IMG/VR virus record: IMGVR_UViG_2675903606_000008
Span: 1 to 8,638 of that record
DNA length: 8,638 nucleotides
Source of the DNA: a virus
Lineage: Duplodnaviria; Heunggongvirae; Uroviricota; Caudoviricetes
Reading direction: 5' to 3' (one strand)
In this document: one piece after another, positions 1-8,638 of the stretch
How the letters are laid out: every line of letters begins with the position of its first letter
How positions within the stretch are numbered: position 1 is the first letter of the stretch
Notes under the pieces: model-generated
Seen by the model: only the letters and a program-made list of their open reading frames with translations
What the model was told of the DNA's origin: nothing
Database searches by the model: none
Made by a program: the position numbers and the translations under genes

Positions 1-1157
1 TCTTCCAGGATATCTTTTTCCGGTGTATGTCGTGCAGCAGTGAGAGTTTCCTTGCTGGGGTTCTCGTGATCAGTCTCCGTTAAGTAGGCGTTGATATACC
101 CCTGAAGGCGTCCCGGGTAGTGATAAAACTCAGGGTGAGCGCTCCGGATAAGTGCAAAAATAGCGGCGCGGGAATAGTCCAGAATACCCGGGGTTGCGCG
201 AAGTGCTGCGGACCATTCTTTGAACGGACTTTCTCTTTTCAGGACGATTTCTTTTGCGCGACGATAAACGCTGCCCGGAATTTCATAAATATTAAAATCC
301 ATCGGAAGTGTGGCTGCTGCAATCTCCACATCCAGCGTATCGAAGGTGTGTACTAAATTCGGATTGCGATCGGTTTTGTTCCCGCCACCGGCATTTGCAC
401 CGGAAGCCGTACGGGTGATACGCGAAACACGATTTCCTTTCATCCACTCTTTTGTCAGCAGACCCCGATCAGTGTAGTCAGCGTCCAGGTATGCCTCGAA
501 AAAAGCAGTTATCAGTCCCAGGTCTGAATTACCGGGATTAGGGAAAACTTTGTCAGTGTCGCGTACCAGTTTGTGAAGGTCGCGAATCTCCAGCGGGTCG
601 AGCAGCTTTGTTTTGTGAGAAATGGCCAGGGCAGTAACAGCCGGCAGTTCTTCCGCCCGTGCTATATGTAATGCCTGAAGTTCTTCCCGTGCAACGTGCG
701 TTACTGGTTTTTCGCTGCCGTGTTGCGCAAGCCAGCGAATGGGCAGCTCCTGACCAGAAACAGGCAGGAGCATATTCTCCTCAATCTCCGTCATGTCTTC
801 GCCGTTGAGGTTGGTATTGTCAGTACTGGCTGGTTTCTCCTGCACGGAGGGAGAGGGCGCGATAAATACCATTGTAATGCCATCTTCCCCGCCTTTTTCG
901 TATCGGTTGCAGAATTCGGTATCAAACACGCCTTCAGGTGGAAGGTCATTCACAACGGGTAAATGGACGCGAACGGGTTTTTTAAAGTCGTCTTCATCAT
1001 AATCGTTGTCATCCATTGCGGTAATGCAGCGGGAGATGGCAACAGATAATTTTTTTGCTGTAGTCCAGTAAAAACCACCTTTAATTCCCAGACGTTTTCT
1101 GACTTTGTCATTTTTTGCTTCGCAATATAGCGCAAATTCTTCTTTATCAGTGCTCAT
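1..1157 (-). CDS. YdfE-like prophage protein, partial (C-terminus beyond window edge; at least 385 aa visible)
   Basis: Hand translation of the reverse strand from ATG (plus-strand CAT at 1155..1157) gives an uninterrupted frame to position 1, beginning [36 protein letters not shown]. It is absent from the supplied ORF track, probably because its stop codon lies outside the window. Position directly downstream of dicB-ydfD matches where ydfE lies in the K-12 Qin prophage; the call rests on synteny, not sequence recognition. Confidence 0.6.
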
Positions 1158-1249
1158 TGATAAACCTCATTACAGATTTAAGGGTGAACAAATCCCTGCC
1201 ATTGCTGGCATTTTTAATCCGTTGGTATGGTGTTAATATGGCTGGAGGG

Positions 1250-1438
1250 TTATCCAGCCGGTGTTTCGTTATTCAGGTACAGCGATACTTTTTTTACCGG
1301 GAGGCATTCACCAGAAATTTTTTGCTCGTCTCTTGCCTGGAGGCAGGATTCTTTACTGGCATAAATTCCGGTAATCACATTCTGTGATTCACCCGTTATA
1401 AGAAAAACCGTCATCATCAGTGCAAATGCTGAAGTCAT
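1250..1438 (-). CDS. ydfD: YdfD-family small lysis protein (62 aa, N-terminal hydrophobic segment)
   Basis: Track ORF 1250..1438 minus, MTSAFALMMTVFLITGESQNV...EQKISGECLPVKKV...ETPAG. It matches my memory of E. coli YdfD in length, hydrophobic N-terminus and the EQKI.G.C.PV.KV motif. Its ATG overlaps the dicB stop in an ATGA arrangement (1435..1438). Confidence 0.75.
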   Translation of the reverse strand: MTSAFALMMTVFLITGESQNVITGIYASKESCLQARDEQKISGECLPVKKVSLYLNNETPAG

Positions 1439-1623
1439 TGACGTTCTCCGAAAATACCAAGTTCAAGAAGAGCAATTCGGGAAAGTATGGAATTATCATT
1501 GAGCAGATAAGGCTCATATTTCCTCATGTTAATGGCATCTTCAGTAAACTCCCGGTTACTGAGCAGAACACCAATATCAAAACAACCTTCAGACGTATTA
1601 ACGTTTGGTAATAACGTTTCCAT
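1435..1623 (-). CDS. dicB: DicB cell-division inhibitor (62 aa)
   Basis: Internal Met of track ORF 1435..1728 gives METLLPNVNTSEGCFDIGVLLSNREFTEDAINMRKYEPYLLNDNSILSRIALLELGIFGERQ. The N-terminal 30 residues are near-identical to DicB as I recall it (MKTLLPNVNTSEGCFEIGV...FTEDAIN.RK). A GAGGA Shine-Dalgarno lies 7 nt upstream of the ATG at 1621..1623. Confidence 0.85.
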   Translation of the reverse strand: METLLPNVNTSEGCFDIGVLLSNREFTEDAINMRKYEPYLLNDNSILSRIALLELGIFGERQ

Positions 1624-1792
1624 TATCGCGTCCTCAACAATGAATTTTGTGATGCAGTGCCTGGTGCCTCCAGGTGACGTTAACCAGTTAACAATTAACG
1701 CCGGATACAGAGAATCCACCCATAACACTGTTTTTGGTTTTAACTGTTCCGCGTGCGCTTAGCCGCATTCACCGCATCACAAAATTCACTTT

Positions 1793-1835
1793 AAAAAGGG
1801 CGGCAGAGCAGCCACGGAGTAAAACTGATACCGCC
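1793..1835 (-). terminator. Intrinsic terminator-like hairpin forming the DicF 3' end (GGCGG...CCGCC stem plus U-tract)
   Basis: On the minus strand GGCGG (plus 1831..1835) can pair with CCGCC (plus 1799..1803), with additional internal pairing and a following TTTTT (plus 1793..1797). dicB downstream must be expressed by readthrough or processing. Confidence 0.5.
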
Positions 1836-1850
1836 AAACGTCACCAGAAA
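1798..1850 (-). ncRNA. dicF: DicF small regulatory RNA (53 nt; known antisense regulator of ftsZ and other mRNAs)
   Basis: The reverse complement of 1798..1850 is TTTCTGGTGACGTTTGGCGGTATCAGTTTTACTCCGTGGCTGCTCTGCCGCCC, essentially identical to the E. coli DicF sequence as I remember it, followed by a T5 tract. It lies in the expected position between the upstream genes and dicB. Confidence 0.85.
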
Positions 1851-2187
1851 ATTGATAACAGAGGGCGTTGCAGCGGGGTTGTCACTTAAGCGTATGGTCA
1901 ACCTGACAACCCGGTGTCCTCAATGGGGAAGGAATAACCCCGCCATACTTACCGCCGCGCCATTTCGCGGAGTGCCACAACCGGAAGCGCACGTTCGAAG
2001 AAATCTAACGACAAGCCTTCTAAGGGAAAGAGCTTCGCCGTACGCTTTCGCGTTATGCACTGACTTTTCAGGGAAATATCCTTTCAGTAAACTGTCAGTA
2101 CCGGATTCTTATCCGTGTCCGGCGCACGACCACACGTGACAGCGTGTTGGTCTCCATTTTTAACCCAGAACCTCAATGGAGGATAAA

Positions 2188-2397
2188 ATGCCAAACAAAA
2201 AAAGAAATCCGCTTATTGAAAAACAGATTGAATGCCTGGTAAATCAACTCAGGCAATCAGGGTTATTAAAAACTCATTCAGAGTTGAGGCTCACAGAATC
2301 AGCATTCGACGATAAATTAAATAATGTCCTTTATAATGGCATTATTGATTTTAATCGTTCTGTTGGTCGCCGCGGCCCTGCTGGTGTTTCCTTATAA
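2188..2397 (+). CDS. Hypothetical small protein (69 aa), convergent with the 216-aa gene; coding status uncertain
   Basis: Track ORF 2176..2397; the second ATG at 2188 is preceded by GGAGGA (2178..2183). The stretch is AT-rich (roughly 35% GC by hand count over about 150 nt). Product MPNKKRNPLIEKQIECLVNQLRQSGLLKTHSELRLTESAFDDKLNNVLYNG... is protein-like, with no family recognised. Its stop TAA (2395..2397) abuts the minus-strand stop at 2398..2400. Confidence 0.35.
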   Translation: MPNKKRNPLIEKQIECLVNQLRQSGLLKTHSELRLTESAFDDKLNNVLYNGIIDFNRSVGRRGPAGVSL

Positions 2398-3048
2398 TTA
2401 CCAGTCAATCCAGAGTGGACCGTGTTCAGCGTAAATATAACTGTACACATCCAGATTATATTTGTGGTCTGTTAAGAACAGGCTGCAAATACATGCCGAA
2501 GCTTCCAGTGCAGCGGCTCTGTTACTGAATAACCATGTAGCAACATTCCAGCGTTTTTCTGCATCCCAGTCTTTCTCAAGGCCTGATACCATGAAGAAAC
2601 CGTTAGTGTTGCCATCAAATAATTCTGTTTCCAAATTTTTAAGCAATGCCTGATGGACTCTTGCCAGGTATTCCGCCGGAATTTCGCCACGAATTCTGAT
2701 GAGATTGTCATAAACAAACATGTTCCCCGCATATGGCGATTTTTCTTTCTTGTTTTTTAAACCAGCATCATGAGCAAACTGATCAATTTCTTCTTCCGTT
2801 GGTTTCGTATTGATGTTTTGCGCTGTCGTTTCTGCAATTTTATTTGCCACACTCTCTGAGTCGTGTTTATTTATAGACGCACAGAAATACAATCCGGTAA
2901 ACGCATCGCGCACATTACGAGCCATATTATCAGTGTCTTTTTTCGTTACCGATTCCAATTCAAGTTCGTTCAGACGATGACGAAGTGTGTGTGCTGCAAT
3001 CTCCTGGATTGAAGGAGGTAAATCTTTAAATTCCATCGTCAACCTCAT
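2398..3048 (-). CDS. Hypothetical protein (216 aa), accessory gene in the dicB operon at the position of ydfB/ydfC
   Basis: Track ORF 2398..3048 minus. Its ATG overlaps the ydfA stop as ATGA (3046..3050), which suggests translational coupling. An alternative start is M5 (MEFKDLPPSIQ, plus-strand CAT 3034..3036). It is more AT-rich than the flanking prophage genes. I recognise no family or catalytic motif. Confidence 0.7.
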   Translation of the reverse strand: MRLTMEFKDLPPSIQEIAAHTLRHRLNELELESVTKKDTDNMARNVRDAFTGLYFCASINKHDSESVANKIAETTAQNINTKPTEEEIDQFAHDAGLKNKKEKSPYAGNMFVYDNLIRIRGEIPAEYLARVHQALLKNLETELFDGNTNGFFMVSGLEKDWDAEKRWNVATWLFSNRAAALEASACICSLFLTDHKYNLDVYSYIYAEHGPLWIDW

Positions 3049-3200
3049 CAGTCAGTGTTTCTGGCTAACCAGCGACGCGCGCCAGCTTCAGTTTTAAACG
3101 TTTTGCTTCTGGTATACGTCATCGCGGTAAACGTGCCGTCCTGATTGGGAAACACGCCACATACCAGAGATTCGTTGTTGCCAAGATCGATAGTATCCAT
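3048..3200 (-). CDS. ydfA: YdfA-family small protein (50 aa), first gene of the dicB operon
   Basis: Internal start of track ORF 3048..3278 gives MDTIDLGNNESLVCGVFPNQDGTFTAMTYTRSKTFKTEAGARRWLARNTD, which closely matches E. coli YdfA as I recall it. GAGG lies 6 nt upstream of the ATG at 3198..3200. Confidence 0.8.
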   Translation of the reverse strand: MDTIDLGNNESLVCGVFPNQDGTFTAMTYTRSKTFKTEAGARRWLARNTD

Positions 3201-3277
3201 GCTGACCTCATTTCCCCTTAACGCCGGGGTAGCGGAACTGTTTGCTGAGAACACCGTGCGGTGTCTTGATGCAAGCA

Positions 3278-3332
3278 AGATTAGCCATGACTAACAATTT
3301 GGTCAAGTATTTTTGTTTGCCATGACTAACAT
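3278..3332 (-). promoter_or_regulatory. Putative dicB-operon promoter (minus strand -35 TTGACC, 17-nt spacer, -10 TAATCT) flanked by two DicA-operator-like 20-mers
   Basis: On the minus strand: -35 TTGACC (plus 3301..3306), 17-nt spacer, -10 TAATCT (plus 3278..3283). Operator-like 20-mers at 3278..3297 (overlapping spacer and -10) and 3313..3332 resemble the palindrome in the dicA-dicC intergenic region. Confidence 0.55.
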
Positions 3333-3366
3333 TTTGGGCAACCAAAAAGATAACGCATTGATTGCG

Positions 3367-3774
3367 TTATCTTTTGTTTGTTCGTTGACGGGCTTTTAAT
3401 AACTCTTCAAAGAGTTTGTTGAAATTTTTTACTCGGGCGCGCATCTCGGTGAGCTGAGCATCCTGTTCTGATTCAGGCAATGCATTAAAAAGCTCAAGGA
3501 GCTCATGTTCTTTGGGGGATAGAGCAACTGGCTCCTCAATAGGTGGTGATGGTTGCTTGTCTTCATCGCCAAATAGAATCCATGTTGGCGAGCACTGCAG
3601 TACTTTGCTGAGGGCAAAAAGATTCTTTCCTGTAGGTTCGCTATCATCCCGCTCCCATTGTGAAACCGATACGTGAGAAATTTTCAGGACTTTAGCAAGA
3701 GACCTTTGGGTGTATTTGAGGTTTTTTCGGCGATATCTAATGCGTTCGCCAATGGTTAAATTTTTTGTATCCAT
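3367..3774 (-). CDS. dicA: DicA, CI-like HTH (XRE-family) repressor of the dicB operon (135 aa)
   Basis: Track ORF 3367..3774 minus, MDTKNLTIGERIRYRRKNLKYTQRSLAKVLKISHVSVSQWERDDSEPTGKNLFALSKVLQCSPTWILFGDEDKQ...NFNKLFEELLKARQRTNKR. This is near-identical over its full length to E. coli DicA as I recall it. It is divergently arranged with dicC. Confidence 0.9.
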   Translation of the reverse strand: MDTKNLTIGERIRYRRKNLKYTQRSLAKVLKISHVSVSQWERDDSEPTGKNLFALSKVLQCSPTWILFGDEDKQPSPPIEEPVALSPKEHELLELFNALPESEQDAQLTEMRARVKNFNKLFEELLKARQRTNKR

Positions 3775-3796
3775 AGTTAGCTAATGCTAAATCTTA

Positions 3797-3843
3797 TTGA
3801 CTATGTTTTTGTTAACATCTATTTTGTTAGTCATGGCTAACAA
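3797..3843 (+). promoter_or_regulatory. Putative dicC promoter (-35 TTGACT, 17-nt spacer, -10 TATTTT) with overlapping palindromic operator
   Basis: TTGACT at 3797..3802, 17-nt spacer, TATTTT at 3820..3825. The 20-bp operator TTGTTAGTCATGGCTAACAA (3824..3843) has perfect 7-bp inverted arms and starts within the -10 hexamer. The dicA promoter should lie in the same 83-bp intergenic region but I could not place it convincingly. Confidence 0.55.
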
Positions 3844-3857
3844 TCAAGGTGCTTTAA

Positions 3858-4088
3858 ATGCTTAAAACTGACGCACTTTTGTATTTCGGTTCAAAAACAA
3901 AACTTGCACAAGCTGCTGGTATTCGTTTGGCTTCGCTTTATAGCTGGAAAGGGGAGCTAGTACCTGAAGGTCGCGCGATGCGCCTGCAAGAGGCATCCGG
4001 CGGGGAACTTCAGTACGACCCCAAAGTTTATGACGAATATCGTAAGGCAAAGCGGGCGGGGCGGTTGAACAATGAAAATCACCCCTGA
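3858..4088 (+). CDS. dicC: DicC, Cro-like small regulator (76 aa)
   Basis: Track ORF 3858..4088 plus, MLKTDALLYFGSKTKLAQAAGIRLASLYSWKGELVPEGRAMRLQEASGGELQYDPKVYDEYRKAKRAGRLNNENHP. This is near-identical to E. coli DicC as I recall it and is divergent from dicA. Confidence 0.9.
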   Translation: MLKTDALLYFGSKTKLAQAAGIRLASLYSWKGELVPEGRAMRLQEASGGELQYDPKVYDEYRKAKRAGRLNNENHP

Positions 4089-4623
4089 ACAGGTTTGTGA
4101 GGCTCTGGATGCCTGGGTGTGCCGACCAGGAATGACACAGGAACAGGCGACGATATTAATCACGGAAGCATTCTGGGCTCTGAAAGAACGCCCGAACATC
4201 GATGTTCAACGCATCACGTTTAATGATGGCGAGGTTGATCAACGGGCACTGGGCGTTAACCGGGTGAAGATATTCGAACGCTGGAAAGCTATCGACACCA
4301 GGGATAAGCGGAAAAAATTCACGGCGCTGATTCCGGCAATTATGGAGGCTATCCGAATTAGTGATTTCAGGTTGTATCGTGAGATCAGTGATGGAAAAAG
4401 CATTACGTACATGATCGCCGGATTAAACAAAGAATATGGCGATGTGGTGGAGTCCGGGCTGCTTTTTGCGGATCCATCTGTTGTGGAACGTGAGACTGAC
4501 GAGCTTATAGAAAAAGCTATTGCTTTCAAGCATGCGTATCGTCAGCAGTATCAATATTACTTTGCAGATAAACAAATATCTGCCAGGGGTTCGTATGAGT
4601 ATCGATGCACTACGATGGGCTAA
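4072..4623 (+). CDS. YdaT-family protein (CII-like regulator, formerly annotated as toxin YdaT), 183 aa
   Basis: Track ORF 4072..4623. Its N-terminal half (MKITPEQVCEALDAWVCRPG...KIFERWKAIDTRDKRKKFTALIPAIMEAI) resembles Rac-prophage YdaT (MKIKHEHIRMAMNAWAHPDG...KIFRWVEKD...LLPAIEKAM). It occupies the cII position between the Cro-like and replication genes. Start overlaps the dicC 3' end by 17 nt. Confidence 0.7.
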   Translation: MKITPEQVCEALDAWVCRPGMTQEQATILITEAFWALKERPNIDVQRITFNDGEVDQRALGVNRVKIFERWKAIDTRDKRKKFTALIPAIMEAIRISDFRLYREISDGKSITYMIAGLNKEYGDVVESGLLFADPSVVERETDELIEKAIAFKHAYRQQYQYYFADKQISARGSYEYRCTTMG

Positions 4624-5635
4624 AAAGGTGAAAACCGGCAGTTCATCCAGTAAGTCTGTATTGACCTGGCTTGCTGATATGTGCGGTGCCGATTTGTGTG
4701 CATACCCGTCTGTATCTGCACTGGCAGAAGTAACGGAACTGAACAAAAAGACTGTGCAGGACAGCTTACGACACCTGATGGAGATTGGGTTAATTGTTGA
4801 TACCGGTGAGAGAAAAGGCAGAACAAAGCAAATTGTGGTGTACCGACTTATCGGTGTAGAAGAAAGTGTTGCCGAGCCTGAATACACCCAAAAACGGGTG
4901 TCTTTAAAGGTGGGTAAAATTGGTGCTGTTAATAAAAACAGTACCGAAAACGGTTATGTTTCAGCACAAAAGAGCCCCAAAAACGGAACTCTTTGTTGCA
5001 TGGAAAATAACCAAAGACACCCAAATTTTCCATCAAAGACACCCAAAAACGGATCACGGAACCCAAAGGAACCCAAAGATCTAAACCCCACACATAACGC
5101 ACGCGAGAGTGCTCCGATCAGTGAGCAGGAAGTTTTGTCGTTACAGGCAGCCCCCCATGTATTCCTGGATGGCCTGAGCGAACCCATCGGAAAATTTCCG
5201 ATGACCGATAGCTGGTATCCGTCACGGGATTTTCGACGACGGGCTGCGTTGTGGGGGATGGCTTTGCCGGAGACAGAATTTACACCTGCTGAACTTACCG
5301 CATTCCGGGACTACTGGGCAGCGGAGGGGAAAGTGTTTACGCAGATTCAGTGGGAGCAGAAATTCGCCCGTCACGTAAATCACGTCAGGGCGCAGGTTAA
5401 ACCAGTCAGCAAGGGGGTAAACCATGCAGCAGCACCAGGTGGCACCGCATCACGGGCAGTTCAGGAAATTCGGGCAGCACGTGAGCAGTGGGAACGTGAA
5501 AACGGATTTATCAGCGACGGAAACGGCCTGGAAGCTGTGGGAGCTCATGGGGGAGGTTTATTCGAACCGCTGGACCCAGAAGAACGGGGCCGCACCTTCG
5601 AAGCTCTGGATTGCACAGATTGGCGCGATGACTGA
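4595..5635 (+). CDS. Phage replication initiation protein (O-like functional analogue) with N-terminal winged-helix/HTH domain
   Basis: Track ORF 4520..5635. I prefer the ATG at 4595 (MSIDALRWAKKVKTG..., AGGGG 6 nt upstream). The N-terminus is a typical HTH replication-protein domain (SVLTWLADMCGADLCAYPSVSALAEVTELNKKTVQDSLRHLMEIGLI). A low-complexity, Pro/Lys/Asn-rich middle region is encoded by direct DNA repeats. The gene lies immediately upstream of a lambda P-like gene. Confidence 0.7.
   Translation: MSIDALRWAKKVKTGSSSSKSVLTWLADMCGADLCAYPSVSALAEVTELNKKTVQDSLRHLMEIGLIVDTGERKGRTKQIVVYRLIGVEESVAEPEYTQKRVSLKVGKIGAVNKNSTENGYVSAQKSPKNGTLCCMENNQRHPNFPSKTPKNGSRNPKEPKDLNPTHNARESAPISEQEVLSLQAAPHVFLDGLSEPIGKFPMTDSWYPSRDFRRRAALWGMALPETEFTPAELTAFRDYWAAEGKVFTQIQWEQKFARHVNHVRAQVKPVSKGVNHAAAPGGTASRAVQEIRAAREQWERENGFISDGNGLEAVGAHGGGLFEPLDPEERGRTFEALDCTDWRDD
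5011..5078. repeat. Iteron-like direct repeats inside the initiator gene (candidate replication origin)
   Basis: CAAAGACACCCAAA occurs at 5012..5025 and 5034..5047. Tandem GGAACCCAAAG / GAACCCAAAG occurs at 5058..5068 and 5069..5078. The ACCCAAA core therefore appears four times within about 60 bp, with AAAACGG motifs at 4947, 4979 and 5046 in an AT-richer flank. Confidence 0.4.
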
Positions 5636-6089
5636 GCAGCAAATCCGGCAGGTCTGCCGCCAGTGCATGGACCGCTGCCGGGCGGGTGAAACATGGCCTC
5701 CGGACCTGGCTGAGTTTGTGGCGCTGATTTCGGAAAGCGGGGCCAATCCATTTGGCCTGACGGTGGATGCTGTGATGGAGGAGTATCGCCGCTGGCGTAA
5801 TGAGTCCTGGCGATATAACGGAAGCGACAAATATCCGTGGCCTCAGCCTGTGCTGTATCACATTTGCCTCGAGATGCGTTCAAAGGGGATTGAACGCCAG
5901 ATGACCGAAGGGGAATTAAAACGGCTTGCAGAACGGCAGCTGACGAAATGGGCAAAGCATGTTAGTAACGGCCTGAGCGTTCCGCCAGTACGGCGACAAC
6001 TGGCGGCACCAAAACGCCCGTTGGGACCAACGCCAATTGAGTTGCTGAAACAGGAGTATGAACGCCGGAAAGCGGCTGGTTTTGTCTGA
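5424..6089 (+). CDS. Replication protein P-like (DnaB helicase loader), 221 aa
   Basis: Track ORF 5424..6089. Residues 45-221 align by eye to lambda P, for example MTEQQIRQVCRQCM with ITTMEQVNAGMRVA, TWPPDLAEFVALI with PFLPSPGQFVAWC, and YPWPQPVLYHICLEMRS...ELKRLAERQLTKW with YPWKSNAHYWLVTNLYQ...ELRRKAADELVHM. A strong SD (AAGGGGG) lies 7 nt upstream of the ATG at 5424. Confidence 0.75.
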   Translation: MQQHQVAPHHGQFRKFGQHVSSGNVKTDLSATETAWKLWELMGEVYSNRWTQKNGAAPSKLWIAQIGAMTEQQIRQVCRQCMDRCRAGETWPPDLAEFVALISESGANPFGLTVDAVMEEYRRWRNESWRYNGSDKYPWPQPVLYHICLEMRSKGIERQMTEGELKRLAERQLTKWAKHVSNGLSVPPVRRQLAAPKRPLGPTPIELLKQEYERRKAAGFV

Positions 6090-6123
6090 TTTGAGAAGTA
6101 ATTTTTATCCGGAGGAAATTTTA

Positions 6124-6894
6124 ATGGGAACCGTATTGCATGCACTGAAAGCGATGGGTAAAGCCAATTCTGTTGAACTGGCGGCGCGGCTTGATATCAG
6201 CCGTGAAGAAGTTCTCAACGAACTGTGGGAACTCAAAAAAAATGGCGTTGTTGATAAAACGGGTCACACCTGGTTTCTGGCTGTCGAAGGTGAATCCGGG
6301 GTAACCGAAGGGCAGGCACTACAACCTGAAGCGCCGGATGTGGTAACCGAAGAGGTCGCTCCAAAAGTTAGCGCTGACATGATGATTGAGTTTATCGCTC
6401 AGGAGGGGGCTAAAACCTGTGAAGAAATAGCGGGTAAGTTCGGTGTCAGTACTCGCAAGGTTGCTTCCACGCTGGCGGTGGTAACCGCAACGGGGCGGCT
6501 GGCACGCGTTAATCAGAACGGTAGATTTCGTTACTGCATGCCGGGCGATAATTTACCAGCAGAGCCGAAAGCCGCGCTGGTAACGGAAAATGATGGTAAG
6601 GCCTTTCCTCAGCCAGCAGGTGCTGCGTTACCAGTCCGGGAAGCCGCAACACAGGAAGAAATTAAAACAGAAACTGTGGCGGACATTGTGCAGCCGTTGC
6701 CATCGTTTACCGAAACGCAAGCAGATGAGCTGATTTTTCCGTCCCTGCGCAGGGCAAACCTGGCGCTGCGCAGGGCGAAAAGTGATGTTCAGAAGTGGGA
6801 GCGAGTCTGCGCCGCGCTGCGGGAGCTGAACAAGCACCGGGATATTGTTCGACAGATTACTGATTCTTCCCGCCGTGTTGTATCGGAAAAGTGA
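6124..6894 (+). CDS. Prophage protein with two winged-helix/HTH-like segments (DUF1627-like, assignment from memory), 257 aa
   Basis: Track ORF 6058..6894. Preferred start is the ATG at 6124 (MGTVLHALKAMGK), with GGAGGA 7 nt upstream and after the P-like stop at 6089. Two segments resemble MarR-like winged helices: SVELAARLDISREEVLNELWELKKNGVV and CEEIAGKFGVSTRKVASTLAVVTATGRL. Confidence 0.6.
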   Translation: MGTVLHALKAMGKANSVELAARLDISREEVLNELWELKKNGVVDKTGHTWFLAVEGESGVTEGQALQPEAPDVVTEEVAPKVSADMMIEFIAQEGAKTCEEIAGKFGVSTRKVASTLAVVTATGRLARVNQNGRFRYCMPGDNLPAEPKAALVTENDGKAFPQPAGAALPVREAATQEEIKTETVADIVQPLPSFTETQADELIFPSLRRANLALRRAKSDVQKWERVCAALRELNKHRDIVRQITDSSRRVVSEK

Positions 6895-6909
6895 TTGCCG
6901 GAGGCGCTT

Positions 6910-7302
6910 ATGGCAAAAGTATTTACACCAGAAGAGCGGGAAGAAGTGAAGGCGCGCATTGTGGAATTCGTGCGCCTGAGCGGACGAGAAACTTTTCGAC
7001 AACTGGCAGATAAAACGGGTGTCAGTAAGACCGCTATTCGTCGTTTATCTGGTGCGCTTGCGGCCAGTGGTGATGTCTGGCTCTCTGGTTGCGGGGTATT
7101 TCTATCAGAGCAGGCGTATCGCGTATGGCGCAAGACACCGGAGAAGGCTGCTGACCCGACACTGATTCGAAAGTTACCTGACGGAGAAATACGTCGTTAC
7201 AACAGACGGCAGAACATAATTTGTCGTGAGTGCCGCCAGAGCGAAGTTATGCAGCGTGTGCTGGCGTTCTATCGGGGAAACTTTCAGGAGGTGATGGAGT
7301 GA
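6910..7302 (+). CDS. Small HTH-containing prophage protein (DUF977-like, assignment from memory), 130 aa
   Basis: Track ORF 6895..7302. Preferred start is the ATG at 6910 (MAKVFTPEE), with GGAGG upstream at 6899..6903. HTH-like segment FRQLADKTGVSKTAIRRLSGALAASG. A CxxC pair (IICRECRQ) lies near the C-terminus. Confidence 0.55.
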   Translation: MAKVFTPEEREEVKARIVEFVRLSGRETFRQLADKTGVSKTAIRRLSGALAASGDVWLSGCGVFLSEQAYRVWRKTPEKAADPTLIRKLPDGEIRRYNRRQNIICRECRQSEVMQRVLAFYRGNFQEVME

Positions 7303-7595
7303 GGGTGAGAGTTTATATTGCCGGTCCAATGACGGGATATGAAAATTTCAACCGTGAGGCATTTCACAAGGTGGAAGAGGAACTGAAACGGGAAGGGCAT
7401 ACCGTCTTAAACCCGGCAGTACTTCCGGACGGGCTGACACAGCCGCACTACATGGATATTTGCATGGCAATGATTCGTTGTGTGGATGCGATTTACATGC
7501 TGAATGGCTGGCAGCGGTCAGCGGGCGCTAAGGCAGAGCTGGCACTGGCGGAGAAACTGGGGCATGCGGTGATTTATCAGGAGGTGGCTCAATGA
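7299..7595 (+). CDS. DUF4406 / nucleoside 2-deoxyribosyltransferase-like small protein (about 98 aa)
   Basis: Frame of track ORF 7230..7595. I prefer the GTG at 7299, with AGGAGG (7286..7291) 7 nt upstream and a GTGA overlap with the upstream stop. The N-terminal YIAGPMTG motif, the central NP motif and C-terminal D...IY.L.GW..S.GA..E...A are characteristic of the DUF4406 Rossmann-like family as I recall it. Confidence 0.65.
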   Translation: MRVRVYIAGPMTGYENFNREAFHKVEEELKREGHTVLNPAVLPDGLTQPHYMDICMAMIRCVDAIYMLNGWQRSAGAKAELALAEKLGHAVIYQEVAQ

Positions 7596-8311
7596 GAGAG
7601 GTTAACTATGAGGCGCTTCGTGAAGCAGCAGAGAAAGCAACTAAAGGATGCTACATCGTAGGGCATACATCGGGCAATCAGCATGGGAATATAACAGGAG
7701 TTTTTGTTTGTCAAAAATGGAAAGGAGAACCCGGTGGCGTAATTGCAGAATGTCATGTTAACTGCCTGGTTGAAACAGATGCTCAGGCTTACGCAAACGC
7801 TGAATTTATTGCTGCCTTTAATCCAAATGTTGCGCTGGCACTACTGGATGAACGGGAAAGAAACCAGCAATACATCAAATCACGCGACCAGGAGAACGAG
7901 GAGATTGCGCTTACGGAAGGGAAGCTGCTAATCGAAAACGGCCGGCTTGTTGCCGATACGCTACGCCACTTAGCTGATAACGAAATCGACTCTGATTATT
8001 TTGCTATCACCTCAACGAATGAGAACGGTACTGAAATTGATCATGAGATGGCTATTACCGATTACGCACTGCAAGCTGCCGGAACTGTAGACGAATTGGT
8101 TGCGGCGTTGGAATCCGCAGAGAAGCGCATTGCAGAACTGGAAGCACGGGAAATATCGCTCCCAGAACGTAGCAGCATGCTTCATCGAACAGATTTTCAC
8201 GATGATTACCAAACGGTAATGGCATACAAAGTTTCTGAAGTCATCGCTGCAATCCGCGCCGCTGGCATTCGCATCAAAGGAGAGGAGCATGGAAATAAAA
8301 CCAGAAGATGA
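7592..8311 (+). CDS. Ead/Ea22-like family protein (239 aa)
   Basis: Track ORF 7592..8311. The N-terminal ALREAAEKATKG motif and a central coiled-coil-like segment (VDELVAALESAEKRIAELEARE) are typical of lambdoid Ea22-like proteins. The ATG overlaps the upstream stop as ATGA. Confidence 0.7.
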   Translation: MREVNYEALREAAEKATKGCYIVGHTSGNQHGNITGVFVCQKWKGEPGGVIAECHVNCLVETDAQAYANAEFIAAFNPNVALALLDERERNQQYIKSRDQENEEIALTEGKLLIENGRLVADTLRHLADNEIDSDYFAITSTNENGTEIDHEMAITDYALQAAGTVDELVAALESAEKRIAELEAREISLPERSSMLHRTDFHDDYQTVMAYKVSEVIAAIRAAGIRIKGEEHGNKTRR

Positions 8312-8621
8312 GTTAAGCAATATCGTTTTATTTCCGGTAAAAGAGGATGACCCACGTAATCAGGTTAATTTTCTCTATGAGCCATCGGAAAGACCATATT
8401 GCCATCACGCCTCTGTCCGGGTTGACGAAAAAGAGCGTCAGGTCCGCTGTAAAATCTGCGGTGCAGTTGTGGAGCCATTTGACTGGATGCTCTCTGTGGC
8501 GAAAAGAGAAACCAGACTGGCAGATGATGTAAGGATCTTGGGTAATGACTCCAACTTACTGATAGTGTTTTATGTTCAGATAATGCCCGATGACCTTGTC
8601 ATGCAGCTCCACCGATTTTGA
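8289..8621 (+). CDS. Hypothetical small protein with putative zinc-ribbon (CHH...CKIC), 110 aa
   Basis: Track ORF 8289..8621. GGAGAGGAG lies upstream of the ATG. Cys/His cluster PYCHHASVRVDEKERQVRCKICG. Overlaps the Ea22-like 3' end by 23 nt. No family recognised. Confidence 0.5.
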   Translation: MEIKPEDELSNIVLFPVKEDDPRNQVNFLYEPSERPYCHHASVRVDEKERQVRCKICGAVVEPFDWMLSVAKRETRLADDVRILGNDSNLLIVFYVQIMPDDLVMQLHRF

Positions 8622-8638
8622 GAACGACAGTGACTTCC

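Follow-up and report, generated by a model that had tools for sequence, protein, structure and literature searches.

A two-gene accessory cassette, possibly an effector-immunity pair, in a hypervariable slot of the dicBF operon of Qin-like prophages

In pore-forming colicin operons the colicin gene is accompanied by an immunity gene in the opposite orientation. Prophages can carry morons, and sieB in the early-left operon of lambda, P22 and Rac is one example. DicF and DicB affect cell division, metabolism and phage resistance, and in EHEC also virulence regulation. Prophages also have variable accessory hotspots, of which the P2 and P4 defence hotspots are an example (Rousset et al. 2022, PMC9122126). 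In the papers on the dicBF operon, ydfA, ydfB and ydfC are treated as the promoter-proximal genes, and the non-conserved genes are shown only as blanks (PMC5069750).

The window, i.e. the whole stretch of 8,638 nucleotides analysed here, covers the immunity and early-left part of a lambdoid prophage of the Qin-like kind. Besides the genes in Table 1, the minus strand carries a gene of the ydfD type (DUF1482) and a RecE-family exonuclease gene of which the 5' part is included; dicC and ydaT-type genes lie on the plus strand. Between ydfA, the last gene shared with K-12 before the break, and the dicF leader lies a cassette of one minus-strand gene (the large gene) and one convergent plus-strand gene of 69 codons (the small gene). 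We read these two genes as an accessory module that occupies a hypervariable slot of the Qin-type early-left (dicBF) operon.

The ydfA-ydfB-ydfC segment of K-12 Qin occupies the same place. According to both alignment and blastn, homology to K-12 Qin ends at about 3057, the end of ydfA, and restarts at 2128. Positions 2129-3056 therefore take the place of ydfB and ydfC, as an earlier, sequence-only reading had proposed. Translations, DNA alignment and blastn show no similarity between the cassette and YdfB or YdfC. The displacement is true of the window but is not a rule, as some prophages hold ydfB, or both ydfB and ydfC, alongside a module. Helices 1 and 2 of the leader described below are present in K-12 as well, but neither the ribosome-binding site nor the small ORF is found there.

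The GC content of the cassette is 0.407 (large ORF 0.412, small ORF 0.371), compared with 0.494 in ydfA and 0.523 in the dicF leader. The cassette had been described as visibly more AT-rich than the flanking genes. This holds for the immediate flanks, from which the small ORF differs in base composition as a moron does, but dicA (0.429) and dicB (0.381) are equally AT-rich. Both ORFs of the sequence-only reading are found where it placed them (2398..3048, minus, and 2188..2397, plus), and so are its stop-to-stop junction and its GGAGGA site. The junction, TTATAATTA at 2392-2400, consists of a Leu codon and the TAA of the small ORF, followed by the reverse complement of the TAA of the large ORF. 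The stops face each other at 2397/2398 with zero spacing between the genes. A minus-strand transcript heading for dicF has to cross 210 nt of antisense small gene as well as the leader.

Table 1. Features of the cassette and its surroundings, with positions in the window.
Feature	Position	Strand	Basis
Large gene, 212 aa (RefSeq WP_000394548.1, PHROG 2151)	2398..3036	-	ORF list, PHROG profile, RefSeq
N-terminal domain, aa 1-55 (MEFKDLPxxIQxIAA...NMARNVRDAFTGLY)	2872..3036	-	PHROG matches, representative search, alignment, blastn breakpoint, dN/dS 0.34-0.48
Linker, aa 56-97	2746..2871	-	dN/dS 0.41-0.64, pLDDT 43-62, indels in alignment
C-terminal domain, aa 98-212, and stop codon	2398..2745	-	dN/dS 0.13-0.19, distant homologues, AlphaFold2 model
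Small convergent gene, 69 aa (WP_001133037.1, PHROG 4274)	2188..2397	+	ORF list, PHROG profile, RefSeq, dN/dS 0.19-0.26
Conserved structured leader, ~90 nt	2098..2187	+	Alignments, RNAalifold, covariance model, pair counts
Leader helix 1, nearly invariant hairpin	2098-2125	+	
Leader helix 2, hairpin in at least 4 different sequence versions	2129-2151	+	
Leader helix 3, CTCCAT pairing with ATGGAG, which contains the Shine-Dalgarno GGAGG (2178-2182)	2152-2157 with 2176-2181	+	
Putative small-gene promoter, TTTTCA, 17-nt spacer, TAAACT (2088-2093)	2065..2093	+	8/12 consensus, recurrent -10-like hexamer
ydfA (DUF1391, 51 aa)	3048..3203	-	Pfam PF07151 E=1.5e-29, K-12 alignment
dicA-type repressor gene, upstream of the dicBF operon	3367..3774	-	ORF list and annotation
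DicF small RNA, downstream in the same operon as the large gene	1798..1849	-	Rfam RF00039, 75 bits
dicB (62 aa), downstream in the operon	1435..1623	-	ORF list and annotation

The large gene belongs to the DicA-repressed dicBF operon and is translated as part of it. The sequence-only reading gave it 216 codons and an ATGA overlap with the ydfA stop. The ATG of that longer frame shares a single base (3048) with the ydfA TGA (3048-3050), and the overlap is TGATG. We rejected this start, since a GAGG lies 7-10 nt upstream of the ATG at 3036, the PHROG profile opens at residue 5 of the 216-aa reading, RefSeq gives 212 aa and homologues elsewhere start with MEFKDLP. The true start is almost certainly the ATG at 3036, which gives a protein of 212 aa. 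This protein matches PHROG 2151 over its full length (E=1.3e-146, profile positions 1-212 of 212), and the small protein matches PHROG 4274 (E=1.2e-51, positions 1-69 of 69). Both are families of unassigned function, and RefSeq annotates both genes as hypothetical proteins. In some records the large protein is named 'Ybl81'.

The large protein is modular. Four other PHROGs (1363, 9419, 6937 and 33007) match residues 5-79 only, and the N-terminal domain (aa 1-55), a predicted helical hairpin, recurs in many small proteins where it is joined to at least 8 unrelated C-termini. The linker is of variable length, under relaxed constraint and modelled with low confidence. The C-terminal domain of 115 aa has the conserved motifs PY..M.VY..LI.I.G.IP..Y, FDG..NG.F and W.FS...AA.E. 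AlphaFold2 predicts, with low confidence (pLDDT 61), a helical N-terminal part and an alpha/beta C-terminal domain of the order strand-strand-helix-strand-strand-helix-strand. The distant homologues of the C-terminal domain in Salmonella and others (P0137, P0142, P0191, P0192) have a different N-terminus, in one case with an inserted HTH. The large gene is under purifying selection, and most strongly so in the C-terminal domain.

The small protein is net basic, hydrophilic and without a transmembrane segment. Its AlphaFold2 model (pLDDT 57) has two helices and no hydrophobic span. The GGAGGA at 2178-2183 ends 5 nt ahead of the ATG at 2188. When the window is set against one copy from Salmonella and one from Escherichia sp., the dN/dS of the small ORF in its own frame is 0.19-0.26, while four of the five other frames give 0.79-3.7, mostly above 1; the remaining one, the mirror antisense frame in which third codon positions coincide, gives 0.37-0.56. 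When the 272-nt stretch is shuffled, 169 of 20000 versions contain an ATG-initiated ORF of 69 codons or more, and the frame-specific dN/dS is the stronger evidence that the ORF is real. Lineages of Escherichia and Salmonella in which most synonymous sites differ keep the ORF intact. Its motifs (QL..SGLLK, F..KL and a C-terminal RR.PAGV.L) are kept at 44-56% identity although synonymous sites are saturated. The small gene is genuine and under purifying selection. A hydrophobic ORF in an alternative frame (2324-2434), considered as a type I toxin, was rejected as it has no ribosome-binding site and its frame has a dN/dS above 1.

Upstream of every small ORF at the slot lies a leader of about 90 nt. 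Its covariance model matches the window at 2098-2196 with 100.9 bits. Over 93 matches of the model, standard pairs make up 81.9% of the paired cells, against 75.3% after shuffling, and the covariation score is 0.120 against 0.043; none of 500 shuffles reaches it and slid controls stay at or below 0.058. Changes on both sides are found at four of the six pairs of helix 3, one of which is AU in 24 and UA in 22 cases. According to this predicted pairing, helix 3 sequesters the ribosome-binding site of the small gene. The ribosome-binding site and the start codon are kept in all small-ORF alleles aligned. Minimum free energy does not assign the leader to a strand; two near-invariant U-G pairs of helix 1 would be A-C mismatches on the opposite strand and favour the plus strand, so the functional RNA is probably on the sense strand of the small gene. 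A scan against Rfam gave DicF only, the weak matches in 1850-3100 being noise.

A promoter for the small gene is plausible. The putative one agrees with the consensus at 8 of 12 positions, below the threshold of the scan, and 6-8 nt ahead of helix 1 a -10-like hexamer, in many cases with an extended TG, is found in at least eight unrelated upstream contexts. Transcription from it would start at about 2099-2101, at the base of helix 1. The promoter predicted by the scan at 2160-2189 was rejected because its -10 overlaps the ATG. The scan found no terminator-like site on the plus strand downstream of 2397. A hairpin at 2128-2152 was discarded as a plus-strand terminator, because its T-run is apart from the stem and the hairpin is leader helix 2.

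The sequence-only reading had suggested comparing gene content across related prophages, and this comparison shows that the position is hypervariable. Other alleles combine the shared N-terminal domain with different C-termini and with convergent small ORFs unrelated to the 69-aa protein. Between the window and one such locus (L014), blastn shows DNA homology from ydfA to about codon 49 of the large gene (2888), where it breaks, and homology resumes 12 nt inside the small ORF (2199). A motif scan for hairpin 1 in IMG/VR viral contigs and our own loci gave 143 occurrences. In about 60 of these a ribosome-binding site and a small ORF come next, the latter belonging to one of at least 12 unrelated families of 57-101 aa; about 35 resemble K-12 in that ydfC directly adjoins helices 1-2 and the small ORF is missing. 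One allele of 94 aa (L105) matches GhoS (PF11080, E=2.8e-4, 21.2 bits against a gathering cut-off of 21), a family to which the 69-aa protein of the window shows no match; the remaining small alleles match PHROGs of unassigned function or nothing. Another Qin-like prophage has relBE nearby. Within the DicA-controlled early operon, the slot is an accessory position with fast turnover. The sequence-only reading had not noticed the shared N-terminal domain, the conserved, structured leader or the hypervariability of the position as a whole.

With presence defined as at least 80% query coverage, the cassette is found in 566 of 5426 complete E. coli genomes (~10%), mostly of EHEC serotypes, with O157:H7, O26, O111 and O145 strains among them. 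None of 50,697 deposited phage genomes carries it, and the sole match there is the N-terminal domain in phage Evi. Deep homology was searched in a collection of 5.8 billion proteins and among 1.84 billion representative proteins; the family is tiny, with 35 representatives in the latter. The informative relatives come only from Escherichia (E. coli, E. albertii, E. marmotae) and Salmonella, and none is annotated. The searchable literature yielded no account of the two proteins, of the leader or of the slot, and the slot appears to be previously undescribed. HnrS is located in the late genes and is unrelated to this locus.

Neither protein, nor the profiles of the C-terminal domain and of the small family, has a significant match in Pfam, NCBIfam, PADLOC or the PDB sequences. 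Fold searches with the AlphaFold2 models of both proteins gave nothing significant, the component models of PADLOC-DB 2.0 match neither, and Pfam and NCBIfam show no recognised toxin, trafficking or secretion domain. The gene pair is, as had been supposed, genuine and uncharacterised: a conserved pair under purifying selection. It had also been proposed as an exclusion, defence or toxin-antitoxin-like module. The fast turnover of the slot fits a conflict between phages or between phage and host, but the match to known systems is missing, since PADLOC and the toxin and antitoxin families are empty and the genes are convergent.

We compared seven lineages of the C-terminal domain (the window, L003, L007, L010, L013, L141 and L143). 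In 7/7 a homologous convergent small ORF of 64-69 aa lies at the 3' end of the C-domain gene, abutting or overlapping it by 0-53 nt. One lineage is of the window type, one is from Escherichia sp. E4742, where the pair follows ydfB, and one is a Salmonella lineage with the shared N-terminal domain. The four others, from Salmonella or metagenomes, are in prophages with an integrase, an HTH repressor, a Cox-like gene and a RecE-type exonuclease. Four of the seven carry a different N-terminus, and four are found in a Cox-type switch context without dicB. Small-protein homologues with 44-56% identity adjoin every distant C-domain homologue, and the two families are still neighbours at C-domain identities as low as 35-47% and on two prophage backbones. 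The pairwise identities of the small proteins and the C-terminal domains correlate with r=0.83. Each of 30 E. coli rows sampled across the ranking showed either the complete cassette, a cassette lacking its N-domain end, only the N-terminal domain or only the leader; the small gene alone or the C-terminal domain alone occurred in none of them.

The explanation we tentatively prefer is that the two genes are a cognate pair, in which the small protein, made in the lysogen, would restrain the effector encoded in the early operon. In the lysogen, the small gene would be transcribed from its own putative promoter while DicA holds the operon, and with it the large gene, off. The small protein may bind, or otherwise neutralise, the C-terminal domain of a large protein that is either leaked by the resident prophage or produced by a relative during superinfection. 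Upon derepression of the operon, the small gene would be shut off by convergent transcription through it and its leader, and the large protein could act. Convergent transcription would in this way make the lysogenic state of the small gene and the derepressed state of the large gene mutually exclusive.

This cognate pairing is favoured because the C-terminal domain and the small gene occur together in 7/7 lineages despite the turnover of the slot, their identities correlate, no split occurrence is seen in the 30 sampled rows, both genes are under constraint at the protein level, the structured leader is conserved, and the promoter is plausible. As in polymorphic effector-immunity systems, the N-terminal region is conserved and the C-termini vary. 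The arrangement fits such a system, since the N-terminus is conserved, the C-terminus can be swapped and the neighbouring small gene changes along with it. For the allele of the window the small gene follows the C-terminal domain in all seven lineages; in another allele it has been swapped independently, and two loci have no N-domain gene. A more general version, in which the leader and the hypervariable slot form a second, protein-level layer of immunity in Qin/Rac-type and Cox-switch prophages and cognate pairs diversify there, strikes us as rather unlikely. Under it, the small protein of a lysogen would specifically neutralise the matching variable C-terminal effector domain, superinfecting or self-leaked, and the RBS-sequestering leader together with convergent transcription would be the switch between the lysogenic and lytic states.

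It is also quite possible that the two genes are independent accessory genes, linked only physically in a recombination hotspot. The small gene would then be a self-contained moron expressed in the lysogen, which could serve superinfection exclusion, defence or host modulation, and the large protein an unrelated early lytic protein with a modular C-terminus. The small ORFs would share the promoter and leader of an antisense slot, and co-occurrence would follow from the absence of intervening DNA. Several observations speak for this. One leader precedes at least 12 unrelated small-ORF families, and K-12-type loci retain helices 1-2 with no small ORF. In one pair of loci (L091 and L029) the small ORF is replaced while the C-terminus of the large gene is unchanged. 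Two others (L105 and L049) have the leader and a small ORF beside ydfA or an HTH gene without any N-domain gene, and in two Salmonella assemblies (L005 and L006) the small gene is frameshifted with the large gene intact. The last three of these also weaken the cognate pairing. Against that pairing, too, the zero intergenic distance alone could hold the genes together, the promoter matches the consensus weakly, and the search for a terminator gave none. The sieB gene of lambda and Rac is likewise within the early-left operon and expressed from the prophage. Against independence stands the adjacency of the two families in all seven lineages, at low C-domain identity and on two backbones, in a slot that otherwise turns over.

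A classical toxin-antitoxin addiction module or an abortive-infection system seems quite unlikely to us. In its favour, the cassette consists of two genes, one of them small, in a hotspot of the prophage immunity region, and both the GhoS match of another slot allele and the relBE near another Qin-like prophage point the same way. However, the genes are convergent and not co-transcribed as in type II systems, Pfam, NCBIfam and PADLOC are empty for both proteins of the window, and the putative toxin would be located inside a repressed lytic operon. The frameshifted Salmonella copies, in which the small gene is lost while the large one stays intact, argue against strict dependence in the repressed state and tell against the toxin-antitoxin-like part of the earlier proposal. 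Less probable still is that the plus-strand unit acts mainly in cis or as an RNA, with antisense transcription or the structured leader modulating how the operon transcript is read through and processed on the way to dicF and dicB, and with the 69-aa product incidental. The leader is indeed kept in K-12, and the transcript does cross the antisense unit before reaching dicF, but the amino-acid sequence is under purifying selection, its motifs persist where synonymous sites are saturated, and every allele keeps its ribosome-binding site and start codon. We strongly disfavour, as barely credible, that the small ORF is due to chance or annotation and that the large gene alone is real. It is short and without family annotation, and ORFs of its length do arise in shuffled sequence. 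Still, its low dN/dS is frame-specific, it is intact across Escherichia and Salmonella, and its ribosome-binding site is conserved.

About one in ten complete E. coli genomes carries the cassette, as do the major EHEC serotypes. It is located within the operon from which DicF and DicB are made, and the antisense unit may influence the transcription that reaches dicF and dicB. If the cognate pairing is true, it represents a new effector-immunity arrangement within a phage early operon and provides a handle on the 115-aa C-terminal domain. Even if the genes are not paired, a common leader in front of at least 12 unrelated tiny genes makes a compact and easily searchable accessory hotspot, and a ready source of small proteins for screens of exclusion, defence or host modulation.

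Compared with the described systems, the locus is a prophage accessory hotspot, possibly with an effector-immunity pair. With morons and the P2/P4 hotspots it shares a fixed position between conserved flanks that holds many unrelated genes, a base composition unlike that of the immediate flanks, and a likely expression in the repressed prophage from the strand opposite to the early operon. It differs from the P2/P4 hotspots in that the cargo is one tiny ORF of 57-101 aa and not a multi-gene defence system. Unlike in both, the cargo follows one conserved leader that sequesters, by its predicted pairing, the ribosome-binding site, the cassette boundary extends into the 3' part of the neighbouring early gene, and no cargo matches a known defence model. 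With type II toxin-antitoxin systems it has in common a two-gene unit with a small partner on a mobile element, but here the genes are convergent, there is no known toxin or antitoxin fold, and the candidate toxin is under the control of a phage repressor.

The likeness to the pore-forming colicin operons is one of organisation only, in which the gene order and strands match. In both, an effector gene is inducible and controlled by a repressor, a small gene, here the putative cognate partner, lies directly downstream on the opposite strand with constitutive signals of its own (here putative), and the effectors are modular with a conserved N-terminal and a variable C-terminal part. The differences are that colicin immunity proteins are integral to the inner membrane, whereas the 69-aa protein has no transmembrane segment, and that the cassette shows no logic of secretion, translocation or lysis and no pore or nuclease domain. 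The proposed logic of the cassette resembles a colicin-type effector with its immunity gene, and not a co-transcribed toxin-antitoxin pair.

Every allele of the small ORF, the gene that converges stop against stop with the large gene, is preceded by a conserved three-helix leader of about 90 nt. The coding sequence behind it is variable; among the IMG/VR loci compared (L021-L140), the small ORFs downstream of the same leader are 57-101 aa long and represent at least 12 unrelated families, examples being those in L029, L032, L049, L080, L096, L105 and L107. The L105 product (94 aa, MAKFTVRIELRD...) barely reaches the Pfam cut-off for GhoS, a type V antitoxin, and it shares PHROG 8894 with a 101-aa allele. 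In the third helix of the leader CTCCAT is paired with ATGGAG, and the ribosome-binding site lies inside ATGGAG.

The Salmonella prophages L003 and L004 carry two modules in tandem, at 5001-5813 and 5979-6499, each consisting of an N-domain gene (encoding the N-terminal domain of the large protein), a convergent small ORF and a separate copy of the leader. Either the large gene or the small ORF can be inactivated alone. Two Salmonella assemblies (L005/L006, 5604-5813) have a frameshifted small ORF and an intact large gene, and L079 is the reverse case, with an intact small ORF beside a frameshifted large gene.

A further ORF, in an alternative frame, runs across both the last part of the small gene and the large gene's stop codon. 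It lacks a ribosome-binding site, and dN/dS in its frame is above 1, so that it probably arises only as a by-product of the codons for GRRGPAGV in the small gene.

Features in and around the module, in window coordinates
Feature	Position	Strand	Remarks
RecE-family exonuclease gene, 5' part	1-1260	-	extends past the left window end
dicB	1435-1623	-	
Three-helix leader, ~90 nt	2098-2196	+	conserved; also in L003, L007, L010, L013, L016, L019, L141 and many IMG/VR loci
Alternative-frame ORF, 36 codons	2324-2434	+	strongly hydrophobic peptide, MSFIMALLILIVLLVAAALLVFPYN...
Perfect 13-bp inverted repeat	3345-3375		AAAAGATAACGCA TTGAT TGCGTTATCTTTT; overlaps dicA 3' end, upstream of ydfA

Among the neighbouring features, the inverted repeat may act as a terminator or else, close to the promoter of the operon, as a site resembling an operator. 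The RecE-family gene is cut by the left end of the window, and therefore no long ORF is listed there. DicB closely matches its K-12 counterpart across the first ~30 residues, whereas its C-terminal half (...NMRKYEPYLLNDNSILSRIALLELGIFGERQ) is completely divergent.

In K-12, helices 1 and 2 of the leader are retained beside ydfC, and the small ORF is absent.

Follow-up and report, generated by a model that had tools for sequence, protein, structure and literature searches.

The hydrophobic open reading frame (ORF) that lies hidden in the +1 frame at positions 2321..2434 of the window, the whole 8,638-nt stretch of DNA analysed here, is probably (at about 0.88) an untranslated by-product of the meeting, 3' end to 3' end, of two real genes. 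Over its first two thirds (2324..2397) it reads, in the +1 frame, the bases that encode the C-terminal tail of a 69-aa gene; over its last third (2398..2431) it reads, in antisense, those for the conserved C-terminus of a convergent 212-aa gene. The hidden peptide is probably not produced in meaningful amounts. A preliminary description had offered chance as one of its readings, next to an independent membrane peptide and a frameshifted or severed membrane anchor, and it is the chance or by-product reading that is favoured by the substitution pattern, by the damage in relatives, by the distant homologues and by the lack of expression signals. The hidden ORF passes none of the comparative tests that were possible.

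The features at the junction are as follows.

2188..2397, plus strand: 69-aa gene, homologue of ECs_2212 of O157:H7 Sakai (WP_001133037.1, phrog_4274; PGAP and Sakai annotation)
2178..2183, plus strand: GGAGGA, Shine-Dalgarno sequence of the 69-aa gene, 4 nt upstream of ATG 2188
2338..2391, plus strand: codons 51-68 of the 69-aa gene, of which 18/18 end in T or C
2365..2385, plus strand: GRRGPAG codons in frame 0; the +1 reading of the same bases is (L)VAAALLV
2321..2434, plus strand: open +1 frame, 37 sense codons, TAA stop at 2432..2434
2398..3036, minus strand: convergent 212-aa gene (ECs_2211 homologue, phrog_2151, 'Ybl81'; annotation and PHROG match)

The junction of the two genes

Translation from ATG 2336 yields MALLILIVLLVAAALLVFPYNYQSIQSGPCSA* (window:2336-2434), bearing out the 32-codon hydrophobic ORF with a stop at 2432..2434 that had been described; a 36-aa version starts at ATG 2324 (MSFIMALLILIV...), and a TAA at 2318..2320 closes the +1 frame one codon before the opening of the hidden ORF. 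The coordinates also agree with the frame relations described earlier. The hidden ORF starts within another coding region on the same strand, in the +1 frame relative to the 69-aa ORF 2188..2397 ((2336-2188) mod 3 = 1), and runs antisense to the 3' end of the convergent gene, with 2398..2434 opposite the final 11-12 sense codons and the stop of the minus-strand gene (2398..3036/3048). Positions 2398..2431, the 34 nt past the frame-0 stop, correspond to about 2200999..2201032 of Sakai NC_002695.2, on the minus strand of that record. The stop codons of the 69-aa and 212-aa genes abut, and the 212-aa protein has a conserved C-terminus, YIYAEHxPLWIxW, whose codons lie opposite the last third of the hidden ORF.

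The 69-aa gene is real, on the combined evidence of its Shine-Dalgarno sequence, its PHROG match, the hairpin model of its product and its published coverage in Sakai. The GGAGGA is conserved in all haplotypes and in the distant homologues, and a Shine-Dalgarno sequence 4 bp upstream of ECs2212, with a delta-G of -6.3, has been listed (PMC5597208, S4 Table). For Sakai, the same study gives ECs2212 an RPKM of 46.2 in the transcriptome and 34.0 in the translatome, and an ORF coverage of 0.71 in LB, all of them values for the whole gene only (PMC5597208, S2 Table). The match of the protein to phrog_4274 is full length (1-69/69, E 1e-51), and the protein is present on at least 1000 contigs in a collection of 15 billion sequences. 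The AF2 model (pLDDT 82.8) has helices at residues 8-24 and 37-59; it confidently predicts a helical hairpin, followed by a C-terminal tail that is conserved and disordered. A PDB fold search with this model returned a single, uninformative match, at E = 9, and a scan of genome contigs with the 69-aa alignment returned 83 pattern matches, 0 of them confirmed. The tail ends in ..NGIIDFNRSVGRRGPAGVSL in the E. coli/Salmonella clade; almost every close haplotype encodes GRRGPAG unchanged, the exceptions being the L048 group, which has GRLGPAG, and the indel-bearing haplotypes L075 and L078, which also differ there.

Codon-level origin of the hydrophobic frame

The characterization of the peptide as "almost pure transmembrane helix" stands: its 19-residue Kyte-Doolittle mean, 3.40, is the highest of any stop-to-stop segment of 25 codons or more in the window (201 segments; second highest 2.58). 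The direct cause is that codons 51-68 of frame 0 all end in T or C. In the genetic code, NTN codons specify Leu, Ile, Val, Phe or Met; third-position pyrimidines of frame 0 become second positions in the +1 frame, and therefore give Leu/Ile/Val/Phe (T) or Ala/Ser/Thr/Pro (C). The +1 frame also stays open because the shifted T/C-ending codons cannot form stops. A run of Leu, Ile, Val and Ala without stops is what this ORF shares with other off-frame hydrophobic ORFs that arise from T/C third positions; it differs from those in how unusually complete its bias is (z 4.3) and in having ATGs near the 5' end.

When the 69-aa gene was resampled synonymously, the +1 frame was open in about 50% of the draws, but a 19-residue mean of 3.0 was reached in just 0.05-0.1% of them and 3.4 in 0/20,000. 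The pyrimidine bias departs from the resampling expectation with z = 4.3 and a nominal p of ~2e-4, under a null that is anti-conservative (of 164 control frames, 5.5% have p<=0.01). The fetched flanking DNA, ~460 kb with redundancy, contains two unrelated off-frame segments whose mean is 3.0 or more. Together with the resampling, these segments make the hidden ORF an outlier in the window that is within the expectation of a genome-scale scan. The third-position T/C bias exceeds what resampling predicts; selection may act on the composition of the hidden peptide rather than on its sequence.

One conceivable source of the T/C third positions, which we consider very improbable, is selection on an RNA or DNA element where the two genes converge, for example 3'-end hairpins of the opposing transcripts. 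The plus-strand RNA 2290..2440 folds at -39.4 kcal/mol (z -2.84; 3/200 shuffles as good), and the second hairpin of the fold carries both abutting stop codons in its loop. However, the 36 consensus pairs show 0 compensatory changes among 10 haplotypes (covariation term -0.23), the scan gives no terminator-like site, and the distant homologues differ in sequence here. Such an element would be compatible with the main by-product explanation, the hydrophobic frame then being a by-product of the element.

Substitution pattern in close relatives

Substitutions were counted as distinct site-alleles in 25 indel-free haplotypes, and dNN/dSN and dNN/dNS were estimated following OLGenie logic (PMC7531306). 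In 2324..2394, 15 changes replace a residue in +1 but none in frame 0, and 4 do the reverse (opportunities 56 vs 54; one-sided binomial p ~0.01), these being small numbers that are not tree-corrected. The same kind of ratio, 22:5, is found upstream at 2188..2320, where the +1 frame is full of stops. Frame 0 has a dNN/dSN of ~0.33 over 2324..2394, against a +1 dNN/dNS of ~1.2, and frame-0 silent sites show no loss of variability in the overlap (15/56, against 22/71 upstream). No purifying selection on the +1 frame was detected in the 25 haplotypes. Within the GRRGPAG codons, four changes are synonymous and one is a replacement in frame 0; all five (5/5) are replacing in +1.

Several of the changes would damage the peptide. 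Leucine is replaced by glutamine at two separate core positions (2361 T>A and 2382 T>A), and L>S, L>T and F>Q replacements are also seen in close relatives. Premature stops interrupt the hidden ORF: L050 carries a TGA at codon 10, and L060/L061 carry a TAG following codon 22. Salmonella has AGG in place of ATG 2336, and the stop of the hidden ORF shifts where the minus-strand gene has Y instead of G. The ORF is open in most close haplotypes, and a hydrophobic core (19-residue mean 2.8-3.2) is found in all E. coli and Salmonella lineages, to ~83% nucleotide identity. Every lineage has an ATG no more than 2 codons from the upstream stop, Salmonella using a different one, and the changes in the core of the peptide are mostly swaps among hydrophobic or small residues (A<>V, L<>V). 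On this comparison of sequences, frame 0 and the minus-strand gene are shown to be under selection, while the +1 peptide varies freely.

Distant homologues, frameshift and indel

The preliminary description had proposed homologous loci as a check on the conservation of the hydrophobic frame, a lost or interrupted frame there speaking for its refutation; the frame is indeed interrupted in close relatives and absent in distant families. The four distant families (P0039, P0043, P0040 and P0038), at ~45-50% identity over aligned columns, all keep an NRxxGRRGPAG-type tail in frame 0, spelled with other codons (NREYGRRGPAGVGL, NKEHGRKPPGGVRL; looser in NRSGVRRPPLKFHF). GRRGPAG is retained as protein in the P0039 family, and in a distant homologue with GRRGPAGVGL its codons are GGT CGG AGA GGT CCA GCG GGC. 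Third positions are mixed in the distant families, the +1 frame contains stops, and its 19-residue hydropathy maxima are 0.39-2.17; an open hydrophobic +1 frame is absent from 4/4 of them. Cases of this kind can be settled quickly by counting silent and replacing changes per frame and then turning to distant homologues that have the same motif in different codons.

The conserved tail bears on the suggestion that a frameshift joins the hydrophobic segment to the 69-aa protein. A programmed +1 frameshift at CUU_U (2330..2333) would give a minor, membrane-anchored isoform consisting of residues 1-48 followed by IMALLILIV..., which is highly improbable. The slippery sequence is shared with prfB, CTT TAT would permit a CUU>UUU slip of the prfB kind, and the motif is invariant in close relatives, an invariance that is explained as well by the conserved L48-Y49. 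Unlike prfB, however, the site has neither a stop nor a hungry codon in the A site (CTT TAT at 2329..2334 places the common UAU there, neither a stop nor rare), no SD-like stimulator (the sequence upstream of CUU_U, AAATAATGTC, has no GGNGG or SD-like element 3 nt upstream), and a downstream zero-frame product that is conserved. The frame-0 residues past CUU_U (YNGIID, NR, GRRGPAG) are conserved as protein out to the distant homologues, at ~45-50% identity, and these have no open +1 frame to shift into. The frameshift to a membrane anchor is therefore not upheld.

Still less probable, to the point of being hardly credible, is that the small protein lost an ancestral membrane anchor to a recent frameshift mutation or to an indel made in sequencing or assembly. 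Leu/Ala/Val-rich helices read out of frame, we infer, typically give Gly/Arg/Pro-rich tails like GRRGPAG. However, comparison with other assemblies excludes an indel near 2330..2345. The 291-nt stretch has a match of at least 99% in 513 complete E. coli genomes; all sampled sequences of this band, down to 99.3%, are 100% identical over the 291 nt, O157:H7 Sakai included, and 31 of the 79 loci fetched do not differ from the window. Lineages that are 12-17% divergent keep the frame relation, as does Salmonella; in the distant homologues the GRRGPAG-type tail is the conserved, ancestral frame, and no homologue has a hydrophobic C-terminus. A split of an ancestral protein made of an N-domain and a membrane anchor was also considered and rejected, as distant homologues preserve the protein sequence of frame-0 residues 47-66.

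Expression signals and comparison with toxins and embedded genes

It had been noted that no obvious Shine-Dalgarno sequence precedes the hidden ORF, and this holds for both ATGs: the 16 nt before each of them (GACGATAAATTAAATA, AATGTCCTTTATA) contain no GGA, GAG or AGG. Both ATGs (2324 and 2336) lie within a predicted RNA stem. A promoter and terminator scan of 1800..3400 gave none near the hidden ORF, the only promoter-like match overlapping the start of the 69-aa gene, and the minus strand near the hidden ORF has no terminator-like site in the scan. At Rfam gathering thresholds, DicF (1798..1849) was the only match and no antitoxin sRNA was found; the strand complementary to the hidden ORF encodes the C-terminal end of the 212-aa protein, and no discrete antisense sRNA was found there. 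Family searches with the hidden peptide gave a best E of 0.04 in Pfam (OppC_N, below cutoff), 0.17 in NCBIfam and 0.048 in PHROGs, and no match in PADLOC. By exact look-up in the 15-billion-sequence protein collection, the peptide has never been called.

With 32-36 aa and one transmembrane-like helix, the hidden peptide has the size and the single hydrophobic helix of the type I toxins (Ibs/Sib, Ldr/Rdl, TisB/IstR, Hok/Sok, ShoB/OhsC, ZorO/OrzO) and, like them, is encoded in a prophage and overlaps an oppositely transcribed gene. Its resemblance to the Ibs-type toxins (ILIVLL..FP.Y) is treated as compositional only, because no family model matches. Unlike type I toxins, the hidden ORF has no promoter or ribosome-binding site of its own, no long structured 5' UTR and no discrete antisense sRNA; moreover, the peptide is neither conserved nor under purifying selection, matches no Rfam, Pfam or NCBIfam family, and is encoded inside a gene of the same strand. 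The suggestion of an independent membrane peptide or type I toxin is not supported, in view of the lack of purifying selection, the stops and polar replacements in close relatives, the absence from distant families, and the lack of a Shine-Dalgarno sequence, promoter, terminator, antitoxin sRNA or match to a toxin family. Toxicity of an over-expressed hydrophobic helix would not, alone, prove natural production. Hidden hydrophobic ORFs are easily seen and tempting, and the present analysis guards against their false annotation as small proteins or type I toxins.

Lambdoid and other phages do embed genes in the +1 frame of others, such as Rz1 in Rz and phiX174 E in D. Those of lambda Rz1, phiX174 E and MS2 L (across coat and replicase) are likewise small and membrane-directed, but they start from signals of their own or by a defined coupling mechanism and are conserved with their hosts, whereas the hidden ORF has no initiation signal and is lost in every distant homologue. 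Of what marks overlapping genes, neither purifying selection in +1 nor an open frame with its start across homologous loci was found. A young, clade-restricted overlapping gene, with an SD-independent start at ATG 2324/2336 in an AT-rich stretch and a small membrane peptide as its product, is very unlikely, although the first rank in hydropathy (1/201), the codon choice beyond resampling expectation, the presence of an open frame and an ATG in Salmonella and most lineages of E. coli, and the ribosome coverage of the host mRNA in lysogens speak for it. Against it are the dN/dS of ~1.2 in the +1 frame, the core glutamine in two lineages and the premature stops in two others, the lack of a Shine-Dalgarno sequence, promoter or antisense RNA, the absence from every distant homologue, and the peptide's lack of any Pfam, PHROGs, PADLOC or NCBIfam match or prediction as a protein. 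As proposed, the product of such a gene would be toxin-like or a membrane modulator, selected for hydrophobic composition only. It is very unlikely that the ECs_2212 mRNA, which is expressed in lysogens, gives rise to small amounts of a recent membrane micropeptide of E. coli/Salmonella prophages, embedded in the tail of the gene and under selection for hydrophobic composition alone; if true, this would explain the all-pyrimidine third positions of codons 51-68.

The convergent gene and its prophage surroundings

The window corresponds to the early region of a lambdoid prophage of the Sakai Sp11 type, and further features of the minus strand are as follows.

1435..1623, minus strand: dicB, a cell-division inhibitor gene (PF05358, E 6e-37)
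1798..1849, minus strand: DicF sRNA (RF00039, 75 bits, E 1.4e-15)
3048..3200, minus strand: ydfA-like DUF1391 gene, first of the minus-strand operon (PF07151, E 1.4e-29)

DicF is located downstream in the same minus-strand (dicBF, PL-like) operon as the 212-aa gene, ~470 nt from the hidden ORF. The AF2 model of the 212-aa protein (pLDDT 60.6) is too low in confidence for fold searching, and neither the 69-aa nor the 212-aa gene matches a defence system in PADLOC. ECs2211 and ECs2212 are not mentioned in the main text of any paper. In the study of small genes in Sakai, ECs2212 appears as an annotated short gene only, and no novel gene is reported at the position of the hidden ORF, the study having considered intergenic ORFs only (PMC5597208). 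The real biology of the junction is that of the hairpin and partner gene pair, whose small gene is covered by transcripts and ribosomes in an O157:H7 lysogen. At distant loci, the C-terminal domain of the 212-aa protein is homologous to the convergent partner. A hairpin protein of 64-69 aa that has a conserved basic/glycine tail and a partner of ~210-290 aa, encoded tail to tail, recur in the early regions of lambdoid and P2-like prophages.

Prophage setting and the 69-aa gene

The window represents the early (immunity) region of a Qin/dicBF-type lambdoid prophage. Across 1.5 kb it shares 99.9% identity with E. coli strain 6883, and prophage Sp11 of O157:H7 Sakai matches its central 291 nt at 100%. 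Its features are:

3774..3367, minus: CI/DicA-like repressor
3200..3048, minus: ydfA-like gene, DUF1391
3036..2398, minus: 212-aa hypothetical gene (ECs_2211; phrog_2151)
2188..2397, plus: 69-aa ORF (ECs_2212; WP_001133037.1; phrog_4274 full length)
1849..1798, minus: DicF
1623..1435, minus: dicB

The 69-aa ORF lies on the plus strand within a PL-like operon and converges on ECs_2211, their stop codons adjoining (TAA/TTA, 2395..2400). The gene is real: GGAGGA, a strong Shine-Dalgarno (SD) sequence, stands 4 bases 5' of its ATG, both PGAP and the Sakai annotation include it, and the exact protein sequence is found on at least 1000 contigs. An exhaustive HMM search recovered distant relatives of 64-78 aa (families P0038, P0039, P0040 and P0043), roughly 45-50% identical over aligned columns. 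AlphaFold2 predicts a helical hairpin with confidence (pLDDT 82.8; helices at residues 8-24 and 37-59); for the tail, residues 60-69, confidence is low. In Sakai, ECs2212 has RPKM values of 46.2 for RNA and 34.0 for ribosome footprints, with 71% of the ORF footprint-covered in LB, whereas dicB (ECs2214) is nearly silent in the same lysogen (6.9 and 1.5) (PMC5597208, S2 Table); its SD is placed 4 bp upstream (delta-G -6.3) and a promoter is predicted 213 bp upstream (PMC5597208, S4 Table).

A hydrophobic +1 frame

The hidden ORF is +1 relative to the ORF 2188..2397 (frame 0), is bounded 5' by TAA at 2318..2320 and, from the ATG at 2336 to 2434, encodes MALLILIVLLVAAALLVFPYNYQSIQSGPCSA*; an earlier ATG, at 2324, gives a 36-aa version, MSFIMALLILIV.... 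Past the stop of the 69-aa ORF it runs antisense to the final codons of the minus-strand ORF that stops at 2398, and 2398..2431 is its sole portion outside frame 0. None of GGA, GAG or AGG occurs within 16 nt 5' of either ATG. Translation and frames thus agree with the preliminary description in coordinates, +1 relation, antisense end and lack of an SD. Of all stop-to-stop segments in the window that span 25 codons or more (201), the hidden ORF has the highest 19-residue Kyte-Doolittle mean, 3.40; the runner-up has 2.58.

This frame is most likely not real as a functional element, and we favour chance, or a by-product of the two real genes, as its origin, with a probability of about 0.88. Both the split of substitutions between frames and the distant homologues speak against a selected +1 peptide. 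The proposal that it is an independent membrane peptide akin to type I toxins does not hold, the likeness being in size and hydrophobicity only. The testable hallmarks of such toxins (dedicated expression signals, an antisense sRNA, membership of a family and conservation) are lacking: scans found no promoter-like or terminator-like sites near the ORF and no sRNA family but DicF, searches of Pfam, PHROGs, PADLOC and NCBIfam matched the peptide to no family, toxin or otherwise, and its four variants are absent from a collection of 15 billion proteins. Embedded phage genes such as Rz1 and phiX174 E resemble it solely as +1 ORFs, and have the initiation signals and conservation that it lacks.

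A frameshifted or indel-severed end of the 69-aa protein had also been suggested. The stretch 2170..2460 (291 nt) has matches of at least 99% in 513 complete genomes; those sampled from this band, down to 99.3%, were all 100% identical, Sakai among them. The window haplotype occurs in 31 of the 79 fetched loci, and the frame relation is unchanged in lineages 12-17% divergent and in Salmonella. An identical stretch in complete genomes and a frame relation kept in divergent lineages exclude a sequencing or assembly indel. As for frameshifting, the only prfB-like element is CUU_U at 2330..2333, which has neither the stop or rare A-site codon of prfB nor an SD-like stimulator, and the zero-frame product past this site is conserved. 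With the constant frame relation across these genomes, this leads us to reject the suggestion.

Selection on the two frames

The close relatives comprise 29 DNA haplotypes, in most of which the +1 frame is open. Premature stops are a TGA at codon 10 (locus L050) and a TAG after codon 22 (L060/L061), and in all haplotypes with Tyr in place of Gly in the minus-strand protein the stop of the hidden ORF shifts by four codons. Salmonella has AGG at the position of ATG 2336, and a different ATG one codon upstream of 2324.

Changes in 2324..2394 by their effect in the two frames. Counts are distinct site-alleles in 25 indel-free haplotypes (alleles, not tree events; small numbers).
Silent in frame 0, replacing in +1: observed 15; possible single-base changes 56
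Replacing in frame 0, silent in +1: observed 4; possible single-base changes 54
Replacing in both frames: observed 9; possible single-base changes 102
Silent in both frames: observed 1; possible single-base changes 1

Despite the small allele counts, the direction of the 15:4 split is unambiguous (one-sided binomial p ~0.01, our own arithmetic). Applied to allele counts, the logic of OLGenie (PMC7531306) gives dNN/dSN ~0.33 for frame 0 and dNN/dNS ~1.2 for +1 over 2324..2394. Upstream, at 2188..2320, +1 is riddled with stops and the split is no different (22:5), and the frame-0 silent-site rate is not reduced in the overlap (15/56 vs 22/71 upstream). The seven GRRGPAG codons of frame 0 carry four silent changes and one replacement, all five of which replace a residue in +1, and two independent frame-0-silent changes (2361 T>A and 2382 T>A) place glutamine in the middle of the putative +1 helix.

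The C-terminal ends of P0039 (...NREYGRRGPAGVGL) and P0043 (...NKEHGRKPPGGVRL) mark the frame-0 tail as an old, conserved protein motif. In the distant homologues the third positions of the tail codons are mixed; GGT CGG AGA GGT CCA GCG GGC GTG is one example. Comparison of homologous loci, put forward earlier as a check on conservation of the hydrophobic frame, gave exactly the outcome then named as refuting the hidden peptide: the +1 frames of P0039 and P0043 contain stops and are non-hydrophobic (19-residue maxima 0.39 and 0.41), and those of the other two families (maxima 0.96 and 2.17) contain stops too. The last 11 codons of the hidden ORF (NYQSIQSGPCSA) owe their apparent conservation to ECs_2211, whose conserved C-terminus (...YIYAEHGPLWIDW) they read in reverse complement.

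Origin of the hydrophobicity

Codons 51-68 of the 69-aa gene (2338..2391) are GGC ATT ATT GAT TTT AAT CGT TCT GTT followed by GGT CGC CGC GGC CCT GCT GGT GTT TCC, all 18 ending in T or C. Read one base later, these third positions would become second codon positions. NTN codons specify Leu, Ile, Val, Phe or Met, and GCN codons Ala; T or C at the second position permits no stop codon. The bias is confined to this clade, endings being mixed in distant homologues, and four-fold sites in the N-terminal part of the gene end mostly in A.

When synonymous codons of the 69-aa protein were resampled, +1 was open in about half of the draws, a hydropathy of 3.0 was reached in 0.05-0.1% and 3.4 in 0 of 20,000 (z = 4.3), so that the pyrimidine run is more complete than expected. 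The test is anti-conservative (among 164 frames drawn as controls from 82 further long ORFs, 5.5% fall at p<=0.01 and the largest z is 3.3), and the hidden ORF was chosen for being the most extreme in its window. The fetched flanks contain two off-frame segments, unrelated to it, with means of at least 3.0. The run may reflect chance or local composition; its completeness, exceeding the resampling expectation, leaves about one chance in twenty for a young overlapping peptide selected for composition, which we consider very unlikely. Predicted RNA hairpins could in principle constrain the silent sites: a pair at 2298..2430 (plus strand; MFE -39.4 kcal/mol, z -2.84) comprises one hairpin, 2298..2367, enclosing both ATGs (2324 and 2336), and a second, 2368..2430, with the two abutting stop codons in its loop. 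Among 10 haplotypes, none of the 36 consensus pairs shows compensatory changes, and there is no covariation.

The small gene and its convergent partner

K-12 Qin and many phages are ~92% homologous to the window across DicF and its upstream processing region (1798..2128). This homology ends at ~2128, immediately before the 69-aa gene, and in K-12 Qin ydfB and ydfC occupy the interval corresponding to ECs_2212/ECs_2211, which marks this pair as a replacement cassette between ydfA and dicF. The tail-to-tail arrangement of a 64-69-aa gene and a convergent gene recurs (window 2188..3036; L079 2501..3305; L082 2501..3569; L076 3001..3627). Comparing the E. coli locus with loci adjoining P2-type cox/integrase genes gives 32-38% identity for the partner's C-terminal domain (PYAGNMFVYDNLIRIRGEIP...; E 2e-16 and 5e-14); in those loci the 3' ends overlap by 53 and 11 nt, whereas in the window the stops abut. 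The Salmonella partner is the C-terminal domain only, an uncalled ORF of ~126-138 aa. The pair has no match in PADLOC or Pfam.

In locus L087, a Rac-like prophage has a P0040 gene of 69 aa (2001..2210) at the equivalent position; it is flanked by kilR/ydaE and the repressor, adjoins YdaS/YdaT and lies on the strand opposite to the early-left operon, as in the window. Similar placement with different neighbours suggests independent, moron-like mobility of the small gene. In L086 (E. coli A19, NZ_CP028756.1; 1470..1540), codons 1 to ~55 of the 69-aa gene are lost to an internal deletion that leaves the SD, a tail remnant (..GAGRLGPAGVTL*) and an intact 211-aa partner, which is thus not strictly dependent on the small gene. 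The junction also differs by two bases, which alters which frame runs on antisense into the partner.

The A7 run at 2198..2204 (codons 4-6 of the 69-aa gene) is A6 in 8 of the 79 fetched loci (the L058 group and L053). This shifts the frame and cuts the protein to 17 aa (MPNKKEIRLLKNRLNAW*), a reading that ends before the hydrophobic ORF, and could reflect real slippage, pseudogenisation or a homopolymer assembly error. Finally, a 13-bp perfect inverted repeat at 3345..3375 (plus strand), AAAAGATAACGCA-TTGAT-TGCGTTATCTTTT, followed by a T-rich tract, overlaps the 3' end of the DicA-like repressor gene (3367..3774, minus); the terminator scan flagged it, and it may act as a terminator in both directions or as a binding site for a protein.

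Follow-up and report, generated by a model that had tools for sequence, protein, structure and literature searches.

Probable DicA operators at the dicC and dicB promoters of a Qin-like lambdoid prophage

In phages lambda and P22, repressor and Cro use common operators. The original descriptions of the dicA-dicC-dicBp immunity region of Escherichia coli K-12 are reportedly those of Bejar (1986 and 1988) and Cam (1988). The switch of this cryptic prophage, Qin (Kim), has also been described more recently (Yun et al. 2012, PMC3441716; Ragunathan et al. 2023, PMC10448788). At the K-12 operator Oc, binding in vivo depends on DicA and is abolished by one A-to-C change, DicA no longer represses a heterologous promoter once a single base in one arm is changed, and 5'RACE has located the dicC start; two further K-12 sites, Oa and Om, are not bound by DicA alone (PMC3441716). 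The K-12 primer O-PR124 has the sequence CACTTGACCGATATGTTAGTCATGGCTAATCTTGTTTGCA, with dicBp defined there as TTGACC-17-TAATCT, and derepression of a 112-bp dicBp-lacZ fragment is 22-fold on deletion of dicA, 165-fold with Rem and absent on deletion of dicC (PMC10448788). For the CP-933P system of E. coli O157:H7, EMSA and DNase I footprints have been published (PMC8630535).

Prophage identity and regulatory genes

The window, by which we mean the whole 8,638-bp stretch of viral DNA analysed, is from a Qin-like lambdoid prophage of E. coli and carries the immunity region of that P22-like prophage type. It is 99.9% identical to strain TW08637, whose record is annotated in the order dicB, DUF1391, HTH, dicC, YdaT, and 88.9% identical to K-12 Qin. 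The gene order common to the window and K-12 Qin is dicB-DicF-...-ydfA-dicA / dicC-ydaT: from open reading frames, Pfam, Rfam and annotations, dicB and DicF lie downstream of ydfA, and dicA is divergent from dicC. The three operator positions, the hexamers of both promoters and the dicA terminator align with K-12 Qin without gaps. Unlike K-12 Qin, the window has an unannotated 216-amino-acid open reading frame in place of ydfB and ydfC, and its prophage keeps replication genes and a full ydaT, both lost in K-12. Judged by sequence, the switch is the orthologue of the K-12 Qin dicA/dicC/dicBp switch, a kind of system already known, and the window copy is ordinary in that the equivalent K-12 switch has been described.

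The repressor gene dicA (3367..3774, minus strand) encodes 135 amino acids, 93% identical to K-12 DicA; its N-terminal helix-turn-helix resembles that of P22 c2, and its C-terminal part is short and helical. The protein matches Pfam HTH_3 (6e-16), and its N-terminal domain matches the P22 c2 N-terminal-domain structures 1adr and 2r1j (2e-20). The Pfam search returned HTH-type families only and no S24 (LexA-like) autocleavage domain in DicA; in the literature, DicA has no Ala-Gly site and is not induced by mitomycin C, and Rem is its antirepressor (PMC10448788). DicA is lambdoid-repressor-like in action, yet it is not a canonical CI/c2-type protein. The initial annotation had remarked that dicA lacks an obvious Shine-Dalgarno sequence, and on inspection we saw no GGAG-like element ahead of its ATG at 3774.

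Divergent from dicA, dicC (3858..4088, plus strand; so named in TW08637) encodes a 76-amino-acid Cro-type regulator that matches Pfam P22_Cro (1.3e-11) and the P22 Cro structure 1rzs (3e-6) and shares all but 3 of its 76 residues with K-12 DicC. On the other side, a terminator hairpin with a 13-bp stem and T-runs on each side (3345..3375) overlaps the dicA stop codon; the minus-strand RNA folds at -16.7 kcal/mol (z = -4.9) and is followed by UUUUUGGUU. The first operon gene read from dicBp is ydfA (3048..3200, minus strand; Pfam DUF1391, 1.4e-29), the leader of which, taken whole, has no unusual structure (RNA fold z = -0.02). The small RNA gene DicF (1798..1849, minus strand; Rfam RF00039, 75 bits, E 1.4e-15) also lies in the operon, as does dicB (1435..1623, minus strand), recognised by its translation and by the annotation of the 99.9% identical record. 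This cell-division inhibitor is the toxic cargo held silent by the operators.

Palindromes and promoters around dicA

The palindrome TTGTTAGTCATGGCTAACAA at 3824-3843 (Oc, OR1-like) has perfect 7-bp arms (TTGTTAG/CTAACAA) and is self-complementary at 9 of 10 positions overall. Its relatives lie at 3278-3297 (OL1, three mismatches) and 3313-3332 (OL2, two mismatches), 35 bp apart from centre to centre; set against Oc, OL1 is complementary at 17/17 positions and OL2 at 18/19. Allowing up to three mismatches, a search of the 8,638 bp returned these three places only, against a mean of 0.00 in 200 dinucleotide-preserving shuffles. The initial annotation had described three copies of a 20-bp palindrome, one with perfect 7-bp arms and two about 35 bp apart, and its positions and sequences proved correct, with no copy expected by chance. 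The refined consensus is TGTTAG-YY-AT-RR-CTAACA. Its TTAG-N6-CTAA core occurs three times in the window (0.07 expected), at OL1, at Oc and at 3777-3790, the last being a fourth match overlooked in the initial annotation.

On the right, the dicC promoter (3797..3825, plus strand; PR-like) consists of TTGACT, a 17-nt spacer and TATTTT, with a predicted start near 3832-3833, and is the sole consensus-grade promoter-scan match in 2900-4200. Its -11 A is in register with the K-12 equivalent. Oc shares the last 2 nt of the -10 and extends from about -8 to +12, so that the palindrome begins inside the -10, where the initial annotation had placed it. In an ungapped alignment the site coincides with K-12 Oc, and the arms are identical; the centre is TCATGG in the window and TTATGA in K-12. 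Two weaker candidates lie towards dicA. A candidate weak operator, 'Oa' (3775..3794, OR3-like), has the core TTAGCTAATGCTAA at 3777-3790 adjoining the dicA start codon, and this core is invariant in type-A loci. A candidate half-site, 'Om' (3799..3818, OR2-like), lies over the dicC -35 and reads ATGTTAACAAAAACATAGTC on the minus strand; it has a single consensus-like arm, and its centre is 25 bp from that of Oc and likewise from that of Oa. A search for the dicA promoter found weak candidates only (TAAGAT at 3796-3791 and TAGCAT at 3789-3784, neither having a good -35 element), in agreement with published statements that the K-12 dicA promoter is not recognisable.

On the left, dicBp (3278..3306, minus strand; PL-like) consists of TTGACC (3306-3301), a 17-nt spacer and TAATCT (3283-3278), which appear on the plus strand as GGTCAA at 3301-3306 and AGATTA at 3278-3283; the start would lie near 3270-3271. 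OL1 (3278..3297; TTGTTAGTCATGGCTAATCT on the minus strand) extends over spacer and -10 (about -27 to -8), and its three mismatches all fall in the outer arm, the part that also serves as the -10 hexamer. OL2 (3313..3332; ATGTTAGTCATGGCAAACAA on the minus strand) lies upstream of the -35, about -62 to -43, and has one good and one degenerate arm. Alignment shows OL1 to be conserved in K-12; in OL2, the centre is TCATGG in the window and CTATAG in K-12, and the degenerate arm is CAAACAA and CATACAA, respectively. Two copies thus stand on either side of the -35 of a minus-strand promoter, as first annotated, and its hexamers are identical to those of K-12 dicBp. The promoter matches consensus at 8/12 positions and was not among the promoter-scan matches, so its assignment rests on identity with K-12 dicBp and on conservation rather than on consensus strength; CTTGACC is invariant among 44 distinct downstream variants.

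The K-12 dicBp-lacZ fragment is equivalent to about 3255-3366 of the window and carries both left sites. In the accessible literature we found no biochemical DicA footprint on these two sites, a literature search for DicA ChIP-seq returned nothing besides a DicC preprint, and in Reg-Seq the DicA site at dicB is of low evidence and unknown location. The host regulator YjdC has also been reported at the dic locus.

Immunity types and alternative readings

Loci that share the ydfA leader and the ydaT flanks but have other DicA and DicC N-terminal domains carry a palindrome of their own at the same three positions (CCTTAG-N6-CTAAGG in type B, TTGAG-N4-CTCAA in type C). Across 11 repressor specificities, the palindrome at the three positions switches with the DNA-binding domains of repressor and Cro; because both N-terminal domains always change together, this covariation does not assign a given site to DicA, to DicC or to both. 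When the scores of the two best 18-mers were added, with the Oc region as anchor, the match between own OR and own OL among the 11 types was 27.9, compared with 24.1 +/- 1.8 for cross pairs, and none of 100,000 permutations reached the own-pair value. An earlier score from single best 16-mers was dropped for its weak diagonal. The OL1-OL2 spacing is 35-36 bp in all immunity types in which both sites could be placed by eye.

Given the orthology of Oc, the identity with the K-12 dicB promoter and the covariation with the repressor, it is highly probable that the three 20-mers are operators through which DicA controls the dicC promoter and dicBp, which is the function the initial annotation had proposed. 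For OL1 and OL2, we infer direct contact by DicA. The same sites are very probably also operators of the Cro-type DicC, shared with DicA, since the strongest DicC ChIP-seq peaks in K-12 lie on both sides of dicA and have a palindromic TT(A/C/T)G...C(G/A/T)AA motif with the same TTAG...CTAA core (PMC11430063).

In the mechanism that we propose, a DicA dimer would use its P22-c2-like helix-turn-helix to bind each palindrome. At Oc it would lie across the strong dicC promoter from about -8 to +12 and block RNA polymerase; at OL1 it would cover the spacer and -10 of dicBp; and at OL2, just upstream of the -35, it would probably stabilise occupancy of OL1 by cooperativity, as each OL site has one good arm only. 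Both this cooperativity and steric occlusion as the mode of repression are what we infer. Jointly, the sites would silence ydfA, DicF, dicB and the remaining operon, and the hairpin after dicA would stop read-through from dicA into the operon, insulating dicBp. DicC, the Cro homologue, is expected to recognise the same core, so that inactivation of DicA by the Rem antirepressor, heat or urea would let DicC shut off dicA, giving a bistable switch.

The 20-mers might instead be primarily DicC (Cro) operators, with DicA acting elsewhere or at Oc only and the dicBp sites serving DicC control of the early-left operon. The DicC peaks that flank dicA and their shared core motif (PMC11430063) fit such an arrangement, the N-terminal half of DicC co-varies with the palindromes as that of DicA does, and direct evidence for DicA binding in K-12 is limited to Oc (PMC3441716). 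We nevertheless consider it unlikely: the arms that DicA requires at Oc recur exactly in OL1 and OL2, the minimal dicBp fragment rises 22-fold without dicA but is unchanged without dicC (PMC10448788), and the sharing of operators by repressor and Cro in lambda and P22 makes shared use simpler than exclusive use.

Two further readings concern the nature of the repeats themselves. The dicBp copies could have no function and be left over from a local tandem duplication of 35 bp, with repression exerted from a distance by looping from Oc, by H-NS or by YjdC. The repeat does exceed the operator (an identity of 88% over 26 nt between 3281-3306 and 3316-3341, with a second -35-like TTGCCC), and effects of H-NS/Cnu and of YjdC on the locus have been reported. 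This reading is very improbable, however, in that K-12 is without the extended duplication yet keeps both operator copies, the arms are invariant and the spacers next to them vary most, immunity types found in several genera each retain a pair of their own sites flanking the -35 at a distance of 35-36 bp, and the 112-bp K-12 fragment, out of its locus and without Oc, is still repressed by DicA (PMC10448788). Near-perfect 20-bp palindromes could in principle also extrude or fold, acting as DNA cruciforms or RNA hairpins on transcription or mRNA stability rather than as protein sites. We give this hardly any credence: dicC transcripts are predicted to start within Oc (~3832) and ydfA transcripts downstream of OL1 (~3270), so that neither would contain a whole palindrome, the single-base arm change in K-12 Oc destroys DicA-dependent repression of a heterologous promoter (PMC3441716), and it is the sequence, beyond its symmetry, that is kept within each type and switches with the repressor.

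Within the probable DicA operators of type A, the arms and the central AT are invariant among 32 distinct upstream and 44 distinct downstream variants. Positions 8, 9, 12 and 13, in contrast, vary far above synonymous sites, by transitions only, at a rate at least 10 times that of synonymous sites in the adjacent dicA, and the arms never change. A pattern census of viral contigs for type-A Oc variants gave 55 stretches, mostly already sampled, and added little. We suggest tentatively, and with some doubt, that these four positions of every DicA operator form a fast-evolving tuning element. Recurrent selection retuning repressor affinity is plausible, given the scarcity of DicA (~20 per cell), its titration by additional operator copies and the differing numbers of Qin-type prophages among E. 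coli genomes; alternatively, this palindrome or repressor-bound DNA may be a mutational hot spot. For P22, work by Koudelka and by Williams reportedly shows that affinity is modulated by central bases which the protein does not contact. If confirmed, the hypervariable centres would offer a natural system for affinity tuning by non-contacted bases and would reveal the way in which a scarce repressor is divided among co-resident prophages. General hypervariability of operator centres was rejected, as the centres of types B (66 loci) and C (75 loci) are quiet; there, variation falls in the spacers immediately flanking the operators. Dcm/VSP and Dam sites were likewise rejected as the cause of the transitions, YYATRR containing on inspection neither CCWGG nor GATC.

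Comparison with known switches

As a system, the locus is a re-identification of a textbook-style prophage switch and offers little new biology. The new element here is the natural immunity-swap test, and the 11 heteroimmune operator/repressor pairs are possible orthogonal parts, or a data set for the specificity code of P22-c2-type HTH domains. The analysis also resolves the DicA/DicC sites of the dicB promoter to single bases, where regulatory databases give the location as unknown or of low evidence, and the refined consensus is of modest practical value. Of the three-operator OR/OL layout, the right side has one strong site, one core match (Oa) and one half-site (Om), and the left side has two sites 35 bp apart and no third.

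The initial annotation had likened the locus to a P22-type immunity region, and the c2-like HTH, the divergent Cro homologue and the presence of the same operator at PR/PRM and PL bear this out. P22 immC (c2, Cro, OR1-3, OL1-3) has a homologous repressor HTH and Cro, divergent repressor and cro genes, and palindromic operators that overlap PR and PL, as in the window. The P22 operators are 18 bp long (7+4+7, ATTTAAG-type arms), whereas those of the window are 20 bp (7+6+7, TTGTTAG arms); the left promoter has two clear sites 35 bp apart, where P22 has three closely packed; and DicA, at 135 amino acids, is without the S24 peptidase/RecA-cleavage domain and is controlled by the antirepressor Rem.

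With lambda CI/Cro, the locus shares bistable-switch logic, an operator placed on the PR -10, operators at PL and a repressor gene without a Shine-Dalgarno sequence, and DicA is reported to stimulate its own promoter. It differs from lambda in having no operator sequence homology, in its spacing (24 bp in lambda) and in that DicA undergoes no SOS cleavage. PaaR2/YdaS/YdaT of CP-933P occupies the same slot, with repressor, cro-like ydaS and ydaT and with dicB downstream, and repeats palindromes of its own type at PR/PRM and at a PL-like promoter; but its repressor is of another family, its cargo is a toxin-antitoxin, and its palindromes are 18 bp long with GTTTAGTAA half-sites, four of them equally spaced on the right (PMC8630535).

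Operator copies at the dicC and dicB-operon promoters

The 20-mer at 3824-3843 (Oc), TTGTTAGTCATGGCTAACAA, has perfectly complementary arms, TTGTTAG and CTAACAA, and is self-complementary at 9/10 positions overall. Searching all 8638 bases at up to three mismatches, we found it in three places only: Oc itself and, both in minus-strand reading, 3313-3332 (OL2, two mismatches) and 3278-3297 (OL1, three mismatches), the latter pair lying 35 bp apart centre to centre. None of 200 dinucleotide-preserving shuffles contained a match (mean 0.00). Sequence and mismatch search therefore agree with the initial annotation, which had described a palindrome with perfect arms and two further copies.

The copies are non-random and overlap core elements of two promoters. 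A promoter scan of 2900-4200 gave a single consensus-grade promoter, that of the Cro-type gene dicC (TTGACT-17-TATTTT, 3797-3825, plus strand), and Oc, proposed to start within its -10, shares the last two bases of that element. On the minus strand, the dicB-operon promoter dicBp was read directly as TTGACC (GGTCAA at 3301-3306), a 17-base spacer and TAATCT (3283-3278); it matches 8/12 consensus positions and is absent from the promoter-scan list. As had been suggested, the two left copies bracket its -35, with GGTCAA between them, and TAATCT forms the outer arm of OL1. With a dicBp start at ~3270, OL1 would lie at about -27 to -8 and OL2 at about -62 to -43. The dicC start mapped by 5'RACE in K-12, with the -11 A in register (PMC3441716), carries over to ~3832-3833, so that Oc spans about -8 to +12. 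The left operators sit inside a 35-bp direct repeat that reaches past them (3281-3341; 26 nt, 88% identical) and includes a second -35-like sequence, TTGCCC, at 3341-3336 on the minus strand. Unlike the window, K-12 Qin lacks the extended part of this repeat, which suggests a local duplication in the window's lineage.

The operator core, TTAG-N6-CTAA, has a fourth match at 3777-3790 (site 3775-3794), which adjoins the dicA start codon and was absent from the initial annotation; this pattern occurs three times in the window, against 0.07 expected. A half-site covers the dicC promoter -35 at 3799-3818, and the three right-hand elements are spaced at 25 bp. From their positions, 3775-3794 and 3799-3818 are most probably the K-12 'Oa' and 'Om', neither of which was bound by DicA alone in vivo (PMC3441716). 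By analogy with lambda OR3, Oa is plausibly a preferred DicC site through which dicA would be shut off. Upstream of the dicA ATG at 3774 there is no Shine-Dalgarno-like sequence, as noted originally, and a search for a recognisable dicA promoter yielded weak -10 candidates only, in keeping with published statements (PMC7567609, PMC3441716).

Orthology with the K-12 Qin switch

This locus and the K-12 Qin switch are orthologous. Over 2900-4300, identity is 99.9% with a prophage of E. coli TW08637 and 88.9% with the K-12 Qin prophage; the TW08637 order is integrase, exonuclease, DUF1482, dicB, a hypothetical gene, DUF1391 (ydfA), an HTH protein, dicC, YdaT and replication O/P-like genes. Rfam places DicF at 1798-1849 (minus strand), and Pfam identifies HTH_3 in the 135-aa repressor, P22_Cro in the 76-aa DicC, DUF1391 in YdfA and YdaT_toxin in the next gene. 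The repressor is 93% identical to K-12 DicA, and its residues 1-70 match the P22 c2 N-terminal domain, whose structure was solved with operator DNA (E 2e-20), while DicC matches P22 Cro (E 3e-6).

All three sites align without gaps to K-12 counterparts; their orthologues there are an operator validated by genetics and a promoter fragment that DicA represses. K-12 Oc, 5'-TTGTTAGTCATAACTAACAA (Yun et al. 2012, PMC3441716), conferred DicA-dependent repression when assayed in vivo as an operator; one A-to-C change in an arm abolished that repression, and high-copy clones of the Oc region were viable only when Oc was mutated, since the operator titrates DicA (PMC3441716). On the left, primer O-PR124, CACTTGACCGATATGTTAGTCATGGCTAATCTTGTTTGCA (Ragunathan et al. 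2023, PMC10448788), defines the K-12 dicBp as the same TTGACC-17-TAATCT promoter, bearing out the earlier proposal that it drives the dicB operon. Both left copies fall within the out-of-locus K-12 dicBp-lacZ fragment, which is equivalent to window ~3255-3366; the fragment was derepressed 22-fold by dicA deletion, and an in-locus fusion rose 165-fold with Rem, an antirepressor acting on DicA (PMC10448788). The palindromic motif reported for DicC in a 2024 preprint, TT(A/C/T)G...C(G/A/T)AA (PMC11430063), is the TTAG...CTAA core of the window sites. On the opposing side, Reg-Seq rated a DicA site at dicB as low-evidence, location unknown (PMC7567609), and the literature accessible to our search contained no biochemical footprint at dicBp.

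Several neighbouring features were also observed. At 3345-3375, overlapping the stop codon of dicA, is a hairpin with a 13-bp stem and with A- and T-runs on either side; folded on the minus strand (-16.7 kcal/mol, z = -4.9) it is followed by a U-run, and it resembles a terminator that works in both directions between dicA and dicBp. A 216-aa ORF (2398-3048, minus strand) shares one base with the stop codon of ydfA. Pfam gives no match for this ORF, and the 99.9% identical record annotates it as hypothetical; K-12 Qin instead has ydfB and ydfC here. The ydaT-like ORF overlaps the end of dicC, beginning 17 bases ahead of its stop codon (4072-4088), so translational coupling is possible. An inverted repeat, ACACCG-TG-CGGTGT, lies at 3251-3264, which is about +7 to +20 in the transcript inferred for ydfA. 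Immunity types A (the window's DicA type), B and C all carry it unchanged, so the repeat is not an immunity operator; its 6-bp stem at the leader 5' end could be an mRNA-stabilising hairpin or another factor's site.

Covariation of operators with immunity type

Other E. coli prophages share the window's ydfA leader and ydaT side, but differ in the N-terminal domains of repressor and Cro-like protein, and these heteroimmune prophages carry their own palindrome at the three equivalent positions. In type B, CCTTAG-N6-CTAAGG lies at the cro -10 and TTAG/TAG...CTAA(G/A)-type copies lie either side of a conserved CTTGACC; in type C the palindrome is TTGAG-N4-CTCAA at each of the three positions. When the comparison was widened to relatives in Citrobacter, Rahnella, Symbiopectobacterium, Superficieibacter and other Escherichia species, every immunity type proved to have a motif of its own, present once at the right-hand site and in two copies downstream of the repressor gene; these two flank a TTGnCn -35 and are 35-36 bp apart. 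Across 11 types, the mean match score between the Oc region and its own downstream region was 27.9 versus 24.1 +/- 1.8 for cross pairs, and the observed sum was not attained in any of 100,000 permutations. The sites thus co-vary with the domains through which the immunity proteins bind DNA, and this comparison of sequences shows them behaving as immunity-specific operators would. Covariation cannot assign a site to DicA or to DicC, because repressor and Cro always swap together.

The left edge of the exchangeable module lies just downstream of the dicBp -10, at or adjoining the inferred start. What is swapped is the operators and the N-terminal DNA-binding parts of DicA and DicC; the C-terminal ~75 residues of DicA (LQCSPTWILFGDEDK...NFNKLFEELL) and ~45 of DicC (LVPEGRAMRLQEASGGEL...) are conserved across heteroimmune types, making the DicA tail a candidate common target of antirepressors such as Rem. 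Mosaic boundaries pass through both genes (window 3367-3600 and 3950-4088; loci L003-L006). Contigs with three of the E. coli-type dicA loci, L007 (DicA 93% identical to the window's) and L017 and L018 (both with the type C repressor), are assigned to metagenome-assembled genomes labelled Collinsella sp., Bacillota bacterium and Veillonella parvula; most likely they are enterobacterial prophage contigs that were mis-binned.

Operator centres and the probable working of the switch

Among 81 type A loci (DicA 93-100% identical; 32 distinct upstream and 44 distinct downstream sequences), the arms TGTTAG and CTAAC and the central AT show no or almost no variation in all three operators. Only four positions vary, 8 and 9 between pyrimidines and 12 and 13 between purines, which gives the consensus TGTTAG-YY-AT-RR-CTAACA. 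The promoter-side arm of OL1 is always CTAATCT, which is the -10, save for rare TAATAT variants, and one arm of OL2 is degenerate in every case; therefore only Oc has two full arms, which fits its titration of DicA.

The variable centres (Oc 3831-3832, 3835-3836; OL1 3285-3286, 3289-3290; OL2 3320-3321, 3324-3325) are hypervariable among otherwise near-identical prophages (L027-L106). On a minimum spanning tree of 53 distinct type A haplotypes (603 nt: 80 nt upstream, the dicA coding sequence and 115 nt downstream), the 12 centre positions underwent 6.5 changes per site (78 changes; transitions/transversions 78/0), as against 0.20 in the 408-nt dicA coding sequence (about 0.6 per third codon position; 59/22) and 0.90 at other intergenic positions (90/74). 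Seven of the 13 haplotype pairs separated by a single base differ at a centre site, and pairs with identical dicA coding sequence show 0.164 differences per centre site versus 0.005 per arm site.

Positions 8 and 9 show every one of the four pyrimidine combinations, which makes recurrent change likelier than reassortment. The hypervariability may come from selection that tunes affinity, from a mutational hot spot specific to the palindrome or dependent on the repressor, or from short-patch conversion. It is confined to the DicA type, the centres of types B and C being quiet. In those types (L107-L266) it is the few bases immediately flanking the operators that vary, with 4-7 changes per site versus ~0.3-0.4 at third codon positions; among them are the -35-to-OL1 spacer, the sequence upstream of OL2 and the cro-side of Oc (window equivalents 3298-3300 and 3844-3850), flanks that vary in type A as well.

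The K-12 Oc genetics, the DicA-repressed dicBp fragment and the covariation with DNA-binding domains uphold the original identification of the 20-mers as DicA operators, and the sites are very probably DicA/DicC operators working as a lambdoid-type switch. DicA dimers would occlude RNA polymerase at Oc and OL1, with OL2 helping OL1 cooperatively; DicC would use the same sites, and the terminator would shield dicBp from dicA transcription. The operator finding is correct and the kind of system is already known; only the comparative operator/repressor set and the central-base hypervariability go beyond the literature searched. The locus works like the immunity regions of P22 and lambda, with a repressor that is not a canonical CI/c2-class member, since it is without the S24 cleavage domain and is controlled by an antirepressor (PMC10448788).

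Follow-up and report, generated by a model that had tools for sequence, protein, structure and literature searches.

An array of short direct repeats at positions 4884-5078 of the window (the whole stretch of DNA analysed, 8,638 nt) is probably a lambda-type replication origin of the prophage that carries it, lying inside the prophage's own replication initiator gene (4595-5635, + strand). Judged from sequence comparison, the initiator most likely binds at the repeats. The locus is an E. coli O157 prophage, lambdoid and Rac/PPompW-like. The preliminary description of this DNA had proposed lambda-like iterons within the initiator gene that encode the protein's linker. Every comparative test reported below agrees with that proposal, except that a 10-bp tandem it had included probably does not consist of iterons.

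The repeats are real and non-random. On the coding strand the core CC[CG]AAA occurs seven times between 4887 and 5077, and five of the seven cores belong to longer (A)CACCCAAAAACGG-like sites spanning 4884-5056. None of 2000 first-order Markov simulations reached seven cores on one strand within 200 bp (maximum four). ACCCAAA was observed six times in the window against 1.75 expected, a count reached in 1 of 200 shuffles. Its + strand copies lie at 4886, 5019, 5041, 5061 and 5071; the last four had been described as a cluster within about 60 bp and are all present, whilst the copy at 4886 had been missed. AAAACGG occurs at 4891, 4947, 4980 and 5046, of which 4947 and 5046 had been placed correctly, 4980 had been given as 4979 and 4891 had been overlooked. 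The 14-mer CAAAGACACCCAAA is repeated exactly at 5012-5025 and 5034-5047 with an offset of 22 bp, as originally noted.

The best of all sites, iteron 1 (4884-4901, +), reads ACACCC-AAAAAC-GGGTGT (ACACCCAAAAACGGGTGT), a perfect 6+6 dyad in frame +1 (TQKR) whose arms extend imperfectly over 4880-4905. It lies outside the interval first assigned to the repeats, which had been thought to start at 4940; the array begins at 4884. In other E. coli alleles its right arm is GGGAGT, and a good dyad is found at site 1 only and in this allele only, the other sites being partial dyads. Iteron 2 (4941-4956, +; GTACCG-AAAA-CGGTTA) is a variant whose spacer is shorter and whose dyad is ACCG/CGGT. Most E. coli alleles have CCGAAAATGG at its position, and in Vibrio phage H20 and phiV10 the array is built mainly of the CCGAAAACGG variant. 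Iteron 3 (4973-4990, +; AGCCCC-AAAAAC-GGAACT) is in frame 0 (SPKNGT) and has AACAG in EDL933-type alleles. Iteron 4 (5017-5034, +; ACACCC-AAATTTT-CCATCA), in frame 2, has a variant AAATTT centre also seen in LZ35, Bcep176 and EPP-1. Iteron 5 (5039-5056, +; ACACCC-AAAAAC-GGATCA; frame 0, TPKNGS) is unchanged in all six aligned E. coli alleles (the window and five other strains). Spacings between the five sites are irregular (57, 32, 44 and 22 bp). Since sites 2 and 3 differ among E. coli alleles, some copies are perhaps degenerate.

The array ends in a 10-bp tandem, GGAACCCAAA (5058-5078, +; period 10, 2.1 copies, 100% match, TRF score 42), which had been reported correctly as a repeat. In strain 07_3636 one 10-bp unit is missing and the initiator gene is frameshifted and split. 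At the same position relatives have two to three short GAACC-type repeats within an AT-rich tract, and phiV10, Bcep176, L045, L032 and L021 have similar short repeats after their last iteron. The tandem is probably a different, slippage-prone element and not two further iterons. No Rfam family was found near the array. GATC sites lie at 5052, 5078 and 5116.

The array is constrained as DNA. Its seven cores fall in reading frames 1, 1, 0, 2, 0, 2 and 0, and the exact 14-mer is translated as QRHPN at 5012 and as SKTPK at 5034; with copies in all three frames, the repeat exists at the DNA level and not as a peptide. In-frame proline codons of the motif were CCC in 19 of 19 cases, compared with 17 of 93 (18%) elsewhere in the same genes, a count taken over phages picked for protein similarity. 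Spacings of 23, 24 and 25 bp were all frequent, indicating a period independent of codons. In-frame copies encode P-K-N-G, so an extra role at the protein level is possible. Conservation of the repeats as DNA more than as protein had been put forward as a check on the origin proposal, and the use of three frames, the CCC bias and the retention of arrays in very distant relatives all bear it out.

The repeats are also co-inherited with the DNA-binding domain of the initiator. Core arrays were found at the same place in the gene in six phages with 26-42% whole-protein and 33-58% N-domain identity (tblastn); these have four to six core copies, beginning about 270-330 nt into the gene. The array-bearing relatives are phages of Edwardsiella, Escherichia, Acinetobacter, Vibrio and Burkholderia, together with an uncultured podovirus from EBPR sludge whose array likewise occupies this position. 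Their common core is CCC-N6-GGG, and the same 11-mer is retained across genomes with 37-61% GC. In Moraxella phage Mcat8 a different repeat occupies the same in-gene place, and the virulent Acinetobacter phage BS46, a distant homolog, has no in-gene repeats. Overall, the CCC-N6-GGG core occurs in phages of Gamma- and Betaproteobacteria, in bacterial loci whose annotation is Alphaproteobacteria or Halodesulfovibrio, and in orphan non-coding arrays such as that of contig IMGVR_UViG_2547132289_000010.

We examined the association from both the protein and the DNA side. Among 77 bacterial loci selected by protein pattern alone (a four-sequence alignment), 70 had an array, defined as at least four copies of any 9-mer in the 360 nt 3' of the N-domain, against 29 of 525 control windows. 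A strict motif, CC[CG]AAA[AT][ATC], was discarded: it gave 0-1 copies in 40 of 78 loci and missed an Acinetobacter prophage subgroup, for which the de novo 9-mer statistic returned the variant centre GTCCCAACAACGGGAC. A DNA-only search of viral contigs for two CCCAAAAACGG 6-36 nt apart gave at least 120 loci, forming 26 clusters at 70% identity. The pair lay on the coding strand, together with an N-domain homolog, in 111 of 120, and in the same ORF in 110, at a median of 70 nt past the homolog.

The initiator gene encodes 346 aa and matches phrog_1032 'replication initiation protein' (5e-90); the same ORF is annotated by RefSeq in relatives. Its product is laid out as a winged-helix N-domain (aa 1 to ~90), a linker (~90-195) and a DnaT-like C-domain (~197-270). 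The five sites, 16-18 bp long with a CC(C/G)-A-tract-(C)GG core, lie on the coding strand at 4884-5056, between the region coding for the N-domain (4595-4870, +), the presumed iteron reader, and that for the DnaT-like domain (from ~5183). By its AF2 model, built on a shallow alignment of homologues that are mostly short fragments, the N-domain is a winged helix (H-H-H-H-hairpin, pLDDT 84), and Foldseek matched it to winged-helix DNA binders: Lrs14-like 2d1h (6e-4), CodY DBD, MarR/ZitR-DNA and plasmid Rep-DNA 5kbj. It scored 23.8 bits against HTH_36 (PF13730), just below the cut-off of 25; HTH_36 matched in 8 of 8 aligned relatives (best 5e-14) and close homologs have precomputed PF13730 matches, and the domain counts as a member of the HTH_36 / phrog_1032 family. 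Its wing carries the conserved motif DTGERKGxT, with conserved columns D69, T70, G71 and G75.

The linker is predicted to be disordered, with pLDDT below 50 over residues 90-209 apart from short breaks at 143-146 and 160. P/K/N/G/S/T/E/Q make up 63% of it compared with 43% of the flanking domains, and N, P, K and S are abundant in it, confirming the Pro/Lys/Asn-rich low-complexity linker proposed at the outset. The C-domain matches PF17948 (60 bits) and PDB DnaT chains (5e-19, 6aep). Full-length equivalence to DnaT was rejected, as the NCBIfam DnaT equivalog scored 91.9 bits against a cut-off of 201 and the C-terminal DNA-binding domain alone matches. Membership of Phage_rep_O (PF04492) was likewise rejected, with no match of the N-domain at E up to 0.01, and direct comparison with lambda O was too weak to establish homology by itself (hhalign probability 5%, E 0.0075). 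The N-domain and lambda O both match phrog_678 and phrog_345 over the same profile region, and this shared match is the only, and indirect, link of the N-domain to PF04492.

The arrangement is ordinary and its principle is textbook lambda biology; it is the initiator family that is less studied here. Ori-lambda also consists of coding-strand direct repeats with internal dyads in the middle of the initiator gene, at gene positions 349-433 in lambda and 290-462 here. Lambda's annotated iterons are ATCCCTCAAAACGAGGGA-type dyads, and the sites of both read CCC...A-tract...GGG. In both, the linker that joins a DNA-binding N-domain to a C-domain cooperating with a P-type loader is specified by the repeats, and the initiator gene follows cro and cII-like genes in the rightward early operon (PMC7466680). 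The two differ in their N-domains (HTH_36 here, Phage_rep_O in lambda), in the DnaT-like C-domain found here, in CCC-to-GGG spacing (6 nt here, 9 nt in lambda) and in site spacing, which is 20-24 bp in lambda. Unlike lambda, the window has no 80%-AT tract directly after the last site. Stx phages 933W and P27 have 6-iteron origins of the ori-lambda kind (PMC7466680). A further link to lambda is the uncultured viral contig L050, with a true Phage_rep_O gene (1.5e-31) that has five copies of TTACCCAAAAACGGGTAA followed by an AT-rich tract. Its array is in-gene as in the window, and its core CCCAAAAACGGG and ACCC/GGGT arms match site 1; it differs in its true lambda-O-family N-domain and in its five regular dyads at 22-44-bp spacing.

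Other systems share parts of this design. DopC/DopE of Cellvibrionales and some Oceanospirillales (Brezellec et al. 2017, PMC5509034) has the same architecture, HTH_36 paired with a DnaT C-terminal motif, and a lambda-P-like gene comes next. DopC is however a domesticated chromosomal gene, reported to lack iterons and not to coincide with a replication origin (PMC5509034), whilst the window initiator is prophage-borne and bears the array. Gene 18 of Salmonella phages P22 and L has initiator-type-specific short repeats within itself that are taken as the origin (Casjens and co-workers, PMC8022706). The in-gene principle is common to both, although the phage L repeat, TGTCCAACGGA, differs. That repeat resembled the Acinetobacter variant, but none of 11 viral loci with an L-type repeat had an N-domain homolog and the link was therefore dropped. 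In the literature we found nothing specific on this motif or on iterons in DnaT-type phage initiators, and no binding or replication experiment for any member of this initiator family; origins are not a subject of the Eru classification paper, which deals with Stx-phage replication regions.

The initiator belongs to an early operon of the order cI-like, cro-like, cII/YdaT-like, initiator, P-like. A candidate pR-like promoter (3797-3825, +; TTGACT-17-TATTTT, 9/12 consensus matches) was the sole consensus-scan match in 3300-6200 and lies in the gap that separates the cro-like gene (3858-4088, +) from the divergent cI-like gene (3367-3774, -). Rightward transcription from it would cross the origin. 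Directly downstream of the initiator, within the same rightward operon, is a gene for a lambda-P-like helicase loader (5628-6089, +; PF06992 Phage_lambda_P 4e-16; phrog_109 'P-like helicase loader' 1e-62), the start of which overlaps the initiator stop codon. RefSeq annotates 'replication protein P' at the matching coordinates of relatives.

A mosaic joint at 5075-5080 directly follows the array. A megablast match begins at window position 5075, and pairwise alignment agrees. DNA 3' of the joint is ~90% identical to the Rac-SA53 ydaU-ydaV region, whilst the 5' side is unrelated. The window thus shares its DnaT-like C-domain (~90% identical from 5075) and downstream DNA with the Rac YdaU/YdaV module (oriJ region), but in Rac-SA53 YdaU the N-domain is DUF1376 and the repeats are absent. 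We found no sequence-level mapping in papers on Rac oriJ. From this comparison, the N-domain and its sites appear to form one specificity module, exchanged apart from a module of C-domain and loader. Conservation of the window's replication module stands at 95-100% across 908 E. coli genomes, and E. coli genomes have up to four copies of it.

We next consider DNA opening. GC content is 0.39-0.42 across 4900-5100, with strong positive AT skew. An A-rich stretch at 4930-5010 had been described, and holds to that extent; it is modest (70% AT at 4899-4938) and not of lambda grade. The stretch 4899-4938 (+), between iterons 1 and 2, is the most AT-rich and least stable 40-mer of the gene (dG about -48; window mean -56, sd 4.2); elsewhere the 8.6-kb window is less stable still. 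The 40-mer is a weak candidate for the unwinding tract. DNA directly after the last iteron is not AT-rich in the window; in relatives the 30 bp past the last iteron are richer in AT by 0.10-0.14. No DnaA box was found near the array, the sole 9-mer within one mismatch in the window being at 6249. The lambda origin needs no DnaA box, so this is neutral for the origin reading. An iteron plasmid origin of the RepA/pi type was rejected: in such origins the iterons lie outside the rep gene and are accompanied by DnaA boxes and an AT-rich region, whereas here the sites are in-gene and the DnaA-box-like 9-mer is far from the array.

The lack of a strong AT-rich tract adjoining the array would also fit sites that bind the initiator mainly for control (autoregulation, titration, handcuffing, prophage incompatibility), with opening and initiation elsewhere. 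Some phages have a second, non-coding array of the same sites ~12 kb from the initiator gene that resembles a control or second locus, and the multiple module copies in E. coli genomes point the same way. We nevertheless consider this unlikely. Lambda and iteron plasmids use the same sites for control and initiation, across relatives the array does lead into an AT-rich tract containing short repeats, and the window showed no further repeat cluster or origin-like feature.

It is more improbable that the origin is vestigial, in a prophage copy that no longer replicates and whose array is decaying. In the window both the initiator and the P-like ORF are intact, with coupled translation, the dyad of site 1 is perfect, and the module's near-identity across the 908 genomes argues against decay, even though defective prophages are common in O157, sites 2 and 3 vary by allele, the initiator is frameshifted in one strain and its gene is truncated in the neighbouring strain HSP425. 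Repeats without a DNA role, arising as a slippage by-product in a low-complexity linker or selected as a PKNG peptide, are scarcely credible, the frame and codon tests having largely refuted this view: the 10-bp unit does slip, and the in-frame P-K-N-G copies lie in a linker predicted to be disordered, but the 11-mer persists across its GC range at 26-42% protein identity, identical arrays occur in non-coding DNA of some phages, and the domesticated DopC is reported without iterons (PMC5509034).

If the array is a lambda-type origin, initiation may, by analogy, proceed as follows. Rightward transcription from the pR-like promoter would be followed by binding of the N-domain to the five sites, probably as a dimer at site 1 at least, since that site is a perfect dyad. 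The A-tracts, partly in helical phase, could help the DNA wrap into a complex resembling the O-some. Opening would then occur at a low-stability tract close by, either 4899-4938 or the GAACC-repeat tract past the last iteron, and the DnaT-like C-domain, with the P-like protein encoded next door, would recruit host DnaB.

The likely origin located here belongs to a prophage replication module present in ~900 of 5426 complete E. coli genomes, O157:H7 and other Shiga-toxin strains among them. Replication of the induced prophage amplifies phage genes in such strains. An HTH_36 winged helix followed by CCC-A-tract-GGG repeats also offers a simple signature for finding origins in the family, applicable to a large, widely annotated and unstudied group of 'O-like / primosomal protein' phage initiators.

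The CCC-N6-GGG core recurs with barely alignable winged-helix initiators, both HTH_36 and true lambda-O. It is conceivable, if doubtful, that it represents a shared ancient origin 'code' in which two to three flanking bp (ACACCC, GATCCC, CAGTCCC, TTACCC) alone set lineage specificity. Were that so, co-resident prophages and array-only elements could cross-fire or parasitise the initiators of others.

The iteron-like repeats inside the initiator gene (4595-5635) probably serve as initiator-binding sites in a lambda-type origin contained within that gene, judging by their sequence and distribution. CC[CG]AAA occurs in seven same-strand copies within 200 bp, whilst no more than 4 were reached when the window was simulated 2000 times with a first-order Markov model. 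The preliminary description had placed the repeats at 4940-5090, and its individual motifs were recovered: exact copies of the 14-mer CAAAGACACCCAAA lie at 5012 and 5034, the 10-bp tandem GGAACCCAAA at 5058-5078, four copies of ACCCAAA within 5019-5077 and AAAACGG at 4947, 4980 and 5046. That interval was too short, with a fifth ACCCAAA at 4886, a fourth AAAACGG at 4891 and the best site, the perfect 6+6 dyad ACACCCAAAAACGGGTGT at 4884-4901, lying upstream of it. In our reading the array consists of five 16-18-bp sites (site 1, 4884-4901; site 2, 4941-4956; site 3, 4973-4990; site 4, 5017-5034; site 5, 5039-5056) followed by the 10-bp tandem. With 10.5 bp per turn assumed, sites 4 and 5 and the tandem units have A-tracts mutually offset by no more than about 0.14 helical turn, and those of sites 1-3 are out of phase with them. 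Three GATC sequences (5052, 5078 and 5116) fall in a 65-bp stretch at the array's right end, the whole window holding 14 in 8.6 kb, and may be relevant to Dam/SeqA control.

The tandem had been counted with the other ACCCAAA copies; the copies are there, but that it represents two further iterons is doubtful. In relatives, the DNA directly after the last site shows an AT excess of 0.10-0.14 and often holds 2-3 short GAACC-type repeats. The tandem takes the place of this tract in the window and may itself be a GAACC-type post-array element and not two extra iterons. It is also a slippage hotspot within an essential phage gene: in E. coli strain 07_3636 (comparison locus L129, 1671-1680) one GGAACCCAAA unit has been lost, so that the frameshifted initiator is split between an HTH gene and a DnaT-like pseudogene. 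A scan of 40-mers for AT content and stability found no AT-rich tract of lambda grade beside the window's array. The best 40-mer nearby (4899-4938; 70% AT, dG about -48; window mean -56) sits between sites 1 and 2, and less stable stretches exist elsewhere in the window.

Conservation in homologous initiators, to which the preliminary description had tied its reading, was found in six phages: EPP-1 and GF-2 (Edwardsiella), phiV10 (Escherichia), LZ35 (Acinetobacter), H20 (Vibrio) and Bcep176 (Burkholderia). Their initiators share only 26-42% whole-protein identity with that of the window and 33-58% in the N-domain (tblastn). The C-terminal parts align poorly, the DnaT-like part being kept only in phiV10. 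Each gene nevertheless carries 4-6 coding-strand copies of CC[CG]AAA(A/T)(A/T)nGG in an array beginning 270-330 nt from the start of the gene. Six core copies occur in an uncultured EBPR-sludge podovirus and four copies of a GTACCGAAATTGGTAC variant in Ab105-2phi; Moraxella phage Mcat8 has a different repeat plus an altered wing motif. No in-gene repeats were found in the distant N-domain homolog of the virulent 94-kb Acinetobacter phage BS46. Directly upstream of that homolog (locus L137, 1000-1216), AT-rich intergenic DNA carries GATAC(C/T)GTT and GATGTA(A/C)CTGTT-type repeats in a plasmid-like layout.

Bacterial genomes, one per species, were scanned with peptide patterns from the N-domain, yielding 80 loci annotated as Gamma-, Beta- and Alphaproteobacteria, plus one Halodesulfovibrio. 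Arrays were scored de novo by the most repeated 9-mer, allowing one mismatch, in the 360 nt after the N-domain. At least four copies were present at 70 of the 77 evaluable loci, compared with 29 of 525 control windows, and 65 loci beat every control window of their own. An Acinetobacter prophage subgroup has GTCCC-AACAAC-GGGAC, with the usual arms and a different centre. The reverse test searched viral contigs for two CCCAAAAACGG sequences 6-36 nt apart (22 specified bases) and found at least 120 loci, which form 26 clusters at 70% identity. The pair lay on the coding strand in 111 of these, and 110 of the 111 pairs shared an ORF with an N-domain homolog, a median of 70 nt after it.

The window sites share the plan of the annotated lambda iterons (ATCCCTCAAAACGAGGGA and variants), which occupy positions 349-433 of the O gene and are followed by an AT-rich tract. 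Both consist of CCC, an A-tract and GGG on the coding strand in mid-gene, but the CCC-GGG spacer is 6 nt in the window and 9 nt in lambda. Nine of the DNA-selected loci lack this N-domain. One of them, L050 on an uncultured viral contig, encodes a true Phage_rep_O domain (PF04492, 1.5e-31) and has five TTACCCAAAAACGGGTAA-type dyads (TTACCC-AAAAAC/AAATTC-GGGTAA) at 2700-2860, then an AT-rich tract. Its iteron core is identical to that of the HTH_36 family, and on this sequence evidence L050 appears to bridge the lambda-O and HTH_36 initiator families. Lambda O and the window N-domain match the same profile region of phrog_678 and phrog_345, and phrog_391 aligns at its N-terminal end with the window N-domain and at its other end with the C-terminal half of lambda O. 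Direct hhalign comparison of the N-domain with lambda O was weak (probability 5%), so the window protein was kept out of the lambda O family. The in-gene origin is textbook for lambdoid phages (PMC7466680, PMC8022706). The literature searched held no binding or replication results for the HTH_36 initiator family; the present analysis contributes the sequence of the sites and their near-universal occurrence in these 'O-like / primosomal protein' initiators.

The main rival, which we consider unlikely, is that the repeats bind the initiator but serve chiefly in control. Viral contigs also carry orphan ATCCCAAAAACGGGTACATTCAAA arrays of 4-6 copies with a 24-bp period (L101 6205-6355; also L039, L095, L108 and L116), in DNA that appears to be non-coding and has no N-domain homolog close by. 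The L101 array neighbours an AAA+ ATPase with a C-terminal HTH. The 19.5-kb contig IMGVR_UViG_2547132289_000010 (halves L039, 2275-2358, and L115, 6302-6410) has both kinds: an in-gene array accompanying an initiator N-domain (E 5e-36) and, about 12 kb from that gene, an orphan array in the same orientation, a possible second origin or titration/control site. Less probable still is that the window's own copy is vestigial. Sites 2 and 3 differ between E. coli alleles, and among those compared the perfect dyad at site 1 is limited to the window's allele.

That the repeats arose purely at the protein level or by slippage is very unlikely, since the seven core copies lie in three reading frames (1, 1, 0, 2, 0, 2, 0) and the identical 14-mer encodes QRHPN in one copy and SKTPK in the other, which rules out a purely peptide-level repeat. 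Across the 26 dereplicated viral clusters, frames 0:1:2 are used 63:42:12. Copies there are spaced 23 bp apart in 11 cases, 24 bp in 17 and 25 bp in 9, so the period is independent of the codon. Codon use was compared in a sample of seven phages chosen by tblastn similarity of the N-domain alone. The proline codon is CCC at 19 of 19 in-frame P[KE]xG linker sites, present in six genes (the window and five phages), and at 17 of 93 proline codons elsewhere in the seven genes. DopC, a domesticated chromosomal gene that has the HTH_36 + DnaT_C architecture of the window's initiator and adjoins a P-like gene, is reported to lack iterons and to lie away from the origin (Brezellec et al., PMC5509034), consistent with the array serving phage replication and not the protein. 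Together with the non-coding arrays of the same sites, this adds support for a DNA-level role.

The N-terminal ~90 residues of the initiator match phrog_1032 'replication initiation protein' (5e-90). For HTH_36 the window protein scores 23.8 bits (cut-off 25), and 8 of 8 aligned relatives match (best 5e-14). The AF2 model of residues 1-92 is a winged helix (pLDDT 84), for which Foldseek returned winged-helix DNA binders, MarR-DNA and plasmid Rep-DNA complexes among them. The full-length model has no secondary structure at residues 90-209, where pLDDT is below 50 save short breaks; residues ~97-162, within this part, are those encoded by the repeats. Towards its C-terminus the initiator matches the DNA-binding domain of DnaT (PF17948, 60 bits; PDB 6aep, 5e-19). 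It is no ortholog of DnaT itself, scoring 92 bits with the NCBIfam equivalog (cut-off 201).

From ~5075, directly after the tandem, the window is ~90% identical in DNA to the Rac-SA53 ydaU-ydaV region, and upstream it is unrelated. Rac-SA53 YdaU has a DUF1376 N-domain and lacks the window's repeats. The N-domain and array therefore travel together, apart from the C-domain and loader, as would be expected of specificity partners. A record labelled Actinobacillus phage vB_Apl-pPE4 is also ~90% identical to the downstream part.

The window belongs to a lambdoid, Rac/PPompW-like E. coli prophage. The repeat-bearing 5' half of the initiator (4595-5100) matches O157:H7 strain TR01 at 100% and 'PPompW' prophages at 98% identity, and 908 of the 5426 complete E. 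coli genomes carry it at 95-100% identity. The N-domain and iteron module occurs at 994 places in 909 genomes, as many as four of them in a single genome, so co-resident prophages would share initiator and origin specificity. A cI-like repressor (3367-3774, minus strand), a pR-like promoter (3797-3825), a cro-like gene (3858-4088) and a cII/YdaT-like gene (4072-4623) precede the initiator. A lambda-P-like loader (5628-6089) follows, then DUF1627 and DUF977 genes. An alternative long ORF (5424-6089) would overlap the initiator 3' end by 212 nt (5424-5635); the start at 5628 is favoured because of RefSeq and its overlap with the initiator stop codon. Phrog_15931 (482 positions) covers both proteins, and fused O-P forms may therefore exist. 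The leftmost 2.4 kb matches a recE-remnant/dicB region found in most E. coli genomes. It includes, on the minus strand, the DicF antisense sRNA (1798-1849; Rfam RF00039, 75 bits, gathering score 48), with a dicB-like ORF for a cell-division inhibitor (1435-1728) downstream.

What the first reader, a model, noticed from the sequence alone, without database searches (positions are those of the whole stretch)
5424..5635. Unusually long out-of-frame overlap (about 210 nt) between the O-like and P-like replication genes
Seen in sequence: the initiator ORF continues to a stop at 5633..5635, while the P-like ORF starts at an ATG at 5424 with a strong AAGGGGG ribosome-binding site. The first clear lambda P-like homology begins around codon 45 (about 5555), so most of the overlap encodes P-like N-terminal sequence I cannot align. 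Both frames look protein-like in the overlap. Established knowledge: lambda O and P overlap by only a few nucleotides. Inference: either a genuine dual-coding segment, or the true P-like start is a downstream codon (ATG 5547 or GTG 5496, both with weak SDs), or one frame is extended by a frameshift artefact.
Basis: partly seen in the sequence, partly recalled or inferred. Interest (0 to 1): 0.45.

Follow-up and report, generated by a model that had tools for sequence, protein, structure and literature searches.

The report
Real 212-base initiator/helicase-loader gene overlap
In this prophage the end of the replication initiator gene and the start of the helicase-loader gene really do share about 212 bases in two reading frames, an arrangement kept from E. 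coli prophages to Vibrio phages and cut short by standard genome annotation.

Summary
The O-like ORF (HTH + DnaT domain; ATG 4595) has no stop before TGA 5633-5635. The lambda-P-family ORF is open from ATG 5424, behind AAGGGGG.

The long overlap is most likely genuine:
- The P frame is under purifying selection from about 5496 to 5627 (omega 0.25).
- ATG 5424 is the only start conserved in all lineages. It is invariant in 18/18 diverged enterobacterial sequences, even at an O-synonymous site, and always has a strong Shine-Dalgarno.
- In more distant homologues the RefSeq start (ATG 5628) is Leu.
- Vibrio phages K249 and D62 (about 28% P identity) show the same 212-nt overlap and have no downstream start.
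- The O frame is kept free of stops (0/21 at-risk columns against 33/46 in the control).

Constraint is partitioned. Bases 5424-5495 are shaped by O (a predicted helix) where P is predicted disordered. Bases 5496-5632 are shaped by P (domain II helices) where the O tail is predicted disordered.

It is not an assembly artefact: 73 of 75 IMG/VR loci show it, in 32 sequence variants. RefSeq and GenBank starts (153, 181 or 140 aa) truncate P.

Verdict: a new, well-supported example of a known kind, a long phage gene overlap. Translation has not been shown experimentally.

The parts
4595..5635 (+). O-like replication initiator gene (346 aa): winged HTH, disordered linker, DnaT domain, C-terminal tail
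   Evidence: ORF. Pfam PF17948 DnaT at residues 201-267, 60.4 bits; HTH_36 is below its cut-off. RefSeq annotates the same 1041-nt CDS. AF2 domain map.
5424..6089 (+). Lambda-P-family helicase-loader gene, full-length form (221 aa) in the +1 frame relative to O
   Evidence: ORF. PF06992, 59.6 bits. 221-223 aa forms are predicted in many genomes. The AF2 model's best PDB matches are lambda P chains over 192-217 aligned columns.
5411..5417 (+). Shine-Dalgarno (AAGGGGG) for the P start, built from O-frame Lys/Gly codons
   Evidence: Anti-SD duplex -11.8 kcal/mol, against a window-background 5th percentile of -7.2. The energy is -7.1 to -11.8 at the equivalent site in all 17 enterobacterial loci. 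G5414 is invariant and G5415 is kept in 17/18.
5424..5426 (+). Proposed P start codon
   Evidence: ATG is invariant in 18/18 diverged sequences while positions 5418-5423 all vary. T5425 is a synonymous third position of the O codon, which is CAT, AAT or TAT and never NAC. An ATG lies at the same place in Vibrio phages K249 and D62.
5424..5635 (+). The 212-nt out-of-frame overlap (O residues 277-346 and stop; P residues 1-70 and the first two bases of codon 71)
5424..5495 (+). O-dominated part of the overlap. It encodes most of the O tail helix (residues 287-302 = nt 5453-5500) and the predicted disordered N-terminus of P (residues 1-24)
   Evidence: Codon-phase diversity follows the O frame. 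omega(O) 0.50 [0.31-0.72]; omega(P) 0.91 [0.53-1.63]. AF2: P residues 1-27 have pLDDT below 50; O has a helix at 287-302.
5496..5632 (+). P-dominated part of the overlap. It encodes the first P domain II helices (residues 29-67 = nt 5508-5624) and the predicted disordered end of the O tail (residues 306-346)
   Evidence: Codon-phase diversity follows the P frame. omega(P) 0.25 [0.14-0.37]; omega(O) 0.75 [0.49-1.18]. AF2: P helices at pLDDT about 80; O residues 306-346 have pLDDT below 50. The O frame avoids stops: 0/10 at-risk columns.
5633..5635 (+). O stop codon TGA, lying across P codons Thr70/Glu71
   Evidence: Invariant in 18/18. T5633 is a P third-codon position that never varies. The stop is at the same aligned position in Vibrio phages K249 and D62.
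5628..5630 (+). Internal ATG (Met69 of P) used as the start by RefSeq/PGAP, Rac-SA53 and pPE4 (153-aa product, 8-nt overlap); probably not the main start
   Evidence: Annotations. No SD, -3.1 kcal/mol. The residue is Leu in more distant homologues and in Vibrio phages. This start would remove about half of domain II.
5547..5549 (+). Internal ATG (Met42 of P), used as the start by 177-181 aa predictions, which include RefSeq 'replication protein P' entries
   Evidence: Weak SD, mean -5.9 kcal/mol. The conserved TAWxLW motif and P-frame selection lie upstream of it.

Best explanation
This is a genuine, anciently conserved, co-directional overlap in the +1 frame. The last 70 codons of the DnaT-domain replication initiator (the O analogue) and the first 70 codons of the lambda-P-family helicase loader are read from the same 212 bases.

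P is translated from ATG 5424, using a strong Shine-Dalgarno sequence embedded in the Gly-rich linker codons of O. O is read through to TGA 5633-5635.

The two proteins share the DNA by dividing the constraint between them.
- The first 70 bases or so carry a conserved O-tail helix ([ST]xRAVQxIRAAR...). There P has only a disordered N-terminal segment, comparable with the lambda P domain I 'lasso'.
- The last 135 bases or so carry the first three helices of P domain II (TAWxLWxxMGEIYSNRWTxKNGxxPSxLWIAQIG). There the O tail is disordered and free to vary, but it is kept open and ends at a conserved stop.

Inferred, not shown:
- The embedded start makes P synthesis independent of termination-reinitiation at the O stop.
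- The overlap welds the O tail, a candidate loader-docking element, to its cognate P gene. They then travel as one module when the N-terminal origin-binding domains of O are swapped between phages.
For: Shown by the sequence:
- The O frame has no stop before 5633, and the P frame is open from 5421.

Selection:
- Controls behave as they should. O-only region: omega(O) 0.30, sham P frame 0.97. P-only region: omega(P) 0.21, sham O frame 1.25.
- Within the overlap, omega(P) is 0.39 (5496-5546) and 0.16 (5547-5627), with no bootstrap reaching 1. omega(O) is 0.50 in 5424-5495.
- Codon-phase diversity switches from the O pattern to the P pattern inside the overlap.

Start site:
- ATG 5424 is invariant in 18/18, including an O-synonymous position, amid variable flanks.
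- Its SD is -7.1 to -11.8 kcal/mol in all 17 enterobacterial loci, against -5.9 for ATG 5547 and -3.1 for ATG 5628.
- L097 and L104 have no other start upstream of the conserved motif.

Deep conservation:
- Vibrio phages K249 and D62 have an identical 212-nt overlap and no start codon between overlap positions 140 and -82.
- Other Vibrio phages overlap by 191-200 nt.
- Enterobacterial homologues at 49-55% identity overlap by 203-224 nt, and by 113 nt in L193.
- Met69 is Leu in more distant homologues.

Structure:
- AF2 gives P residues 1-27 as disordered and helices at 29-67 with pLDDT about 80.
- The best PDB matches are full-length lambda P chains.
- Lambda P has a disordered domain I (1-29) and a domain II at 30-119 (PMC12661323).
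- In O, residues 287-302 form a helix and 306-346 are disordered.

The O frame is maintained:
- The probability that it stays open is 0.002-0.06 with P held fixed.
- No T occurs at 21 at-risk, T-permissive columns, against 33 of 46 in the control.

Not an artefact:
- 73 of 75 IMG/VR loci have the arrangement, in 32 variants.

Module:
- O proteins with HTH_36+DnaT, DUF1376+DnaT, DUF1376 alone or HTH_36 alone all carry the tail next to a P gene.
Against: - There is no experimental evidence of translation from ATG 5424.
- The first 24 P codons show no amino-acid-level selection (omega 0.91). The case for 5424 over a start near 5496 therefore rests on conservation of the start codon and SD, not on the encoded peptide.
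- The P frame stays open over the first 25 codons by chance with probability 0.96.
- No stretch shows strong selection in both frames at once, so 'dual coding' in the strict sense is weak.
- omega(O) is about 0.9 in 5547-5627, so the distal O tail may have little sequence-specific function.
- In L193 and Vaitephage the O tail stops earlier (overlap 113 nt or less), and phiV10 has only a 4-nt overlap. The long overlap is therefore not obligatory for the family.
- The SD is weak in some Vibrio phages (-3.5 to -6.6).
- The sequences are related, so the bootstrap and column counts overstate independence.
- Met42 is nearly invariant, so a minor 180-aa isoform cannot be excluded.
Confidence: 0.82

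Rival explanations
1. The true P start is an internal codon, so the real overlap is short. The candidates are ATG 5628 (8-nt ATGACTGA overlap with termination-reinitiation coupling, as RefSeq annotates) and ATG 5547 (89-nt overlap, as the 177-181 aa predictions have it, RefSeq 'replication protein P' entries among them). On this reading the upstream P-frame ORF is an untranslated by-product of O coding.
For: - RefSeq/PGAP, Rac-SA53 and pPE4 annotate the 5628 equivalent. Many database entries are 177-181 aa or 153 aa.
- ATGACTGA resembles classical coupled junctions such as lambda O/P.
- With O held fixed, the P frame stays open by chance with probability 0.10-0.32.
- Large co-directional overlaps are nearly always mis-annotated 5' extensions (PMC2478687).
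- Met42 is nearly invariant.
Against: - P-frame omega is 0.16 in 5547-5627 and 0.39 in 5496-5546, whereas the sham frame in the control gives 0.97.
- Codon-phase diversity in 5547-5627 matches the P-only region.
- Met69 is Leu in homologues at 49-55% identity.
- Vibrio phages K249 and D62 have no start codon there, and their next ATG removes the WPPDL core.
- ATG 5628 has no SD (-3.1) and ATG 5547 a weak one.
- A 153-aa product would lack helices 29-67, which are modelled with the rest of domain II (lambda P domains).
- The conserved TAWxLW motif lies upstream of Met42.
Confidence: 0.12
2. Both a full-length P (from 5424) and one or more N-terminally shortened isoforms (from 5547 and/or 5628) are made. 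The shorter ones would be coupled to O termination and would lack the O-proximal part, as in other phage genes with nested in-frame starts.
For: - ATG 5547 and ATG 5628 are both conserved across the closer Enterobacteriaceae.
- The O stop (T5633) is invariant and sits 3 nt after ATG 5628.
- Some loci have moderate SD-like sequences before the 5547 equivalent, from -9.3 to -9.8.
Against: - Met69 is not conserved beyond the closer relatives.
- Met42 conservation is equally explained by its place in a helix.
- There are no expression data.
- The O stop is also conserved in Vibrio phages that have no ATG next to it.
Confidence: 0.05
3. The overlap is an artefact. A sequencing or assembly indel, or a recent pseudogenising frameshift, has extended one frame in this particular window.
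For: - G5 runs at 5413 and 5549 could be indel-prone.
- One relative (Leclercia, L105) does carry a frameshift in this region.
Against: - The arrangement is identical in 73 of 75 IMG/VR loci with 32 distinct sequences.
- 1255 of 5426 complete E. coli genomes hold at least 80% of bases 5250-5800. Frames were checked only in the three fetched (L004, L006, L007), and they keep both frames.
- 13 of 14 species-level genomes have it, as do Vibrio phages.
- All indels in the overlap are multiples of 3.
Confidence: 0.01

Closest known systems
Phage lambda O-P junction (initiator followed by helicase loader)
   Same: The gene order and roles are the same: an origin-binding initiator followed by a PF06992 loader. 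The P protein is colinear with lambda P: a disordered N-terminus, domain II, domain III and a C-terminal segment. Iteron-like repeats lie inside the initiator gene, as in lambda.
   Different: Lambda O and P overlap by 4 nt; here the overlap is 212 nt out of frame. The initiator is not a lambda O homologue but an HTH + DnaT-domain protein with an extra C-terminal tail.
phiV10 / epsilon15-type DnaT-domain initiator + P pair
   Same: It has the same two protein families (HTH_36+DnaT and PF06992). The phiV10 P protein aligns with window P from residue 18.
   Different: The phiV10 initiator ends 4 nt into P and lacks the tail. P's N-terminal region is therefore single-coding there. This suggests the O tail over P domain II is a secondary extension (overprinting).
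Established long out-of-frame overlaps in phages (for example lambda Rz/Rz1, phiX174 genes) and overprinted viral genes with disordered products; from my own knowledge, not tested here
   Same: Two proteins are read from one DNA stretch in different frames. One partner is disordered where the other is structured.
   Different: Here two adjacent genes overlap end to start, rather than one gene lying inside another. The partners are an initiator and the helicase loader that follows it; by analogy with lambda O and P they would be expected to interact, which was not tested. Constraint is split along the overlap.
Large co-directional overlaps in prokaryotic annotation (Palleja et al. 2008, PMC2478687)
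   Same: It is a co-directional overlap above 60 bp that looks like a 5' extension of the downstream gene.
   Different: That survey found none of 715 such overlaps to be real, and the longest real one was 56 bp. This one passes the orthologue-length and selection tests that those failed.
VdhL helicase loaders derived from Vibrio phages (PMC11087808)
   Same: They are Vibrio-phage loaders remotely similar to PF06992 and encoded next to O-like genes. The Vibrio phage P-like genes found here sit in that context.
   Different: Identity of the K249/D62 proteins with VdhL was not tested. That paper does not mention any overlap (0 occurrences of the word).

Membership tests
Lambda P family helicase loader (Pfam PF06992) | Significant match to the family profile | tested here: met
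   59.6 bits against a cut-off of 26, residues 56-188 on profile positions 28-161 of 162. phmmer to lambda P PDB chains, E 5e-4. hhalign probability 91.7%.
Lambda P family helicase loader (Pfam PF06992) | Four-part architecture colinear with lambda P (disordered domain I, helical domains II and III, C-terminal lasso) | tested here: inconclusive
   AF2 gives residues 1-27 as disordered and helices at 29-104 and 114-181. The top Foldseek hits are lambda P chains over 192-217 columns at probability 1.00, but TM is only 0.34-0.38 because the domains are flexibly linked. Sequence alignment to lambda P itself covers only residues 72-201.
Lambda P family helicase loader (Pfam PF06992) | Binds and loads the host DnaB helicase | not testable with these tools
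   This needs biochemistry or genetics.
DnaT-domain phage replication initiator (O analogue) | DnaT ssDNA-binding domain plus an N-terminal winged-helix DNA-binding domain | tested here: met
   PF17948, 60.4 bits against a cut-off of 25. HTH_36 scores 20.9 bits, below its cut-off of 25. PDB DnaT matches at E 5e-19. AF2 gives a winged HTH at residues 1-87.
Genuine overlapping (dual-coding) gene pair | Both frames open, with conserved ends, across diverged relatives | tested here: met
   13 of 14 species-level loci, the Vibrio phages and the 49-55% identity homologues. O-frame stop avoidance: 0/21 at-risk columns against 33/46 in the control.
Genuine overlapping (dual-coding) gene pair | Purifying selection on each frame within the overlap | tested here: met
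   O: omega 0.50 in 5424-5495. P: omega 0.25 in 5496-5627. The sham frames in the controls are near 1.
Genuine overlapping (dual-coding) gene pair | Simultaneous selection on both frames at the same nucleotides | tested here: inconclusive
   In each sub-region only one frame is significantly below 1. omega(O) is 0.70 [0.46-1.13] in 5496-5546. 'Synonymous' rates in the overlap are only 20-30% below those of the single-coding flanks.
Genuine overlapping (dual-coding) gene pair | Conserved start codon and ribosome-binding site for the downstream gene inside the upstream gene | tested here: met
   ATG is invariant in 18/18, including an O-synonymous site. The SD is -7.1 to -11.8 kcal/mol in all 17 enterobacterial loci.
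Genuine overlapping (dual-coding) gene pair | Direct evidence that both products are made | not testable with these tools
   No Ribo-seq or proteomics data are available here.
Short coupled junction of the lambda O/P type (ATGA-like, termination-reinitiation) | The downstream start lies within a few nt of the upstream stop and is the conserved start of the family | tested here: not met
   ATGACTGA exists at 5628-5635. But Met69 is Leu in more distant homologues and in Vibrio phages, there is no SD, and selected P-frame coding lies upstream.
Programmed ribosomal frameshift site | Slippery heptamer (X XXY YYZ) in frame, with a downstream structure | tested here: not met
   No heptamer in either frame in 5380-5640. 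No conserved RNA structure in 5375-5475, around the P start; the rest of the overlap was not folded.

The most novel reading that the evidence does not exclude
The overlap may be more than compaction. It could be a device that physically welds the two halves of a protein-protein interface. On this reading the conserved O-tail helix (nt 5453-5500) is the docking element for its cognate loader or for the loader-DnaB complex. Because it is written over the 5' end of the loader gene, recombination that swaps origin-binding domains (HTH_36 for DUF1376) can never separate an initiator tail from its matching P. That would explain why the overlap length has stayed at 191-224 nt from most of the Vibrio phages examined to E. 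coli prophages.
Probability: 0.3. Interest if true: 0.65.

Novelty: new member of a known kind. Interest (0 to 1): 0.5.

Why it matters
1. It is a well-supported example of a long (212-nt) co-directional out-of-frame overlap in a bacterial or prophage genome. A systematic survey found no real case of this class above 60 bp (PMC2478687).

2. It shows how two proteins can share DNA: each is structured where the other is disordered.

3. It corrects a widespread annotation error. RefSeq names 153-aa or 181-aa 'replication protein P' products in over a thousand E. coli genomes and in other Enterobacteriaceae. Those products lack part of domain II, which matters for anyone who models or expresses these loaders.

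4. It suggests a testable link between gene overlap and modular exchange of replication modules in lambdoid phages.

Tried and rejected
- **Assembly or frameshift artefact.** Rejected on the comparative data.
- **RNA structure hiding the P ribosome-binding site, to be opened by O translation.** Rejected. The fold of 5375-5475 is weaker than its shuffles (z = +1.0), and the consensus structure of 10 orthologues has essentially no energy and no covariation.
- **Programmed frameshift giving an O-P fusion.** Rejected. There is no slippery heptamer.
- **P-frame openness as evidence.** Discarded, because with O held fixed it is expected by chance at 0.10-0.32.
- **Searches that added little.**
  - The first IMG/VR scan returned only near-identical E. 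coli-type loci. It served as a population check but gave no diversity.
  - The second scan, led by the Vibrio protein, again returned E. coli-type loci.
  - A genome scan with a 5-sequence alignment failed for lack of a conserved stretch. It worked with 3 sequences.
  - A protein search with the 85-aa O tail alone found only E. coli fragments.
  - hhalign of the P alignment against lambda P did not extend into the N-terminal 80 residues. Colinearity there rests on the fold comparison and on phiV10-type homologues.
- **Literature.** Searches found no description of this overlap. The library is incomplete, so this is absence of evidence only.
Full report
**1. What is in the window**

The window is the immunity and replication region of a Rac/PPompW-type lambdoid prophage of E. 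coli. The closest phage records are 96.4% identical. Complete E. coli O157:H7 and O103 genomes match bases 5250-5800 at 99.8%.

The genes, in order:
- a DicA-like repressor (3367-3774, minus strand)
- a Cro/DicC-like gene (3858-4088)
- a YdaT-family gene (4072-4623)
- an initiator with a winged HTH and a DnaT domain (ATG 4595 to TGA 5633-5635)
- a lambda-P-family gene
- a DUF1627 gene

**2. The observation**

It is correct as written.
- The O-like frame has no stop before 5633.
- The +1 frame is open from 5421 and begins with ATG 5424, which lies 6 nt after AAGGGGG (5411-5417).
- The shared stretch is 5424-5635, 212 nt.
- GTG 5496 and ATG 5547 are in frame.
Yet that is the start chosen by RefSeq/PGAP, Rac-SA53 and pPE4, giving a 462-nt CDS.
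- LC567818 and Citrobacter phage Chris1 annotate a start further downstream, after the O stop.
- Database predictions of this protein come in four lengths: 221-223, 177-181, 153 and 140 aa. The start is plainly unsettled in public annotation.
- Lambda O and P overlap by 4 nt.

**3. The extent of the overlap depends only on the P start**

The O frame simply has no earlier stop, so O must be read to 5635 whenever it is translated. I collected diverged junctions:
- 14 species-level genomes: E. albertii, Citrobacter, Enterobacter, Klebsiella, Phytobacter, Pluralibacter, Kluyvera, Salmonella and Leclercia, with P 64-93% identical
- E. coli and phage records
- four homologues at 49-55% identity
- six Vibrio phages

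What they show:
- In 13 of the 14 genomes the O frame ends at the same aligned stop. An ATG sits 212 or 215 nt upstream of the end of the O stop codon. The Leclercia copy is frameshifted.
- In the 49-55% identity homologues the overlap is 221, 203, 224 and 113 nt.
- In Vibrio phages K249 and D62, whose P is about 28% identical, the overlap is again exactly 212 nt. There is no ATG, GTG or TTG in the P frame from 140 nt before the O stop to 82 nt after it (88 nt in D62). The start their own records annotate is the ATG 121 nt after the stop, which removes the conserved WPPDL core.
- Three further Vibrio phages overlap by 191, 200 and 197 nt. In Vaitephage the overlap is 113 nt or less.
- phiV10 has a homologous P N-terminus (aligned from residue 18), but its initiator ends 4 nt into P and has no tail.

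**4. Selection**

I aligned 18 distinct enterobacterial sequences. The only indels in the overlap are multiples of 3.

Mean pairwise diversity by codon phase switches inside the overlap.

| Region | O pos 1 (= P pos 3) | O pos 2 (= P pos 1) | O pos 3 (= P pos 2) | Pattern |
|---|---|---|---|---|
| 5424-5495 | 0.25 | 0.23 | 0.40 | O frame, as in the O-only DnaT region |
| 5547-5627 | 0.37 | 0.096 | 0.079 | P frame |
| 5636-5800 (P only) | 0.48 | 0.15 | 0.12 | P frame |

I then ran an OLGenie-style count. It holds the effect of each change in one frame fixed and asks about the other frame.

| Region | omega(O) | omega(P) |
|---|---|---|
| Control, O only | 0.30 | 0.97 (sham frame) |
| Control, P only | 1.25 (sham frame) | 0.21 |
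| 5424-5495 | 0.50 [0.31-0.72] | 0.91 [0.53-1.63] |
| 5496-5546 | 0.70 [0.46-1.13] | 0.39 [0.23-0.59] |
| 5547-5627 | 0.94 [0.32-2.44] | 0.16 [0.05-0.32] |

The controls behave as they should. The P frame is therefore translated well upstream of both 5628 and 5547. The constraint is partitioned rather than superimposed.

**5. The start codon**

- Upstream of the conserved TAWxLW motif (from about 5511), the only start codon present in every lineage is the 5424 equivalent. L097 and L104 have no other.
- ATG 5424-5426 is invariant in 18/18, while all six preceding positions vary.
- T5425 is the synonymous third position of an O codon that is CAT, AAT or TAT and never NAC. The O amino acid changes, but the P start does not.
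- The anti-SD pairing energy is -7.1 to -11.8 kcal/mol at this site in all 17 enterobacterial loci. For the window it is -11.8, against a window-background 5th percentile of -7.2. The means are -5.9 before ATG 5547 and -3.1 before ATG 5628.
- Met69 (ATG 5628) is Leu in most homologues at 49-55% identity and in the Vibrio phages.

**6. The O frame is actively maintained**

- With the P protein held fixed and synonymous codons drawn at random, the O frame stays open over the overlap with probability 0.002-0.06.
- Some P third positions would create an O-frame stop if they were T, and a T there would be synonymous in P. At such positions no T occurs in 21 columns (175 cells) of the overlap. In the P-only control, 33 of 46 columns (141 of 483 cells) have a T. 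Each control sequence carries 5-10 O-frame stops per 148 codons.
- The O stop itself (T5633, a P third position) is invariant.

**7. Structure**

- The AF2 model of the 221-aa P (24-sequence alignment) has residues 1-27 disordered (pLDDT below 50). Helices 29-46, 48-54 and 60-67 follow at pLDDT about 80 and continue into helices 71-86 and 95-104.
- Its best PDB matches are lambda P chains from the DnaB-lambda P complexes, aligned over 192-217 columns. TM-scores are low because the domains are flexibly linked.
- The lambda P structure paper describes a domain I (1-29, likely intrinsically disordered, an 'N-terminal lasso'), domain II (about 30-119), domain III (about 120-192) and domain IV (PMC12661323).
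- A 153-aa product would therefore lack about half of domain II.
- The AF2 model of O has a winged HTH (1-87), a disordered linker (88-195), the DnaT domain (196-267), a helix at 287-302 and a disordered end at 306-346.
- Mapped to DNA, the O helix (5453-5500) lies where P is disordered (5424-5504). The P helices (5508-5624) lie where O is disordered (5510-5632). This matches the omega partition.

**8. The O tail as a module**

- Initiators with different N-terminal halves all carry the tail, and all sit next to a P gene. The halves seen are HTH_36+DnaT, DUF1376+DnaT, DUF1376 alone and HTH_36 alone.
- The tail motif is [ST]xRAVQxIRAAR, followed in most by ...EERG...LD..DW.
- E. coli proteins 85-89% identical over the C-terminal 54% of O have unrelated N-termini.
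- In L193 the tail stops just after the helix. That fits the helix being the functional part.
- That the tail docks the loader is inference by analogy with the lambda O C-terminal domain. It was not tested.

**9. Rejected alternatives**

- Artefact: 73 of 75 IMG/VR loci have the 221-aa ORF and the 212-nt overlap, in 32 distinct sequences.
- RNA-structure-mediated coupling: there is no stable or conserved structure around the RBS.
- Frameshifting: there is no slippery heptamer.

**10. Comparison with what is known, and novelty**

- The proteins are ordinary members of known families.
- The overlap is a new, well-supported member of the known class of phage gene overlaps.
- It is unusual for a co-directional overlap in a bacterial chromosome. 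A survey of 715 such overlaps above 60 bp found none real, and the longest real one was 56 bp (PMC2478687).
- I found no paper that describes it. That is absence of evidence in an incomplete library.

**11. Limits**

- No expression data exist.
- The first 24 P codons are not constrained as protein. The choice of 5424 over a nearby start rests on the start codon, the SD and the comparative data.
- The sequences are related, so the statistics overstate independence.
- I put about 0.95 on an overlap of at least about 125 nt, and about 0.82 on the full 212 nt.

Noticed in passing
window 1798-1849 (- strand): A full-length match to the DicF antisense sRNA (Rfam RF00039, 75 bits against a gathering score of 48). 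It places the window in a dicB-operon type prophage region.
   Followed up: no
window 4880-5077: Iteron-like direct repeats (4 copies of about 19 nt, AAAGAsmCCCAAAAACGGA, plus CAAAGACACCCAAA x3 and an inverted pair) lie inside the part of the O gene that encodes its disordered linker. This is a plausible replication origin, as in lambda, where the ori iterons lie inside O.
   Followed up: partly
window 6058-6126: The longest-ORF start of the DUF1627 gene (ATG 6058) would overlap the end of P by 32 nt. RefSeq starts the gene at the equivalent of ATG 6124, which follows a GGAGG. That second apparent overlap is probably a longest-ORF artefact, unlike the O/P one.
   Followed up: partly
window 4072-4623 / 4595 and 3858-4088 / 4072: There are two more co-directional overlaps in the same operon: YdaT-family/O by 29 nt, which RefSeq annotates, and Cro-like/YdaT-family by 17 nt.
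   Followed up: no
L105 (Leclercia adecarboxylata LR590464.1), about 2100-2190: The P frame runs into the O frame after ...WQVMGG. This is a deletion or frameshift near the G-run equivalent to window 5549, and it leaves a disrupted P gene.
   Followed up: no
L190, L192 (loci of P0078, P0062): Where the gene caller took the full-length P, it called no initiator gene at all, although an O-frame ORF of 387-396 codons is open there. Automatic annotation seems to resolve the overlap by dropping or truncating one partner.
   Followed up: partly
L010/L011 (Vibrio phages K249, D62), 1501-1893: Their records annotate the P-like gene as a 327-nt 'hypothetical protein' that starts after the conserved WPPDL motif. 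The full ORF (1501-2160) is 219 aa and has the same 212-nt overlap. These may be relatives of the VdhL loaders of PMC11087808, which was not tested.
   Followed up: partly
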